A DNA stretch of 64,000 nt from an uncultured candidate division Zixibacteria bacterium. GTDB taxonomy: Bacteria; Zixibacteria; MSB-5A5; GN15; FEB-12. Shown here one piece after another: positions 1 through 64,000 of this stretch; positions within the stretch are counted from its first letter, which is position 1, and every line of letters begins with the position of its first letter. The notes beneath the pieces were generated by a model. That model was not told the DNA's origin. It made no database searches and worked only from the letters and a program-made list of their open reading frames with translations. The position numbers were made by a program, and so were the translations under genes. The stretch lies in assembly GCA_963806185.1 (NCBI GenBank), contig CAWDXE010000001.1, positions 832,001-896,000 of the forward strand. The letters are read 5' to 3'.

Positions 1-1847
1 AACCACTGATCGTGGTAGGTCTCATAATTGATCAGGCCGCCGAACCACTGTAAGGCCACGCCCCGTCCCCGGCGCGCCCGCTCACTGCCATACCGGTCAG
101 TGGAAAAGAACGTATCCCATCCGAGATGTATCACTCCCGGCACGACCTCATCCATCGGCGTCATCGTCTCCACCACGCGCACGGTATCATATGGCAGTTG
201 CCCGAGCGACGCACTGAAGAGCCGCAGCGATGCCATGATATCCTCGGCTACCTGACGTTCCATCTGCTTCCCGCCGACGCGAATCGGATCGTCCTTCATC
301 GACTCACGAGGACTATCGGAGCGTTCTCCGGTCAGAAGATCGAGCACAAAGGACTTCGTCAGCTTTCTCGCTTCTCGGCCAAGCACGACTGAATCCTTGG
401 AGCTTTTTGGATCATACGTATCCGATTCCCCGCTGACCGTCCCCTCGGATTCCGGAATATCCTCGGCCATCGGCTGATCCATCATTCGTCCTGCACTGTC
501 ACGGTGCAGCGCCGCGAGATGGTACACCACCACCGGCGGAATTTCCGGCGCCATGAATAGAAATCTCTCGTACTCTCCGACATCAAACGATACTGCCGCC
601 TGCGGCTGGGTCACCTGCCAGCGCGTGGTAACAAGTCTCCCCGCCCGCGTGCTGTCGACAAACTGCGCGGCCACGACGCCTTGATACTTGGCCGGGAATG
701 TCAGCGCGATATTAAATATCGCCTTCTGCGTCCGCTCATACCGCGGATACCAGTCCGCTCCGGCAAACGTCTGCAGCCGTCCCATGTGCCGCGCCCCCAG
801 TTTCCCGTGATAATAGAAACTGAGTCTGGTCGTCTCTCCCTGGTTCAGGGGCTGATTGAGTATCACCCACAGCGCCGCCGAACGGTGCTCATCCTTTGTC
901 CATCGCCGGAAATGCACCACCCGGTTTTCACCGTCGCGAACACTATCCACCTCCAGCCTCGGATGCAACGATAGCTCCACCAGCTGTGTCCCGGCCATTT
1001 CGCCGGTGCACGCCATCTCTGCCCGGCCGGTGTAATCACCATCATCCTCCAGCATCCCGGTGAGAGCATAAGCGTCCGCCCGCAGGGCCGTTTTGTCGAT
1101 CCCATTAAGCTGCTCGTACGTACTGTCCAGGTACACGGAATACTGACATACCGTCTCCATGCCGTGCGATACGATGAACTCTTCATGATGATTCGACAGC
1201 CGTACTTCTTCCCTTTGATACGGATCGAATTGATACATCACCGTGCCGCCGTCCTTAAGTTTCATAAGCACCGTCAAAAACGGCTGCGTGCGCGGCCTGA
1301 CCAGATTCTTGAGCGCCGCAAATAAGTACCGATAGTCCTCGCGCTCGGTGAGCCTTTCGCGAAAATTCCGGTAATCCGACAGGTCGTCCTTGTTCGGCGA
1401 AAACAGCTGCCCCACTGTCGAATCAATCAACTCCTGGTAGAATTTGTCATTGAAGAGGAGCACCGCCGATTCCACCTGGCGATCCAGCGAATCATTGCCG
1501 AAGAAGCGGTGGACTTCCTGCTGCTCCATGGTCACCGGCGGGGCAAACTGAACCCGGGCGCCCCCCGAGAAGAATGCTGCGTAGTACTTCGACGTCGTAT
1601 CCAGCTGCACCGGTCTGGCGAACACCAGCCGGCCCGAGGTCATGGTCAGAGAGAAATTCGTCTGCGAAAGAGTCAGCCCGCTCACCGTCCGACCGGTTGA
1701 CGGTTCCAACTCCAGTTTCTCCATCTGCGCCAGCGCCGCATTCAACCGCCCCGCCTCGGCCGCCCGGGTCGATATACCGCTGAAAATCAGGGTCGCGGCG
1801 ATTCCGACACACCATATGCCATTCGCTATTCGCCATTGGGTAGCCAA
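1..1847 (-). CDS. Secreted M1-family (aminopeptidase N-like) protein with degenerate zinc motif; runs off the left edge
   Basis: Not in the ORF track because it has no stop in the window. Manual translation gives an open frame from TTG at 1847 (RBS GAGGAG at 1855-1860) with a signal-like N-terminus (MATQWRIANGIWCVGIAATLIFSG), WYPRY, FDVGEYERF and ...PGVIHLGWDTF...RGRGVALQWFGGLINYETYHDQW, which aligns with the M1 HEXXH-QWxG...YHDQWLSEG region. Confidence 0.75.
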   Translation of the reverse strand, partial: MATQWRIANGIWCVGIAATLIFSGISTRAAEAGRLNAALAQMEKLELEPSTGRTVSGLTLSQTNFSLTMTSGRLVFARPVQLDTTSKYYAAFFSGGARVQFAPPVTMEQQEVHRFFGNDSLDRQVESAVLLFNDKFYQELIDSTVGQLFSPNKDDLSDYRNFRERLTEREDYRYLFAALKNLVRPRTQPFLTVLMKLKDGGTVMYQFDPYQREEVRLSNHHEEFIVSHGMETVCQYSVYLDSTYEQLNGIDKTALRADAYALTGMLEDDGDYTGRAEMACTGEMAGTQLVELSLHPRLEVDSVRDGENRVVHFRRWTKDEHRSAALWVILNQPLNQGETTRLSFYYHGKLGARHMGRLQTFAGADWYPRYERTQKAIFNIALTFPAKYQGVVAAQFVDSTRAGRLVTTRWQVTQPQAAVSFDVGEYERFLFMAPEIPPVVVYHLAALHRDSAGRMMDQPMAEDIPESEGTVSGESDTYDPKSSKDSVVLGREARKLTKSFVLDLLTGERSDSPRESMKDDPIRVGGKQMERQVAEDIMASLRLFSASLGQLPYDTVRVVETMTPMDEVVPGVIHLGWDTFFSTDRYGSERARRGRGVALQWFGGLINYETYHDQW

Positions 1848-1858
1848 CGAACCGCTCC

Positions 1859-3178
1859 TCACGGATGAAACTGCCGTACAAACTCCATTCGCTTCTTCAG
1901 CGATGGATGACTGTAAAACCAGAACTCCACTAACGCATTCGGATCAGGATCCGACAAATTGTACGCCGACAGCTTGTCAAACGCCGTCGCCGCTACTTCC
2001 CCGCTCACCCCGGTAATACGCATACCGTAAATGTCCGACTGGTGTTCCATCGAGCGACTCGCACCGTTCATTATCGGCTGCCCCACAAACAGGATAATCG
2101 TCAACAGCAGCATCACCAGCGGCAACGACGCAAAGTCCTCCAGTCGGTCAAACCGGAATGACCGCACGTTGCTTTGGATGAATCCGTGGATCAACTTGTT
2201 CACCAGCCAGAGCGCGACAATCAGGAAAATAATCGCCAGCCCCAACCCGATCCACATATGGTTCATGACATAGTGCCCCATCTCGTGGCCCATCACAAAC
2301 CGGATTTCGTCGACGGTGAAATTCTTGATCAACGTATCGAACAATACAATCCGTTTGGTATTGAACAATCCCGTGACATACGCATTGACCTTCTCCGATT
2401 GTTTAGATGCATCAACCTCGAAGACATTCGATCCTTCTATCCCCGCCTGGCTGGCCAGCGTCAAAATCTGCGTCTCAAGGTTCTTGTCCTGCAGCGGTTC
2501 GAACTTGTTGAACAAGGGCGAGATGAACACCGGCGCGACGACGATCATCAGGATCATGAACGGAATCGCTCCGAGCGAAAACACCAGCCACCAGTTCTTG
2601 AACCGCGAAATCACCCAGTAGAAGAAAAACATCGGGACAATCCCCAGTAGGATCGCAAGCCCGAGATACTTAAGCCCGTCCAGCCACCATTCCATGAACG
2701 TCTGGTTGAGAAACCCGTAGTTCCCCTCGACAACAAATTCGCGATAGTAAGACAGGGGGAAACTGAGGATGTAGTTGATGACCAGAAACAGCGCGAGATA
2801 AATCCAGGCCGAGAGGAACCGACTTTTTAACGACGATGCCCACGTGCGCAGCTTGGCCGACAAACCGGTGTACAGGAAGATGCAGAAGATCACCAGCGAC
2901 GCTATGAAATCCACGAATCGCCAGATATTCGTGAATCGCGAGTACGCGGTCAACTTCGCCTTGCGCTCCGGTGACAGCGGATACTGCACCTCGTCGGATG
3001 ATCCCCCTTGGGTGGCCGTAACCGCCACCGAATCCGACGGTGTCTGTGCGGGCGTATCCACCTGTGTGGCCGCCGCCGAATCAACGGGCACCGCGGTTGT
3101 GTCTCCTAAAATGCTGGAAACGCAGATCAGTGTAAGTCCGGCAATAATCAGTAGGCGCCAATAACCAGCCATGTGCAT
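1859..3178 (-). CDS. M48 family (Ste24/HtpX-like) membrane zinc metalloprotease
   Basis: Several TM helices, NAYVTG, HEMGH zinc motif, EHQSD and SHP. Start is probably ATG 3178 or 3172 rather than the ORF-track 3211. Confidence 0.92.
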   Translation of the reverse strand: MHMAGYWRLLIIAGLTLICVSSILGDTTAVPVDSAAATQVDTPAQTPSDSVAVTATQGGSSDEVQYPLSPERKAKLTAYSRFTNIWRFVDFIASLVIFCIFLYTGLSAKLRTWASSLKSRFLSAWIYLALFLVINYILSFPLSYYREFVVEGNYGFLNQTFMEWWLDGLKYLGLAILLGIVPMFFFYWVISRFKNWWLVFSLGAIPFMILMIVVAPVFISPLFNKFEPLQDKNLETQILTLASQAGIEGSNVFEVDASKQSEKVNAYVTGLFNTKRIVLFDTLIKNFTVDEIRFVMGHEMGHYVMNHMWIGLGLAIIFLIVALWLVNKLIHGFIQSNVRSFRFDRLEDFASLPLVMLLLTIILFVGQPIMNGASRSMEHQSDIYGMRITGVSGEVAATAFDKLSAYNLSDPDPNALVEFWFYSHPSLKKRMEFVRQFHP

Positions 3179-3280
3179 CCCCTGGTGAAGAATAATCGAA
3201 GTTGAGCCCAAAGTAGGTCCGGTTCTAAATCGTTGTCAAGCAAAACAGTAGGTGGCGCGCGACCAGTGGCGCGCAGGAAT

Positions 3281-3320
3281 AAAAAAAGCCGCCCGGCATA
3301 CTGCCAAGCGGCTGACTTTT
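3281..3320 (-). terminator. Intrinsic terminator downstream of rpmA
   Basis: AGCCGC..GGCA-TAC-TGCC..GCGGCT hairpin with an A7 tract on the + strand (U tract on -) and TTTT on the other side. Confidence 0.7.
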
Positions 3321-3353
3321 GATGGGCCAAAGCCCTGAGCGTATTCTTAATGC

Positions 3354-3605
3354 CTATTCGTAGACTGAAACCTGTTTGCCGGTTTTGCCGACTCGTTCGT
3401 ATTTCACGACGCCGGTAATTTTAGCGAACAGCGTGTTATCCGAACCGATGCCGACATTGTGGCCCGGGCGGATCGGGGTGCCGCACTGACGGACCAGAAT
3501 CGATCCGGCCAGTACTGCCTGCCCTCCGTAGACCTTCGTCCCGCGTCGCTGACTGTTTGAGTCGCGACCGTTCTTGGACGATCCTACACCTTTTTTATGA
3601 GCCAT
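3354..3605 (-). CDS. rpmA: 50S ribosomal protein L27
   Basis: [16 protein letters not shown]...GSILVRQ.GT...G.NVG.G.DNTLFA signature. Confidence 0.99.
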
Positions 3606-3683
3606 TACAAACCTCTATCGCTGAATCGTTTTCTTTACGTAGTCAATCCGTAGGGAATGGTCTCGGCCGCCTACGGGAGCCAC

Positions 3684-3713
3684 ATAATATACACGGCTTC
3701 CTCTTTTCCGCAA
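3684..3713 (-). promoter_or_regulatory. Putative sigma70 promoter of rpmA
   Basis: TTGCGG-18 bp-TATTAT on the - strand, followed by a CCGTAGG...CCTACGG leader hairpin. Confidence 0.5.
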
Positions 3714-3780
3714 GCGAGAAGTTAACATTATGTACTAAAACGACTTACACCGTGCCGTAGGTCCTTCCCGCATGGGTATC

Positions 3781-4077
3781 GTACCCCACCGGAACGGTGG
3801 GTTCATGATTCAATGGTTTCCCCTTCACCCGCATGCTGGCGCTCTCCCCGTACCCCACCGGAACGGTGGGTTCATGATTCAATGGTTTCCCCTTCACCCG
3901 CATGCTGGCGCTCTCCCTGTAGCCCACCGGAACGGTGGGTTCATGATTCAATGGTTTCCCCTTCACCCGCATGCTGGCGCTCTCCCCGTACCCCACCGGA
4001 ACGGTGGGTTCATGATTCAATGGTTTCCCCTTCACCCGCATGCTGGCGCTCTCCCCGTACCCCACCGGAACGGTGGG
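3781..4077 (+). repeat. Tandem array of 69-bp units, each starting with REP hairpin GTA(C/G)-CCCACCG-GAA-CGGTGGG
   Basis: Units start at 3781, 3850, 3919, 3988 and 4057. The inter-hairpin sequence is near-identical between units. Unit 3 has a GTAG tag, the others GTAC. Confidence 0.97.
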
Positions 4078-4078
4078 T

Positions 4079-4615
4079 TCAGGTTTCAATGGCTTCAGTA
4101 TCCATTTCAAGTTTACATCCACGTATGCCAGCGTACCAGCGACAGCTCGACCACTCCCACTGCTCAGCTGACTTGATCAACCCCGCCCTAACTGGATTAT
4201 TGTGACAATACTCGATAGCTTTCCGTACCTCTTCTACGTTCCGGCACGATTTGTCAAAACACCGCTTGTACCATAAACTGAACCTATGCTCGTGTCCTTG
4301 CTTGGTAGTAAGCCGATCAATCAGGTAACCGCCATGTCTGCCAATCTGAACGTGAATGCGCCGCGTGCTTTCCCTCTTGATGACTCCGATGACTCCCCCC
4401 AATTCAGTCTCTGAGGGAGGCACGATTACCAAGTGTACATGATCAGGCATGATCACCCAGCCCAACAGTGAGAATTGTGCGCATGCTCGTGCCTCGGCGA
4501 TGCTATCGACGACTGCCTGGCGCGAAGAATCGTTGGAAAGCAATGGAATCTGATGACGTGTGCCAAAAGTGACGAATCGAGCCCGTCCATCGTGATCATA
4601 GTGAGTCAGAAGCAT
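4079..4615 (-). CDS. rayT: REP-associated tyrosine transposase (Y1_Tnp, IS200/IS605 TnpA-like)
   Basis: N-terminal FVTF.T, HUH motif MPDHVH, catalytic Tyr in EYCHNNPVRAG, and W.WSS. Confidence 0.93.
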   Translation of the reverse strand: MLLTHYDHDGRARFVTFGTRHQIPLLSNDSSRQAVVDSIAEARACAQFSLLGWVIMPDHVHLVIVPPSETELGGVIGVIKRESTRRIHVQIGRHGGYLIDRLTTKQGHEHRFSLWYKRCFDKSCRNVEEVRKAIEYCHNNPVRAGLIKSAEQWEWSSCRWYAGIRGCKLEMDTEAIET

Positions 4616-4670
4616 AGAAGCGTCACATCACGTAGGAGTGAATCGGCGGCAATAACCTCGCCCCCGTACT

Positions 4671-5036
4671 GTACCCCACCGGAACGGTGGGTTCATGATT
4701 CAATGGTTTCCCCTTCACCCGCATGCTGGCGCTCTCCTCGTACCCCACCGGAACGGTGGGTTCATGATTCAATGGTTCCCCCTTCACCCGCATGCTGGCG
4801 CTCCCCCCGTACCCCACCGGAACGGTGGGTTCATGATTCAATGGTTCCCCCTTCACCCGCATGCTGGCGCTCCCCCCGTACCCCACCGGAACGGTGGGTT
4901 CATGATTCAATGCTTTCCCCTTTACGCCAGGCTGCTCTCATCATCCGCCAACGTCTCTGGCCACACAAGACATCCAAATTCACCCACACGCCGGTTATAG
5001 CCAATGAACTTCAAGCCCACCGTTCCGGTGGGCTAC
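4671..5036 (+). repeat. Second 69-bp REP array plus one inverted REP
   Basis: Units start at 4671, 4740, 4809 and 4878 (the last decays). Inverted GTAG-tagged copy CCCACCGTTCCGGTGGGCTAC at 5016-5036. Confidence 0.96.
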
Positions 5037-5051
5037 CGAAATCCACCCCCC

Positions 5052-8000
5052 TTACTCGCACCCCACCTTCAGCGGCTCGAACGTGATGAACAGATGATTT
5101 ATCAGCGCCGTCAAATCCCCGATATCCACCTGACAATCCCCCGTCACATCCGCCACCAACGGCGGCTCGATCGGCTCGAAGGTTATGAAGAGATTATTGA
5201 TCAACGTTGTCAAATCCCCGATATCCGTCCCGTGCGAATGATCAACATCCCCCAGCGTCCAGGTCCAGAATTCCTTCGTCGCGGCGAGCGTGCTCGCATG
5301 CTGACGGTCCCACGCCGTCACCCGCCACCAGTAATGCGTCCCGAACTCCAGCGAATCGGAAATCGTAAACGACGTTCGCCAACAGCGAATCCCGCACATA
5401 CGCAAACGCGAAATTCGCCCGATCCGAAACCTCCAGCTTATACCGCACCGTATCCTGCGGATCGAGATCGACCGCCGTCTGCCAGACAAACTGCGGCAGA
5501 AGATTGAACACCGGCTTGTTATCCGGCATCGGTGGCGATGTCAGCGCGAATGCCGCCGGCGGCTCATTGGCACCATTGACCAGGAACTGACCATACGATG
5601 TCCACGCCGAGTACTCAAACCCGTCGAACGCCCGCACCCGCCACCAGTACCGGCAGTTCTCCGCCAGCGCCTCGATAATCGCGCCTGCGGTGGAGTCTTG
5701 CCCCGACGGTACATTGGTCAATTCAATCGCCGGCCCCGCCACACAGTCGGTGTCGTGGAACCCGGCGAAATCGTAGGTGAGCGGATCGTTTTCGGCGTCT
5801 GACGAATTGCTGACCCACAGATTGGGGTAACTTCCGACGATCGCCATATTGATCGGCCCGATCATCACCGGCACCGCGGGCACGGAATTCATGCGGAACG
5901 AACTGTAATACCACGGCGACCAGAGCGTGCCGTTATAGACGCGAAGTCTCAGGTAGTAGGTCTGCCCGTCGCTAAGGGGCGAACCGTTGTAGACGACGAA
6001 CGTATCGCTCGACACCACCGGCGCCGGATTCCACATCTCGGAGTAGGTCCACTCGTTATCGGACCCAACCGCGATTTCGAACTGGGTCTGGGATCCCACC
6101 GGCGAGCCCCCATACCCCCATGTCAGGACGGGGAGAGTATTCATCACATGTACGTTGGTCATCACACCATCTACATCCACATGATTCAGTTCGAATACAG
6201 AGCTGTCTGCAGGAACGCTGTTCGCTCTGAAAGCAGCCGAAATGATGTCACTTTCGGTGTTTCCGGCCAGAATGGCAAAGCTGACCGTATCCACGGCGTT
6301 TGGCGCCAAGCTGATCGGCCCGGCCGACACAACCTGCACGATATCGGTAGCGGCGCCGATCTGCGTTGTCGCCGTTGCAAACCCATTGGTCAAGGACGTA
6401 TACTTCTCATCCGAAGTGAAACCGTTGCCACCCCAAAACGGAATCCAAGCGGTGGAGCCGAGCGCAGTCCAGGCAGATGCCCAGTCTCCTTCGATCACTT
6501 TGGCCCCGCGAAAATCAGATTTCGTACCACTGCTGTTTTGCGCCACCCAAGCCACATGGTTGGTTGCGTCATAGGCGCCGCAGTTGGGAGCGGGACTCTG
6601 GTTGATATACGGCGTCTCCCAGTCCATATATAGCCCGACATACATCGAAGGGATCGCCGAACCGCTGATGTTCTTGACAATGTACCTGATGATCAAAAAA
6701 TCATCGTTTGGCGCGGCCTGGCCGAAAGTCTCCTGGGTAACTTCGACGCCGATCGGCGACGCCGCCCCGTCGTCGGTGAACATCGACCGTGTTATGGTAA
6801 GTGATCCGGCGGTCGTCACTTGAAGATTCCCGTCTGCAACGGGAGTGAAATCGCGATCAGGCTCGAAACTGATACTGTGTACCGCGCTTGGCACCTGACC
6901 AAAGCCGGTGCCGATCATGAGCCCACCCTCCAGCAGCTGATTGCCTGAGGCATTAAACTTGAAGCCGACACCACCTGCTGGAAAACCGAGATTCGGACCA
7001 AGCCCCACGGCACCCCAATTGCTGACGCTCAACTGGATCTTGCCGGTGCTGTGCGTGTAGAGCTGGCGTGTCACCTTCGGGGAGACGAGCACAGACAGAG
7101 TTGTAGAAACGTCGCCGAAACCCGTGCCGGAAATCAACACCGACATCGGCAGGACGGCCCCCTCAAGTGCCGATGAATCGACGACTACTTTGATGATGTC
7201 GAGCGCCTTGCCGGTATCCAGCGCCGTGATCGTCCCAAACGATGCCGCACCGTCGATGACAGTCAACAGCGGGTCGGCCGACTGAACGTTGAGCGTCACG
7301 TTGCTGCCGGTCGCGTTACCCGTGTTCTGGAGTACTACGTACCCGGTGAGAGTGTCGCCGGGACCGACCTGATTCGCGATCAAATCGTACACGCTCAGCA
7401 GCGGCGAAGCCGCAGGCGCCGGCAGAGCGGCCAGAGGCCGCCACGCAGTCGATCTGTCCCCAACCGTAATCATTGTTGGGCAACGCTCCCCAATTTGAGC
7501 CGGGTGCAGCCGCCGCTGAATTCAGTATGGCCGTTTTGATCTGCGCCGGAGTCGCATTCGGGTTCTTCTGGCGCATCAGCGCCACCAGGCCGGAGACATG
7601 CGGAGCCGCCATTGACGTGCCCGACATGAAGCCGGTCGTGTTGGTCGGAATAGTGGAAAGTATGTTGGTACCCGGAGCGACGACGTTTGGCTTCACCATC
7701 CCTGCCTGGCAGGGGGACGGCCCACGCGACGATGATCCGCTGAGTACCGGCGGACTGACGGTAGAATTGAGATTGCCAATGGCAAAACAGTCAATGGTGC
7801 TCAGCGCCCGCTCGGCCGGATTGCGCGGTCCGGTAGCGCCTTCATTGCCAACCGCAAAAATATTCACGATTCCAAGAGCTTCGGTATTGTCGATGGCCTC
7901 GTAATAGATGTCCATACATTCGAAACCCTGGAAACCCCAACTGTGGTTGATCACGTCGGGCATATCCTCTACGGTCGACGGATTCCCATCGGGATCAGCG

Positions 8001-8863
8001 GCCCATTCAAAGGCGTCCAGTATCGATGCGTCGACATCGACCACACCGGCCGAGATCCACTTGGCACCCGGGGCTACACATAGCGTATCGCCGGTGGCGG
8101 GGTTGCGCCCTACCATAATACCCATGGTGTGCGTGCCATGGTTGCGGGAGCTAGGGTCAACTGACGAAATCAGATGTGGGTATTTCAATTTATCGATCGG
8201 GTCAAACCAGGCGGCAGCAGAGTCACCGTCGGTCCCCTTCCACGTACCGCTCAGTCCGGCGTTTGTGCCTTCAACGCCGGAGTCAAAAGAACAGACTATT
8301 CTTCCCCGGCCGGTATACCCCAGCAACCAAGCGAGATTGGCCTTTATGTAGGTGATATTACTCGCTACGCCTGCCGCGCTCGGTGGCAAGTCACGGCTAC
8401 TGGATTCTTCCACCGGAGCAATGAGGGTCGGGCGCGGGATCGTGGTCACCAACTCAACATCAGGACGCGCCGCCAGAGCGAGCAATGCACTCACCGGGAC
8501 TTCTGCCTCCACGACATTGGCAATCCAGTGGCCTTTTGGCGGACGGGTTGCCCTGCCTTTTCCGAGCGAGGATAGTTCATCCAGCAGGCGTGTCTGCGCC
8601 ATCCGGCTGTTATCGCGCAGCGCTTGAATAGTCTCACGGTGGCGGACAGCCGGGGGAAGCGTCTGGTCGGCAGCGATACCTCTTGCATCCATGCGAATGG
8701 AGGGTGGCGCCACCTTGATCCAGACCCGGACCAGGCTGGTATCGGGCAGACTCTGGACCCGTGCCAAAAGATCGGAAGAGAGTTCCCCCGCCACGCCGGC
8801 TGAGGTGAGAGCGACGAGAAGCAAGATGAAGCCGATATGCACTTGACTAGTGAGCTTTCGCAT
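5052..8863 (-). CDS. Large secreted S8 subtilase (bacillopeptidase F-like) with beta-sandwich domains and a C-terminal dockerin-like pair; two apparent frameshifts (~7440, ~5390)
   Basis: Joined from ORFs 7316-8884, 5242-7473 and 5052-5489. Triad motifs FDSG, NHGTHTMG and GTSMAAPHV; signal peptide; C-terminal GDVDHSHGTDIGDLTTLINNLF / ADVTGDCQVDIGDLTALINHLF. Confidence 0.88.
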
Positions 8864-8884
8864 AAGAGAATACCTCCAGCACAA

Positions 8885-8995
8885 TCAGTTTCGAGAGCAC
8901 AACCCTACGTTGCGGATCCGATGACGCTGCCCGTACACCGGAAGGCATACTGCGGCAAACAGGAAAATCACCACCCCGCGCATACTCGCTCTCAT
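8885..8995 (-). CDS. Putative 36-aa small protein with a signal-peptide-like N-terminus
   Basis: MRASMRGVVIFLFAAVCLPVYGQRHRIRNVGLCSRN, preceded by an SD-like GAGGGTGAT, lying between a promoter and the subtilase start. Confidence 0.4.
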   Translation of the reverse strand: MRASMRGVVIFLFAAVCLPVYGQRHRIRNVGLCSRN

Positions 8996-9054
8996 ATCAC
9001 CCTCGGAGATTAGTACCAGTCGAACGTGTGAACTGTCGGTCTTTGTGTGCTGTA

Positions 9055-9089
9055 CCCCCAATATACCCCCACCCCCTCCCCCACGTCAA
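9055..9089 (-). promoter_or_regulatory. Putative sigma70 promoter overlapping a G-quadruplex motif
   Basis: The - strand reads TTGACG-T-G5-A-G5-T-G5-TATATT-G5. Confidence 0.6.
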
Positions 9090-9343
9090 TGAAAAATGGA
9101 TAACTCAGGCTGTGACAGATTCTGTCAGTGCTTGCGCCGACGTGCCAAAACCAATTCAGCGATCGCAAACAGATATCACAAAAACCGTAACCTCTTGCCT
9201 CCCCGCCACCTGACTCTCTACAAGATTGTAGCACTTCGCTACAAAGTGTGGAACCGGGGCCCTTTTATATAGAGACGCATCAACAAACGAACCGGTTCGT
9301 CCGCGTCCTCTCCGTCCCACTGCTGGGGCGCCCCGCATAATTT

Positions 9344-10020
9344 AGGTGGCGTGGCGTCAGGCCGGGTGGCGTTGGCAACGAACAGCGTAAGCTGTCCGGA
9401 TGCCTCCCGACCTGATTGCCCACGTAGGTACTATTTTTCAAAGGAGTCTTCATGTCCCCCGTTCTTTCCTCCCCCGTCGCACCGTCCGCCCCCCGCGCCT
9501 CCCTGTCTGCTGCGCACGCTCTATTCTGTGGCTGGCGTACGTCTCGTGCGCCAGCCCTTCCCCCCCGCGTGGCGCACGGGACGTACGCCACGCACTGAGC
9601 TGAAAGATCGCCACGGCGCTCGGAAGCGCCTCGCGATGACGCGCAGGTAAATTCGGTGGCCATTGAGATCCTGAACCTTTAAGAAAAGGTTCAGGACGAC
9701 GAACGGGAGAAAGTGATTCAGGATGACGAGGGGTGAATCGTAGGTCGGGTTCCGAAGTTTGCCGCAGGCAAACGTAGAAACCCGACACGATGTGCTGCCC
9801 CTCTTGCTCCCTCTCCCTCCGGGAGTGGGCTGGGGTGACGGCCGGTGGGGCCACGAGTAGAACAAGTAGGGGTCCGCCAAACGTAAGATCGAGAAGAGAA
9901 GATGGCAAACCCCTTGATAAATGGAAAATGGGGTTTGCTCTACGGGATCATCGCAGCTGCCCCTCTTGCTCTCTCTCCCTCCGGGAGTGGGTCGAGGTGA
10001 GGGCATGTAAGTCGGGTCCT
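9344..10020. repeat. Intergenic island of mixed palindromic (REP-like) repeats
   Basis: Double hairpin at 9530-9595; GTC-tagged hairpins at 9600-9640 and 9666-9727 (- strand); GTAG hairpin at 9740-9788; two CCCTCTCCC..GGGAG.GGG elements at ~9794 and ~9956. Confidence 0.85.
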
Positions 10021-10084
10021 CCCCCCACATCACCGCCCATGCTCCGCATGCGGCGGTAATCGTGTTCCCCAAATTACCCCATAC

Positions 10085-10117
10085 AAAAACCCCGCGCTCG
10101 TCTCAGAACGCGGGGCC
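10085..10117 (-). terminator. Intrinsic terminator after clpC
   Basis: CCCCGCG...CGCGGGG stem next to an A5 tract on + (U tract on -). Confidence 0.7.
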
Positions 10118-10144
10118 AATAGTCAATTCAATCGGCGCTGTGTC

Positions 10145-12602
<2,458 letters not shown>

Positions 12603-12665
12603 GGTGCATCTTCCTTTCATGTCACAACACACTCAAATATACGCTCACACAGATGTCGATGCAAG

Positions 12666-13744
12666 TCAGATCGCTTTACCCGAGTTCCGCAGCTTCTCGC
12701 GAACCATCTGGGCCCGCACGAAATCGCGCCGATTCGTGTCCATTTCCTGTCCGATAGTACTTCTGCAGATGCGCCGGCTGCGACAACAGCAGAATCTCGT
12801 TGATCAGTGCCGACGTTCAGAAAGTCGATGATCTTCATCGCGTGGCCCAGCCGAACGGCCGACAGCAGGTTCATCACTTCATCCGAGGTCAGCACCCGGG
12901 CATACTTCAGGATGCCGTAACGCCCGCCATATCTTGTCTTCGATCATATCGGCTGCTTCGTCCACGAGCCGCTGGCGCGCGGCAGCTTCATCGTCGATGA
13001 TCTCTCTGGTCACCTGGGTGATCTGCGCCAGAATGTCCGTCTTCCGAGATCCCCAGCGTGTTCTGGTTGGAGATCTGGAACAGATTCCCAAGTACATCCG
13101 AACCTTCGCCGTAGAACCCGCGGACCATCAACCCGCTGCGTGTGATACGCGAGATCACTTTGTCGATTTCACGCGTCAGCACCAGACCCGGCAGGTGGAT
13201 CAACACCGACGCCCGCATGCCGGTTCCGGCATTGGTCGGACAGGCGGTCAGGTAGCCGAAATCATGATCGTAATCGTATTCGAGATACTGGCCGATTTCC
13301 GCTTCGTATTTCGACGCCAGCGCGTAGGCCCCGTTCGGGTCAAGCCCGGCCGACAGCGCCTGAATGCGCAGGTGATCTTCTTCGTTGACCATAATGGAAA
13401 CGTGTTCCCCGGACCGATAAAGAGCGCCTTGGACAATATCTCCATTCAGAAACAGCGGCGAAATGAGATGCCGTTCGACCAGGAAATCCCGGTCGAGTCG
13501 GATAATGTCGGCCGCCTTGATGTACTTCCCTTCGGTCAGCAACTTGCGAACGGGTCATGGCCGAGTCAAAGTAACTGACCACTCGACTGCGTGGTCTCCG
13601 TATCGGCCGAGCGACGGGATAGCTGCAACCGGCGACATTGCGCGCCAGACGGACCCGCGTCGACAGCACCACCAGCGCTTCTTCACCCTTGCCGGAGAGC
13701 CAGGCCGCCGGGGATTTGGCCATTTCTTCAAACATCACGCTCAC
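12666..13744 (-). CDS. mcsB: Protein arginine kinase McsB; apparent frameshifts
   Basis: LSTRVRLARN, ERHLIS, NEEDH, GYLTACPTNAGTGMRASV and QISNQ.TLG motifs; lies between mcsA and clpC. Confidence 0.92.
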
Positions 13745-13762
13745 CTGTCGCTCCTCGTCGGC

Positions 13763-14296
13763 CTACTGACCAACCTCCATACGTTCACGCACCATCTTCA
13801 GTTTGTCGCGCAGTTCCGCGGCTCGTTCGAAATCTTCGGCCTCGATCGCCTTGTGCAGTTCCTGCTCCAGCCGCTCTTCTTCCTTGACCGACATCGGTCG
13901 TTGCTGGCTTTCGCCCACTGTCACCGCCGACTCGGGATTACGCCCGCGGTGCAGCGACGCCCCGTGAATTTTGCGCATGATAGATTCCAGTCGCGGGCGA
14001 AACGCATGATAGCACTCACCGCACCCAAAGCGCCCCTGACGGGCAAATTCGTCAAAGGTCATACCGCACGTCTGGCAGGTCAACTGCTCCAGCGGCTCGG
14101 CCTTGCCGGTCGGCTGCGGCCCTTTGACCATTCCTGACAGAATATCGGCCAGCGGAAACGGCTTGTTGTCCAGCGGCGAATGAAACCCCCGCGCCGCCGC
14201 ACACTCACGACACAGCGACAGACCCATCTTCTCGTTCTTCACGATCTGTATCATCTGGACAACCGCCTCGCGCTTTCGACAATCCTGACAAAGCAT
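13763..14296 (-). CDS. mcsA: McsA, arginine kinase activator (CxxC motifs plus UVR domain)
   Basis: Four CxxC motifs, GRFGCGECY, and UVR motif EDFERAAELRD. Confidence 0.95.
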   Translation of the reverse strand: MLCQDCRKREAVVQMIQIVKNEKMGLSLCRECAAARGFHSPLDNKPFPLADILSGMVKGPQPTGKAEPLEQLTCQTCGMTFDEFARQGRFGCGECYHAFRPRLESIMRKIHGASLHRGRNPESAVTVGESQQRPMSVKEEERLEQELHKAIEAEDFERAAELRDKLKMVRERMEVGQ

Positions 14297-14317
14297 GGCT
14301 ATTCCCTTTCCTCCCCG

Positions 14318-15064
14318 CTATCCGACCACCATCCCGTCAGCCATCTGAAACTCCCGGTCACACGAATCTGCCAACTCACGATTATGCGTGGCGATCAAAA
14401 AGCTTGTCGATTTCTCGGAATTAAGACGAAAGAGAAGTTCGTGCAGCTTACGACCGGTCGCCGTATCGAGATTTCCCGAGGGCTCATCGGCCAGAACCAC
14501 TTCCGGCTCATTGGCCAACGCTCGCGCTACCGCCACTCGCTGTTGTTCACCGCCCGATAATTCCCGCGGACGGTGGCTTCGTCTATGTGATAAACCAACC
14601 TGAGCCAGAAGCTGTTCCCCGTTCTCTTTCGCCTCGGCCTGTGTCTTACCGGCTAACAGCATAGGAATCATCACATTCTCGACTGCCGAAAAATCATCCA
14701 AGAGATAATGAAACTGAAATACAAACCCGATCTTTCGGTTTCGTAGTCGCGCCAGACTCTCTTCCGATAGCCCTTTAAGCGACGTCTCACCCAATAATAC
14801 TTCACCCTGATTGGGACGGTCCAACCCACCCAGAATATGCAGGAGGGTTGATTTGCCCACCCCGGAGGCACCCGTCACTGAGGCCGTCTCTCCGCGCTTC
14901 AACGTCAGACTTATCCCTTTCAGTACCGGTAACTTACCCTCACTGGTCACAAACGACCGGTGAATCTCCCGGGCGGTCAATATCGCCCCCCCTTGCCCGG
15001 TACCTGCATCTGGTTGGTTTCCCATACTCAGCGCTTCTTTATTGATGTCGTCACATGGTGCCAA
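14318..15064 (-). CDS. lolD: Lipoprotein-releasing ABC transporter ATPase
   Basis: GASGVGKST, GFVFQFHYLL (LolD motif), LSGGEQQ and DEPSGNLD. The true start may be further downstream (MGNQPD). Confidence 0.88.
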   Translation of the reverse strand: MAPCDDINKEALSMGNQPDAGTGQGGAILTAREIHRSFVTSEGKLPVLKGISLTLKRGETASVTGASGVGKSTLLHILGGLDRPNQGEVLLGETSLKGLSEESLARLRNRKIGFVFQFHYLLDDFSAVENVMIPMLLAGKTQAEAKENGEQLLAQVGLSHRRSHRPRELSGGEQQRVAVARALANEPEVVLADEPSGNLDTATGRKLHELLFRLNSEKSTSFLIATHNRELADSCDREFQMADGMVVG

Positions 15065-15095
15065 AGTTTTAGCTAACCCCGATCATTACTTTGTT

Positions 15096-16322
15096 TTACC
15101 GCCGCAAAACATCCACCACCGGGATCCGCGCCGCCTGCGACGCCGGCCAGATCGCCGCCAAAAAACAGATCCCATATGTTACTACACCGGCCAGCGCAAA
15201 ATCTGCCCAGTGTGCGTCAATCGGCAGGTAGGTGATAAAATAAATATCCGCCGGCAACGAAATCACATGATACGTGTTCTGGATTATCGCCAATAGCAAC
15301 GCCAGCAACCACCCAGTCACCACACCAATCGTGGCGATCGCCAGCCCTTTCATCACGAAAATCCGCCGAATCCCCGCCGGTGTGGTCCCCATCGTCTTGA
15401 GAATGCCGATTTCCTGACGCTTTTCCATAGTCAACATGACGAGTGTGGAGATGATGCTGAATGCGGCTACAATCACAATAAGAATAAAGCCGAGAAAAAG
15501 AATCTTCTTTTCGATGGCTATCCATGTGAACAAATTCTTATGCAGCACTCGCCACGGCACGACATCGTATTCGTGACCCAACGCCGAATCGATCCTCGGC
15601 GCCATCGCATCGGCCAGATAGATGTCGGTCAGTTTCAGATGCACCGCCGTCACGGCATCGCCTGTGCGAAACAGGTCCTGTGCGTCTTTCAGCGAGATGT
15701 ACGCCAGCTGACCGTCGAACTCGTACATCCCCGTCTCGAATTCGCCCGCCACATAGAACTTCTTAACCCGTGGCCGGATGTTCTTTCGCATCTCGTCGCC
15801 GCGCAGCGAATACAAGACTATTGGCTGTCCGACATACACACCCAGTCGCTCGGCCAGTCCGTTGCCGAGAACAATGCCGGGCGTCGTGTCGCCGTCGACA
15901 ATCTCAGTGGAGAAGGTGTAGTGCCCGATCTTGACATCCTCGGCGATGCCGGCGGTTTTCGCCTCCATGTCGGCATCGACGCCGCGCACGATGATGCCGT
16001 CACCTTCCGTCTCCGATGATATCGCCGCCTTGTAGTAGATGAACGGCGAGGCCGCTAACACGCCGTCCATCTTTTCGAGTCGATCCACCAGCGCCATGTA
16101 GTCGGTGATGAGCGGCTGTTTGAGAGGGAAGATGGAGATGTGCGATGTTGTCCCCAGCAGTCGGGTGCGGATTTCCGACTCAAAGCCGTTGTGCATGGAC
16201 ATGACAAAGCAGACGGTGGCGACGCCGAGCATGACGCCGAGGACGGTGATCCAGGTGGAGACGGAGATAAAGAATCGACCGGAGCGAAAATATCTTCGGG
16301 CGATGTAGCTTTCGAATTTCAT
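15096..16322 (-). CDS. lolC: Lipoprotein-releasing ABC transporter permease (LolC/E/F)
   Basis: SMHNGFE, FETGMYEFD, EKRQEIGILKTMG and DIYFITYLP; adjacent to lolD. Confidence 0.9.
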   Translation of the reverse strand: MKFESYIARRYFRSGRFFISVSTWITVLGVMLGVATVCFVMSMHNGFESEIRTRLLGTTSHISIFPLKQPLITDYMALVDRLEKMDGVLAASPFIYYKAAISSETEGDGIIVRGVDADMEAKTAGIAEDVKIGHYTFSTEIVDGDTTPGIVLGNGLAERLGVYVGQPIVLYSLRGDEMRKNIRPRVKKFYVAGEFETGMYEFDGQLAYISLKDAQDLFRTGDAVTAVHLKLTDIYLADAMAPRIDSALGHEYDVVPWRVLHKNLFTWIAIEKKILFLGFILIVIVAAFSIISTLVMLTMEKRQEIGILKTMGTTPAGIRRIFVMKGLAIATIGVVTGWLLALLLAIIQNTYHVISLPADIYFITYLPIDAHWADFALAGVVTYGICFLAAIWPASQAARIPVVDVLRR

Positions 16323-16500
16323 GCGAACTGTGCCGACCTTTCCCGGCGCCGCCAGTCGGCTCAGGCGAGGAGTGCGCCGTGGCGCACGGACCTGCTTTAG
16401 GTGGAGTATATGGCCTCCCCGCCGACAAATGCAACGTCTTTCATCTCATAATGATACGTTACACAGTACCTCAAAGTCGAGCCAAATAAATGGGTGGAAA

Positions 16501-16722
16501 ACGTAGGGCGGAACTCATTTGCGATCACCACAGGTTACGCATCACCGGACGGAACGGGCAACGTAGGGCGGAACTCTCTTGCGATCACCAAAGGTTATGC
16601 ATCACCGGACGGAACGCGCAACGTAGGGCGGAACGCTCTTGCGATCACCAAAGGTTATGCATCACCGGACGGAACGCGCATTGAACACAGCCGTCAATCA
16701 GCGCAAGGGAGTTCCGCCCTAC
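16501..16722 (+). repeat. Three 60-bp tandem units carrying GTAGGGCGGAAC, closed by one inverted copy
   Basis: Units at 16501, 16561 and 16621; reverse-complement arm CGCAAGGGAGTTCCGCCCTAC at 16702-16722. Confidence 0.93.
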
Positions 16723-16761
16723 TACGGCTATGCGGTTCGGGTTAGGTTCACTTGGGATCCG

Positions 16762-17160
16762 GTCATGGCGAGGCCCCCCCACAAACGTCATCGCGAGGCT
16801 CTCCCCCACAAACGTCATCGCGAGGCTCGCTTCGAGCCGTGGCGATCTTTCAGTTCTCTTCTTTTGTAGGTCAGGATCCCCGCTTCCGAGCGGGTGATCC
16901 TGACGCTCTGTTCAGCAAGGACGGCATCCCCACGCATACACACCGCTCGTCGCGCAGTGTCGTCCTGAGCGCCCCCCACCGTCGTCCTGAGCGCTCCCCC
17001 ACCGTCGTCCTGAGCGCCCCCCCACCGTCGTCCTGAGCGCTCCCCCACCGTCGTCCTGAGCGCAGTCGAAGGACGAGATAGTCAGCGTTAATGCGTGGCG
17101 TACGCCCCGTGCGCCAAGCAGGGTGAAAGAAGGCTGGCGCACGAGACGCACGCCAGCCAT
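16762..17160. repeat. Intergenic island of mixed REP-like hairpins with stuttered half-sites
   Basis: GTCAT(C/G)GCGAGGC x3 (16762, 16787, 16814); GTAG hairpin at 16867-16905; GTCGTCCTGAGCGC x5 (16959-17076); double hairpin at 17093-17158. Confidence 0.9.
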
Positions 17161-17223
17161 GAAGGCAACGCTCAATGTGAGACAAGAGGTCCGGGTAGAA
17201 GCGCATCACTTCACTAATACACC

Positions 17224-17259
17224 AAAACCCCCGCCGGGCTTTCGCCCAGCGGGGGTTTC
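17224..17259 (-). terminator. Intrinsic terminator after hppA
   Basis: AAAACCCCCGCCGGGC-TTTC-GCCCAGCGGGGGTTT. Confidence 0.8.
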
Positions 17260-17284
17260 AATTCATCCAACCAATCCTCGCGCC

Positions 17285-19546
17285 CTAAATAAACAGCGGC
17301 GCCAGCACCAGCGTAATCGTCGATAACAGTTTCACCAGCACGTGAAGCGACGGACCAGCCGTGTCCTTAAACGGATCACCTACCGTGTCGCCCACCACCG
17401 CCGCACCGTGAATCGGGTTCTTCACCTTGCTGCCGTCGGCCAAAGTCAGATACTTCCCGCCATGCGCGCCGGTTTCGATATACTTCTTGGCGTTGTCCCA
17501 CGCGCCACCCGCGTTGTTCAGGAAGAGCGCCATGATGATACCGCCGATCGTCCCCACCATCAGAAACGCCGCCACCGACTGCGCGCCAATCAGCGGCTCA
17601 GCATCGGTGCGGAAGAGCAACTTGAAGACGACACCGACCAGTATCGGCGCGCAGACCACCAACAGACCCGGCAGTACCATCTCGCGCAGGGCCGACTTGG
17701 TGACGATATCCACGCACGCGCCGTATTCCGGCTTGAAGTCAGGCGTGAACACGATCATGTCGTTCTTGCGTGCCAGCTTAGAATACTGACGACGTACCTC
17801 TTCGATAATCGCCTTGGCCGCTTTACCCACCGCACGAATACAGAGCGACGAGAACAGGAAAACCAGCATGCAGCCGAGCATCGCGCCGACAAACACGACC
17901 GGATTCGACAGATCGACACGGAACGGTTCGCCACCGTTCGCAATAGATACCGGCGTAGTGCAGGACCTCGTCCATGTACGCCTGGAACAACAGGAAGGCC
18001 GCCAGACCGGCCGAGCCGACCGCGTACCCTTTGGTCAACGCCTTGGTCGTGTTGCCGACTGAATCCAGACGGTCCGTGCGTTCGCGAATATGTTCCGGCT
18101 GACTCGACATCTCGACAATACCACCGGCGTTGTCGGTGATCGGGCCAAACGTATCCATCGCCAGAATGTACGCGGCAGTGGCCAGCATACCCATCGTGGC
18201 GACCGCCGTACCAAACAGGCCGCCGCTCACCGATGCCATCCGGGAACGCCGCCTGGCCGAGGAAATACGACGCCAACAGCGCGCCGCCGGTGACCATCAC
18301 CGGGAGAGCCGTGCATTCAAAGCCGACCGCCACACCGGCAATGATGTTGGTCGCCGGACCGGTCGTCGAGGCGTCGGCAATCGACTCTCACCGGGCGATA
18401 TCGATATTCAGTGTAATACTGCGTGATGAACACGTAGAGAATCGACGTCACCACGCCGACGATACCGCAGACGAAGAAATGCCACCAGGCGTTTTCGGCG
18501 GCCGGTGTATACAGCAGCCAGCGGGTGGCCGCACCAAAACCGATCATGGCGAGAATCGCGGTGAAGAAATAACCGCGGTTGAGCGCCTGCATCGGATCTT
18601 CTTTTTCATTTTTCAGCTTCACCGACACGATGCCGATGATCGACGCGATGATACCAAACGCACGGGCGATCAACGGGAACATCATCACACCGATAATACC
18701 GGCGTCGAAATTGATATCCGCTCGCGCCGCCGCGGCCGCGAGCGTGGCGCCCAGAATCATGGCGCCGATATTTTCAGCGGCCGTCGATTCGAACAGGTCG
18801 GCCCCACGACCGGCGCAGTCACCGACGTTGTCACCGACCAGATCGGCGATCACCGCGGGGTTGCGCGGATCGTCTTCCGGAATACCGGCTTCGACTTTAC
18901 CCACCAGGTCCGCGCCGACGTCGGCCGCCTTGGTGTAAATACCGCCGCCCACCTGGGCGAACAGGGCGACAAACGACGCGCCAAAACCATAGCCGACAAT
19001 CAGGAGAGGAATCTGTGTGTCCGGGACCGCGGTTGTGTAGCGCACCAGCGCATACAGACCGGCGACACCCAGCAGCGACATGGCAACCACCAGACAGGCC
19101 CGACACCGCGCCGCCGCGAAGCGCGACGCGCAGGGCGTCGTTCAGATTATCCAGCGCCGCCGCAGCCGTGCGGATATTGGAGCGGATCGACACCCACATC
19201 CCGACATACCCGGCGATCACGGAACAGATGGCGCCGAGAACGAAAGATATCGTCACCCAGAACGCCAACTGCATCGGTGAGGATACCGGGTCAAATTCGC
19301 GATGACCGCGCAGGACGCCGTAGCCGAGAAAGAGCGCCACCGCGACCAGAAGCGCCAGCATGAGCGATGGTTCGGTTCTGGCGGCGAAGGAACGACTCGG
19401 CTCCCTCTTTGATGGCGTTGGAGATTTTCTGCATCGCCTCGGTGCCAGTGCCCTCGAGCAAGAACCCATCGGGCGAGCCACCAGGCGGCGAGCAGGCCAA
19501 AGAGGCTGATCCCAATGATGAGCCCTAGAAGCAGTCCTTCAGACAT
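17285..19546 (-). CDS. hppA: Membrane-bound H+-translocating pyrophosphatase, K+-independent type; apparent frameshifts
   Basis: [45 protein letters not shown] (Lys at the K+-dependence position), GGAWDNAKK and [10 protein letters not shown]. Confidence 0.93.
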
Positions 19547-19733
19547 TAACCTCTCCTTTCGAATTCCTGTAATGGATTAAACAGCCGGGCAAAGGTATGG
19601 CCAACAGCGGGTTTTGGCAAGTATTTTGTGACGGCGAGAGGCCGGCGTGGACCCACCCGGTCGGTGCTGGAGGGGAATGATTTTCCGTCTGCAAAGCAAA
19701 ACCCCCTATCGTAGATCGGGAGTGCGATAATAA

Positions 19734-19763
19734 TTGCGGGGGGGGGGGCGCAGTAGCTATATT
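19734..19763 (+). promoter_or_regulatory. Putative sigma70 promoter with a G11 tract in the spacer
   Basis: TTGCGG (19734-19739) and TATATT (19758-19763); poly-G at 19738-19748. Confidence 0.5.
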
Positions 19764-19808
19764 GCGACAGGCACACGTCTGTCGCCGGGGATAAAGTCGG
19801 GGTCGCCT

Positions 19809-22295
19809 ATGGAATTGCGGCAAAGCGTGAGGATCGTGATACTGTGCGCGGTGCTTTGCGCGGCGTTCGGCGTTGTGGCGTTTGCTCAGAATGACCCCAC
19901 TCATCGCCCGCGGTTCGATTACTTTCCTCATAACAACGGCAATATGCAGATGTGGATATCCAATCTGGGAACGTATGGTGACGGTGGGGAGGACGAACAA
20001 TTCTACGTTGATCCGCTGTCAGGCCAGTCACTTCCTTTCACGTTTGTCTATCCCAGAAACTCCCATGTCGTTTTCGGCGTCTTTGATCTTTGGATTGGCG
20101 GGAAGGTCAGTGGCGAGCCATCCGTTTCACAGGGTTACTGGGGCGAGCTGGTTTCTGATTATTCGCTTGCCAATCCGATGAGTATATCCACCATCGATCC
20201 GACAAAGGCCTGGTATTCGCCGCAGGCCCGATCAGAACTGGATATCAACTGTGAATACACCGATACTTTCCCGCGCCGCCAGCCGTTTCCGGTGGGCGAT
20301 CCAAATGATCCACTGATTCACCCTCCCCTGGGTGTGCGCGTGCACCAACGATCGATGTCCTGGTCGGCGGAGACTGTCAACGATTTCATTCTCATAGACC
20401 TGGTGTTCACGAATATCGGACGCGATGGGATCAAGGACGTGTATGTAGGCATCAGCGGAACTTCGACGTTCGCGGCATATATCGAATCGTATGCCGATTT
20501 CGATACTCTGCCCCATCAAGATGATCTGGCCGGATACCTGCGGAGCATGATTCTTCCTGGTGACTGCAACGAGCCGACCGAGCTCGGCGTCGCGTATATC
20601 ATGGATAACGACGGCGACCCCGAGGCTGGAGTCTTCGATGCCAAGTCGGCCCTTCCGGCTGTGGGGACGATCGTCCTGCGCTGCCCCGGGGATACACCGA
20701 CTGTCAGCTTCAATTGGTGGGCCTGGTTGCAGAACTACGGCCAACCAGTTCGCGAAGATTGGGGCCCGATGCACGAACGTCGCGAAGGTGAACCGCGTCC
20801 ACCAGTCGGCATGGGCACCGAGTACCCTTACGGCGACATTCAGCGCTATTATATCATGAGCCGCCCCGAGATTGACTATGATCAGGTGTATGCGGCCATT
20901 CTTCAGCAGGGTTGGATGCTGCCGGCCCGCCATGCCGATGAAGTCGCAGCCGGCAGTGGGGTGGCAATGCTTCACTCCGCCGGGCCGTTCGATCTCTTTC
21001 CCGGTCAGAGTGCTGAGTTTACCTTTGCTTTTGTCGGCGGCGAAAATGTCCACACCGACCCGACCAATTTCGAGCGCAACTTCATTCCCAGCAATCCAAG
21101 CGCCTATCTGGCCAATCTTGATTTTTCCGATCTCGCGCTCAACGCCCGCTGGGCACAGTGGGTGTATGATAATCCCGGTTTTGATACCGACGGCGACGGT
21201 TACCGCGGCGAGTACAGAATCTGTGACGGCGACACGCTTTGGTACCAGGGCGACGGTATCCCCGATTTCCGCGCCGACGTGCCGCCACCCGCTCCGCTGT
21301 TGCACGTTTACCCGTCGCAGGGGAAGCTGGTTTATCGCTGGAACGGCTACAACAGCGAGACATTTGTTGATCCGTTCACGCGCATCAAGGATTTCGAGGG
21401 GTACCGCGTGTACATGGGCCTCGACCAGCGCGAGTCGAGCCTGTCGATGATCAGCCAGTTTGATTATCCCAATTTCAACCGCTTTGTGATGCGCCAGAAA
21501 CTGAACGGAACGTGGGATTGGCAGAACAAAGATTTGCCCCTCTCGCTCGACTCACTGCGAAAATTCTTCAATGATCCGGAATTTGAGCCATCACTGTATC
21601 CACGGACCGACCCGCTCAAATTCCTGGACACCTTCTACTATTTCCAGACACAATCGTATAACGCGGCGCTGGCGCCGGACCAGGTGCACAAGGTCTACCC
21701 GGATGCGATAAAGCCGCCCGACGACACGCTTCAATGGACTGCCGACATGCTGACCGAAGAACATGGCAAACCGCTGCCCAGGTATTACGAGTATGAGTAT
21801 GTGCTGGACAAATTGCTGCCGACTATCGAGTATTATGCCAGTGTGACGGCGTTTGATTTCGGGTTTGCGTTTGGAGGGATACCTTCGAGGGAAGCAAGCA
21901 AGTATGCCAACATCACCAATGCGTATGCGATTCCTTCTGCGCAAACCGTAGCCAGTGAACACAGAGACGTCTACATCTGGCCCAATCCCTACCGGTATGA
22001 CGGCAACTATCTGGAGCAGGGATTCGAGAACCACGATCAGAGTCTCTGGTATGACCGGGCGCGACGGATTCACTTTGGCAATCTCCCCGCCAAGTGCACG
22101 ATCTCAATTCTCTCCCTCGACGGCGATCTGATCAAGGAGATTCATCACAGTTTTGCGCCGGACGATCCTGAGGCGCAACACGATTCGTTTGACCTGATCA
22201 GCCGAGCGGGTTTGCTGGTGGTCTCGGGTATTTATTACTGGGTGGTAGAGGGTGACGGCCGGACGCAGATGGGGAAGCTGGTGATAATTGAGTAG
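19809..22295 (+). CDS. Large secreted hypothetical protein with Asp-rich Ca-binding-like motifs, an FN3-like region and a C-terminal sorting-like domain
   Basis: Signal peptide from ATG 19809; DNDGD and DTDGDG motifs; DFEGYRVY; C-terminal VYIWPNPYR...IHFGNLP...SGIYYWVVE...GKLVII. Confidence 0.8.
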   Translation: MELRQSVRIVILCAVLCAAFGVVAFAQNDPTHRPRFDYFPHNNGNMQMWISNLGTYGDGGEDEQFYVDPLSGQSLPFTFVYPRNSHVVFGVFDLWIGGKVSGEPSVSQGYWGELVSDYSLANPMSISTIDPTKAWYSPQARSELDINCEYTDTFPRRQPFPVGDPNDPLIHPPLGVRVHQRSMSWSAETVNDFILIDLVFTNIGRDGIKDVYVGISGTSTFAAYIESYADFDTLPHQDDLAGYLRSMILPGDCNEPTELGVAYIMDNDGDPEAGVFDAKSALPAVGTIVLRCPGDTPTVSFNWWAWLQNYGQPVREDWGPMHERREGEPRPPVGMGTEYPYGDIQRYYIMSRPEIDYDQVYAAILQQGWMLPARHADEVAAGSGVAMLHSAGPFDLFPGQSAEFTFAFVGGENVHTDPTNFERNFIPSNPSAYLANLDFSDLALNARWAQWVYDNPGFDTDGDGYRGEYRICDGDTLWYQGDGIPDFRADVPPPAPLLHVYPSQGKLVYRWNGYNSETFVDPFTRIKDFEGYRVYMGLDQRESSLSMISQFDYPNFNRFVMRQKLNGTWDWQNKDLPLSLDSLRKFFNDPEFEPSLYPRTDPLKFLDTFYYFQTQSYNAALAPDQVHKVYPDAIKPPDDTLQWTADMLTEEHGKPLPRYYEYEYVLDKLLPTIEYYASVTAFDFGFAFGGIPSREASKYANITNAYAIPSAQTVASEHRDVYIWPNPYRYDGNYLEQGFENHDQSLWYDRARRIHFGNLPAKCTISILSLDGDLIKEIHHSFAPDDPEAQHDSFDLISRAGLLVVSGIYYWVVEGDGRTQMGKLVIIE

Positions 22296-22660
22296 GGCAG
22301 CACCGATACGAGTCTTCGAGCGGGTGCTGCCGTCTTGGTGAGGTCAAGGAATCTTATCGGCAGCATCCGTCCGCTAAGAAGCGGACATCGATGCTGCCCT
22401 ACGACCCGCCGTCAGGCTCACAGCGAGCCTGAGCTACTGTGTTGCCCCTCGTCATCCTGAATCATTCCCCTAAATCGTCATCCTGAATCATTATTATGAT
22501 TCAGGATCTCACTGTCCACCGTGTCTATCTGTGCCGCCGCAAAGCGTCGCACTGAGCGCTAGTCGAAGTGCGATTGAAGGGAATGGGGAGTCATCGCGAG
22601 GCGCGCTTCGAGCCGAGGCAGTTTTTCAGTTCTCTCTTGTGGGTCGAAACCGCAGGGCTA
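22292..22660. repeat. Intergenic REP island, including an inverted GTAG pair (REPIN-like)
   Basis: GTAGGGCAGCA... (22292) faces ...TGCTGCCCTAC (~22402); CGTCAGGCTC..GAGCCTGAGCTAC; GTCATCCTGAATCA x2 (22451, 22477); GTCGCACTGAGCG..TCGAAG; GTCATCGCGAGGC (22590). Confidence 0.88.
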
Positions 22661-22674
22661 TCGACCTGCAATCA

Positions 22675-23937
22675 TCAGAAGTTAGTAAGGCAGAACGGTC
22701 CGTGCGGCTGGGCAAACAGGCGGTCGATTGATTGGATCTGCCGGTCGTCGGAAATCTCCGCCAGCCCGTACAGGTGAAGTCTCGAAAACGAGATTGCCCC
22801 CAATACCAGCGATGAGAACTCGGCCACATTCATCGCAATCTCCACCTGCGGCTGTCCGCCCGCCACAACATGGGGACGGCCATGGTCGAACGAGACCGTT
22901 ACCGCGCCGTCGTTCTCCGGCATAAACGAATCGCGGATCACGAACCGGACGGTTACCGATTGATCGCCGAAGGAATGATCTTCGGTCACTTCGAAGAATC
23001 GTTTTGTATTGATCACCCGATACATCGCGCCGGCCGAATACAAACCTATCTGGTGGTAGACCGGTCCAAGCATGGTACCCGATCCGTCGCGCGGATCACG
23101 CACGGCAAAGTGGAAACTGGTGTCCCAGGTAGTAAAGATCACCCGGTTCACCTGATCGAACTGGCTCTGCATGAAAGCGCAGAGTTCCAAAAGCGCTGCG
23201 CGATCCTCCCACATCGGCTGCAACACGCGCAGATCATTCATCAGCATATTCAGCTGGTGCGCCGACTCGAAACGGAACAGCAGATAGCCGCGGATTTCCC
23301 CTCCTTCATCCACATAGCCGATATACCTGTTCTGCGGATTGGATTCCATTTTGATCCGCCAGTTCAGTTCAGTTTCATCGAGCAGACCGGTGTGTCGATC
23401 GTAGAAGCGCGAGTAGCAGGCCGCGAGCAGCGGCGCGTCATCGAGCGTCAGGTAGCGGACGTGCGCCTTCGCCTTCCCTTTCGGCAGTTCGGACGGCAGA
23501 AACTTGTACTGCACGATCGGCACGCTGTTGCCGAAGCCCATCTGGTAATAGAAATCGTGGCGGAACGGCCAGAGCACGGCAAGCGGCGCTTCGCGTTCGC
23601 GATAGAACTGCAGGTAGTACTGAACCATTTCCTTGGCGACCGCTTCCTTCTTGTGAAAGAGATCGACCGCTACCATTCCCAGGCCGCCGCAGCCGGCCGT
23701 TGTTTCAAACAGGCGCATCCGGTAGTCGATCATGCGCATGCCGCCGAGCATCTGCCCGTTGCGAAACAGCCCGTAACTCGCCGCGCGCGGATCGTCGTCC
23801 CACCGTCGCATCTTGGGCACGAACTTGCGGATTTCCTCTTCCGTGCTGGCCATCTTGAAGCCGGGATAGGCATCGACAACGAGCTGCCCGTAGCGGAAAT
23901 AGTCGTCGTCGGAGTTGATATGGCGAATGTCGACCAT
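22675..23937 (-). CDS. Eis-like GNAT acetyltransferase with C-terminal SCP2-like domain
   Basis: 420 aa; GLGMVAV..., LWPF...FYYQMGFG; tandem GNAT folds; I.DSFMPENDG in the C-domain. Confidence 0.85.
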   Translation of the reverse strand: MVDIRHINSDDDYFRYGQLVVDAYPGFKMASTEEEIRKFVPKMRRWDDDPRAASYGLFRNGQMLGGMRMIDYRMRLFETTAGCGGLGMVAVDLFHKKEAVAKEMVQYYLQFYREREAPLAVLWPFRHDFYYQMGFGNSVPIVQYKFLPSELPKGKAKAHVRYLTLDDAPLLAACYSRFYDRHTGLLDETELNWRIKMESNPQNRYIGYVDEGGEIRGYLLFRFESAHQLNMLMNDLRVLQPMWEDRAALLELCAFMQSQFDQVNRVIFTTWDTSFHFAVRDPRDGSGTMLGPVYHQIGLYSAGAMYRVINTKRFFEVTEDHSFGDQSVTVRFVIRDSFMPENDGAVTVSFDHGRPHVVAGGQPQVEIAMNVAEFSSLVLGAISFSRLHLYGLAEISDDRQIQSIDRLFAQPHGPFCLTNF

Positions 23938-23980
23938 GGGTATAGTCTATGATACTTCGTCCGCTTTGGCAAGTCGAACG

Positions 23981-25966
23981 TTACTCGTGCGCGGTCATCG
24001 TTGCGGGGCGCAGGGCATGGGTGCGGTATTCGCGGTAGGCCGTCTGATACCAGGCGATGGCGTCGCGCACCAGGCCCGAATCGGAATCCACCGGCAAGCG
24101 GGTGAATTTGCCGGTATCCGGGTCGCGCGCCCACAATTCTATATCCTGCTTCAGGCCGAGAACGGCGAGTCGATTGTCGCGCAGCAATGCCACGTCGCGA
24201 TTGTGATTCATCAGCGCCCAGGTTTGACCCTCGGCGACATCGAGCAGATTCCGCCCGAAGAACTGGCTTTCATAGCTCACGTTCAACAATCCGAGAATCG
24301 TCGGAGCGACGTCCAGCTGCGATCCGAGAATGTCGACCGGGCGCGCCTCGGGAATTAGTGCCGGGCAGTAGAGCAGTACCGGAATTTCATACGAATCCAT
24401 CGGAATCTGTTGCGCACCGTAGACGCGCGCGCCGTGATCGCCCAAGAACACAAACAGGGTGCTGTCGAAAAATTTGTGTGACCGGGCGTCGCGAATGAAT
24501 TTGCCGATGGCATAATCGGCGTATGACACGGCATTCTCGCGGCGCTGCTGCTTCGGATCGGCCGCGATGCGCCCCTCCGGATAGGTATAGGGCGTGTGAT
24601 TTGAGACCGTCAGCAGGGTCGCGAAGAAGGGCTTCCCGCCTGCGCTCATCGAATCACACACGGTCAGGGCGTTGTTGAACAAGTCCTCGTCGCACACTCC
24701 CCAAATGGTTTTGAACTGCACGTTGCGCATGTCCGTCTGGTCGATCACCCGGTCGAAATCGTTGTTGGCGGCAAAATCACCCAGATTATCAAAGTACGAC
24801 CGACCGCCATAGATGAACGTCGTCTGATACCCCTGCGATTTAAGCACCGACGGCAATGTAAACACATGATGACCGCCGGGGCGACGAACAATCGAGTTGC
24901 CCGGCAACGGCGGGAAACCGGCCAGCGTTGCCTCGATGCCGCGTACGGTTCGATTGCCCGTGGCATAAATGTGGCGCAGGAGCAGGCCGTGCATTGCCAG
25001 GCTGTCAAACTCAGGTGTAAGATGTCCATTCTCGGGGTGAAGCAGGCCGACAAACTTTGAGCCAAAGCTCTCTTCCAACACCAGCACGACATTGAATCGT
25101 CGCGCCTCACCCGCTCCCCGTATCATTCGCCCCTGCGGAACAGACTCGCGAGTGGTGTCAATCACATCGGATTCTTTGCGCACCATATCGCGAACGCGCC
25201 TGTCGGCCTCGGCATCGTCGATACGGGCATAATACGTGTCGTAATCCAGCTCATTGGTACTCAATGCATAGAAGAAACTATAGTAGCCGTTCCCGGCGAT
25301 TTCGTTGAGCACGCGGTTATCAGACACCTGCGTGAAGCGATACGACAGGCCAAAGTAGCCAAGAGCCGCAATCGCAACGTACAGAAGCAGGTATTTGGGC
25401 CACGCACCTCTGGGCTGCGGCAGGACCCGACTGACGAGAATGGTTCGACGCAAATAGTATACGACAAGCAGGGCGATGATCGCCGATGCAATGAGCACCT
25501 GGAAAACCGGATAGGTATCCCAGAGATTGACAAAGACTTCGTGGGGAAAGAGGAGGTAATCGACGGCGACATAGTTGAACCGGGAATCGAATTCGCCGAA
25601 GAAGAAGTATTCCACTACACCCAGATACAACAAGCCAAAGGTATAGATGAAAAAGCCAACCAGCACCAGTCCCCGCACTGTCACCGACTTGAGCCAACGT
25701 TCCGGCAAGATTGTCAGAAAGACAAAGTAGAGTGCGCACAAACAGGCGGCGACAAAGAGATCGAAAAGCAGGCCGACGAGCAGGGCCGGGATGATGGACA
25801 GAAAATCGCCGTGCAGTTCACCTGCCCCGGCAAGAATCAAACTGATTCGAGTAAGTACGCAGACTGCGAGGTAGATACCAACGGCCACGCCCCAACCGGA
25901 ATAGCGGCTGTGAAAGAGAGCGGTGAGGGCACTGCGCGTGCGCGAACTGATTTGAGACAGAACCAT
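23981..25966 (-). CDS. LTA synthase family / phosphoglycerol transferase-like membrane sulfatase
   Basis: About 5 N-terminal TM helices; NVVLVLEESF, catalytic Thr in GNRTVRG, SNHTPY and GDHG. Confidence 0.88.
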   Translation of the reverse strand: MVLSQISSRTRSALTALFHSRYSGWGVAVGIYLAVCVLTRISLILAGAGELHGDFLSIIPALLVGLLFDLFVAACLCALYFVFLTILPERWLKSVTVRGLVLVGFFIYTFGLLYLGVVEYFFFGEFDSRFNYVAVDYLLFPHEVFVNLWDTYPVFQVLIASAIIALLVVYYLRRTILVSRVLPQPRGAWPKYLLLYVAIAALGYFGLSYRFTQVSDNRVLNEIAGNGYYSFFYALSTNELDYDTYYARIDDAEADRRVRDMVRKESDVIDTTRESVPQGRMIRGAGEARRFNVVLVLEESFGSKFVGLLHPENGHLTPEFDSLAMHGLLLRHIYATGNRTVRGIEATLAGFPPLPGNSIVRRPGGHHVFTLPSVLKSQGYQTTFIYGGRSYFDNLGDFAANNDFDRVIDQTDMRNVQFKTIWGVCDEDLFNNALTVCDSMSAGGKPFFATLLTVSNHTPYTYPEGRIAADPKQQRRENAVSYADYAIGKFIRDARSHKFFDSTLFVFLGDHGARVYGAQQIPMDSYEIPVLLYCPALIPEARPVDILGSQLDVAPTILGLLNVSYESQFFGRNLLDVAEGQTWALMNHNRDVALLRDNRLAVLGLKQDIELWARDPDTGKFTRLPVDSDSGLVRDAIAWYQTAYREYRTHALRPATMTAHE

Positions 25967-26082
25967 CCGGTCGCCCGTAAACCTCCGGTTAATGATCGAT
26001 TGGTAAGCTCTAATTTATACATTCTGACTGAGGAACGCACCGAGTTTTCTATCCGCTCGATATGTTGCAATAATGCAACGGG

Positions 26083-26586
26083 TTACGAGTCTATGCGCGC
26101 GAGTCGCCGGAGTGCTTCATCGGTCACACGGAAAACGGTCCAGTCAGTCTGCGGAACGGCGCCGAGATTCTGATAAAATTCTATAGCCGGTTCATTCCAA
26201 TCCAGCACCGCCCACTCAAATCGTCCGCAATCACGCTCCATTGCGATTTGTGCGAGGCGAACCAGCATCTTTCGACCAAACCCTCGCCCCCGTATTTCGG
26301 GCGCGACATACAGGTCTTCCAGGTATAGCCCCGGTTTACCAAGAAACGTCGAAAAATTATGAAAGAACAACGCAAAGGCCACCGGCTCGCCGTCGTACTC
26401 CCCGATTATGGCCTCCGCCACTTTGCGCCCCCCGAACAGATTGTGCCGCAGCGTGTCCTCTGTGGCAACGACCGCGTGCGCCAACTTCTCGTACTCGGCC
26501 AGTTCCTTGATCAATCGAAGCAACAGCGCGACATCGCTGACAGTTGCTTCGCGGATAACCAACTGCTCGGATGCAGACATAGCCAA
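26083..26586 (-). CDS. GNAT N-acetyltransferase (spermidine/diamine acetyltransferase-like)
   Basis: ELAEYEK, GLYLEDLYV.PE.RGRGFG and W.VLDWNEPAIEFY. Confidence 0.9.
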   Translation of the reverse strand: MAMSASEQLVIREATVSDVALLLRLIKELAEYEKLAHAVVATEDTLRHNLFGGRKVAEAIIGEYDGEPVAFALFFHNFSTFLGKPGLYLEDLYVAPEIRGRGFGRKMLVRLAQIAMERDCGRFEWAVLDWNEPAIEFYQNLGAVPQTDWTVFRVTDEALRRLARIDS

Positions 26587-26590
26587 TCTC

Positions 26591-27199
26591 CTACCAGATT
26601 TCTTCGTTCAGGCTCCGCCACAGGTACCACGAGGCAACCGAGCGATGCGGCTGCCACCGCTGGGCGAAATCGTCGTATTCGGCGACGGTCTCGAATGCTT
26701 CATACCATTTGTCGATCGCTTTGCGCAGCCCCAGATCAAGCGGCGCGAAAACGTCGGGGCGCGCCAGCACGAAGATCAGGTACATCTGCGCCGACCAGTT
26801 GCCGACACCGATCACCTGCGTCAGTTCGGCGATAACGTCATGATCGGGGATTTTGGCCAAACGGTGGAAATTCACCTGCCCCTGTTCCACCTTGGTCGCG
26901 AGATCGCGAACATATCTGATTTTTCCGCTGGAGAGGCCGGCCGAACGAAGCGAAACGTCATCAATACTCAACAGAGATTCCGGGGTCAGCTTGCGACCGT
27001 CATTGAGCGCGCGTACGCGGCGATTTATGGCATCGGCTGAAGCTCCGGACAGCTGCTGCCCGATAATGATCTCGATCATGCGTCCGAATCCGCCCGGCCG
27101 TCGACAAATCGGACATGGCCCGACGCGCCGGATGATTTTTCGCATGACCGGATCGACCGCGCAAAGATGTCGTTCGGCGTGATGGTTGGCGCTTGGCAT
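26591..27199 (-). CDS. alkA: DNA-3-methyladenine glycosylase II (AlkA, HhH-GPD family)
   Basis: IIGQQLS, GLS..K..Y, HhH L..V.GVG.WSA.M, catalytic D.G.R and W.P.RS.A..YLW. Confidence 0.85.
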   Translation of the reverse strand: MPSANHHAERHLCAVDPVMRKIIRRVGPCPICRRPGGFGRMIEIIIGQQLSGASADAINRRVRALNDGRKLTPESLLSIDDVSLRSAGLSSGKIRYVRDLATKVEQGQVNFHRLAKIPDHDVIAELTQVIGVGNWSAQMYLIFVLARPDVFAPLDLGLRKAIDKWYEAFETVAEYDDFAQRWQPHRSVASWYLWRSLNEEIW

Positions 27200-27307
27200 G
27201 CGGAATAATACCGCTTCCCGAACATGGAGCGCAACAGTCTCATCGTCACTTTCGTATTCAATTTTGGTTGCTGACCGACCAGCCGTTGGTGATATTGTCC
27301 GGACAGG

Positions 27308-30295
27308 TTGCCGCCATTAACTGATTTCGGAGTCAATGTGAATCTGCTATCGAACGATGACACCCGTCCCTTTCCGGTGTTGAGCGCCGGAGTCATGATC
27401 GGCCACTATCAGATCATCGAACGGATAGGAGCAGGTGGCATGGGCGAGGTGTTTCTGGCCGAGGACACCCAGCTTAAACGACGAGTGGCTCTGAAGTTTC
27501 TCCCTCCCCAATTCCTGGCCGAGGAAGACTACAAGACCCGCTTTCGTCGCGAGGCCCAGGCCGCGGCCGCTCTGAATCATCCCAATATCGTGACTATCCA
27601 CGAGGTAGCCGAACACATGGGACGGCCGTATATCGCCATGGAGCACGTCACCGGTCAGTCATTGCGGCAGAAGATTCAGACGGCGCCGCTGGCCATTGAG
27701 GACATTCTCGATCTGGGCATACAGATCGGCGAAGGACTGGCCAAGGCGCATCAACACGGCATCATCCATCGCGATATCAAGTCTATGAACATTCTGGTCG
27801 ACGCTGACGGTCGGGCGCGCATTCTCGATTTCGGACTGGCCGCGGTACAGGGAAGCGAACAGCTCACGCGCGCCGGCTCCACGCTGGGCACGGTGGCCTA
27901 TATGTCGCCGGAGCAGGTACTGGGCAAGCCGACCGATCACCGCTCCGACATTTTTTCGTTTGGCGTCGTACTCTTCGAGATGATCACCGGCCGCCTGCCG
28001 TTCACGCGCGATAACGACATCGCCACAGCCCAGGCGATTGCCAATGATCCGGCGCCACCGCTGCAAAATCTGCGCGCCTCCGCCACACCCGGTCTTCAGG
28101 CGATTATCGACAAGGCCCTGGATAAGGACAATAAGACCCGATATCAGACCGCCAACGATATGGTGGCTGATCTCAGGCGCGAAAAGCGGCTGCTGGATTC
28201 CGGCGCCCGCACAGCGTCGTATTCCGGTTCGGCGCTAGCGACCGCAAAAAAGAAACCGGCGTGGCGGGCAATTGCCCTCTCCGGAACGGCCCTCGTGATC
28301 GTCGTCGCCGCACTTCTCGTCCTGAAACCGTGGCAGTTCGAACTGAAATCGAGCAACGATGCCGTCGCGGGTGAAAACCGGCTCGCCATCATGTATTTCG
28401 ACAATCTGGCCGACCCCGACGATTCCCAGCGCATGGGACAGATCGTCACCGATCTGCTCATCACCGATTTGTCGGAGGCGCAGAATCTCAATGTCGTCTC
28501 CAGTCAGCGCCTCTATGATCTCCTCAAGCAGTTGGGCAAGGAGGGGGTGCGGTCGGTCGACAAGGAGACCGCGTCGCGCGTGGCGGAAAAGGCGCGCGCC
28601 AAGTGGATGCTGACCGGCAAGATTCTTCAGAGCACGCCAAAAGTCGTGCTGACCGCACAGGTGATCGACGTACAGAGCGGCGAAGTGAAGGCATCGAAGC
28701 GGATGGCGAGTAATGACGGCGAAGATATCTTCTCGCTGGTCGATAGACTGACGCTTGAATTGAGCAACGATCTTTCCGCGCCGGTATCCTCCGGACCGTC
28801 CAGTCACGCCCTCGCCGGCGCGACCACTCACTCGCAGGACGCCTATCGGTTGTTCCTCGAGGGCGTCGAGTTGATGATGGAGTTCAAAATGGATCAGGCC
28901 CGCGAGCGGTTTGTCGAGGCGCTCAAATATGATTCGACCATGGCGATGGCCTATTACCTGCTGTCGAACGGCAGTTCCAACGAGCAGGCGCAGGAGTATC
29001 TGGCCAAGGCGGTCAAGTTCGCCGATCGCGCCAGCCAGAAAGAGCGGTGGTATATCGCCAGCCGTCAGGCGGCGTTTAACGGTCGCTCCGATAGCGCCGT
29101 GTACTTTCTCAACCAGATCATCCAGCGCTACCCCGATGACAAAGAGGCGCACTACTTTCTGGCCACCGGGTACAGCGATCAAGGGCGTTTCCCCGAGGCA
29201 ATCGCGGAACTGGAAAAGGTGCTGGCGCTCGATCCCACCTACAAGGTAGCCGTGAATCAGCTCGGGTACATGTATATGCGCACGCAGGAATTTGCCAAAG
29301 CCGAAGACATCTTCAATCGTTACATCGCCATTGTACCGGACGAACCGAACCCGTACGACAGTCGCGCCGATCTCTACGCCTGGACCGGCCGGTTCACTGA
29401 GGCTATAGCCTCGTACAGTCGCACGCTGAAGGTTGATTCGTCCTTCTTCCAGAGCCGCATGAAGCTCTTCTCGCTCTATGTCTGGGTCGGCAACTACGAC
29501 AGCGCGGCGACGCTCATCCCTCGACTCCTGCAGGGAAGGAATGCCGAGGAGGTGGCGTTGGGTCGATCCGGCTCGGCCGCGATCAAGCTGGCACAAGGAC
29601 AATTTCGCGGGGCCTATGACGATATCTCGTCGGAATTCGCTGCCGTGTTCAGGAACGGCAAGCCGGCCGAACAGTTGGTCGGGTATCAGCGACTTTTCGG
29701 CATCGCCTACTACGCGGGCTGGACGGACACCATGAAAGCAGTGCTGCTGCGCATGGAACCGATACTGGCCGCTATCCCCGAGAACATCTTCCGCGGCCGC
29801 GATACCTGGGCGAGGTACTACGCACTGGTGGGTGATAAACAGAAGGCCGACAGCCTACTGACTTCTCTTGAAACCGATCTGCTGGCGAAATTCAAATCGC
29901 TGCCGGACGACTATCTGACAACCCGCGCAGTCCTGGACACTTGGCTGGGACGGCCGGAACGATCGGTCGCCCCGCTCGAACGGATGATGACGAAAATTCC
30001 GCTCCCCTTCGGGTCAGCCGTTCGCCTGTGTCAAGCGTACGTAGCGCTCAAGCAGTACGACAAGGCGATTGTTCTGCTTGAGAAGGCGATGCAGGTCTGC
30101 AATTCCGATTGGCTCTTCTCGGCCACTCTGCACGCTGAAGGGTACTACATGCTGGGGCAAGCGTACGAGGCGACGCAGCAGAATCAGAAGGCGGCCGAGG
30201 CGTACACCAGGTTTCTTGATATCTACAAGAACGCCGATCCGGGCCAGCCGAAGGTGGCTGATGCGCGGGCGCGCCTGGCGAAGTTGAAGGCGTAG
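27308..30295 (+). CDS. Hanks-type Ser/Thr protein kinase with TM helix, TolB-N-like domain and TPR repeats
   Basis: GAGGMG, VALK, HRDIKSMN, DFG and GTVAYMSPEQ; TM helix near aa 325; LAIMYFDN; many TPRs. Start codon uncertain. Confidence 0.92.
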   Translation: MPPLTDFGVNVNLLSNDDTRPFPVLSAGVMIGHYQIIERIGAGGMGEVFLAEDTQLKRRVALKFLPPQFLAEEDYKTRFRREAQAAAALNHPNIVTIHEVAEHMGRPYIAMEHVTGQSLRQKIQTAPLAIEDILDLGIQIGEGLAKAHQHGIIHRDIKSMNILVDADGRARILDFGLAAVQGSEQLTRAGSTLGTVAYMSPEQVLGKPTDHRSDIFSFGVVLFEMITGRLPFTRDNDIATAQAIANDPAPPLQNLRASATPGLQAIIDKALDKDNKTRYQTANDMVADLRREKRLLDSGARTASYSGSALATAKKKPAWRAIALSGTALVIVVAALLVLKPWQFELKSSNDAVAGENRLAIMYFDNLADPDDSQRMGQIVTDLLITDLSEAQNLNVVSSQRLYDLLKQLGKEGVRSVDKETASRVAEKARAKWMLTGKILQSTPKVVLTAQVIDVQSGEVKASKRMASNDGEDIFSLVDRLTLELSNDLSAPVSSGPSSHALAGATTHSQDAYRLFLEGVELMMEFKMDQARERFVEALKYDSTMAMAYYLLSNGSSNEQAQEYLAKAVKFADRASQKERWYIASRQAAFNGRSDSAVYFLNQIIQRYPDDKEAHYFLATGYSDQGRFPEAIAELEKVLALDPTYKVAVNQLGYMYMRTQEFAKAEDIFNRYIAIVPDEPNPYDSRADLYAWTGRFTEAIASYSRTLKVDSSFFQSRMKLFSLYVWVGNYDSAATLIPRLLQGRNAEEVALGRSGSAAIKLAQGQFRGAYDDISSEFAAVFRNGKPAEQLVGYQRLFGIAYYAGWTDTMKAVLLRMEPILAAIPENIFRGRDTWARYYALVGDKQKADSLLTSLETDLLAKFKSLPDDYLTTRAVLDTWLGRPERSVAPLERMMTKIPLPFGSAVRLCQAYVALKQYDKAIVLLEKAMQVCNSDWLFSATLHAEGYYMLGQAYEATQQNQKAAEAYTRFLDIYKNADPGQPKVADARARLAKLKA

Positions 30296-30310
30296 GAGTC
30301 GGGCCACTTC

Positions 30311-30792
30311 GTAGTAGGTCAGGGGCCTCGCGCCCCTGACAGAAGGCTGCACTGCGGCATCAGAATAGAACGTCAGGATCACCCGCTAAGAAGCGGGGAT
30401 CCTGACCTACAAGACACTTACTTCTCCCCAAGGTCATCCCCGCCCTCCCCAATGTCATCCCCGCCCTCCCCAATGTCATCCCCGCCCTCCCCAATGTCAT
30501 CCCCGCCTTGAGCGGGGATCTATCCTCGGCACCAATGCGCCAAGTGACCATCTCTGCACAGCGGGTGTGATCCATCAGCAAAAGAGAGCTGAGAGATCGC
30601 CACGGCGCGAAGCGCGCCTCGCGATGACATCATAGGCGGATTTCATCTGTATTCGCGTATCACGGCGCTCACTCTTCCTCCCTCTCCCTCTGGGAGAGGG
30701 TTGGAGTGAGGGCCAAGTACGCTGAAGCGGCCGGCGAACGAGAGGTACGCCGGCCATAACCGACCGTCAGGCTCGCAGGGAGCCTGACCTAC
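30311..30792. repeat. Intergenic REP island between the convergent kinase gene and lysS
   Basis: GTAG hairpins at ~30314, 30371-30410 and 30766-30792; 21-bp stutter GTCATCCCCGCC x4 (30433-30521); GTC hairpin at 30589-30628; CCCTCTCCC element at 30678-30714; GGCCGGCG..CGCCGGCC at ~30729. Confidence 0.9.
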
Positions 30793-32373
30793 TTTTTCTC
30801 TTCTTCAATCAGCTGCACCAGAATCTTCGATACCGGCACCGAGCCGTCCTTGGTGTCCTTCATCTGCGGGAAGAAGAGCACGTCGCGGATCGACTGCTGA
30901 TCGGTGAGCAGCATCACCAGCCGATCGATGCCAAACCCCAGCCCGGCGGTCGGCGGCATGCCATACGCCAGCGCGGTGATGAAATCGTCATCGAGCGGCT
31001 GTGCTTCCTCGTCACCGGCCTCCATCGCCTTCCCCTGCTGCAGGAAGCGATTGAGCTGATCGACCGGATCGTTCAGCTCGCTGAACGCATTCCCCATTTC
31101 CTGACCGCAGATAAACAGTTCAAACCGTTCGGTAAAGCGCGGGTCGGTGCGATGGCGCTTGGCCAACGGAGAGATTTCCACCGGGTGATCGGCAATGAAC
31201 GTCGGCTGTATCAGATTCGGTTCAACCTTCGCCTCCCATACCGCCTCGATCACCTTGCCGAGATTGATCATCCCTTCTTCGGGCATGTGCAGCTTTTTCG
31301 CCGCATCCTTGGCCTGTTCGAATGACAGTTCGGTGAAATCGACTCCGGTCGCCTCCTTCACCGAATCAACCATCGATACCCAGCGGAACTTCGGTTCGAA
31401 ATCAATCTCCTGACCGCCGAACGTGATCTTGTACTTACCATACAATGCGAACACCGTGTGCCGGAGCATCTCTTCGTAGAATGCCGCCATGTCGTGATAA
31501 TCGGCATACGCCCAGTACAGCTCGATCATCGAGAATTCCGGATTGTGCTTGCGGTCCATCCCTTCGTTGCGGAAATCCTTGCAGAACTCCCAGACCTTTT
31601 CGATACCCGCCGACAATCAACCGCTTAAGGTACAGTTCGTCGGCAATTCGCATGTACATCGGGATATCGAGCGTGTTGTGATGCGTCTTGAACGGGCGCG
31701 CCGACGCCCCGCCATAGAGCGGCTGAAGAATCGGCGTCTCCACTTCGAGAAATCCCTTATTATTCAGATAGTCGCGCAGGATCTGAATAATCTTTGAACG
31801 CTGCACAAACGTCGCACGAACGTCCGGGTTGACGATCAGGTCGGCGTAGCGGCGGCGGTAGCGCGTCTCAATATCGGTGAGACCCGAATGTTTGTCCGGA
31901 AGCGGGTGCAGTGACTTGGACAGCAGCTGAAAGGAGCTGACTTTGACCGTCCGCTCACCGGTGCGCGTGACGAAAACGTTACCCTGGCAGCCGATGATAT
32001 CACCGATATCGAGCAGGTCGAAGATGTCAAAATTCTCCTGGCCGACTTCGTCGCGCTTGACATAAATCTGGATTCGGTCGGTAGTATCGCGAAGGTCGGC
32101 GAAAAAGACCTTCCCCATCTTCCGATTGAGCATGATGCGCCCGGTGATGCGCACGACCGTATGCTCCTGCTCAAGTGTCTCGAAATTGGCGAGCAGGTCG
32201 GCGATGTGATTTGTCCAGTCGTACTTGTACGGATACGGATCGACACCCCTGGCCACCAGCTCGGCCGTCTTTTGACGGCGGATGCGGATCAGGTCGGCCA
32301 ACGGTACCTGGATTTGCTCTGCTTCGGAGGGATTGTGACCCGCCGCGGGATTGTGATTCTTCTCTTCGTTCAT
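30789..32373 (-). CDS. lysS: Lysyl-tRNA synthetase class II; one apparent frameshift (~31615)
   Basis: OB-fold, YRRRYADL, EVETPIL, GGASARPF, FRNEG.D..HNPEF, ERFELF and YGMPPTAG.G.GIDRL. Confidence 0.96.
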
Positions 32374-32425
32374 CTGTTATCCTCAACGCCCGCGACGGGG
32401 CGTCCGGCGGGCTGATGCTGTTTAC

Positions 32426-32938
32426 CTAGCGAAAATTCTTGTACTTCTTATCAACGGCTCGTTTGACTGACGGCGGTACGAGCCCTCTGATCTCGCCGCC
32501 GTTGCGGGCGACATCTTTGACAATCGACGACGATAAGTAGACCCAGGAAAGCGACGGCATGAGAAAAACCGTCTCCACGTCGCGCGCCAGTTTTCGGTTC
32601 ATGAGACCCATCTGAAATTCGTACTCAAAGTCGGAGACAGCTCGCAAACCGCGAATAATCGCCACCGCCTTGAGATCGTGCACGAGATCGGCAAGCATTC
32701 CGTCGAAGCCGACCACGCTGACGTTCCGGCCGAGCTTGGCGGCTTTGATCGACCCGGCCATCATTGTCAGCCGCTCGTCAAAAGTGAAGGCCGGATTCTT
32801 GCTCGTCCCCTTTGCCACCGCCACCACCAATTCATCAAACAGACGCGAGGCCCGTTCGATGAGCGACATATGACCGTTGGTCACCGGGTCGAACGTTCCC
32901 GGATACACCGCACGACGGACCATCCGTTTGTTAGCCAT
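32426..32938 (-). CDS. coaD: Phosphopantetheine adenylyltransferase
   Basis: YPGTFDPVTNGH, RGLRAVSDFEYE and SSSIVK. Confidence 0.97.
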   Translation of the reverse strand: MANKRMVRRAVYPGTFDPVTNGHMSLIERASRLFDELVVAVAKGTSKNPAFTFDERLTMMAGSIKAAKLGRNVSVVGFDGMLADLVHDLKAVAIIRGLRAVSDFEYEFQMGLMNRKLARDVETVFLMPSLSWVYLSSSIVKDVARNGGEIRGLVPPSVKRAVDKKYKNFR

Positions 32939-32998
32939 GATCTTCCAGAACTCCTCTTGTGGCTCTAAACATAGCCGGTATGATGCCGTACGGCAAGC

Positions 32999-33826
32999 TT
33001 ATTTGGCGAGGGTGCCGAGAGCGGCGAGGTAGGCCATGGAGAGCGGCTGACCATCCTTGTCGAGTGGCGCCAAGTCGGTCAGCCATGTCACCGGACTGAC
33101 TGGACAGAGAAACTGTTTGCCCAGTTCGGCAACGAGATGATCGTCGGCAAGCGCGCCCGTCACCAGGACGCTACCCAGCGCAGTCGGTAGACTCTCTCGC
33201 TCCAACGCCGTTGCCTGGAGATTTACCCATGTTCGCAGGTCCATGGCGAGGCGCGCGAGCAGAGTCTCGTCAGTTTCAGCAGGTATTGATACATCGCCTA
33301 ACACCAGCGGCTGGTCACGGTATATCAGGCACACGGTGGCGGACGTATCAATCTCGATGAGACAAATCAGATCAGCAGACGGACGGGTGCAGAAAGTCCG
33401 ATATCCGGCGGCGAGCGCCAGTCCGCGCGGCAGCACAGTCAGCTGCTCGTGGGCTCCGTTGAGACCGAGATGATTCGCGATCTCCTTCAGGCGACTCTTG
33501 CGGACTAAAACGGCAATGACCCGATGAGCCGGTGAAGGTTGTTCGAGCACAATCAGGTACGTCTCGAGCGGTTCAAGCAGAGACTGGGACAGTTCGAACA
33601 GGGTGCGCGCCTGCCAATCGCTGGCTTCCGCCAACCGAACGATCCTGACGAGTGCCTCCGACGAGGGCAGACAGAGGGAAATGGCAGTGACGCATTCATG
33701 ATCGACGGTGAGTGCACCTTGATTATTCGCCGTGGCCGTATCGAAGCTCACGAGGGAATCATCAAACCGGGGGCGCACCGTGCGCAAGGTGGAACCGGTC
33801 CAGTCGAGTCCGAGGCGGCCGCTCAT
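32999..33826 (-). CDS. Hypothetical protein, possibly PilM/GspL-like actin fold
   Basis: N-terminal LGLDW.GS.LR.V and late VLVTG motifs resemble PilM; overlaps the comEA stop. Confidence 0.45.
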   Translation of the reverse strand: MSGRLGLDWTGSTLRTVRPRFDDSLVSFDTATANNQGALTVDHECVTAISLCLPSSEALVRIVRLAEASDWQARTLFELSQSLLEPLETYLIVLEQPSPAHRVIAVLVRKSRLKEIANHLGLNGAHEQLTVLPRGLALAAGYRTFCTRPSADLICLIEIDTSATVCLIYRDQPLVLGDVSIPAETDETLLARLAMDLRTWVNLQATALERESLPTALGSVLVTGALADDHLVAELGKQFLCPVSPVTWLTDLAPLDKDGQPLSMAYLAALGTLAK

Positions 33827-34200
33827 CGATTCACCCTCAGATACGGCTTGATCTGCTCGTAGAGTTTCGGCCCGATACCATGCACCTCGGTGATGTCGAT
33901 TTCGCGCGCAAAGTGATGGGTGACGCGATATTCAACAATGCGATCGGCGAGTGTCCGACCGATGCCGGGGAGCAACTCGAGCGAATCGGCCGGGGCAGTA
34001 TTGGGGTCGAGCACAAACAGGCCGGTGAATTTGATGTCGCTATCGCCGAGTACGACCGGCAGTGGGGGCGGGGTCGAGGTAGGGGTGGCGTATGATCTGA
34101 TCAGCAGATAGGCAGTGAGGCAGAGCGCCGTGATGGACAGGACCATAAGGACGCGGAGTTGTGCCGGTGAGAAGTCGAAGTATCGGTTTATGCTGATCAT
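33823..34200 (-). CDS. comEA: ComEA-family helix-hairpin-helix DNA-binding protein
   Basis: N-terminal TM; D.NTA...LELLPGIG.TLA.RIVEYR and V.GIGPK. Confidence 0.85.
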   Translation of the reverse strand: MISINRYFDFSPAQLRVLMVLSITALCLTAYLLIRSYATPTSTPPPLPVVLGDSDIKFTGLFVLDPNTAPADSLELLPGIGRTLADRIVEYRVTHHFAREIDITEVHGIGPKLYEQIKPYLRVNR

Positions 34201-34365
34201 GGTATTCACCCGTGGTGAGGGGACAATATAGCGGAAGTGGTGGAAAAGGCAAATGGAGACATGAGGAGTAGTTTGCCTGAGTTGTCGTTCTGTGAAATAC
34301 AATACAAGTGGTCACTCGTTCCTAATATTCTGCAACACACGATCATAACACCCATCGCTCAACGA

Positions 34366-34863
34366 ATTGTCATTCCGGGTCGTGTAGAATCAAGCGCCAG
34401 CTTGATTCTACATGGCCCGGAATCCATGGGACCGAACAGCATTCACGGACTGTCCCCCCGCTCCGATCATACCTCTCTGCCGCCCACCTCTTCTCCCAAA
34501 TCCCGCCATTCAGGATTGAAACTATTGATGAGTTTCTCTTTCTCGGCGCGACTCATGTTCTTGATCTGCTTCTCTCGGGCGATTGCGGCACGGATGTCTG
34601 TTGTCTGCTCGAAGTACACAAGTTTCCATACGTTGTAGATTCGCGTGAAGTGAGAGCCGTCACCCCGGCGGTGTTTGGCCAGGCGCACCGGCAGGTTCGA
34701 CGTTACGCCGGTGTAGAGGGCCGTATTCCGACTCGTTGTAAGCATATAGACAAAGCAATTGTAGGTCACACGGGAAGAGTAATGGGCGGAACTGACAGGG
34801 GCCGTCAGTGAAAATTGAAGAAATCGACCCATGGATTCCGGACCTTCGGTCCGGAATGACAAT
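34366..34863. mobile_element. Candidate GIY-YIG element bounded by inverted GTC-tagged hairpins
   Basis: Outer 13-bp perfect inverted repeat ATTGTCATTCCGG / CCGGAATGACAAT and inner 14-bp inverted repeat CCGGAATCCATGGG / CCCATGGATTCCGG around a single nuclease gene. Mobility is inferred. Confidence 0.6.
34467..34769 (-). CDS. Small stand-alone GIY-YIG nuclease
   Basis: FVYML....N.ALYTGVTSNL..RL..H, FT..YNV.KLVYFE, AIAREKQIK...R..K..LI...NPEWRDL. Probable GTG start at 34769 (ORF track extends to 34862, into the hairpin). Confidence 0.92.
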   Translation of the reverse strand: MTYNCFVYMLTTSRNTALYTGVTSNLPVRLAKHRRGDGSHFTRIYNVWKLVYFEQTTDIRAAIAREKQIKNMSRAEKEKLINSFNPEWRDLGEEVGGREV

Positions 34864-34899
34864 GGAGGGGGCGGTTCGAGCCCACTTCAGTGAGGCAGG

Positions 34900-35436
34900 C
34901 TACCGCAAACCGAGCCGGGCGGCGTCGACACCGTCAGGCAGTGGCAACAGCTTCCCTTCGCTGGCCAGCAATGCCTCCAGACCTTCGCTGGTCTGGTTCT
35001 CGAGCGACTCCAGCCGATGCGCCAGCTTGCTGGAATAGATACCGAACAGCGGATGACGGCCATCTTTGCCTGCATAGCCGAGGAACATCTCGCCGTGGTA
35101 ATTGCGCACCAGATCGACAATCAATTCCAGCGGAAAATCGGCGGCGTCGGTAGAACCGACAAAGGCAGCCTCGGCGTTGGCCTGTTTCAGCGCGGCAGTG
35201 AGGCCGGCGATCGGTTTGTGCTCCGCGGCAGCGTCGCAAACGTGGGGATAGTTGAGATACCGCTCCTTCGCCTGATCTGGTTTGAGGACGAGCCAGACGC
35301 GTTCGAAGAGGGAGGCGTAGCGACGGTAGGTCCGTTCGAGCCGGGTCAGGTCGCCATCAGTCTGAAAGTCCTCGATGCAATTGGATTTTCCTCCGGCCAG
35401 GAGGAAGCAGGGCATCTCGCGAAACGATTGGGTCAT
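34900..35436 (-). CDS. MobA-like nucleotidyltransferase-fold protein (divergent)
   Basis: LLAGGKS, P.AGL.AAL and HPLFGIYS; lacks the usual RRMG.DKA. Confidence 0.65.
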   Translation of the reverse strand: MTQSFREMPCFLLAGGKSNCIEDFQTDGDLTRLERTYRRYASLFERVWLVLKPDQAKERYLNYPHVCDAAAEHKPIAGLTAALKQANAEAAFVGSTDAADFPLELIVDLVRNYHGEMFLGYAGKDGRHPLFGIYSSKLAHRLESLENQTSEGLEALLASEGKLLPLPDGVDAARLGLR

Positions 35437-35716
35437 GGGTCTCCCTTGTGTCAGATAGAGTCCGACCCTCTATCGGGGTGGTGGCCGAAGACCGTTTTGG
35501 GGTTGCTTCCGGATACCGGAAACTAAAACAACGACAACGGGAGTCTATGCGCAAGGGAAAAACAAGAAATTCTGAAGTTGCGCGCTGGGGGGCAGAAATC
35601 GCCAAATTGGGGTCCTTGTCACCGCTTGACAAGCTTCGCCGGCTGTCGCTATCATTAAGCAAATGTGGTACAGATGGTCCATCGCAACGCCCTCAATGCA
35701 CGCCCAGAGGTTCCGC

Positions 35717-36316
35717 ATGACAGACTCACATTTTTTCTCTCGCACTACGCAAATCGCCATCGCGGTGTTCCTTATCCTGCTCTGCGCCTGCGCTCCGAAA
35801 TTGGGCGCACCGAGCGAAGGGATCACGAATCAGTTTTTTCGCGAGTTTGGCGGGCAAACTATACCGGAGCCGAAATATGATTTCTCCCGCCTCGAGAAGG
35901 GTTACGGGCTGTTCGTATTCAGTTTCGAATCCAAACAACTTGTCGGTGACCGCACAACCGGATTCGACGAAAACAAACGAAGCGGCTTGTGCATTTGGGA
36001 ATACCTGTTCCGCGATATGTCGGGGTTGGCGCCGGTAGTAATCTCGCGTGATTTCGCGGCCGTCAGCAAAGGAAATATCGGTTACCTGGGCTTGCCTGAT
36101 GCCTGGAAGACGTGCATCAACGCCACTTTTCTCGCAGGGCGCGTTGTATATGGCGGACGGATCGAGATCGAACTGGAAAACAATCGCCTCTTTCCTCCGG
36201 AAGTGACCAACAAGGGTGAAGAGGATCTGGCCGCATTTTTGAAAGCCTGTCCAGATTCGAGCCTCGTGCTTCCGATCGACACGGTGCTGATGCTGCTGGG
36301 ATATCCGTCGAGATGA
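35717..36316 (+). CDS. Hypothetical lipoprotein
   Basis: Hydrophobic leader ending LLCAC; ATG 35717 preceded by GAGG; TTGACA-18-TATCAT upstream. Confidence 0.6.
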   Translation: MTDSHFFSRTTQIAIAVFLILLCACAPKLGAPSEGITNQFFREFGGQTIPEPKYDFSRLEKGYGLFVFSFESKQLVGDRTTGFDENKRSGLCIWEYLFRDMSGLAPVVISRDFAAVSKGNIGYLGLPDAWKTCINATFLAGRVVYGGRIEIELENNRLFPPEVTNKGEEDLAAFLKACPDSSLVLPIDTVLMLLGYPSR

Positions 36317-36503
36317 CAGCCGATGGGCGATCATAATTCGGAGCCGACACGCGACAATGCTTCATTTGAAAGCGGGTAGCGCACCCCGGAAGCGGACATT
36401 TTGACCCACAAATTCAGGATTTCCTATTGACCCTCCACTCTTCCGTAGATTAGATTAATCCTGAACGTGGTCGTTCGCGTCTATCTCTCAGTGAGGGAGT
36501 TCT

Positions 36504-37575
36504 ATGATGATTTATACAAAGCGAAATCTCGCGGCGGTCGTGCTGCTGGGCATCGGCCTCATTCTCCTCCTGTTGGTTGCCTGCGATGACCCCGGCGGGC
36601 TTCAGCCTCCGGTCGTCCAACGCGCCATGGACATGTCATTGAGCCGGAGCGACTGGGAACCGGCGTCGTTTCCGGTACAGCTGGGTGATCGCTTCGAGCG
36701 CGCCAAGCTGCTCTGGCACAATGCCCGCGAAATCGAAATTCCCCCGGTCTACCGCCGGCACCCTTCGTGGAGCATTCCGTTCCGCCTCATTCTTCGTCCC
36801 AGTCAGGACGGCACACTGTATGATGAAACGATAGTAACCTCGGATTCGCTCGGAAGAAAATGGAATGGGTTGATGACCAGACTCAGCGATGAAATCAAAT
36901 GGGATCAGGTCGACTATCTGTATGTCATCGGCCGAACGAACGGTGCGGTACTGCATATCGATCTGGGGCGTATTAGCGAGGATCGGAACGGCAACGGCAT
37001 AAATGACACTGAGGACAAGGACGGTAACTTCTACGTCAGCGAGGATGAAGATACGGGATCCGGACGGTGTTCCCGACATTCTAGAACCGGGTTACGATCC
37101 GGCAACGAATCGCGATCCGCGTCACGATGACTGGTATTTTGAAGGGGAAGGCATCTGTCCCGTGGCCCCAGCTCTTTGTGGGAACCTGCAACTTTGGGAT
37201 GAGCCAACTGATTCGCTCTACTACGAGTTTCTCAACGGAACAGAAGGAAACCGACGCGACCCATCTACGCTCGGGATGCCGGACGATGAGCTCTTTGGCA
37301 TCAGCGTCATGAAACAGGTTGACGATTACTATTCGTACCGAATCGATTTTGCGGCCGATTCATTCGTCGTACCGGGGTCGGACGTGAACGGATGGCGGAT
37401 ATATCGCATTCCAGTCAAGAGTGCCCTCGCCGCCGAGACGACCTTTGCGGAGCCCGGAATCGCGCCGAAATGGGACAACTCCGGGATGATGCACATGCGG
37501 GCATGGGTGGCATCAGATGGGGGTGGCGATGAGACGATAGACACGGTTCTTATCGCGCGCTGGTATGTGGAGTAG
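36504..37575 (+). CDS. Lipoprotein resembling an internal segment of the SprA/Sov translocon; one apparent frameshift (~37055)
   Basis: Lipobox LVAC; KWNGLM, LHIDLGRISED, DTEDKDGN, NGTEGN and GWRIYRIP across ORFs 36504-37130 and 37003-37575. Confidence 0.55.
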
Positions 37576-37716
37576 GTGGGCAGTGACCGTTCTTCGATCG
37601 GCCCATGTCACCTGCTCGGAGGCTGGAATCCTCCCCTACAAATGAAAAGTGCGGCCGGGCATCAAGCCTGACCGCACAAGGACAAACTCTGGATGCCCGA
37701 TCAAGGTGGGCATGAC
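37572..37716. repeat. Small hairpin island between convergent genes
   Basis: GTGCGGCCGGGC..GCCTGACCGCAC and the GTC-family hairpin GGATGCCC..GGGCATGAC. Confidence 0.65.
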
Positions 37717-37726
37717 AGTGGGGAAA

Positions 37727-38287
37727 CTACTCGGTCTCTTCCTCACTCACCGTCCCGGAGACCTGACGGAGTATCTTGAGATGGGTCAGCTCCTTGTCGG
37801 CTTCCATTCCCCAACCGGTCACCACATCCTTCCCCTTGCGGGTGATCTTCACGAAAGCATCGGTCTGAATCTTGTTGATGTCCGGATTCCAAACCAGGTA
37901 ATCGGTCTCCAGCACCGAGTTTTCCTTGGTGTTGACGACAACATGGCCGAAAATCTGCAGATGGCCGGTGTTCTCGCGGATAACGCTTGAATCGCCAACG
38001 ACATTTGAGGTCACCTGGCCGAGCGTGTCGAGGAAATCGACAACGACCGTGTATGCGGCCGTCGAGTCCTTCACCTCGAAGCGGCGAACGCGGTCAGCCT
38101 GGACCTCGGTGGTCACCCGGCTGCCTTCATAGAGATGGATGCGTGCCCCGATCACTTCGGTGTCAGGGCGAGTTGACGTATCCGTGGATGCAGGGACGGT
38201 GCTCGAGGATTTCTCCGACGTGCAGCCGGCCTGAATCAACAGAGCCAATACGATCAAAGTTAAGAATTTGCGTATCAAGAGTTTCAT
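37727..38287 (-). CDS. lptC: LPS export periplasmic protein LptC
   Basis: N-terminal anchor; G.VVV, LETDYLVW, IQTDAFVKI and G.GMEAD beta-jellyroll pattern; downstream of the kds genes. Confidence 0.8.
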   Translation of the reverse strand: MKLLIRKFLTLIVLALLIQAGCTSEKSSSTVPASTDTSTRPDTEVIGARIHLYEGSRVTTEVQADRVRRFEVKDSTAAYTVVVDFLDTLGQVTSNVVGDSSVIRENTGHLQIFGHVVVNTKENSVLETDYLVWNPDINKIQTDAFVKITRKGKDVVTGWGMEADKELTHLKILRQVSGTVSEEETE

Positions 38288-38583
38288 TAGTCCTTTCCGA
38301 CTCCAATATCGGCGGCAAGATGGGAATATCGAGCCCCAAGTCAAGGCCGATTATGAGCGAGAGGCCTTCCGCCACCTCACAGACCAACTTAACGCATTGT
38401 GGTTCATATTAGTACAATAATGTCGAGTCGAAAGATCACTTTGTGAGACCTTCCACTATTGGGACGAACCTGTGGCAGTGTTGGAGCAATACTCTCATGA
38501 GTTATCCACAACGGGATGATGGCCTGCAGTGAAGTAGTTTGACGTATTTCAAGTGATTGTGCGGGCTGTATGAGAGAATAGAG

Positions 38584-38770
38584 CGTCAGGATCACCCGCT
38601 AGGAAGCGGGGATCCTTACCGACAAGACTGCCTGACCGACAAGAATCCCTCGCGATTATAGATGTTAGATAATTCGTGGACAGAATTCTGATATGTTGTG
38701 GTTGGGAAAGGGGAATTCTGGACCTGATTGGCTTAATCGGAGCTTAAGCCAATCAGATCCAGAATGACAA
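38584..38770. repeat. REP-like hairpins between kdsD and lptC
   Basis: CGTCAGGATCACCCGCT..AGCGGGGATCC (copy of 30371 and 16867) and a long GTC-family hairpin at 38715-38770. Confidence 0.8.
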
Positions 38771-38819
38771 CGTGAGACGTGATAGACAATGACGTTGGGT
38801 GAAGTCCGACGAGATTCGT

Positions 38820-39788
38820 CTAAACCAGTTTGGAGCGCAGGATGTCGTGGAGATGGAGAATACCGGTCAGGTGACCGTCATCGTCGACCGTGGGGAGCTG
38901 GGTGATCGAGTACTTCTCCATGAGGGCCAGGGCGGCGTCGAGTACGGCGCTCTGATTGATCCGTTTGGGATTGGCGATCATCACCTGTCTTGCGGTGAGG
39001 GTGCTGAAGTCGCGTTCGCGTTCGACCAGACGGCGCAGGTCGCCGTCGGTGAAGATTCCGGCCAGCCGGCCGTCCGAGTGAGTCATGGTAACGCAACCGA
39101 GCCGTTTGGATGTCATTTCCAACATCAATTGCGGCATGGTGGCGTCCGGGGCGACCATGGGGATCGAGTCACCGCCGTGATGAACCTCGAAGACATGCTT
39201 GAGCAGTCGCCGTCCGAGCGAGCCGCCGGGGTGCAGGGCGGCGAAATCGTCGGGGCCGAAGTCGCGAGCGCGCAGGAGAGCAAGGGCGAGGGCATCACCC
39301 ATCACGAGAGCGGCGGTTGATGACGAGGTCGGCACGAGGTTGTTGGGACACGCCTCTGTCTGGACAGAACAATCGAGCGCGATATCCGCCTTTTGGTAGA
39401 GCGGCGAACCGATGGTGCCACCGAGCATGATGATGCAGGCCCCGAGCCGGCGGGCGGCGACGATAATCGTCTCGAGCTCGTCGAGCGACCCCGACTTAGA
39501 GATGACCAACATGACATCCTCGCCGCGAAGGAGACCGAGATCGCCGTGCATAGCTTCGGCGGGGTGCAGAAAAATGGAAGCGACACCGGTTGAATTGAAA
39601 GTGGCGGCGATCTTGCGGCCGATCAGACCGCTCTTGCCGATGCCGGTGACGATAACTCGACCCTTACAGTCGTGAAGTCTCTGCACCGCGTTCGAGAAGT
39701 TCTCATCGAGGCGGTCGGCCATGGCGGCGACCGCCTCAGCTTCCATTTTGATGACCTCGCGGCCGTAATTGACGTGGTCCTTCTTCAT
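38820..39788 (-). CDS. kdsD: Arabinose-5-phosphate isomerase (KpsF/GutQ; SIS plus CBS domains)
   Basis: TGIGKSG, HPAEAMHGDLG, EACPNNLVPTSS, HPGGSLG and GIFTDGDLRR; ATGA overlap with kdsC. Confidence 0.95.
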   Translation of the reverse strand: MKKDHVNYGREVIKMEAEAVAAMADRLDENFSNAVQRLHDCKGRVIVTGIGKSGLIGRKIAATFNSTGVASIFLHPAEAMHGDLGLLRGEDVMLVISKSGSLDELETIIVAARRLGACIIMLGGTIGSPLYQKADIALDCSVQTEACPNNLVPTSSSTAALVMGDALALALLRARDFGPDDFAALHPGGSLGRRLLKHVFEVHHGGDSIPMVAPDATMPQLMLEMTSKRLGCVTMTHSDGRLAGIFTDGDLRRLVERERDFSTLTARQVMIANPKRINQSAVLDAALALMEKYSITQLPTVDDDGHLTGILHLHDILRSKLV

Positions 39789-40315
39789 ACGATCAATTTC
39801 AACGGGTCGATGTTGTGTGCCTCGAAATAGCATTCAATGATCTCGCGAATTGCGCCCTTGCCGCCCTTACGGGCAGTGACGTAATCCACCACCGTCAGGT
39901 AGCGACTTGAGGCATCGGCCACGGCAATCGCCAGCCCGACCTTGTCGGCCAGTTTGATATCGAGAAGGTCGTTGCCAACGTAGGCGACCTGCTCGTAGTC
40001 CACACCCAACTCCTTAAGCAGCGGGTCGATCATCTCGACCTTGTTGCGCTTGCCCTGCAGAACGTGCTTGATGCCGAGGTCCTTCATGCGTGAATCGGTT
40101 GCGGGAGAGTAGCGCCCCGAGACAATGACGATGGGAATGCCGGCTTTCATTGCCAACGCCATGTAGAAACCATCGGAGATATTGAATTTCTTCATTTCGA
40201 ATCCGTCGGGACCGAAAAAGAGCGAGTCGTCGGTGAGTACGCCGTCAACATCCATAGCCAGTACCTTGATCGCGCGCAAACGCTCGACAAACTGTTCTCG
40301 CGTGAGGCTGGGCAT
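39785..40315 (-). CDS. kdsC: KDO-8-phosphate phosphatase (HAD family)
   Basis: DVDGVLTD, F.ISDG and GGKGAIRE. Confidence 0.92.
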   Translation of the reverse strand: MPSLTREQFVERLRAIKVLAMDVDGVLTDDSLFFGPDGFEMKKFNISDGFYMALAMKAGIPIVIVSGRYSPATDSRMKDLGIKHVLQGKRNKVEMIDPLLKELGVDYEQVAYVGNDLLDIKLADKVGLAIAVADASSRYLTVVDYVTARKGGKGAIREIIECYFEAHNIDPLKLIV

Positions 40316-40316
40316 A

Positions 40317-41126
40317 TCAGTGCGACGCTCCTGTTGTGGCGGTTTTCACCTGCACTATATTTTGAATGAGCGATTCCATTTTGTCGAGCGGCAGCATGGC
40401 ACCGGCATCGGAGAGGGCTTTCGACGGGTCCGGATGGGTTTCGACAAAGAGACCGTCAATGCCGATCGCCACGGCGGCCCGGGCCATCGGAATGACATAC
40501 TCGGGCTGACCGGTGGATACGTTGCCGCCTCCGCCGGGAAGTTGCAGCGAGTGAGTTACATCATAGATCACCGGAAGTCCGATCCGCTTCATGATGACAA
40601 AGGATCGAAAATCGACGACGAGATTGCGATAGCCAAAGGTGGTGCCTCGCTCAGTGAGCATGACGCGCTTGGAGTTGGCCTTCTCCGCAATTCTCGCCAT
40701 GTCTTCGGGGGCGAGGAATTGCCCCTTCTTGATGTTCACCCATCGTCCGGAGGCCGCTGCTTTGGCGACCAGATCGGTCTGGCGGCAGAGGAACGCCGGT
40801 ATTTGCAGGACATCGACCACGCGCGCGACCGCATCGACCTCAACTGTTTCGTGAATGTCGGAGAGCACGGGTACGTTGAAATCCTTACGGATTTTTTCGA
40901 GAATAGCGAGTCCCTCGGTGAAACCGAGGCCGGTGAATGAACCGGCGGAAAGGCGGTTGGCTTTTTTATATGACGCTTTGAAAATATAGGGCACGTTGTA
41001 GCGCTGACAGAGCGCGACCATCTTTTCAGCGACGCGCCGACAGAGATCCTCGGATTCAATAACACATGGCCCGGCGATGAGCACAAATTCACCGGCTTCC
41101 ATTCTTTCGAGGGCGGTCCTATTCAT
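40317..41126 (-). CDS. kdsA: KDO-8-phosphate synthase
   Basis: IAGPCVIES, KANR.S, QIPAFLCRQTDL, KKGQF, ERGTTFGY and D.THSLQ. Confidence 0.97.
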   Translation of the reverse strand: MNRTALERMEAGEFVLIAGPCVIESEDLCRRVAEKMVALCQRYNVPYIFKASYKKANRLSAGSFTGLGFTEGLAILEKIRKDFNVPVLSDIHETVEVDAVARVVDVLQIPAFLCRQTDLVAKAAASGRWVNIKKGQFLAPEDMARIAEKANSKRVMLTERGTTFGYRNLVVDFRSFVIMKRIGLPVIYDVTHSLQLPGGGGNVSTGQPEYVIPMARAAVAIGIDGLFVETHPDPSKALSDAGAMLPLDKMESLIQNIVQVKTATTGASH

Positions 41127-41226
41127 GCGGGCGAATATACGGTGCTCAAGTAGGGTTGTCAGTATTAATGTAGGTGCTTCAGGTGTCTGGGTTTGTTGTC
41201 GCCAAACGACTTACAGCAGAGGCGAT

Positions 41227-41619
41227 CTACTCGGCATTTTTGCGCAGGTGCCAGCGGATGGTGTCGCCGGCCTGGACCGGGCGTTTATTGGCGGCCACCT
41301 CACCCATGGTATCGTTCACCGAATACACCCAGAACGCATCGGCAGTAGCGTGAATCGAATCTATGCTTTTCACAAACGCACCGATCGCGCTCGCTTGATA
41401 GTCAACTCTGTGGGAAGCGTTCAAGAGGTCAAAAACATTGGTGGAATCCGCTCCGATCAGGGTGATGACGATACTGTCACGATTCTGGCCGGCGCTCGCC
41501 AGGCGAGGGGCATCGGCTTGAGTTGATTCGCTCTTCCGCGCGGAGTCGTCGATGGAACGGCAGGCGAAAACGGCAAGGCAGAGGAGAATCGAAGCTACCG
41601 CAGGGAAAGATCGCATCAT
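41227..41619 (-). CDS. Lipoprotein with a DUF4430 / transcobalamin C-terminal-like domain
   Basis: Lipobox VFAC; GAFVKSID, FWVYSVND and GDTIRW. Confidence 0.7.
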   Translation of the reverse strand: MMRSFPAVASILLCLAVFACRSIDDSARKSESTQADAPRLASAGQNRDSIVITLIGADSTNVFDLLNASHRVDYQASAIGAFVKSIDSIHATADAFWVYSVNDTMGEVAANKRPVQAGDTIRWHLRKNAE

Positions 41620-41625
41620 TTTGAT

Positions 41626-42843
41626 TCACTCGTAGCGAAGAGCCTCGATCGGGCTCAGTTTGGATGCTTTGAAGGCGGGATAGTAACCGAAAAACATGCC
41701 TACCGCCGCCGAGAAAAAGAAAGCGAGCAGAACGGAGCCGGTGCTGACATAGGTCGCCCAGCCGGCATACTTGGAGACCAGACTGGAAGCGCCAACGCCC
41801 AGGATGATGCCGAGGAGGCCACCGATAAGACTCATGAGGATCGACTCGACCAGGAACTGCTGAAGAATATCGCGGCGACGCGCGCCGATAGACATCCGGA
41901 TACCGATCTCACGCGTGCGTTCGGTCACCGACACGAGCATGATGTTCATGATGCCGATACCGCCGACGAGAAGCGATACCGAGGCAATGCTGGCCAGCAG
42001 TTTGGTCATGATGCTCGACGTAGAAGTGGCCATGCTGGCGATATCGGTCTGTGTGCGAATAGTGAAATCATCGGCCTGCCAGTCGGAGAGGCGGTGACGC
42101 GCGCGCAGGACTTCGGTGATCTGCTGCTGGGCCTCGGGGATACGCTGCTTGGTGACAGCCGAGGCAAGGATATTGGGGACGCGGTCAGTGCCGATGACTT
42201 TGCGCTGGACGGTGGAGAAGGGGGCAATGATCAGGTCGTCCTGATCCTGTCCCATGGCGTTCTGTCCCTTTGCATCGAGGACCCCAATGACCTTGAACGG
42301 GAGTTTGAGGACGCGGATCATCTGACCCACCGGATCCTGCGATGGAAACAGCTCATCGGCCACAGTTTTGCCGATCACACACACCTTGGTACCGCCCCGT
42401 TCGTCGGTCTCGGTGAACGCCTCACCGGACTTGATGCGCCAATCGCGGATGGAAAAGTACTCCGGATAGCCGCCCAGAATCTGCGTATTCCAATTCAGAT
42501 TGCCTGCCACCACCTGACGATTGGTGCGCGCGTTGGGGGTAATGTAAGCGACAGCCGGGCACTGCTCGCGGATGGCCGCTACATCTTCGAGAGTGAGGGA
42601 TTGTTGTGTGCCGGCACCGGAGTTGACACCACCCATCATGGAAGAGCCAGGGAAGATCATGAGAATATTCGTGCCGAGGCTGGCGATTTGGGTTTCGACC
42701 GCCGCTGTGGCGCCCTGACCAACCGCGACCATGGCCACTACCGCACCGACGCCGATGATGATGCCGAGCATAGTGAGCAGGGCACGCGTCTTATGGCGCA
42801 TGAGTGATTCTATAGCGGCACGGAGTATTTCGGCAAATTGCAT
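41626..42843 (-). CDS. MacB-like ABC permease (no fused ATPase)
   Basis: LTMLGIIIGV, GGIGIMNIMLVSVTERTREIGIR and PIEALRYE. Confidence 0.92.
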   Translation of the reverse strand: MQFAEILRAAIESLMRHKTRALLTMLGIIIGVGAVVAMVAVGQGATAAVETQIASLGTNILMIFPGSSMMGGVNSGAGTQQSLTLEDVAAIREQCPAVAYITPNARTNRQVVAGNLNWNTQILGGYPEYFSIRDWRIKSGEAFTETDERGGTKVCVIGKTVADELFPSQDPVGQMIRVLKLPFKVIGVLDAKGQNAMGQDQDDLIIAPFSTVQRKVIGTDRVPNILASAVTKQRIPEAQQQITEVLRARHRLSDWQADDFTIRTQTDIASMATSTSSIMTKLLASIASVSLLVGGIGIMNIMLVSVTERTREIGIRMSIGARRRDILQQFLVESILMSLIGGLLGIILGVGASSLVSKYAGWATYVSTGSVLLAFFFSAAVGMFFGYYPAFKASKLSPIEALRYE

Positions 42844-42845
42844 AA

Positions 42846-44276
42846 TCAGTGTCCCCCGCCGCCACTGGGACGTTGTCCGCTACTGCCGCCGCGCTGTTGT
42901 CCACCACCGCCAAAGCGGGGCATAAACGGATTCGTGCCTTGAACCGCGGCGGTAGCGGCTGACGTACTGGCGCCAACGATGACTTGATCGCCTTCGCCGA
43001 GCTCATCGGTAATCAACTCGACATACCTTGCGCTCTGAACGCCGCGGAAAGCAGTAACCGAGTGAGGCAGGCCGGCGGAATCGAGTACCCAGAGCGTAAC
43101 ACGCATCTTCTTATCCTGGGCGCCGATTGTAGAGTCGAATGGCTGTGGGCGCATGGGCATGTTGCTGTCAGGTACGCCCGCCAAGGCACCGGACTGCATC
43201 CGGCGCGGGCGACTCTCCATCCGGCGGCCGCCGGCACTGTCGGATGGCGATCGATTCTGAGCAAACTGGCGATTGGCCGAGTCGGAAGGATTAGGGGTCG
43301 TGCCCGGGCGGTTACCGTTACCATTGCCGTTGCCGCCGGCAAATTGCCCGGCCGTAAAGCCTTCAGGAGTGAACCGAATAGCCTGTACCGGCGCGCGAAG
43401 GACATTCTCCCGCTTCGCCGTTTCTATGGTCACCGTGGCCGTCATGCCGGGCATGAGTTTCTGCTCGGGGTTCTCGACGTCAATGATGACCACGTACGTC
43501 ACCACATTCTGGCTGGTTATGGGTTGCAGACGTACCTGGCTCAGCACACCCGAAAAGACGTCGTCGGGATACGCATCGACCCGGAACGTGACCGGCATGC
43601 CAACCTTGACGGTCCCGATGTCAGCCTCATCGACACTGGCCTCCACGCGCATCTTGGTAAGGTCGTTGGCGATGGTATAGAGCGTCGGCGCCGAAAGCGA
43701 GGCGGCCACCGTCTGGCCGACGTCGACACTGCGGGAAATCACCACACCGCTTATAGGAGCGGTGATGGTGGCGTATTTTAGATTCACCTGCGCACGCTGC
43801 AAGGCGGCCTCGGCCTGACGCAGCGATGCTTTGGCGGTTTCAAGAGACGTGGTGACGCCATCCAGATCGGCCTGTGATACCATTTGTCGGGCAAACAGGC
43901 CAGTGGTACGGTCGAAATTGCGCTGGGCTTCGTTCATCTGCGCCCGGGCGCGGTCAACGTTGGCCTGCTGTTCACCCACGGACGCCTGCAGAAAAGTAGG
44001 GTCGAGCTGGGCGATGAGCTGGCCTTCTTTCACCTTGTCGTTGAAATCAGCATACAGTTTGGCGATGGTGCCGGAGACCTGCGAGCCAACCTGAACGGTG
44101 GTAACCGCTTCCAGTGTCCCTGTAGCGGAGATGGAGGTTTCCACGGTGCCCCGGTCGATAGCCTCAGTACGGTAGACGACTGCTTCGGCGGTGCCACGGA
44201 AGAAGAAGAACCAGACAGCCAGGGCGGCAAGCGCCACCAAGCCTGTAATCCAAGTGATTATCGAGCGTCGTTTCAT
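42846..44276 (-). CDS. MacA-like periplasmic adaptor subunit
   Basis: VQVGSQVSG, coiled-coil hairpin, GQTVAASL.APTL, VDEADIG and L.PGMTA. Confidence 0.92.
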   Translation of the reverse strand: MKRRSIITWITGLVALAALAVWFFFFRGTAEAVVYRTEAIDRGTVETSISATGTLEAVTTVQVGSQVSGTIAKLYADFNDKVKEGQLIAQLDPTFLQASVGEQQANVDRARAQMNEAQRNFDRTTGLFARQMVSQADLDGVTTSLETAKASLRQAEAALQRAQVNLKYATITAPISGVVISRSVDVGQTVAASLSAPTLYTIANDLTKMRVEASVDEADIGTVKVGMPVTFRVDAYPDDVFSGVLSQVRLQPITSQNVVTYVVIIDVENPEQKLMPGMTATVTIETAKRENVLRAPVQAIRFTPEGFTAGQFAGGNGNGNGNRPGTTPNPSDSANRQFAQNRSPSDSAGGRRMESRPRRMQSGALAGVPDSNMPMRPQPFDSTIGAQDKKMRVTLWVLDSAGLPHSVTAFRGVQSARYVELITDELGEGDQVIVGASTSAATAAVQGTNPFMPRFGGGGQQRGGSSGQRPSGGGGH

Positions 44277-44564
44277 TTGCTGCTTTCCACAATTTCTGAC
44301 TTTTCAGTCAACTTAGCTCCCGGCAAAGTAGAGCCGGGAGCACTGGCTGTCAATGACAACCGGACCGGTTGTTTTGTCCCTCTGGCAGGCCGGTGTCCTG
44401 GGCCGGTCACGAGGCGCATGGCAGCCAATTCATATGCTCTAGATTAGACAGCGCAATGGGCAAATGGATTACCGGATAATGCGAAAAAGTTGGGGTATTG
44501 GGGTGCCGATATCAGGCGGCGCGGCGAACCGGGCCGCGCCGTCCTTTCTTTCCGGCTTGCCTCC

Positions 44565-46383
44565 TCACAGTCCGGAAATACGCATGCTCGACGGGAAACT
44601 GACCTGGATGGGAACTGAAAGGGAGTCAGTTTGCCCGGGAGCGAGGGTAATCGTCCAGACCGCCCGACCCTGGTAGTCGATTTGCGGCTTGGGGATATTG
44701 TCGGAGTCGAGGCGGACCTTGATGCGATCGTCCTGAGACAATGACAACGGCTCTTCAAGCTGGATGGTGCTGGTGAAATTGGAGTGGTTTTTCAATGTGA
44801 ATCGCACCATCTGGTCGACTTTGGTTTCGCTCTTCTCGCGATCGCGGGTAACGTTGGTCTGCTTGCGTTCTACCGAGACGCGATTCTCGCGACCGAAGGG
44901 CAGTTCAAATTCGGCATTCTGCGGAATGAGGCGAATCAAGCTGCTGGCGCCGATATATTCGGTTCCGGTGAAGAGGGCGACGGGGCCGGAAAGCAGCGGC
45001 ACAACTGCCTGATTGGTGAGCGTAACAACGCGGTACGCACCTTCGAGCGCACGCGGTCGGGCGAGGATTTTGGTTTTGGCCTCAAGTTGCCAGTCGCCGA
45101 TGATGGTGCGTACCGGTTCCTGGCCGGATTTCACCGTTTCAGGGCGACGGGCTTTGAAGGTAACCGGCACGCCGGGAAGCAAACCAGGAGAATGTGCCCG
45201 AAACAAGCGCGAGATTCTCGCCGGCACGACCGACACCGCCGAGGGGATCGCCGATGGGGACGCCCTCAACCGTGTATGACATTTCGCCAGAGTTGCCGCC
45301 CCTGATGAAGACGCGGTCAGTTGATGTCGTCTGCACGCCTCCTACACTCTTGAGCATTTCGTCTACCGACTGGGCCGGGCGACGTTTGATGGATTCCTGC
45401 GCAATGGAAACTTGATTGGTGGTCGCAAATTTGTCGATGATGTCGCGTGTGCCGATTACGGTGATAGTTTTGCCAATGTCATTCGCCGGTTCGATGATCT
45501 TGAGCGAATAGGGTCGGTATTCTCCGGGGCCGACATTGCTGTTGGGGTTGGAGGTCGACAACACTAATTCAACGCTGTCCCACTGTTCGCCGGTCGATTG
45601 GCTGATGAGCGCGAAAGCTGTCATTTCGACGAGCTTTCCATCGGGAGATAGACGAGCGTCGTACGCCGGAGTCCAGGAGGCGCCGGCAATCATGTAGGAA
45701 ACGAGCACGGTGCAAGTTGAGGGAGCTTTTGCCTGCAGGTCGACGAAGATCGACCGGCCGACGTGGCGAATTTCATCGTATGCACGCGAAATCTGGCCGT
45801 CGCAAGCGGAAATCCGCTGGCCCAGATCACCCAGAGCGCGGTCTGATTCACGCAGCGAGTCGCCGACCTCGATCATGCGTTGGCCGACAAACCGAAAGGC
45901 GCCTTCCCACTGCGCGACGTTGAGCGCCCCTTCAGACATCTGTTGTCCAACAGCTTGTTGGGAGACTCCCTGAAATGAGGCTAACAATTCTTTTTGTGCC
46001 TGGAATGCGGCGCGATGGTCATTGATGAGATTGCGCTGCCTGATCAAGCTGTCGCGCAGTTTCGCGGCACCGCTGACGTCGCGACTAACCCGCTCGACGT
46101 AGTCCTTGGCCTCCTGCCGGAAGTTCACCATCGTGACACCGTTGTCACCCGGCACTTCGACACGGTAACTGCCGGGATCACTGTTTGTCGGCAGATTTTC
46201 GACAAGGACAGTCTGATTACCCGGCTGCAGATTCACCACCGCGGCTCGCACGACGCGAGCCATGTCCGCATACACGGTGACTTGTTTGATGGGAGCCCGG
46301 ACTGTTTGCTGGGCGGCCTGGATTCCGGACAACGGCGCGACCGCAATCAAGGCACCCACTACCCACCGATAATCGATACGCAT
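44565..46383 (-). CDS. DUF4140/DUF4139 (MuiA-like) secreted protein with an internal TonB-receptor plug-like domain; apparent frameshift (~45200)
   Basis: VTVY...ARV.R, coiled coil, ASWTPAYDARL and Q.TGE.W..V.L.LST; plug-like GVQT....FIRGG......VEGVPI; C-terminal LLSGPV.LF and FELPFG. Confidence 0.75.
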
Positions 46384-46557
46384 ATAACACCCTCCCGTGG
46401 TCGTCTGACCACACTGTGCGTTTTGGCGCGTATCTCTGGCACGTCGGCGCCATGTAGTGCGTGGGGAGTCTATGGATATGACGGCGGGGTGGTGCAGATT
46501 GTGCAAGGTGAGGTGAGGTGAGGTGAGGCGATGGCGTATGATTGGGCACTGGACACT

Positions 46558-46588
46558 GAGATTCTGGAGCCTGCGGCTCCAGAATGAC
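46558..46588 (-). repeat. Solo GTC-tagged hairpin
   Basis: GAGATTCTGGAGC-CTGCG-GCTCCAGAATGAC; same family as 38715, 51865 and the GIY-YIG flanks. Confidence 0.75.
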
Positions 46589-46747
46589 GATGGGGGGGCA
46601 CATGTACTCCATTAATAGTAACGGAGACAATAACCTTGACGATGTAATCCACTACCTGTACCTTGAAGATGAAGGTGAAAAAGGGAATATGTCGAACTGT
46701 GGGGCTGATAATTTGTCGATAGCAGTGAAAATCAATTGGATCGCTAT

Positions 46748-48502
46748 ATGATCGTCGACACCGCCAAACTGAAGCGGTTGTGGCGGTACCTGAAGCCGTA
46801 CTGGCATCTGGAGCTCGTCACGTTATTCGTCATGGCGGTCCTGGCCATGATCACGCTGGCACTTCCGCTCGCCCTGCAGTACATGGTCGATACGCTCATT
46901 CCGTCGCTGGCCGGCAAAGGGAGCAACGTCGACCTGACACCGGTGATTGTCTTTGGTCTGGTGCTGTGCGGTATCTACTTCGTCAACATACTGATATCCT
47001 GGTCGCGCGACTGGTTGGTGGTGACTGTTGGCGCGAATATCATCAAAGACATGCGGGCGCACTTCTTTGCGCATTTGCAGCAGCTGTCGCTGACCTTCCA
47101 CAAGGATCGGCAGATCGGCGAGACGATGTCGCGGCTGTTATCGGATGTCGGCCGGGTGCAGGATCTGCTCACCGAGACTCTCCTGATGACACTGACCAAC
47201 TTCTTCCTGTTGGCGGCAGTTATGGCCTACCTGCTGCATACCAATTGGCTGTTGACGTTGATAGCGGTGATTCCGGTGCCACTGACCGTGCTGGCCACCC
47301 ATAAATTCGGACAAAGGATGAACGTACTGGCGACATGGCACCAGCAGATATTGGCGAAGCTGTCGGCGAGACTTCAGGAGTCTCTGCTCTCGATCAAGAC
47401 GGTCAAGGCATTCGGGCAGGAGAAACGGGATCAGCAGGCGGTGGGGGTGGTGCTGACCGATCTGGTGACTGTGTCGCGCAAGGTAAGTGTGACGATGTCG
47501 GTGGCAACAAACATCATGCAGTTCGTGAATATGATCGGGCCGATCATCGTGCTGTCCTGGGGCGTTTACCTGGTGGCCACCGGCGGCATGAAGCTCGGTG
47601 AACTGATCGCCTTCTACGTGCTGTTGAGCTATCTGTACACGCCGATCAGCTCTCTGGCGGGGGTGGTGATGCAGGTGCAAACGTCGATGGCGTCCGTTGA
47701 TCGCGTATTCGAATATCTTGATATCCCGCCGACGGTGCAGGAGGATCCCAATCCGATCATTCTGACGGAAGCCAGAGGGGCGGTCGAATTGCGGCAGGTG
47801 ACATTCAGTTATGAGGGGTCGCCATTCCGCATTGACAAACTGTCACTCGCCGTGCAGCCCAAGGAGAAGGTGGCGATTGTCGGACCGTCCGGGTGCGGCA
47901 AGACAACTATCATCAATCTCGTCATGCGCTTCTTTGATCCCGAGAGCGGCGAGGTGCTGCTGGACGGGATCGATTTGCGCAAGATAGCGCTGACATCGCT
48001 ACGCCGGCAGGTGTCGCTGGTGGATCAGGAGCCATTGTTGTTTTCGATGTCGATTCGGGAGAATATCGCCTACGGAAAGCCCGAGGCAACACTGGATGAG
48101 ATTATTTCCGCGGCCAAGGTAGCGAACATTCACGATATGATCCTGGCACAGCCGGAAGGGTACGATACGGCGGTGGCGCAGCGAGGCTTGGGATTATCGG
48201 GTGGAGAACGCCAGCGGTTGTGCCTGGCGCGGGCGATATTGACCAATCCGGCGGTGCTGATACTGGATGAGGCGACGTCGGCGCTCGACTCGCAGTCGGA
48301 GCATCTGATTCAGCAAGCGCTGACGAAGATATTGAAAGACAAGACGGCGATTATCATTGCCCATAGATTGTCGACGGTGCAGCATGCAGACCGGATCGTG
48401 GCGCTGGAAAACGGAAAGATTATCGATATCGGGCGTCACGAGGAGTTGACGGCGCGGTGTGCGATGTATCGTGATCTGGCAGCGAAGCAGCTGCTGGTAT
48501 AA
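46748..48502 (+). CDS. ABC exporter, fused permease/ATPase (MsbA/MdlB-like)
   Basis: Six TM helices, GPSGCGKT, LSGGERQR, DEATSALD and AHRLST. Confidence 0.92.
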   Translation: MIVDTAKLKRLWRYLKPYWHLELVTLFVMAVLAMITLALPLALQYMVDTLIPSLAGKGSNVDLTPVIVFGLVLCGIYFVNILISWSRDWLVVTVGANIIKDMRAHFFAHLQQLSLTFHKDRQIGETMSRLLSDVGRVQDLLTETLLMTLTNFFLLAAVMAYLLHTNWLLTLIAVIPVPLTVLATHKFGQRMNVLATWHQQILAKLSARLQESLLSIKTVKAFGQEKRDQQAVGVVLTDLVTVSRKVSVTMSVATNIMQFVNMIGPIIVLSWGVYLVATGGMKLGELIAFYVLLSYLYTPISSLAGVVMQVQTSMASVDRVFEYLDIPPTVQEDPNPIILTEARGAVELRQVTFSYEGSPFRIDKLSLAVQPKEKVAIVGPSGCGKTTIINLVMRFFDPESGEVLLDGIDLRKIALTSLRRQVSLVDQEPLLFSMSIRENIAYGKPEATLDEIISAAKVANIHDMILAQPEGYDTAVAQRGLGLSGGERQRLCLARAILTNPAVLILDEATSALDSQSEHLIQQALTKILKDKTAIIIAHRLSTVQHADRIVALENGKIIDIGRHEELTARCAMYRDLAAKQLLV

Positions 48503-48521
48503 TCATCCAGCATTCGGGCCA

Positions 48522-50201
48522 TTAGGTCGTCGCGGTTTGCTTGCCTCCCCCCTTCCTCATCACCATCACCAACGCCCTAATCGCCAGGAACAGCGCCAGT
48601 GAAATCAGTAATGCGGCGGCGATACCGTTGATGATCGAGCCGGCAGTCGGTGTGCCGGTGGTCAGATCGGCGAGGCCAAGTTGAGTCAGCGACCAGAGAG
48701 TGATCGTCAGCACGAAAATCATCGGCAGCAACGTAAAGGCGATGCGCTGGCGCGCCTGATAGAGCCACATCGTGATGGCCAGCAGAGTCAACGCGGCCAG
48801 CAATTGATTGGCGGCGCCAAACAGTGTCCAGAAAAGACGCCAGCCGTTTTGATCTGATGTCAGGACGAAGAAGACCGGCAGCGCGATGGTCGCCAGCGTG
48901 CTGAGCCATCCCCATCCGATCCCCGGCTTGCCGATAAATTCCTGAATGATGTACCGTCCGAGACGCGCACAAACGTCGAGGGTGTCAAAGACGAAGGTCG
49001 AAAAGGCCATCGCGCCAAAGGTGATGGCGAACGGCAGGTTCTGTTCCCCAATGATCAACGTCAGAAAATGACCGATGCCGTTGCCATAGATGGTGGCCGG
49101 GTTCATCCCCTTCTGCTGATCGGGCGACAAGATCATGATCGTAACAAGGGCGATGAAAGCGACAAAACCCTCGGCCAGCATGGCGCCGTAGCCGACCTTG
49201 TGAATGTGCGATTCCTTTTCGATCTGCTTGGACGTCGTGCCGGAGCAGACCAGGCCATGGAAGCCGCTGCAGGCGCCGCAGGCGATCGTTACGAACAAGA
49301 ACGGGAAGAGACTGCCGGTCTTGCCGCCGATACTCCACGAGGTGAACATGGTCTGTTTGATTTCGTAGCCACCGGCGAAGATGCCGATGACGCCCAGTCC
49401 CAGCGCCAAAAAGAGAATGAAGCCGCCGAGATAGCCGCGCGGCTGAAGGATCAGCCAGGCCGGTGCGACGGAGGCGAGCGAGCAGTAGATCAGGATCAGC
49501 AGGCCCCACACGCGTATATCCATGATGAACGAATTGGCGATCAGGGTGCCGAGCCAGACGACACCCAGTGTCGCCGGGACGAAGATGATGGTGAGCAACC
49601 AGAGTGGCGGTTTGAGAAATCGCTGGACCAAACCCATGATCATCGAGAGCGCCAGATACATCGTGCCGGCTGCGGCGACGGCGCCACCGGGATGGAATTT
49701 GGTGACAATGCCCTGAAGTTCTTCAGGCGCGGTGACAAAACTGGCGGCGGTGATCTGCGTGAAGGCGACGATGACGTATATAAGGGTGATCCAGATGAAG
49801 AGCATCATGGCGGTGCCCGCTTTGTACCCCATGTGCTGGCGGACGATGTCGGCGATCGAGCGAGCGCCGTGCCGCACGGACGCGGTGAGGCTCGAGAAGT
49901 CGTGCACGGCGCCAATGAGGACGACACCAAAGCCGATCCAGAGCAGGCAGGGGAGCCAGCCGAAACTCTGACAGGCGAGGATGGGGCCGGCGATCGGGCC
50001 AGCGGCGGCGATGGCGGAGAAGTGCTGGGGAAAGAGGTAGTACCATTTGACCGGGACGAAGTCGAGGCCGTCGTTGATTGTGGTGGCGGGGGTCGGTTTG
50101 GAATCATCGAGCTTGAATTGGCGGGCGACCCAGCCGCCGTAGAGACGGTAAGCGAGCGCGAGGACGCCGAGAAAGAGAATGGCCAGAAGCGGTAGGCTCA
50201 T
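48522..50201 (-). CDS. cstA: Carbon starvation protein A family transporter
   Basis: HFSAIAAAGPIAGP, GAVHDF, LQPRGYL, FVTIACGACSGFHGL and FGAANQLLA. Confidence 0.92.
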   Translation of the reverse strand: MSLPLLAILFLGVLALAYRLYGGWVARQFKLDDSKPTPATTINDGLDFVPVKWYYLFPQHFSAIAAAGPIAGPILACQSFGWLPCLLWIGFGVVLIGAVHDFSSLTASVRHGARSIADIVRQHMGYKAGTAMMLFIWITLIYVIVAFTQITAASFVTAPEELQGIVTKFHPGGAVAAAGTMYLALSMIMGLVQRFLKPPLWLLTIIFVPATLGVVWLGTLIANSFIMDIRVWGLLILIYCSLASVAPAWLILQPRGYLGGFILFLALGLGVIGIFAGGYEIKQTMFTSWSIGGKTGSLFPFLFVTIACGACSGFHGLVCSGTTSKQIEKESHIHKVGYGAMLAEGFVAFIALVTIMILSPDQQKGMNPATIYGNGIGHFLTLIIGEQNLPFAITFGAMAFSTFVFDTLDVCARLGRYIIQEFIGKPGIGWGWLSTLATIALPVFFVLTSDQNGWRLFWTLFGAANQLLAALTLLAITMWLYQARQRIAFTLLPMIFVLTITLWSLTQLGLADLTTGTPTAGSIINGIAAALLISLALFLAIRALVMVMRKGGGKQTATT

Positions 50202-50323
50202 TTCCAACCTTCATCGAGAAAAGTTCAATGACAAGCTGATATAAAGTATGAGTTGCCGCGAGATGCGCAACAACAATCGCGACGCAAAATTCCGCGGATG
50301 CGGCGTGATGCGAGGGGAAATAC

Positions 50324-50356
50324 GAACGGACGGAGCCGCCGCGCTCCGTCCGTTTT
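50324..50356. terminator. Intrinsic terminator hairpin
   Basis: AACGGACGGAGC-CGCCGC-GCTCCGTCCGTT followed by TT. Confidence 0.7.
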
Positions 50357-50399
50357 CGTGTGCAGAAGTGACCGAGTTACGGTCACTATCCGAACAGGA

Positions 50400-51371
50400 T
50401 CAGATGGTGTTGTCCTTTTTCATGCGGCTGATCGCCAAATGTCCGGGTGTCGTTTCCACCGCTTTGACCTCGACGATCTCGCAGACGAAGAAGTCTTCCA
50501 GCGTGATTGTCTCGCCGCTGTAGCCAAGCAGTTCTGCATCAATGGCGACCGTGCCGGTATCGGTGCGGTTGAAGAAGGTGATGATGCGGTTGGCGTAATC
50601 AAGGCTGCCGATCATCCCCTTGAATTCCACTTCGGGAGTGGCAGCCTCGTTTTCATGATCGTTGTTTTCAACTTTCACGACGGCCGCGTAGATGGTGGTA
50701 GTGTTGACGGCAGTGCCCTCGACTTCAACCGTGTCGCCGACTTTCAAATCGGCAAAGGCGATCTGCTGTTTGCCTTCCAGGTCATCATTCCCCTGAGAGA
50801 GCGTGGTGCTCGCTTGTGAACGGCTGACATGGGCATAGAAGCGGGAGAGTGAGTCGGTGGTGATGGTCTCGGTGCGGGTGTCGACGGTGAAAGTGCCGGC
50901 GACAAAATCGATGCCATTGATTATGGCTTTGAATTCGACCTCATTTTCCGGACCGTGTTCCGCTTCGTTATGTACGCGTACACGGACGCGGTTGGCGAGC
51001 AGGCCGCTGCCGGCAAGGTCGCCGCGAACCTCGACCGAATCACCGGCGGCGATTTGATCGAGGGTGATGGGGGTTTCGTCACCGCTGTTCTTGAGCACGA
51101 CTTCGGCGTCGGCCGCAACCATAATCAGGACGGTGGAACCGACGAAGGTCATGGTGCGAGCTGCGGCTTCGAGTGTCTCCACCCGGCCGGCCAGTTCGTT
51201 GCTGGAAGCAGGAGAACCAGGGGAAGCAGGGCCGCCCGCTGTGAGGTTGCTGCTTTGTGCCGTCGCCTGCGAGCCGAGGGGATTATGCGTAGAATCAGAG
51301 CATCCGATCGCCAGCAAGCTGACGATTGAGATAGCCGCGGCGGCGGTCGTAAAGCGTAGTGCCCGTGTCAT
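50400..51371 (-). CDS. Lipoprotein with three DUF5666-like OB-fold repeats
   Basis: Lipobox AIGC; repeated G.I..ID...TF / L.VGD.VEV.G and EVEFKG motifs; RBS AGGAGG. Confidence 0.72.
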   Translation of the reverse strand: MTRALRFTTAAAAISIVSLLAIGCSDSTHNPLGSQATAQSSNLTAGGPASPGSPASSNELAGRVETLEAAARTMTFVGSTVLIMVAADAEVVLKNSGDETPITLDQIAAGDSVEVRGDLAGSGLLANRVRVRVHNEAEHGPENEVEFKAIINGIDFVAGTFTVDTRTETITTDSLSRFYAHVSRSQASTTLSQGNDDLEGKQQIAFADLKVGDTVEVEGTAVNTTTIYAAVVKVENNDHENEAATPEVEFKGMIGSLDYANRIITFFNRTDTGTVAIDAELLGYSGETITLEDFFVCEIVEVKAVETTPGHLAISRMKKDNTI

Positions 51372-51497
51372 GTGTGTCCTCCTGAGACTGGTGAGCGTTG
51401 TAGTCAATTCTCGTGTTGTCTACTACCAAGAGCCACGGAGTCGATGATTCGTGCAGGAAACCGACGGGAATTTCATGAGCAGAGGTCGGGATCCCCA

Positions 51498-51975
51498 CCA
51501 GCCCTCACCCCAGCCCTCCCGGAGCAAGAGGGGCTGCCGAGATATGCTAATACGGATGGAATCCGCCTACGATGTCATCGCGAGGCGCGTTGCGCGCCGT
51601 GGCGATCTTTCAGTCTTCCTTCACTCTTCCTAGTTGTCGGGCTTCTTGATCAATTGGAAAAGGAAGCCTGACCTACGAAGAAATGCGCCCCCACCAGCCC
51701 TCACCCCAACCCTCCCTAAAGGGAGAGGGAGAGAGAAGATAGCGTCAGGCCACACGCCGCTAAGAAGCGGCGCACGACCTGACGCAACGAACATGGGATG
51801 CACATCCCATGGATTCCGGACCGCTGGTCCGGAATGACAATGATGCAAAGGTTCTTCACTCTGAGATTCTGGACCAAGGGTCCAGAATGACAATGTAAGA
51901 AGCATGTTTTGGGTTGGCTCGCGCACGAGACGTGCGCCGGACAGAGAACCGGCCGGGTGGGTCCCGGCCGGTTCA
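51498..51975. repeat. Intergenic REP island ending in a terminator-like hairpin
   Basis: CCCTCACCCC..CCCTCCC elements at ~51498 and ~51695; GTC hairpins at 51574, 51806 and 51865; GTAG-type hairpins at ~51636 and ~51743; GAACCGGCCGGG..CCCGGCCGGTTC at ~51946. Confidence 0.88.
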
Positions 51976-51999
51976 GACAACACGAGGTGAACAGGTTGG

Positions 52000-53388
52000 T
52001 TAGTTCGTGCAATCGAGTGGCGCGAAGGTGACAAAGAGCTGATTGACCATGGCGGTGATGTCACCAATATCGATACCGGCCTGACCGTCAATGTCAGCCA
52101 TATCCGGATTCGGCAGAGGAAGAATCGAAATATACAGATGATCGACCAGAGCAGTGAGATCACCCATATCCGGGCCGGCACCGTCCTGATCGACGTCGCC
52201 ACAAATGATCCCCGCCTGCGACAATGCGGCCGCGACATTCACGACACCCGAGCCAAGTTTACCGGCATACAGCGGGTTCAGGCTGTCGACATTGACGGCG
52301 CTCAGCGTGATAGCGTCGAAAAGATCATTCCAGGTGATTTCCGGCTTTCGCGAAATAATCAGAGCTGCCTCGCCACTTACAAAGGGAGCGGCAAAGCTGG
52401 AGCCGTTCCACCAGGCGTAAGTCGAATCGAGAAACGGACCGTAGACGCTGGTACCGGGGGCGCAGACATCGAGCTTCTGATGATAGGTGGCGAAGGTGGA
52501 TTTGTGATCGGTTGAATCAACCGAGACAACGCCCAGCACATAGGAGTCAGTGGCGGGGAAGCGGTCGAGTTCAATGCCATCATTGCCGCCTGAAGCAATC
52601 ACCAGAACATTCTGATTGCGAGCGTATTCGATAGCGGCATCGACGGTGCCGTGTTTGTCACCCATGACCAGGCTGAGATTGATGACGCGGCAACTGTCGG
52701 CGACAGCCTGAAGAATGGCCTCGGCCACGGCGTATCCATTGCCGGTACCGGCGGTGTCAAGCACGCGATAGGCGTGGATTTCCGCCTGCGGAGCGACGAG
52801 ATGGATGATGCCGGCGACAAAGGTACCGTGGCCGCTGGCCCGACCGCCGGCCGTATCAGTTGGCGTCATGTCGCCGTCGACATAATCCTGCCCGGCGACG
52901 ATGGTACCCGAGAGAACGGGATGAGTGGGGTCGACACCGACATCGATGACAGCCACTCTAACATGGGCACCAGTCGAGACCTGTTGCGCCGGAGCCAGGG
53001 CAAGTTGAGTGGTTGCAGGCTGCTGGACGAAATCGGAGTTGGTGCCGTTGAGATCGATAAACGGCTGACTACCCTGCACCGGTTCGGGTGCGTCGGCAAG
53101 ATAATTCGGCGTGCAATAGATGATATTCGCATCACTGGTGATGAGTGTGGCGAGGCTATCAACATTGATACCCGGCTGTGTTTGCAGGAGATAGCCGTAA
53201 ATCTGCGGCAGATAGGAGACGGTGGTCGTGTGATAGATTGAGTTCACCTGATCGATGTATTGCGAGTCGGTCACGGCGCAAATGAGCTGATCTGGAACAA
53301 ACGCACCGGAGTCTTTGGCGTCGGCAGAGAGCGTCGCGACCATCAATACAAAGGCGAGTGTCATCGTATTTCTAAGGTGGCGCATCAT
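52000..53388 (-). CDS. Secreted S8 subtilase with a C-terminal dockerin-like pair
   Basis: Signal peptide; VAVIDVG, GHGTFVAG and GSSFAAPFVSG; CGDVDQDG..DMGDLTALVDHLY / ADIDG...IDIGDITAMVNQLF. Confidence 0.92.
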   Translation of the reverse strand: MMRHLRNTMTLAFVLMVATLSADAKDSGAFVPDQLICAVTDSQYIDQVNSIYHTTTVSYLPQIYGYLLQTQPGINVDSLATLITSDANIIYCTPNYLADAPEPVQGSQPFIDLNGTNSDFVQQPATTQLALAPAQQVSTGAHVRVAVIDVGVDPTHPVLSGTIVAGQDYVDGDMTPTDTAGGRASGHGTFVAGIIHLVAPQAEIHAYRVLDTAGTGNGYAVAEAILQAVADSCRVINLSLVMGDKHGTVDAAIEYARNQNVLVIASGGNDGIELDRFPATDSYVLGVVSVDSTDHKSTFATYHQKLDVCAPGTSVYGPFLDSTYAWWNGSSFAAPFVSGEAALIISRKPEITWNDLFDAITLSAVNVDSLNPLYAGKLGSGVVNVAAALSQAGIICGDVDQDGAGPDMGDLTALVDHLYISILPLPNPDMADIDGQAGIDIGDITAMVNQLFVTFAPLDCTN

Positions 53389-53395
53389 GTACCTC

Positions 53396-56123
53396 TTATA
53401 CCCCCGCCCCAAAGACCGAAAACGGCGCCCAATGGTAGGCGGATCGAAACTGCTGGGCGGCGGCCAGTGAAGCCTGTCGGGCTGATTCTATAACGGTGAG
53501 ATCGGTATGTAAGTTCGAATAGAAGAGACCCATCCAGAAAGCGGTCGAGGCGTCGGCGACCGGCCAGTGGCCGGCGACGACAGTTCGGGTTCCCATCTCG
53601 AGCAGGGAACGAACGAGGCCGGTGGACTCCTCACCGGGGAGGGCGACGTGGGCACCGGTCTGGCAAGCGGCCAGGGTGGCGAGATTCACGCGGGCGCGGC
53701 GAAGACGAAAGTCGGCGGCGAATAAGGGTCCATCGATCATATTCAGAGACGAATAGAACGGGTTCTCCCGATTCAGTTGCGCGTGACCAGCGAAATGCCA
53801 GAGTTGGTAGTCACCGTCCGAAGGCCAGAGACTGCGCGTACAGGGGTCGTGGATGACCACGTCGCCCGTGAGCGATGATCTCAGGGTATCGAGTTCTTTG
53901 CGAACATTGGGGAGGTCGTCGGCCTGACCAACGAAGATTTCGCTGCGCCGGGAGTCGATTCGCAAGGCGCGAGCGTACAGGTAGTGGCGGAGACTGGGAG
54001 CGTGAACCATGCTGAACTCGCGGGCGAGAGGTTGTCCGTTGCGGCGAAGGGCCTGCCAGGGAAGATTGGCGAGCGGACCCTCGATGAGAAGAAGCAGATC
54101 GCGCTGAGCGGAGTCAATTTCGAGCGGCGCCCAGAGCCAGTCCCCGGTGTGGTCGAAGAACTTCTTTTCGTCATCGACATCGTGGCCCGACGGAAGGTGA
54201 GCCGCAAGGGCGGCGGATTCGAGAAGAAAACCCCAGTGGGCGGCGGCGCGATCAGCGAGTTCGCTGCCATAGGCATAACGATGGCTGCGCGTTGTGCCGT
54301 CTTGATGGACGAAAGCGACGAGTTCGGACGATGAGTGATGAATTTGTATGACCGTGCGGTCGCGCGAGACTTCGGCAAATTGCGCCGTGAGTCGCTGATT
54401 GGCAATGTTGTCACCGGGCCGGAAATCTTCAATGGCAAGCAGTTCCTGGCGAATTGATTTCTGAAGTTCAAGGATGCGAGCGCTGCCTGCTCTGGCCGCA
54501 ACCGATCGTTCGCCGCCAAGGCCGACCTGCCCAGAGAGAGCGGCTACCTGATTGGCGAGCGCCATGAGCGATTCTTCCACTTTGCGGCGGGCAGGTTCGG
54601 TTTCGAGATTGGCAACCATCGGTCGCCATAAGCCGGCGGTGCGCATCCGTTCCGACCAGACCGCGGCTTCGGTGGGATTCGACTGCAGGTGGGCGTCGAT
54701 CAAGCGGTGGTGCGGGCTTTCGAGCGACAATCCGTAGCGGGTACGCAGACCGACGGGAGGCAGTTGAGCGCGCACCTGATCGAGACGATCGGCGGCCTGT
54801 TCCCATAGTTTGACCGCGCGGTCGCGCTCGCCGCGGGAGGCGGCAAGATCACCGGCGCGGGTGTGCCAGCCGGCGAAAAGATGCGGGACTTCTTGCGCGG
54901 CAGTGTTATGACTGAGTCGATCCAAGGCGCGGTCGGACAGGGGTGCGTCAAATGATGCGTACAAATCGCAGACGGCCTGCCAGAGGGGGAGCTGTGCCTT
55001 GGCGAAATAATCGATCGCCTTGCGCAGTTGACTGCGCCGGAGTACCGGGATCGCGCGTGATTTGGGATTTGAGAAGATACACGGCCCCACAAAAGCCGAA
55101 GTTTTTTTCCGCCACGAAGGCGACGCGAGCACGTTCGAGAGCGGAGGACGCTTCGCGGTGTTTCCCTAGTTGACTGGCTGCCGAAGCGCGATAGTAGGCG
55201 GCCTTGGCTGATTCATAGCGGAGATTCAGTTTGCGGAAGAGTAGCTCGGCCTCTTCCCCGGCGTCGCGGGCGTCGGCAAAAAGATTAAGATTGAGAAAAA
55301 CCTCGGCGCGATCGACCACACATGACGCAACGCGCAACGGGACGCCGATGCGACGGTAGGCGGTTTCACAGTCGGCCAGTTCCTGCAGGGCGACATGAAA
55401 TTTGCCTTCGAGCATGTGGAGCCACGAGAGTCCCCAGCGGGCATCCACGGCGTCGAGTTCGTGACCGTGAGCAGTGTAAATTGTTGCCGATCGTTCGTAG
55501 AGCTGTTCCGCCTCGCGCATGTCGAAGAGCTGCACAAGGGTGTTGCCGCGATTGAAAAGCAACGTGCGGCCGCGAGTTCATCGCCGATGGAAAGAAAGAT
55601 ATTCCCCTGCTGCCTTGTAGAGCTGTTCGGCCTCGCGGTGACGGTCCTGGCGGTGGAGGAGGTTGGCGAAATTGACCTGCGTCTTGGCGACCTCGCTTTG
55701 GTTTTCCAGAGCGGAGAACGTCTTGAGCGCCAGGCGGGCACGGCGTCGTGATTCGGCAAAGTCACCGAGGTACATGTAGACGTCGACAAGCGTGCGGTCA
55801 ATGCGCCCGACAGCAATGCGGTCGGTTTTCGACAAACGGCGTGCTTCCTGGTAGGCTTCTTCGGCCTCGACATAACGCGAACTCATATGGGCGGCACGGG
55901 CCAGCGCACGGTAGGCGGCAAGCGAGACGACGCTGTCACCGGCGCGCGAGCGCTTCACCAGTTTTCGGGCGAACGTCAGCGCTTCGGCGAGCGAGTGCTG
56001 GACTTTGGCGACAATCGCCTGATTGATAGCGTCGGCCAATTCCGCCGGAGAAACCAGAGCGACGGTTCCGCGGGAGAGGAATTCGAGCAGCGCTTTTGAT
56101 TTTATATCTTCGGAGCGTTCCAT
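53396..56123 (-). CDS. TPR-repeat plus CHAT (caspase-like) protease; two apparent frameshifts (~55570, ~55050)
   Basis: TPR-like helices in ORFs 55578-56123 and 54948-55562; CHAT motifs L.NLPW.AL, HFAGH, LAACQTG, W.VAD and YHWAPF. Confidence 0.88.
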
Positions 56124-56686
56124 TTTACGGACGGCAATTCGATCGCCGCTGCGGGCGAGCGAAGGATCAATTTGGACGGGGGCGTTTTGGCGATCCAGGT
56201 GAAGAAACCGCTCTGGTCGGCGCGGACAGTCAACCGTCCGGCGGCCAGTTGCCAGTCGGCAAGCGAGTCGGTTTGCGGAACAGCAAGCTGGGCACTAAAG
56301 CGCCAACCGTCGGTCACGCGAGTAGCCTGCAGATCGAAGCGGATGCCATCGGCGCTAAACTGCAGCCGTCGCTTGTCGGCGTCGGCGCCACGTACACCCA
56401 GCGCCACGGACGCGGTCCATGAGTCGAACGAAAGATTGGCGACCAGCCTGCGAACCAGACGACTGACTTTGCCCTCAGCAAGAGCGGCGGCGCGATTGAT
56501 CCATTCGCTCGGCGCGCTTGCAAGCTGAGGTGATCCGGCCAGCGGAAATGCCTGGAACAGAGCGAAATCCTGACGGCATTCCGGGCATTGCGCCAGGTGA
56601 GCGGAGAAAGTGATCTTCCCGGACATCGCCGCTTTGATCATCGCTTGTCTGGTCGGGTGGTTGGTCATCTGAGGCTGCGCTTTCAT
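56102..56686 (-). CDS. Putative soluble zinc-binding anti-sigma factor
   Basis: HLAQCPEC (HxxxCxxC, ZAS motif) near the N-terminus; start overlaps the sigma stop (TAATG); no obvious TM helix. Confidence 0.7.
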   Translation of the reverse strand: MKAQPQMTNHPTRQAMIKAAMSGKITFSAHLAQCPECRQDFALFQAFPLAGSPQLASAPSEWINRAAALAEGKVSRLVRRLVANLSFDSWTASVALGVRGADADKRRLQFSADGIRFDLQATRVTDGWRFSAQLAVPQTDSLADWQLAAGRLTVRADQSGFFTWIAKTPPSKLILRSPAAAIELPSVKWNAPKI

Positions 56687-57292
56687 TATCGTTTTTTACT
56701 ACCTGATAGAGGAGCGGACCCGCCAATTCGTGCATCCTCAAAACCGGATTGCTCCAGCGCCTTCTTAAGACGGTCCAGGCAGCGGCGCCGGGCCGGTCCC
56801 AGGGCGTTGCTGGAGATACCAAACTGAACAGCGAGGTCGTCGTAGGACGTGTCTTCGTCGGCAAAGAACATGGCCTGCAACAGCTTGGCGCACCGCGTGT
56901 CAATCCGGGCCAGCGCGTTTTGCATGGTCGATTGAAGTTGGAGTTGTTCCAGTTCCTGATCCGGGAGTGGGTCGGCGCTTTCGATGGAGTGAGCTTCCTC
57001 GATATCGGTATGGCGACGGTCGCGGCGAAGGACTTTGATTGCTTCGCGGCGCGCAGTGGTGGCCAGCCAGCCGGGAAGGCGGGAGGAATCTTTGATCTTC
57101 GTTCGGTGAGAGTGAAGGAGCACCCAGGTCTGCTGGAAACAATCGGCGGCTTCGTGGTAGGAGAGGCCGACGCGGGTAATGACGGAATAGACAAGTGCTT
57201 CATACCGCCGGATCAAGTTCTTTCCAGGCGGTGGGATTGCCATCGACAACGGCAATCCAGAGATCGGGGTCTGTCATTCCTTGGGTGGTCAT
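56686..57292 (-). CDS. ECF-type RNA polymerase sigma factor; apparent frameshift near 57213
   Basis: MTDPDL......GNPTAWKEL continues in another frame as IRRYEALVYSV; AADCFQQTW, GWLATTARREA and region 4 SYDDLA...G.....LGPARRRCLDRL. Confidence 0.88.
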
Positions 57293-57419
57293 GCGAGCAA
57301 TGACAATATATAGGTGAAAGGCGGGTTGAAAGAAACGATTTACGCTAGTGGTTCGCCCTGAATTAAAAACGGGCTGGAGGATACCAGCCCGTTGAAATGC
57401 CGTAGCGATTTTATGGCGC

Positions 57420-60400
57420 TTACTTGGTACCCCTCTTTTTGGCGGGGGCCTGGTGGAAGAGCATGTTCGCCGGGAGGGGCTGTTTGGGGAGGCCGGGGCC
57501 GCCGATGGTGACCGCCAAGCCGCCATCCCCCTCGTGCTGGAACATGCGCACACTTATAGGGTGGATGCCGGCCTTGAGGACGACAACTCCCGGGACTTCA
57601 CCCATGCCGTGCAGACCGTCGCTGTTGATGACGATTGAGTCGGAGACCACCAGCATGCTGCCGTCGTCGGAGCTGAGCGTGAACTCGTAGGTGCCGTCGG
57701 ACGGGATCTGGATGTAGCCGTTGAAAGTCAGGCCGTAATTCTCTTCGCGCGCGTAGACAACGGGATGGAGACATCGGATGAGATCGTGTCCTTGAGCGGC
57801 TTGAGGCCGCTGAAGTCGGGGAGTTTCTCCCAGGCAGATTCGAAGTATTGGCAGAGCAGGCCGGGGACGAGTTTGTCGACTGTGCGGGCTTTGCGCGGCG
57901 AGAGTTTGGTGACGTAGAGTTCGTTCACATAATGATCGTCGGTGCCCGGCTTGATGGCGCGCGCCTTGAGCAGGCTGGAGCCGGTGACGGTGATTGGCTC
58001 CTTATAGACGGCAGATTGCGCATCCGGTGTCTTGCCGTCCAGCGTGTAATGAACAACAGCGCCGGGTGTGGGTGTGCTAAGGGTGTATTGCGCTCGGCCG
58101 GCGAAGCCGACGCTGTCGGCGGTGATGGTGGCAAGGGTGCCGTCAGCGACGTCGTAGAGCGGCTGAGTCGGACGGACCGGATCATCGTTGAAGTTGGTCG
58201 CGGTGACGGCGACGATGCGCAGCCGGTCGTTGTCGGGAAGGGTGATCGTCTTCGTGCCGGCGGGGAGATCAAACGAGACGAGATAGAGATAGGTGAAGTG
58301 GTACGCTTCATTCGAGTCGGCGGCCGTGTGACGATGCGACGCATACCAGGCGACCGGATCGCGATGAATGTAGGCGGGGGCGATCTGCTCGGGTTCATCA
58401 GCAAAGCGGCCGCTGGCGACGCGGCTGTTCCACTGGCCGAGCGGTGAACTCCAATCGAGAATCCAGCGAGTTTGCTTCACAGTGCCAATGGTGAAGGTCC
58501 CTTCGGCGGGGCCGTCGACAGCGGCGGCGAGGAAATGCACTTTGTTGAACTTGCCGTCGGGAAGGGTGATGGTCTGGCCCTTGCAGACGACGACATTTTG
58601 GGCACCATCGGCATGCGGGCCGGTGACGAACGGAATGCGGAGGTGTTCGAATTTGGACAGGAGCATCTCCCCAGCCAGCGAGTTGCCGTGAGTGTCGAAG
58701 TTGCCGTCTTTCTTATTCGCATCGCTCGACATGCCGTCAAGGTTGTACGGAAGATCGAGGGTGCGGGAGAATTGGGCATCGTCGACGTAGTTTTTGGGGA
58801 GTTTGCGGACAACGTCGAAGGCGAAGGCGCGGGGCTGGTAGGGGGCCAGATTTGCCAAGACGGCATCCCTTCTGATCGGCACGTCAGCCATCTTCGATTC
58901 AGCACCATTGACTTCAGTAGCGCCTTTGAGCGGTGACGCCAAATCTATGGCACAAACGAGAGGACGATCATCGATATTGCGAACGCGTACAATCACCTCA
59001 TCGTCGTCTTCAGCAAGCTTCACAGCGCACACAAAAGGATCTGGCCCACCATCATTATCACGTAAGTCCTTCACCTTCATAAACGATCCCGATTTGTCGT
59101 CATCACCTAGAGCGAGGACCGATGGAGTTTCAACCAACGAGTATATTTTTCCCAGATAGCCCTTATGTGCCGGTGATTGAAACGCAAGTAAGGGTTGGTT
59201 AAGTCGGGCGGCACCGTTCACCACGCTCGGGTAAATATTCCACCAGCGACCGGACCTGACAACATTCGGTTTCCAACTCTGATCCGTGTGTCCGTGCACG
59301 GCAAACGCAAATTCGTGATGGCCGTTGTCCTGCGACCGTTCGTCCTCCACCCAGTTCCATTTTTCATTCACGCCGGGGGTGTGGATGAGCGTCAGGCGCA
59401 GGGTGTTCTTGTCCGGGTGATCCCAACCGTACTTGCAGTCGGAAAAGACGGCAGTGCCCATGTCGGCCCACTGATGGCCGGGGACTTCGTACAGCTTGTC
59501 ATAATTGACGCCGCGCTTGATGGCGCCGAGACCCAGATCGTAGGTGACACTGTCGCTGGCTTGTGCAAACGTGAAGGCGGCCTTGAGGAGCGTTTCGCGT
59601 TCGTACCAATCGACCGAGTTGTCGAATTTGATTCGATCGCCGCCGTCACCGGCAGCCAGACTGATACAGGTGGTGAAACTGGATTTCTCCGTATGACGGG
59701 TGACCATGAGCATGACGCGCACGGGGCCGTTTTCGACAATCTTGATTTCGGGCGTGCCGCCGACGATGGCGCGCGGTGCGGCCATGATATCATCGTACCA
59801 GATTTCCCACGCCGGCCAGGCTTTGGGTTTGTCGGTGAGCAGTTGAAATTCGATCGGTTTGGAGAGGAGTTCTTTCTTCTGCGATTTGTCATAGATGGAG
59901 GCAACGTCGCCGTTGGCGTTGAGCTGGACTTTGTAGCGTTCGTTCTCCAGTGAATTGTTGGTCACGGCAAGTGTCGGCTTGATAGCGCTCGGTTTTGTCG
60001 CGGGCTGGATGTCGTACACGGCATAGCCGACTGATGGTGCGTTGGCCAAGAAGAGGATCGCGAGGCTGTCGGGCCAGGCGGCGACGATCTGCGACGGCAC
60101 TTCTTTCTTATCGGGACCGACCACGCGGATGAATTTGGGCGCAGGACCGTTGAAGTACACGGTGGCGTCGACAACGTCCTGACGTTCGATACCGAGCGGG
60201 TTATAGACGACCAGCGGCACACCCTTGGCGCGCGTATCCAGATACGGCGTAGTAGCGGCAACGGCCTTGGTCAGAATCTGACTGAAGCGGTTCTGGCAGA
60301 GAATCTCGTCTGCCCACGAGAAGACGTACGCTTCGGGAATGCTGGTGCCGGTGAGGTCGTCGTGAAATTGATGCCAGAGGAACCGGGTCCAGGTGTCGCG

Positions 60401-61458
60401 CAGTTCTTCGCGCGGGTACGGCTGATTGGCGACGAGCCAGGCGATGACCGAGGCGCGCTCGGCCGCGTCGGCGAGAAGTTCATTCTTCCGGTTCCATCGT
60501 TTCATGGCGGCTTGCGAGGTATAGCAGCCGGTACCGTGACGGGTCATGACCAGTTCGCCACGGTAGTGCGGGAGCTTGGAGGTGTCGCCGTCTTTGACGA
60601 GATCGACCAGATCGTCGGCGCCGACACTCAGCACTTTGATGTCGCCGTCGCCTTTCATCGATTGCTCGAGCCAGGCGACGGATTCAGAGTCGGGCGAGCC
60701 GCCGGTGTCGCCGGTGCCGAAATACATGTAGGCGAGCGGAAGGCCGGAGGTGTCGGCCTGCTTCTGAATGTCTTTCGTCCAGATGGTGTCCTTGCGCAGA
60801 TCGCCGCGAATCTGCGAGCCGTAGCTGCGCGCATTGAGACCGGCGATGATCGAGGAACCATCAACACCTGTCCAGACGCCGATATTAAACGGCAGGCCGT
60901 GCGCCGAGCCCCAGCTCAGTTTCTGCGTGGAGAAGCTTTCCAGGCCGCAGTGCGCGGGCGATCGACGGCAGGGCGTAGCCGAAGCCGAAGCAGTCGGGGA
61001 GAAAGATGTCGCGGCTGGTTTTGCCGAATTCGCGCTTCCAGTAGCCGTTGCCGTAAAGGGTGTTCCGCACGAGTGACTCGAACGAGGGCATGTTGACATC
61101 GACCGCGTCGACCCAACTGCCGGTCACCCGCCAGCGGCCGTCGGCGATGTACTGTTTGCAGGCGTTCATATTCGGCCGGATAGTATTCCTTCAGAATTTG
61201 ATAGCGAAACGCGCCTTCGAAGCTGAAGACATAATTGGGGAACTGCGTGAACAGTTTTTCATTTTCGCGGAAGGTGAGGGGTATGTATTCGTTGATGCTG
61301 GTCTGGATAGTCCAGCGCCATTGGGTGTCGAGATGGGCGGTGCCGACGACCGCCAGTTTCTTCTGTTTGACGCCCGTGCCCTGGGCGGTCTCTTCAGCCG
61401 ATCCAATGCTGGTGGTCAAGCAGCACAGCAGAACGATGCCAATCCATACCCTTCGCAT
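57420..61458 (-). CDS. Secreted GH38 alpha-mannosidase with FN3-associated and PA14 C-terminal domains; apparent frameshifts
   Basis: AHLDTQWRW, nucleophile motif LPDCFG, GDTGG and QFHDDL.GTS; VHYTLDG..P; PA14-like SSDDGSML..DGLHG. Confidence 0.9.
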
Positions 61459-61475
61459 ATCTTTTCCTCTATATC

Positions 61476-62852
61476 TCATGTTGCAGATTGTACCTGTTGA
61501 ACGGGTGGGTCGGGTTTCTTTTCGGTCTGTTTGCTTCGGGCAAAGCCGCGCTGTTTGAGGCGATCGAGCAGGACGGCGCCGAGAATCACCAGACCCAGAA
61601 CCACTTTTTGCGTATAGCTTTCGACATTCGTCAAGTTCATGCCGTTTTGAATGACGGCGATGATGAGGGCGCCGATCAACGTGCCGAGAATGCGCCCCTC
61701 GCCACCACTCAGACTGGTGCCGCCAACAACAACGGCGGCGATTACATATAGTTCGTACGAGAGACCGTAGGTTGGCGCGCCGCTTTTCAGTTGTGACGCC
61801 ATCACCACGCCGCCAAGTCCGGCAAGAAGACCGCACAACGAATAAACAAAGAAAAGGACGCGGTTGACATGAATGCCGGCGAGCCGCGCCGCCTCAGGAT
61901 TGCCGCCGACAGCGTAGATGTAGCGACCGAGCGTAGTGCGGGTCATCAGAATGTGTGCGGCGGCGTATAGCACGACCATCAGAATGACGGCAATCGGTAT
62001 GCCAAGGAGCGGATCGACGCCCCGGCCGAGCCAGATGAAGCCGGAGGGGAGCTGGTAGATTGGTTTACCTTCGGAGATGATATACCCGACACCCGCGGCG
62101 ACCTGCATCATGGCAAGCGTGGCAATAAACGGCGGAATGCGGAAGCCGGTGATCATAAAGCCGCTGAACGCCCCCACTGCTCCGCAGACCAGTATGCCGC
62201 CCACACAGGAGAGAAGGACGACAGAAGTTGAAGCGCCCTCGCCGCCGAATTGCCCGACCAGCCAGGCGACAACCACAGCCGCGAGCGCGATCAAGCTTCC
62301 GACCGATAGATCAATGCCGGCGGTGATGATGACCATGGTCATGCCGATAGCGATGATGGCGATGACGGTGATCTGGTTGGCGACGTTGCGGATATTATCG
62401 GCCAGCAGGAAGGTGGGCCAGTTGTACGACGGTGGCGTTGTTACGGTCGCCGAGGCGAGGTGCGGAACACTTGCAATGATCGACCGGACCACCGGCGAAG
62501 CCGAGGTGCTGACGAAGAGGTGACATGGCTCGGTTGAATCGGCCGAGCTCAAGAGCTGTTGGCGGATTGATTCCGGGTCGCCGTAGATTGTCACACCCAC
62601 ACGACCGGCGGCGGAAAGCGCGGACAGGAGTGAGTCGCCGAATTCGCGATCGGTAGCGTTGTTCTGACCAATGATAATGATCTGTGTGGAAGTCGGCGTG
62701 GCTGCGAGATCGCTGAGCAGAAGGCGGGCGGCGGCTTTGCCGGTGGGATGCTGTTCGGACATGGTGAGAATGGAAAAGAGCACACACAGCAAGACGAGAA
62801 TGCCGAGCATCCCGTAATTGCTGATGAACCGTCCGATCTTGTTTGTCGCCAT
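61476..62852 (-). CDS. Monosaccharide ABC transporter permease (RbsC-like) with an inserted soluble domain
   Basis: GIDLSVGS, IPPFIATL, GRYIYAVGGN.EAARLAGI and IAAVVVGGTSLSGG. Confidence 0.9.
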   Translation of the reverse strand: MATNKIGRFISNYGMLGILVLLCVLFSILTMSEQHPTGKAAARLLLSDLAATPTSTQIIIIGQNNATDREFGDSLLSALSAAGRVGVTIYGDPESIRQQLLSSADSTEPCHLFVSTSASPVVRSIIASVPHLASATVTTPPSYNWPTFLLADNIRNVANQITVIAIIAIGMTMVIITAGIDLSVGSLIALAAVVVAWLVGQFGGEGASTSVVLLSCVGGILVCGAVGAFSGFMITGFRIPPFIATLAMMQVAAGVGYIISEGKPIYQLPSGFIWLGRGVDPLLGIPIAVILMVVLYAAAHILMTRTTLGRYIYAVGGNPEAARLAGIHVNRVLFFVYSLCGLLAGLGGVVMASQLKSGAPTYGLSYELYVIAAVVVGGTSLSGGEGRILGTLIGALIIAVIQNGMNLTNVESYTQKVVLGLVILGAVLLDRLKQRGFARSKQTEKKPDPPVQQVQSAT

Positions 62853-62869
62853 ATTTTAGATTCGCCCCG

Positions 62870-64000
62870 TTAGACGGCGAGGGCCATAACCGTTTCCTGT
62901 TTCACGTCGGGTGAATTCACGATTTCACCGCTGGTTCTCCCCTGCTTCATGACGACGATACGGTCGCACATGCCGAGCAGTTCGGGGAGTTCGGAGGAAA
63001 TCATGATGATCGCTTTCCCTTCGGCGGCCAGCTTGTTGATGAGCAGGTACATCTCGTACTTGGCGCCGACGTCGATCCCGCGCGTGGGTTCGTCGAAGAT
63101 GACTACTTTTGAATTCGTCTCCAGCCAGCGGGCGACGAGCAATTTCTGCTGGTTGCCGCCGGAAAGGCTTTCAACCAGTTGCTCCGGGCCGGACAAGCGT
63201 ACCTTGAGTTCAGTCACACGACTGGCAAAGCGGGCCTGTTCGAGACGCTGCTTGATCCAGCCGAGTCGCGACCATCCGGCAATATTGGGCAGGGAGAAGT
63301 TGTCCCGCGCGGAGGCACGCAGAATGAGGCCCTGCGCCTTGCGATCCTCGGTGAGAAGGCAGATGCCGTGCCTGATGGCGTCGCGCGGTGACTCTGATGC
63401 TGATCGACACGCCGTCGAGAACGATATTCCCCTGACGTCATCGGGTCGGCGCCGAAGATAAGGCGGGCGATTTCGGTACGTCCGGCCCCCATGAGTCCGG
63501 CCATGCCGAGCACCTCGCCGCTGTGAACAGAGAACGAAATGTCGCGCACTTGAGCGTGAAGTCAAGCCGGACACCCGCAAGCGGACCTCACCAATCTTGC
63601 AGACAGCTTTGGGAAATTCGGTATCGAGGGAACGGCCGACCATCTGCTCGATAAGTCGCGGCGCGCGTGATATCTTTGGCGGCGTGCGTGCCGATAGTGC
63701 GGCCGTCGCGCATGACGGTTATGCGGTCAGCGATGGCAAAGACCTCGTCGAGTCGGTGACTGATGAAAATGATTCCCATGCCGCGTTGGGCGAGGGCGCG
63801 CAGATTGACAAAGAGGGCGTCGACTTCCCTGGGTGCGAGCGCGGCGGTGGGTTCGTCCATCACCAGAATTTTGGCCTCGCGGGCGAGTGCACGGGCAATC
63901 TCGACCAGTTGTTGTTGGCCGACGCTTAGGTCGGAGACGAGCGCGAGCGGATCGATGGCGACATTGAGTTGGGTGAAAATTTCGCGTGTGCGTTTGATCT
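62870..64000 (-). CDS. Monosaccharide ABC transporter ATPase (RbsA-like), partial; apparent frameshifts
   Basis: [52 protein letters not shown] and SSELPEL. Confidence 0.9.

Follow-up and report, generated by a model that had tools for sequence, protein, structure and literature searches.

A lineage of RAYT (TnpA-REP) genes, whose members are mostly labelled Zixibacteria, carries naturally varied guide tags, and the ends of its elements appear to follow a guide rule. This is the more interesting result of the analysis. In the window, i.e. the whole stretch of 64,000 nucleotides analysed, a RAYT gene of this lineage lies between tandem arrays of a GTAC-tagged REP, an arrangement that is unusually large but not unique and less novel than the varied guides of the lineage. 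The reading slightly preferred here is that GTAC guides cutting after GT instead of CT and that the arrays expanded as an enzyme re-copied one REP-plus-tail unit locally. That some RAYT built these arrays is fairly probable; that the window enzyme itself did so is put forward tentatively, as a nearly balanced case.

The RAYT gene and its REP arrays

The locus is almost certainly a RAYT-REP system (Table 1). The 178-residue protein scores 104.9 bits with the RAYT model NF047646 (cut-off 80) and 24.7 bits with the IS200 model NF033573, below its cut-off of 55. It reads YCHNNP at the position of the Y-x3-Q motif of IS200/IS605 transposases, and Pfam detects only Y1_Tnp in it. The best Foldseek match of its predicted structure (mean pLDDT 89.9) is 4ER8, the E. 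coli TnpA-REP (E 4.4e-10). The catalytic residues H59-V-H61, Y136, N140 and P141 are present and invariant in 54 homologues retrieved at E <= 1e-30, in agreement with the earlier note, made from the sequence alone, which had described a RAYT with its HUH motif and tyrosine kept. The gene is flanked by REPs in inverted orientation with the tag 5' of the hairpin, the inverted copy upstream and unit 5 downstream, and eight extra same-strand copies lie beyond this bracketing pair. Cognate REPs are dispersed in the genome at low copy number. TIRYTs (TIRtrons) have long REP-unrelated TIRs and, in subclass 2.1, a C-terminal HTH; the ends found here are REP tag-hairpins.

Table 1. Features of the RAYT locus and of its downstream neighbour (window positions)
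Feature	Position	Strand	Remarks
rpmA (ribosomal protein L27)	3354..3605	-	downstream neighbour
Left array	3781..4077	+	four full 69-bp units (tag, 7-bp hairpin, 48-nt tail) and the tag-hairpin of unit 5
Left-array unit starts	3781, 3850, 3919, 3988, 4057	+	period 69
Unit 5	4057..4094	+	canonical downstream REP of the RAYT; tag-hairpin 4057-4077
RAYT / TnpA-REP gene	4079..4615	-	178 aa, intact; NF047646, PF01797, Foldseek
W115-R125 segment WYKRCFDKSCR	4241..4273	-	aligned to E. coli W94-R104 (tag-binding region)
Codon of G18	4562..4564	-	aligned to E. coli N19
Lone extra GTAC	4666..4669	+	one base before unit 6
Right array	4671..4898	+	three full 69-bp units and the tag-hairpin of unit 9, all GTAC
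Right-array unit starts	4671, 4740, 4809, 4878	+	period 69
REPIN-like dimer	4878..5036		unit 9 and inverted copy, tags outermost: GTAC left, GTAG right
Inverted GTAG-tagged copy	5016..5036	-	canonical upstream REP, RAYT orientation

The coordinates and TRF agree on the layout given earlier, five and four head-to-tail 69-bp units on the same strand and a single inverted copy. TRF reports 4.6 copies on the left and 3.7 on the right, with 97% matches, no indels and scores of 599 and 469 (threshold 50). The 7-bp stem with its GAA loop was the same on re-examination, and re-reading the tags of the ten copies again gave GTAC eight times and GTAG twice, at 3919 and in the inverted copy; the canonical tag would be GT[AG]G. 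The inverted copy had been taken for a closing copy of the arrays. It is present, and is better described as the upstream REP of the canonical arrangement, which at the same time makes up one half of a dimer; this dimer is the only inverted doublet, as found in BIMEs and REPINs, among otherwise single same-strand REPs. The arrays are local and, judged by their homogeneity, recent, each of the seven full units differing from the consensus by 0-2 nt; units 7 and 8 have two changes in common. The tails of units 5 and 9 differ from the consensus at 23/69 and 18/69 positions, and that of unit 5 is, on the minus strand, the last codons and stop of the RAYT itself. Copies of the same unit stand on either side of the gene, at a distance of 614 bp. 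The start of each array block lies 0-1 base from the tag, as would be expected after a cut within the palindromic tag and equally after a crossover anywhere in the shared core. The lone GTAC before unit 6 is possibly a junction scar.

The segment WYKRCFDKSCR had been singled out as departing from the usual RAYT motif. It is present, although most of it is a lineage signature (R-C-[YF]-D..CR): the consensus WQ[RK]RC[YF]DHNCR is common to the homologues, so that within W115-R125 only Y116, K122 and S123 are private to the window protein. The protein differs at five conserved positions, with H122K in 0/164 and N123S in 2/164 of the other sequences.

No near-identical copy of the element was found in this genome, and its RAYT paralogs are only 28-53% identical. 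A whole-genome search for the exact 17-nt hairpin, as the earlier note had proposed, returned 13 copies, ten at the locus and three on another contig, the latter all GTAC. Related copies outside the array amount to 33 with GTAC and 8 with GTAG, some of them counted from both feet. The dimer (fold z -3.1) aligns with three other GTAC/GTAG dimers of the genome that have the same spacing of ~150 nt. Judging from this alignment, the locus probably consisted at first of dimer, gene and REP, in that order, before unit 9 gained three units and unit 5 four. The 48-nt tail of the unit aligns to the unit 9 spacer with a score of 62.

Several other REP arrangements occur in this genome (G000). Contigs C1, C6 and C7 carry double-foot REPs, often paired, in which one foot is GTAC and the opposite one GTAC or of the GTAT type (e.g. 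C6:227911-227981, C7:76934-76953). Near-identical REP-led direct repeats ~1.2 and ~1.4 kb apart enclose genes at C1:462178-463425, where the ORF is methyltransferase-like, and at C1:491186-492591; both pairs resemble small composite elements. A distant RAYT at C5:283414-284705 lies between tandem GTAG dimers (126 bp x 3.1, 128 bp x 1.8) in a classical BIME-like layout, and an 85-bp x 3.8 tandem array with 97% identity at C3:11519-11845 apparently contains a REP half. A second head-to-tail array is found in the window itself at 16500-16680 (60 bp x 3), in which a GTAG tag and half a hairpin from another REP family head every unit; arrays therefore do not need GTAC. Tandem repeats of 27, 23 and 21 bp, made of the ends of other palindromic families, lie at 16762-17063 and 30424-30507 of the window, and such short repeats are scattered throughout the genome.

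A RAYT lies upstream of rpmA in 2/15 loci examined, the other one being 41% identical and GTGG-tagged, and clpC abuts rpmA in several relatives; the window element is therefore probably an insertion. Forty relatives match only rpmA and neighbouring genes, with no same-genus relative among them for a comparison of filled and empty sites. The clpC-rpmA interval (window 3606-10144) is ~6.5 kb long here and short in several relatives, and in another genome (G005) it holds an unrelated GTGG-tagged RAYT. It may be an insertion hot spot. The clpC gene of the window (10145-12602) is broken into four segments that occupy three frames, probably through assembly indels, and the peptidase genes at 5052-8884 also look frame-split.

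Natural tags and element ends in the lineage

The lineage set comprises 205 loci in 165 clusters at 90% identity, with both bracketing REPs in 93. The tags are GTAC in 34 clusters, GTGG in 33, GTGC in 29, mixed in 14, GTAG in 9, GTAA in 5, GTCG in 5 and GTAT in 2; the hairpin finder takes C-x-C-R-Y stems only, so 32/165 clusters score zero copies and other stems are missed. A further tag, GTCC, is found at both ends of one locus (L274) together with Asn18. Without any tag filter, GT stands at the outer side of the hairpin in 82/87 upstream and 80/89 downstream REPs of the first 136 clusters, and at the inner side in 7/87 and 5/89. The tag changes 34 times on a quick tree of 117 rows, which leaves out the 14 mixed-tag loci and the loci without a found REP. 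The tags of the two ends agree in 79/93 elements; this agreement is no higher than that of stem and loop positions and may therefore reflect end homogenisation. With very high confidence GTAC is a natural tag of the lineage. The non-canonical GTAC of the locus, reported earlier, is real but not a product of local drift: no other tag is as common in the lineage or in the family of this genome.

The tag varies together with the element ends. In 90/224 ends, tag bases 3-4 recur as the dinucleotide that starts at -6 or -5, counted from the tag (shuffled mean 37.2, maximum 55); in 134/224 they do not. Offsets -7 to -24 are flat; offset -2 is also raised, largely through GG before GTGG. No matching dinucleotide was seen at -6/-5 for GTCG (0/10 ends) and GTAT (0/6 ends). 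In 42 held-out new clusters, obtained after 46/88 loci had been dropped as >=90% identical to the discovery set, 16/51 ends match against 8.9 expected (23/5000 shuffles), a weaker effect. Among the 16 closest differently tagged pairs, which are not strictly independent, 49 ends show their own dinucleotide 23 times and their partner's once; a strict test on independent pairs, underpowered with 2-5 pairs per tag, was not significant. In this genome AC precedes 19/33 GTAC copies and 0/8 GTAG copies, and AG precedes 4/8 GTAG copies and 0/33 GTAC copies; no AG peak was found at the 86 other GTAG REPs of the genome. Two other pairing arrangements were tried. A T2/N4 scheme gave no signal (20 observed, 21 expected), and the tag-strand reverse complement of bases 3-4 is found in 23/224 ends against 13.4 at -6, a weak excess which does not support a strict IS608-like left-end target.

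On the opposite strand the end site reads GT for GTAC, GC for GTGC, CC for GTGG, CT for GTAG and TT for GTAA, which is the cut site that a guide model would predict, 3-4 bases beyond the inverted tag. Homology between related elements in different contexts stops within a few bases of the tags, and in the GTAC pairs L023/L024, L055/L097, L014/L055 and L081/L084 it starts at AC or ends at GT. Since the tag changes together with the element-end sequence across relatives, the tag likely sets the cut site in the lineage. The shifted tag specificity suggested earlier for the window enzyme is, at the scale of the lineage, well supported by this covariation, which is a comparison of sequences.

One residue of the protein also follows the tag. 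Residue 18 aligns to E. coli N19, adjacent to the R21 position; N19 does not appear in the main text of the E. coli structure paper (PMC3479197). Serine is found at residue 18 in 52/62 rows with G at tag base 3 and in 2/48 with A, and asparagine in 5/5 with C (L204 and L055, with a gap and a shifted N-terminus, are not in this table). Cysteine occupies it in 28/34 GTAC rows. The held-out set gives Ser in 16/19 (G3) and 1/6 (A3) and Asn in 4/4 (C3). Residue 18 follows the tag in 12/13 close pairs, against 8 for the next-best column; for tag base 4 the best column follows in 7/17 pairs, which is unconvincing. The glycine of the window protein is ambiguous: among A3 rows G18 occurs with GTAG in three, GTAC in two (one of them the window locus) and GTAT in two. 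A same-lineage RAYT fragment of this genome (C1:501875-502116) has Ser18 and a GTGG-tagged upstream REP, in keeping with the pattern. Residue 18 is regarded as a candidate protein code for tag base 3, and as a lead only, because just two pairs lie on well-supported branches.

Whole elements of the lineage also occur in more than one copy. In L231:1412-2907 (G240) an entire GTAA-tagged RAYT element is duplicated in tandem with 97% identity and AA junctions, and two 590-bp whole elements of another genome (G137, L307:792-1381 and 2630-3219) are 99.7% identical in different flanks, with a third partial copy. A pair of identical copies in G065 was set aside as overlapping contig ends and not transposition. 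A broader picture may be drawn, somewhat less securely than the role of the window enzyme: the lineage could be a still-mobile, self-contained element in which the cut dinucleotide (GT, GC, CC, CT or TT) is dictated by tag bases 3-4, tag base 3 is encoded on the protein side by residue 18 (Ser, Cys/Gly or Asn), and cutting at a fixed point just beyond the inverted tag shifts whole elements and gives rise to REP arrays like that of the window.

Origin of the window arrays

The starting point of the proposed route is the RAYT fold with its catalytic residues and the canonical bracketing tag-hairpins. By analogy with the E. coli structure, the enzyme would bind the hairpin on single-stranded DNA, hold G1-T2 and free bases 3-4 for pairing with the cut site. 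The covariation suggests that the ends of lineage elements lie at the complementary dinucleotide, a few bases past the inverted tag; cuts at this end site and at a second like site would lead to whole-element moves, circles and tandem duplications. In the window, the older layout of dimer, RAYT and inverted REP would have taken up a 69-nt right-end fragment (REP and 48-nt tail) on three occasions at unit 9 and on four at unit 5. Strand transfer or rolling re-copying could have brought this about inside the shared 25-bp core, whose tag contains GT. The nick-primed rolling or stuttering synthesis suggested by the earlier note matches published models of BIME amplification; the window junctions, however, have no AC at -4 to -6, lie in C/T-rich microhomology and fit slippage equally well.

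Comparison across the lineage bears on this point. The window locus has the most REP copies of the 165 clusters (10; next 7). A held-out locus from an independent assembly (L250) has eight head-to-tail units of 49-50 bp beside a lineage RAYT, one of them with a deviating tag, which shows that arrays of this kind are not confined to one assembly, and a TRF array containing a REP-like word is present in 24/136 representative loci. Nine of 14 lineage duplications begin <=8 nt from a tag, with 3.5 expected, which favours an enzyme-set boundary, although the hairpin could bias slippage too. AC stands at all three junction points in 3/5 simple GTAC duplications, and only 4/14 duplications begin with the tag dinucleotide.

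The arrays could also have grown without a transposase. The first duplication would then come from a slip, stimulated by the hairpin, between the tail's C/T-rich end and the C-rich stretch that precedes the tag, and slippage or unequal recombination would have expanded both blocks, next to a local RAYT that is decayed or prefers GTAG. The pyrimidine runs at the unit junctions, which lack the lineage end site, agree with this, as do Y116, K122 and S123 in the window protein, the GTAG tag of its own upstream REP and the wealth of short tandem repeats of other palindromic families in the genome. Such an origin is nevertheless considered unlikely: it leaves the identical unit type on both sides of the gene to be accounted for, the gene is intact with all catalytic residues kept, and lineage duplications begin near the tag in excess of expectation, several with the predicted junction dinucleotide. 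It is less probable again that the 53%-identical paralog made the arrays in trans, the window gene being a passenger. The paralog has the GTAC-typical C18 and GTAC at both ends, and the unit tail aligns weakly to its right-end tail (score 44, shuffled maximum 41), but its hairpins differ from those of the locus at the stem tip and loop, its own ends are single copies, and the unit tail is closer to the tail of unit 9.

An assembly artefact would be very surprising. Three read runs cover rpmA-like bits only, with no reads over the locus (one run contained 0.17 of the words), and clpC changes frame three times in the window; the assembly therefore has indel errors, and single-base variants between units (C/T) may be errors. 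The units are nonetheless not identical, units 7 and 8 being marked by their two common changes, and the L250 array, the REP-like words in other TRF arrays and the 34 GTAC clusters all come from beyond this assembly. The regular spacing of a hairpin repeat also recalls a CRISPR-like locus, or one that makes small RNAs, with a function of its own, a reading that is scarcely credible given near-identical linkers in place of unique spacers, no Cas1 found in this 82%-complete genome and no Rfam match at gathering level. The two sub-threshold Rfam matches both lie outside the arrays, and a promoter and terminator scan gave one and zero sites, at chance. Enzyme-driven re-copying of one REP-plus-tail unit remains the slightly preferred account.

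Relation to known systems and meaning

The window system resembles the E. coli TnpA-REP (YafM) REPtron (4ER8; Quentin subclass 2.2, Bertels group 2) in its fold, HUH and Y-x3-NP motifs, W/R/D/R tag-binding segment, SS tail motif, tag 5' of the hairpin and tandem repeats beside the gene. It differs from it by a short perfect stem, by arrays of single REPs instead of BIMEs and by the replacement of F98 with C and of W99 with Y or F. Tag bases 3-4 are free here, whereas GTAG is required in E. coli. The E. coli structure predicts that G1-T2 are fixed and bases 3-4 free, and a G4C change with a compensating site gave no rescue, as far as the consulted portion of that report goes (PMC3479197). E. 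coli REPtrons do not appear mobile as units in the account of PMC3333891, in the portion consulted, in contrast to the signs of unit movement in whole elements of the lineage; circle and rolling models of tandem amplification are given in the same portion.

Marinomonas TnpA-Mb and Stenotrophomonas TnpA-Sm (group 3, subclass 2.5) have short perfect hairpins, as here, and the tag of TnpA-Mb acts as a guide, like that proposed here. In the portion consulted of PMC8266576, an engineered change from GTAG to GTAC moves in vitro cleavage by the Marinomonas enzyme to GT and GA, and abolishes cleavage by the Stenotrophomonas enzyme. The natural tags of both are GTAG, whereas reprogrammed tags are natural here, and the covariation fits A3/N4 and not T2/N4 pairing. 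IS200/IS605 TnpA (IS608, ISDra2) likewise uses a guide tetranucleotide to select its cut site, is retargetable and has element-like ends; here the ends are inverted symmetric REPs and there is no tnpB.

The tag itself is already on record. The main text of PMC6006769 gives GT[AG]G, and its Table S1 (Quentin 2018) lists GTGC, GTAC and GTAT feet before CCCAC...GTGGG stems for RAYT/TIRYT-like genes of Acidobacteria, e.g. ACO33629.1; these stems are longer than those of the lineage, the comparison resting on REP feet alone, and the consulted text of that paper makes no link from the feet to cut sites or residues. GYAG, GYRG, GTRG, GTMG and GTGG, and not GTAC, are the tags in the consulted portions of PMC3733652 and four supplements, which also describe clusters of reiterated singletons and TIRYTs. 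Evenly spaced REP arrays (PMC3116915), RAYTs bracketed by inverted GT[AG]G REPs (PMC2817692) and low duplication rates (PMC5581495) are reported in the consulted portions of these papers. Tandem REP clusters such as the GI arrays of P. fluorescens SBW25, the reiterated singletons of Di Nocera and the E. coli BIME-2 share evenly spaced same-strand units with conserved linkers; in the window, by contrast, one unit type brackets the RAYT on both sides and carries GTAC. No report of covariation of the tag with ends or residues, or of the lineage itself, was found in the searchable literature, which excludes subscription papers and figure-only supplements.

The result bears on how RAYTs choose their cut sites and how REPs spread in living cells. 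The guide function has so far been seen with engineered tags only, in one enzyme, and failed in two others. In the lineage no fewer than seven tags occur naturally, the end dinucleotides match them and one residue covaries, which makes cut-site choice accessible to swap experiments, with the cut positions predicted in advance. The lineage also suggests that REP-bounded RAYT genes may still be moving as units, standing between insertion sequences and domesticated RAYTs, and that they could supply small nickases for single-stranded DNA that differ in their dinucleotide specificity.

Follow-up and report, generated by a model that had tools for sequence, protein, structure and literature searches.

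An Ssn-like GIY-YIG nuclease gene bracketed by GTC-tagged hairpins in a Zixibacteria genome, and its possible part in their spread

In a 64,000-nucleotide stretch of the genome of an uncultured candidate division Zixibacteria bacterium (assembly GCA_963806185.1, contig CAWDXE010000001.1, positions 832,001 to 896,000; hereafter the window), a short GIY-YIG nuclease gene lies between two hairpins in inverted orientation. The first-pass annotation of this DNA, made from the letters alone, read the arrangement as a counterpart of the RAYT/REP layout with a different nuclease fold and proposed that the enzyme nicks and spreads the hairpins. The locus raises the questions of what this protein is, whether it belongs with the hairpins around it, and whether it may account for their spread.

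The two hairpins and the GIY-YIG domain between them were found as claimed (Table 1). The arms of the upstream (right) hairpin occupy positions 34835-34844 and 34848-34857, and those of the downstream (left) hairpin (34372-34395 and 34400-34423) are 24 nt long and 92% complementary, with the outer 7 bp of the stem matching the family. DNA folding left GTC unpaired 5' of both stems, both tags point away from the nuclease gene, and both hairpins lie within 70 nt of it and have the tag G and the C after the stem. The shared perfect inverted repeats were also verified by sequence comparison: the outer one (34366-34378/34851-34863) is identical at 13 of 13 positions, and the inner one (34414-34430/34828-34844) is 17 nt long with 94% identity and includes the perfect 14-mer. 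No Rfam match to a structured RNA was found at an E value of ≤1. Outside the left hairpin, on the comEA promoter side, about 110 nt (34258-34365) of lower GC content (43%) have no long match elsewhere in the genome and are absent from the corresponding empty sites of relatives described below.

Table 1. Features of the nuclease locus and tagged hairpins in the window
Feature	Coordinates	Strand	Basis
comEA-like HhH gene, left neighbor; adjoins mobA-like gene in relatives	33823..34200	-	homology
Promoter-like site before comEA, undisturbed by insertion	34225..34252	-	1 found vs 0.7 expected by chance (weak alone)
Inferred cassette between two predicted cut sites	34364..34865	.	SsnA cut 5 nt 5' of tag G, by analogy
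Downstream hairpin: GTC tag 34369-34371, 24-bp stem, 4-nt loop, C-CATGGG tail	34369..34430	+	sequence, DNA folding
Ssn-like single-domain GIY-YIG nuclease gene	34467..34769	-	Pfam, alignment, structure model
Upstream hairpin: unpaired GTC tag 34860-34858, 10-bp stem, 3-nt loop, C-CATGGG tail	34828..34860	-	sequence, DNA folding
C-rich patch 5' of upstream hairpin tag	34864..34874	-	sequence; typical of tagged hairpins in genome
mobA-like NTP transferase gene, right neighbor	34900..35436	-	homology
Solo copy of upstream hairpin, 3-nt loop alone different	51806..51842	-	sequence comparison
ATTCTGG variant copy	51865..51891	-	pattern match
ATTCTGG variant copy	46560..46588	-	pattern match
Long-stem ATTCTGG variant, without C after stem	38715..38768	-	sequence
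Three truncated left-arm units (21 nt each), then full ATCCCCG-family hairpin (30496-30520)	30433..30520	+	pattern; family of C6:151220 paralog
Truncated left-arm unit and full bulged ATCGCGA-family hairpin (16814)	16787..16847	+	pattern; family of C7:1009901 paralog
Bulged ATCGCGA-family hairpin	9606..9640	-	pattern
ATCCTGA-family hairpin (9667-9700), left-arm unit on tag side	9667..9727	-	pattern
Left-arm unit and ATCCTGA-family hairpin (22477)	22451..22508	+	pattern
Bulged ATCGCGA-family hairpin	30595..30628	-	pattern
Single ATGCCC-type tagged hairpin	37692..37716	-	pattern
Bulged ATCGCGA-family hairpin	51574..51607	+	pattern

The nuclease frame matched Pfam GIY-YIG (E value = 1.5e-16) as its single Pfam domain and falls below 150 aa, with 100 aa counted from a GTG at 34769, upstream of which the sequence holds no clear ribosome-binding site. 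An in-frame ATG at 34832, inside the hairpin tail, would give 121 aa, the same length as database entry P0001, and from the sequence it is uncertain which of the two codons serves as the start. The frame and catalytic residues are intact: the conserved residues are Y8, Y19, G21, R29, H33, and E66, of which Y19 and E66 are invariant among 54 homologs and Y8 is conserved in at least 90% of them. The structure model is compact (pLDDT 89.8), and its structural neighbors are GIY-YIG proteins, with UPF0213 and Slx1 nearest; the best solved-structure matches were 1zg2, 1ywl, and Slx1, and a search of solved structures by sequence found only two UPF0213 proteins. UPF0213/YhbQ-like and Slx1-like proteins thus have the same fold, but the window protein is only 28% identical to 1zg2, and the UPF0213-type protein of this genome scores far lower against ssnA. 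The gene had been called lone, which holds within the window but not genome-wide, where we found six short GIY-YIG genes plus UvrC.

A closer relationship is with the Ssn family, 94-aa single-domain GIY-YIG site-specific single-stranded DNA (ssDNA) nucleases classified as cd10448 (Chenal et al. 2025, PMC11893778). The family is defined by site-specific cleavage of ssDNA 5' of the hairpin, with no activity on dsDNA or RNA. According to that study, Ssn enzymes bind their GTC-tagged hairpin only in single-stranded form and cleave a few nucleotides upstream of it, four homologs cleave ssDNA beside their own hairpins, the 20-nt product of SsnA implies cleavage 5 nt 5' of the tag G, and SsnA requires the tag G and the C after the stem. 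The first-pass annotation knew of no demonstrated mobilizing enzyme for such tagged palindromes; the system is not new, since Chenal et al. characterized the family, its cutting 5' of the tag, and the RAYT/REP analogy; their Discussion calls the NTS-ssnA-NTS layout identical to an insertion sequence and likens it to IS200/REP systems as a hypothesis.

As a stand-in for Neisseria meningitidis SsnA, we used the Neisseria gonorrhoeae locus L008 as the tblastn query; it lies among NTS repeats and, by eye, holds the ssnA_F primer sequence of the paper. The ssnA-like frame at L008:580-600 lacks an in-frame ATG where its start is expected and may be broken in the strain or in the assembly. L008 matched four genes of the Zixibacteria genome at E values of 4e-27 to 1e-17 and 97 to 99% coverage, the window gene included (E value = 1.3e-17, 99% coverage, 44 to 46% identity, and 44% over 91 aa), compared with E values of only 1.9e-7 and 4.3e-4 for two non-Ssn small GIY-YIG genes. 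With L008 as the query, the window protein falls within the Ssn BLAST criterion (E value < 1e-10 over at least 75% of SsnA length), and its Y8, Y19, and E66 align with the catalytic Y6, Y17, and E64 of SsnA. A quick tree (94 columns, 58 of 112 forks open) placed it in a 101-row group with the Neisseria protein (SH-aLRT 90), apart from the UPF0213-like paralog. The hairpins do not fit the published SRM pattern, with two mismatches in the right one, three in the left one, and no match among 46 ATTCYGG copies. As a detector the pattern performed poorly here and was set aside, giving 47 matches in the genome against 26 to 32 in five Markov-1 simulations and none at the locus. Because just 42% of SsnA homologs carry SRMs on both flanks (PMC11893778), this mismatch bars the label SRM but not membership in Ssn. 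On sequence grounds, we assign the protein to Ssn and call the hairpins SRM-like, making the locus a further example of the known Ssn/CGTC-hairpin system; cutting of ssDNA about 5 nt 5' of the tag is predicted for the window enzyme.

In more general terms, the locus shares with the Ssn/NTS-SRM system (PMC11893778) a single GIY-YIG domain of about 95 to 100 aa with the Tyr/Tyr/Glu residues, the hairpin-gene-hairpin layout, an unpaired GTC tag, AT at the stem base, a C after the stem, and dispersed copies. It differs in that its 10-bp and 24-bp stems are off the SRM pattern, its protein lies outside the Neisseria simple-stem subgroup, four paralogs with four hairpin families occur in one genome, and its activity is a predicted one. 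The CGTC repeat superfamily was defined by Di Nocera et al. (2013, PMC3733652), who, in the available text, found no dedicated transposase or cognate enzyme. The TGTC variant of the tag, the AT first stem pairs, and the CCA tail are shared with those REPs, but their stems are 8 to 9 bp with loops of 4 to 5 nt, whereas the window hairpins measure 10 bp/3 nt and 24 bp/4 nt; with tag, stem base, and tail fitting and stem and loop sizes not, we did not file them in CGTC-tagged REP families 1 to 4. REPtrons (RAYT/TnpA-REP with GTAG REPs) also have a small gene between inverted tagged hairpins and many solo copies, but they combine the HUH/Y1 fold with a GTAG tag, whereas the window system combines the GIY-YIG fold with a GTC tag. 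A REPtron assignment was rejected, as the HUH/Y1 domain is absent, Pfam gives GIY-YIG only, and six Y1_Tnp matches lie elsewhere.

The association of nuclease and hairpins extends to homologs of the protein. Among 80 homolog loci, of which 13 are Chryseobacterium at two sites and not independent, we counted the 76 with 200 nt on both sides and dropped four. Tagged hairpins occurred on both flanks in 57 of the 76 and on either side in 69, against 4 of 188 distal control windows, and none of the other 63 tags exceeded 4 of 76; these counts come from a relaxed detector set after bulged hairpins had been seen, and the earlier strict-stem detector that it replaced, which missed bulged hairpins, gave 9 of 76 on both flanks against 1 of 188 in the control. 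The nearest tags pointed outward in 49 of 60 cases upstream and 51 of 66 downstream. The enrichment of flanking hairpins that the first-pass annotation had proposed to look for is therefore present, and the RAYT/REP-like layout of a nuclease of different fold with GTC hairpins is real and general, as seen in these loci and in four bracketed paralogs of this genome.

Within the 3.65-Mb assembly, the ATTCCGG and ATTCTGG families gave 22 and 27 regex matches and 46 distinct full hairpins. They are not chance occurrences, since the same regex had no match in any of three Markov-2 simulations. In the window, the solo copy was confirmed to equal the right hairpin except in its 3-nt loop. The reported stem-variant copies at 38715, 46558, and 51865 are present with an unpaired GTC tag, with the correction that the first has T, not C, after the stem; the more distant GTC-tagged families are likewise present with GTC unpaired, with the further correction that the first stem base of the copy at 9667 is G. 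A loose pan-family hairpin pattern run over 41 genomes returned mostly background and was not used.

Four Ssn-like genes (C1:760886, C1:866536, C6:151220, and C7:1009901), 38 to 58% identical, occur in this genome, and each is bracketed, tags outward, by its own hairpin family: ATTCCGG at the window gene, AYCCCCG, a bulged ATTGCGAGGC family, and a CTC-tagged bulged form. No GIY-YIG gene of the assembly other than the window gene has ATTCCGG-family hairpins at its flanks. For the ATCCTGA family (23 full copies), no cognate flanked nuclease gene was found in the 82%-complete assembly. The CTC-tagged hairpins, which flank paralog L001 (C1:760721-761251) in place of GTC-tagged ones and have 11 pattern matches genome-wide, are a natural tag-specificity variant. 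Downstream of the UPF0213-like GIY-YIG paralog L002 (C5:47759-48390) lies a GTC-tagged ACCCTGAG...CGAAGG hairpin from a family of about 10 copies, so that such hairpins may not be confined to the Ssn clade. An 88-aa GIY-YIG gene (C5:189656-190060) immediately follows tRNA-Met and is itself followed by a degenerate copy of a tRNA 3' half with a small hairpin. BIME/NIME-like arrays lie at C5:35670-36050 and C7:890095-890454: mosaic clusters with head-to-tail alternation of several hairpin families, and four 111-nt tandem units, each with an ATTCTGG hairpin.

In the quick tree of 116 rows, the rows with simple-stem hairpins come together in one group of 26 that also contains the Neisseria protein (support 87); outside it, bulged hairpins predominate. 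Over the 95 rows with either label (FastTree), hairpin type changes 5 times, against at least 18 in 500 shuffles, although kin share labels and the small number of changes is therefore not proof of coevolution. The window protein departs from this pattern. It falls outside the subgroup with simple stems, its tree neighbors are homologs flanked by bulged ATTGCGAG hairpins, and it groups with the paralogs L001 and L006 (SH-aLRT 85, weak), both of the bulged type, yet its own hairpins are perfect stemmed. It also has no counterpart of a tryptophan found in 21 of 24 simple-stem-associated proteins. Given these neighbors and the absent tryptophan, its fit to its own hairpins is only putative, and either specificity has switched or the gene is a passenger. 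As a passenger, the gene would belong to the bulged-hairpin (ATTGCGAG) lineage, cut that family or nothing, and have landed between ATTCCGG hairpins maintained by a paralog such as that at C6:151220; its tree position, the rarity of hairpin-type changes, and the lack of a clear ribosome-binding site ahead of the GTG all fit. However, both flanks carry the same family in the canonical outward orientation, no other GIY-YIG gene is flanked by that family, and the ATTCYGG pattern has 45 matches here against 0 to 10 in 40 relatives. With an intact frame and catalytic residues in addition, we regard the passenger account as rather improbable.

We then considered whether the cassette has moved. It follows the mobA stop and precedes the comEA promoter-like site. 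Among 40 relatives, 21 had a mobA-like match and 8 had comEA adjoining mobA, and in all eight of these syntenic same-family relatives the GIY-YIG gene was absent, with gaps of 85 to 223 nt compared with 711 nt here and, by eye, similar -35/-10 text. The empty mobA-comEA site that had been anticipated in related genomes was therefore found, and the cassette likely was inserted between the two genes; as the relatives are other genera and too diverged, the gene could instead have been lost from them, and no junction or target duplication is readable. Three sequencing runs with a 5 to 7% word share yielded scattered short pieces, in which no joint and no empty allele was seen. Elsewhere, one Chryseobacterium site classed by eye in the best 30 of 79 matching genomes was filled in 12, empty in 10, and in 8 held solo, collapsed, or decayed ends, with 0 to 17 nt between the host stop codon and the tag. 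Chryseobacterium site A was filled in 9 of 30 genomes, and the other 21 have different upstream DNA, so that there is no clean empty allele. At three Chryseobacterium loci (L198, L188, and L072), the cassette separates two overlapping genes, with about 16 nt of the overlap, judged by eye, on both sides of it; this could possibly be an insertion-linked duplication.

Copy number follows the nuclease loosely. The median number of hairpins per relative was 23 in the 17 genomes with an Ssn-like gene and 6 in the 23 without, and at least 10 hairpins were present in 16 of the 17 with an Ssn match at an E value of ≤1e-14 against 7 of the 23 without, the latter reaching 73, in a set of 40 relatives in which kin are not independent and several assemblies are fragmented. 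The medians count in favor of the cassette spreading its hairpins, and those seven genomes count against it. Three of the eight relatives holding the ATTCYGG family have no Ssn match. A blastn search of 34201-34900 against the genome returned hairpin-sized matches only and no further cassette copies; deleted, MITE-like copies were also not found, a hairpin at C5:35988 resembling the left one having no nuclease frame next to it.

The neighboring comEA-like gene suggests another role, in which the enzyme would be a domesticated restriction factor that cuts incoming hairpin-bearing ssDNA and tunes natural transformation, the hairpins multiplying by host slippage or recombination and the gene moving passively by homologous recombination between hairpins. 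For the family as a whole, the one function established in vivo is the lowering of natural transformation by SsnA in N. meningitidis (PMC11893778), and tagged hairpins do cluster here, 92 of 168 having another within 300 nt. The comEA link, however, is not conserved, the nuclease being present there in none of the eight syntenic relatives.

A further difficulty for restriction with passive spread comes from a recurrent asymmetry around the hairpins. Among 159 full hairpins in the genome, 45 are preceded on the tag side, at a distance of up to 45 nt, by a truncated repeat of the tag and left arm, with C-rich filler in between; the mirror feature, a right-arm copy on the tail side, occurs in none. 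Arm-only 7-mers gave the same picture (37 of 159 on the tag side and 1 of 159 on the other), and untagged control hairpins were symmetric (4 versus 2 of 167). The duplicated unit is mostly 2 to 8 nt shorter than the hairpin of its family and ends at the arm end or the loop; C makes up 64% of the filler, which seldom recurs (42 distinct sequences in 45 cases). Examples in the window lie at 30433, 16787, 22451, and 9727, and the feature is rare in the window gene's own family (5 of 46). At the 80 homolog loci, duplications were one-sided at 37 versus 2 of 326 hairpins, about 5 of the 37 being decayed full hairpins, and at 16 versus 2 of 75 loci; by eye, two substrate oligonucleotides in PMC11893778 have the same shape. 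Plain slippage should not be one-sided and does not readily explain mostly unique fillers, and we consider domesticated restriction with passive spread unlikely. In this genome, positions -5 to -12 form a pronounced C/T-rich patch (Y fraction of 0.69 versus 0.48 for solo copies), but the patch is weak or absent at the 80 homolog loci and was discarded as a universal feature. PolX and Ku, as sources of non-templated filler, were not found in the genome.

The duplicated side coincides with the cut side, which fits nick-primed resynthesis. For the window locus, the 20-nt product and the NTS75 oligonucleotide of PMC11893778, applied to its coordinates, predict cuts at 34363/34364 on the plus strand and 34866/34865 on the minus strand, which would bound the cassette. 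We favor, as probable, spreading by Ssn nicking and host repair. The enzyme would cut ssDNA about 5 nt 5' of the tag and leave a 3'-OH, and host polymerase and ligase would repair the nick, the enzyme having no joining chemistry of its own. In some cases the repair synthesis would copy the tag and the left arm a second time and stop at the loop, which would account for the one-sided duplications and their C-rich filler; less often, a hairpin or even the entire cassette would end up in a new place. On this view, the cassette would be a minimal selfish element, itself the source of its hairpin family. Alternatively, the C-rich flanks could mark survivors that resist cutting rather than repair filler. 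Of the original proposal that the enzyme nicks and spreads GTC hairpins, nicking is supported by homology, as Ssn enzymes cut ssDNA 5' of the tag (PMC11893778), and spreading is what we infer from the empty sites, the copy-number trend, and the one-sided duplications.

A different enzyme might supply the mobility in trans. To our knowledge, GIY-YIG enzymes have no covalent tyrosine intermediate and no strand transfer, and a hydrolytic nuclease of this kind cannot by itself rejoin DNA. An HUH enzyme of the RAYT/IS200 type, or an IS110-type enzyme, might accordingly move the hairpins with the GIY-YIG gene as cargo; six Y1_Tnp genes are present in the genome, and a phage recombinase is reported to target dRS3 in Neisseria (PMC1797815). 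The six Y1/RAYT-like genes, however, have their own unrelated repeat families, none with a catalogued GTC-family copy within 660 nt of its midpoint, and the two matches of the relaxed detector at one of the six belong to no such family. IS110-type transposase (PF02371) was not found in the 82%-complete assembly, and the available text of Di Nocera et al. (2013, PMC3733652) reports no tyrosine transposase flanked by CGTC repeats. Mobilization in trans is thus very improbable. One RAYT/Y1_Tnp-like gene in the window (4079-4615, minus strand) sits inside tandem arrays, on both sides, of a repeat of about 60 nt with a GTAC-ended hairpin.

Returning to nicking and host repair, we also offer, much more tentatively, a broader version in which Ssn cassettes are transposase-free selfish elements. 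Nicking 5' of the GTC tag and host repriming at the hairpin loop would leave a one-sided scar, a unit about 5 nt short with variable C-rich filler on the cut side only; the four paralogs with four families would reflect diversification, and the window enzyme would have switched from bulged hairpins to a new perfect-stem family that then reached 46 copies.

PMC11893778 raises Ssn-driven spread of CGTC-type repeats as a hypothesis and no more. No mobility test is described in its main text, which also lacks the words "empty" and "tandem," and the searched supplements gave no per-substrate cleavage values for NTS1-5; a literature search, with subscription papers mostly outside its coverage, found no further papers on Ssn mobility or left-arm duplications. 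Empty sites and one-sided duplications provide a sequence readout that makes Ssn-driven spread directly testable. The published SRM pattern misses most of the four hairpin families; together with their four paralogs, these offer a ready matrix for comparing specificities, which could provide new ssDNA cutters with site specificity and reveal how switches in recognition come about.

Follow-up and report, generated by a model that had tools for sequence, protein, structure and literature searches.

We argue that the small protein encoded directly after an ECF sigma factor in this Zixibacterial DNA is probably the inhibitor of that sigma factor, judging from its sequence. The TPR-CHAT protease encoded beside it likely cuts it at an invariant arginine, a claim taken from a model that gives docking and not cutting. 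We rate a cytoplasmic, likely arginine-directed, protease-gated sigma switch for exported proteins at slightly better than an even chance. The genes involved (sigma factor, the small protein called +1 here, TPR-CHAT and subtilase) are a real, widely conserved bacterial gene set. The combination is already catalogued, since actinobacterial ECF54-type loci encode a homologous +1 protein. Our additions are a predicted cut site, a docking model and a predicted internal promoter; the gene set itself was already known.

Gene layout and assembly quality

The window is the whole stretch of DNA that was analysed, 64,000 nucleotides long. Its minus strand carries the sigma factor, the small HxxxCxxC protein (+1), TPR-CHAT and the subtilase in that order (Table 1). 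The original prediction described four co-oriented genes with tight junctions, and this is correct. The sigma stop and the +1 start have base 56686 in common in a TAATG-type junction, +1 (56686-56102) overlaps TPR-CHAT (start 56123) by 22 nt, and the subtilase ATG (53388) follows the CHAT stop (53396) after a 7-nt gap. Family matches in the window are Sigma70_r2/TIGR02937, TPRs, CHAT (E 8e-35) and Peptidase_S8 (E 2e-35). The CHAT dyad and the subtilase triad are intact as proposed, with codons located for His (53785) and Cys (53665) of CHAT and for Asp (52944), His (52830) and Ser (52398) of the subtilase. The terminator scan did not call the inverted repeat that directly follows the subtilase stop.

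Table 1. Positions of the cassette genes, predicted promoters and related features in the window
Feature	Position	Strand	Basis
ECF sigma factor, ECF54-like, one indel near 57215	56686..57292	-	PF04542, TIGR02937; N-terminus in another frame matches homologs
Promoter P1, predicted sigma-dependent, inside sigma 3' end and directly 5' of +1	56705..56734	-	Motif model; score 17.7
+1 protein, 194 aa, likely anti-sigma and likely CHAT substrate	56102..56686	-	Model; weak RsiW/ChrR matches; actinobacterial homology
Arg99 of +1, predicted P1 residue, exposed G-V-R-G loop	56390..56392	-	Invariance; model loop; CHAT active-site contact in complex prediction
TPR-CHAT caspase-like protease, roughly 910 aa long in relatives, three indels	53396..56123	-	Domain matches; fold matches to Csx29, separase, DdvA
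Subtilase S8, 462 aa, likely exported output	52000..53388	-	Signal peptide, prodomain, intact triad, dockerin-like tail
G+C-rich inverted repeat, possible transcript end, directly 3' of subtilase stop	51946..51974	-	Read directly from sequence
Promoter P2, predicted sigma-dependent, 5' of DUF5666	51426..51455	-	9-base -35 and CTCT identical to P1
DUF5666 lipoprotein, likely second output	50400..51371	-	Lipobox Cys24; DUF5666 match below cut-off

There are four indels at the locus. One is in the 5' end of the sigma gene around 57215, where the homologous N-terminus begins at 57292. The other three are in TPR-CHAT, as a compensating pair around 55595-55560 (within about 35 bases) and another around 55035. 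These are most likely read errors because rpoB of the same assembly is also matched in 11 pieces; rpoC is matched in 4. Genes neighbouring the cassette are split too. One can imagine that two genes holding four indels belong to a decaying pseudogene cluster, but this is highly improbable. The state of rpoB and rpoC argues against it, as does the pair of CHAT indels that compensate each other. Every catalytic residue and both promoter-like sites are retained, and the CHAT frames of relatives are open over about 900-970 aa.

Conservation and spread of the cassette

Of 61 related genomes, 45 have a match to the CHAT piece. The loci comprise 40 regions centred on CHAT matches, both the best and some weak ones, plus 12 around +1 matches from other families of the phylum. 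Order was counted over 54 CHAT frames from 51 fetched loci, leaving out one with an unrelated CHAT (L073). The original prediction depends on the gene order being conserved, and sigma, +1, CHAT and subtilase do stand in order at 48 of the 54 CHAT genes (fetched loci of the phylum, probably Zixibacteria). Three of the six incomplete cases are cut by contig ends, one has a different CHAT of 1,159 aa, one (L066) is rearranged, and in one (L062) the subtilase is replaced by a secreted protein that looks FG-GAP-like by eye. The same genome as the window has a second, intact cassette (L072).

A profile of +1 has matches in 87 of 151 genomes from the phylum, and it also matches 2,499 clusters (50% identity). 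The named homologs are Zixibacteria. Atlas look-alikes in Acidobacteriota and Chloroflexota are a lead only. Fused longer forms of +1 were sought among 7,991 candidates and none appeared, which is weak evidence. What looked like a sigma/+1 fusion in L063 was rejected as a run of N. Two of the three inspected sigma matches in a plasmid collection have no cassette.

The cassette is flanked by housekeeping and secreted proteins. The closest solved folds to this CHAT, Csx29 and DdvA, both belong to defence, so one could suppose an anti-phage or cell-death arm like Craspase in which the sigma factor induces defence genes. We consider that very unlikely. Seven of 105 flanking proteins (22 loci) match PADLOC, and all seven are generic: a helicase, an ABC-F protein, a sigma54 activator, a kinase and three subtilases. 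The predicted outputs are exported proteins. No cas gene is present among the 105 flanking proteins, and Cas1 was not found in the genome, which is 82% complete. This agrees with the claim that the system is independent of CRISPR.

The +1 protein

The model of +1 (pLDDT 88.9) has four N-terminal helices (13-72) and a C-terminal beta-sandwich, with a loop at residues 89-104. The HxxxCxxC motif of zinc anti-sigmas lies at residues 30-37 in the helical bundle. There are weak matches to zinc anti-sigmas, to RsiW by sequence (E 0.02) and to ChrR by fold (E 0.01). We think it probable from its sequence that +1 is a sigma-factor inhibitor. The zinc part of the original prediction stands only in part. 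The motif is present here and kept in 118 of 150 +1 homologs, but it is missing in the other 32, absent from a second +1 subfamily, and found in 0 of 38 actinobacterial rows. Judged by these alignments, it is dispensable across the family. A cytoplasm common to +1 and CHAT had also been proposed, and this fits. No transmembrane stretch is found in +1, where the maximum 19-residue hydropathy is 0.86, and the value exceeds 1.6 in 1 of 150 +1 proteins. None of 39 CHATs has a hydrophobic N-terminus.

The beta-sandwich could not be assigned to a family, as its best match (Z 7.3) is a generic Ig-like fold. The carboxypeptidase-regulatory-like Pfam label is weak on +1: it turns up in 2 of 42 members, with E values no better than 0.004.

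Three residues of +1 are invariant: Asp88, Arg99 and Arg106. Arg99 is found in every row of our first alignment (A1, 42 rows), in 150 of 150 homologs and in 38 of 38 actinobacterial rows. Profile searches are biased toward invariant residues, but 37 of the 42 rows of A1 were chosen by neighbourhood and not by +1 sequence. The arginine is followed by small residues, and it persists in proteins that have lost the zinc motif. In the model it sits in an exposed G-V-R-G loop between strands. This is the region LSFDSW...LGVRG that had been singled out as a candidate cleavage site. The choice looks sound, as the loop holds the invariant arginine and is predicted to lie on the CHAT active site.

The protease and its predicted complex with +1

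TPR-CHAT has nine or so TPRs at its N-terminus. It carries the His-Cys dyad of clan CD on a caspase fold, with activity predicted from sequence and model, and both residues are invariant (40/40). Its model matches the solved folds of Csx29 (E 2e-14, the best structural match), separase (TM-score 0.56, the highest) and DdvA. A disordered CHAT loop has an arginine in 40 of 40 sequences (the aligned column is Arg in 32), and this loop arginine, Arg538, is a possible self-cleavage site.

The complex was predicted with the pair from an intact relative (L034), using CHAT 21-907 and +1 74-185. Modelling of a CHAT/anti-sigma complex had been suggested with the original prediction, and the complex scores 0.66 where the best of 3 controls scores 0.00. 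Of solved complexes, 116 of 157 attain the score mark, as do 2 of 215 mismatches; these counts are rough as custom alignments were used. Contact agreement between runs is at least 80% and the pLDDT of the partner is at least 76. Solved TPR-CHAT/substrate complexes exist (8eey, separase-SCC1), and therefore part of this pass may stem from likeness to them.

The interface has two parts. Residues 91-97 of +1, including the invariant arginine, lie beside CHAT 737, 779-781 (with the catalytic His779) and 853-857. These are the L1/L3/L5 regions, which form S1-S4 in clan CD proteases (PMC4357240). The catalytic Cys819 is absent from the confident contacts. In the second part, CHAT helices 623-657 pack on the +1 sheet, with conserved Phe631 and Glu634 near Arg102. 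The most confident pairs are in this exosite rather than in the loop. CHAT is thus predicted to grip the +1 beta-sandwich, with the arginine loop placed on the active-site His and the substrate strand.

Arginine-specific clan CD enzymes are described as having an acidic S1 residue on helix alpha1 (PMC4357240). By analogy Glu742 of CHAT would be placed at this spot, as it is on helix alpha1 and is Glu in 38 and Asp in 1 of 39 sequences. The CHAT position aligned to the arginine-binding Asp2151 of separase (PMC9729208) is mostly Ala (24/40). The Asp of a W-x-V-x-D motif was considered as the equivalent of the separase S1 Asp and was ruled out by the alignment.

Since the complex model gives docking and not cutting, the main rival to a switch is that +1 chiefly inhibits CHAT, in the manner of securin, PCi or a prodomain. 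The arginine loop would then plug the active site, and the real substrate would be the sigma factor or another protein. An arginine loop in an active site can inhibit, as in the gingipain prodomain, which puts an arginine into S1 (PMC4357240). PCaspase is reported to cut its own sigma factor while PCi inhibits PCaspase (bioRxiv 10.1101/2023.06.23.546230), and proteolysis without an anti-sigma has been proposed for ECF54 (PMC8999054). The actinobacterial +1 proteins keep the loop and have a short N-terminus without Cys. We still regard inhibition as unlikely. An invariant arginine at the P1 position followed by small residues is what a substrate looks like, and securin is described as inhibiting by replacing the arginine (PMC10317155). 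It would also leave the helical HxxxCxxC domain, encoded directly after the sigma gene, without a role.

Another scenario is partner switching without proteolysis, where TPR-CHAT takes +1 away from the sigma factor by binding it, and catalysis is incidental. The most confident modelled contacts, between helices 623-657 and the +1 sheet, are in line with this, and so is the report that DdvA dyad mutants have no phenotype in the resting state (PMC11506125). We find it distinctly unlikely, because it does not explain why the His and Cys are invariant in all 40 CHATs or why the loop arginine is invariant across phyla. Cleavage of +1 at the arginine remains the reading we prefer.

Predicted promoters and likely outputs

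A promoter-like consensus, TGTACGAAA-N14-CTCTGTA, is found at the sigma 3' end and often spans the stop codon. Its model was built on 30 sigma-end regions, and the seed was chosen after both region sets had been seen. Promoter P1 of the window is the top site of the genome scan (score 17.7). Upstream regions of DUF5666 have the motif at spacer 14 in 13 of 13 cases. Compared with 390 shuffles, 12 of these 13 sites are above the 95th percentile and 10 are above the 99th; promoter P2 of the window is the weakest of them (score 9.3). Paired -35 copies within one locus agree at 90 of 108 positions versus 79 of 108 when shuffled, over 12 loci that are kin and not independent, with a near-duplicate (L050) dropped. 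Among 12 more distant loci, only 3 have the motif close to the sigma stop. We do not extend the regulon further because the genome-wide scan has no excess, with 16 sites scoring at least 15 versus 13-23 with wrong spacers.

Autoregulation of the sigma factor from upstream was rejected, as only 1 of 30 upstream regions is above the 99th percentile. The sigma factor likely drives +1, CHAT, the subtilase and DUF5666 and not itself, because the motif sits at the 3' end of the sigma gene and ahead of DUF5666. We infer a small regulon of these four genes. This replaces the simple four-gene operon of the original prediction with a transcript that likely starts inside the 3' end of the sigma gene.

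The DUF5666 gene comes after the subtilase in the window and in 12 relatives' loci. This lipoprotein had been named as a possible output, and it now appears a likely one because it carries the same promoter-like motif. A hydrophobic N-terminus above threshold is found in 29 of 37 subtilases. Their tails vary from about 460 to 2,200 aa and include dockerin, TSP3, beta-helix and Por-tail domains, a variety that fits an output slot. The description of the window subtilase as dockerin-tagged needs some adjustment. The protein itself does not reach the Pfam threshold for dockerin, but 3 of 15 scanned subtilases match PF00404, and its tail is dockerin-like by way of these homologs.

A proposed switch

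We propose that +1 probably holds the ECF sigma factor through its helical N-terminal domain. A ligand of the TPRs would activate CHAT; we guess that this is a peptide or a protein and that it is connected with feeding on external protein. CHAT would then grip the beta-sandwich of +1, as the model predicts, and cut after Arg99. A cut there leaves the whole N-terminal domain intact, and therefore release of the sigma factor is not automatic. The N-terminal piece would have to be lost, probably by further degradation, as proposed for the N-terminal piece of Csx30 after cleavage (PMC10028731). Once freed, the sigma factor would drive transcription of the genes for the exported subtilase and the DUF5666 lipoprotein. 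Its own inhibitor and the protease would increase as well, because promoter P1 precedes +1. Csx29/Csx30, CalpL/CalpT and DdvA are precedents for such a switch. The weakness of the anti-sigma matches (E 0.01-0.02) and the loss of the zinc motif in many homologs count against it. So do the absence of Cys819 from the confident contacts, the mostly Ala residue at the position of separase Asp2151, and the limits of the promoter motif in distant loci and genome-wide.

Comparison with ECF54

The context of ECF54 was reportedly noted by Huang et al. in 2015. The question of how ECF54-type sigma factors are regulated dates from that year, and the published guess, in the sources available, is that there is no anti-sigma. 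In the part of the source covered (Casas-Pastor et al. 2021, PMC7826278), ECF54 is described as wholly actinobacterial (100%). The group is said there to have a +1 gene of the carboxypeptidase-regulatory-like kind, together with a subtilase and a TPR-CHAT, and to lack a putative anti-sigma. A review files it under proteolytic control, proposed to act without an anti-sigma (PMC8999054). In the open literature, with the ECF supplement covered in part and subscription papers outside our scope, we found no experimental test of an ECF54-type mechanism.

The Zixibacterial cassette shares with ECF54 an ECF sigma factor with a beta-sandwich protein at +1, a TPR-CHAT (here at +2) and a subtilase, and the +1 proteins are homologous. 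Profiles of the actinobacterial and Zixibacterial +1 proteins give a 96.8% alignment at E 2e-10. A Nonomuraea locus has the ECF54 layout, and homologs of its +1 are in 66 of 201 actinomycete genomes, a tally in which one unpublished genome (G199) is counted. Of the fetched actinobacterial +1 homologs, most follow a matching sigma factor and have a CHAT or subtilase alongside; these subtilase-sigma-+1-CHAT loci were judged ECF54 by layout and not by a group model. The arginine is present in 38 of 38 of these proteins, mostly as G-V-R-G/S, and CxxC is in none; the 38 rows include one duplicate and eight close Nonomuraea sequences. With our sigma profile, the sigma factors of the actinobacterial cassettes score about E 1e-33 to 1e-49, without other ECF groups as a comparison. 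The predicted ECF54 promoter, GTATCAG (-35) and CTCC (-10) (PMC7826278), resembles the GTACGAA/CTCT found here but is not identical to it. GTATCA sites occur in 6 of 40 short actinobacterial loci, a raw count without a chance control.

Unlike ECF54, the cassette here is in another phylum, has a zinc motif on +1, has its subtilase at +3 rather than at +2 or -1, and has a predicted internal promoter and a likely DUF5666 output. We do not file it as a member of ECF54 because that group is restricted to Actinobacteria. By its sequences, the Zixibacterial cassette nonetheless appears to work like ECF54.

A broader claim is that the ECF54-type cassettes of several phyla make up one large class of one-step cytoplasmic switches that involve no CRISPR. 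In these a stand-alone, separase-like TPR-CHAT would cut a soluble anti-sigma that has been overlooked, the cut falling after a conserved G-V-R motif and the beta-sandwich exosite giving the pair its specificity. We hold this tentatively, at somewhat less than an even chance. If it is true the missing anti-sigma of ECF54 has been named, and thousands of orphan CHAT proteases gain a substrate and a cut site. What the analysis offers is a candidate substrate with one residue to target by mutation, together with a predicted docking surface and two predicted promoters. The presence of +1 homologs in 66 of the 201 actinomycete genomes means that cultivable test organisms exist.

Comparison with other known systems

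Work on bacterial TPR-CHAT proteases has been confined almost wholly to CRISPR or defence loci. In type III-E Craspase (Csx29/Csx30/CASP-sigma) the TPR-CHAT is also cytoplasmic, and Csx29 cuts a sigma-binding protein (PMC10028731, PMC9729208). The cassette differs in having no Cas7-11 or CRISPR, and identity is 12-15%. Csx29 is reported to cut after Met or Leu, whereas Arg is predicted here. Csx30 is not among the matches listed for +1 in sequence and fold searches, so no likeness between the two was detected.

DdvS/DdvA of Myxococcus xanthus also unites an ECF sigma factor, a zinc anti-sigma domain and a TPR-CHAT in one control unit (PMC11506125). DdvA is a single transmembrane protein with a periplasmic CHAT and controls a defence island, whereas here the likely inhibitor and the protease are separate, soluble and encoded by separate genes. 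CalpL/CalpT/CalpS and SAVED-CHAT/PCaspase/PCc-sigma/PCi likewise encode a protease, a small partner and a sigma factor together (bioRxiv 10.1101/2023.06.23.546230). The CalpL and SAVED-CHAT systems sense cyclic oligoadenylate in CRISPR loci, and the protease here has no SAVED domain.

Separase has TPR-like repeats with a caspase-fold domain, docks its substrate at an exosite and cuts after an arginine at P1 (PMC10317155), as we predict for this CHAT. It is eukaryotic, and its arginine-binding Asp is not kept at the aligned CHAT position. If the broader claim on ECF54-type cassettes is true, they represent the non-defence form from which arms of the Craspase and DdvA types could derive.

Further cassettes and a possible extra sigma target

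The genome of the window (G000) encodes a second, intact cassette, L072. Its subtilase is 1,621 aa long and carries TSP3 repeats and a Por-type tail. The promoter-like site of L072 differs from that of the window cassette, which suggests that the two are insulated paralogs. Two of the related loci, L037 and L063, each have two adjoining cassettes of different subfamilies; those of L037 are divergent, those of L063 tandem. The zinc motif is absent from the second subfamily.

There is a third exact match in the genome to the window sigma's own promoter variant. Downstream of it lie a gene whose exported product bears a CxxCH motif and then a lipoprotein gene. Since about 0.1 such matches are expected by chance, this site is possibly an extra target of the sigma.

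Features of the cassette, its relatives and its surroundings (G000, genome of the window; L034 and L062, related loci)
Feature	Position	Remark
Second cassette, intact (L072)	G000:C7:807856-816685	Same genome as window
P-x-x-x-Q-x-S-x-P-F-x-D segment, end of subtilase prodomain	window about 53060-53100	
Cassette with subtilase replaced	L062:3078-7100	
REP-like direct repeats and hairpins	window 51493-51895	Fill subtilase-DUF5666 gap
CstA-family peptide transporter gene	window 48522-50207	Downstream of DUF5666, same strand
GH38 alpha-mannosidase, sugar ABC transporter and another exported-protein gene	window 57728-64000 and 44565-46506	Also split by frameshifts
Third exact promoter-variant match (9-base -35 + CTCT, spacer 14)	G000:C3:137274	Minus strand
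G-x-R-like motif, disordered TPR-CHAT loop	window 54506-54508	L034 residue 538

Surroundings and putative processing sites

The frameshifts in neighboring genes are in line with assembly errors. The relatives showed no CstA-family gene among their named flanking genes. L049 and L050, also related loci, have a second, related subtilase gene past DUF5666. In L062 a secreted 1,340-aa protein with FG-GAP-like repeats takes the subtilase's place.

Among first-subfamily subtilases the short segment between the prodomain and the catalytic domain is strongly conserved; it may serve as a processing site or give rise to a signal peptide. The TPR-CHAT loop motif is present in nearly all homologs. We consider this loop a candidate self-processing site.
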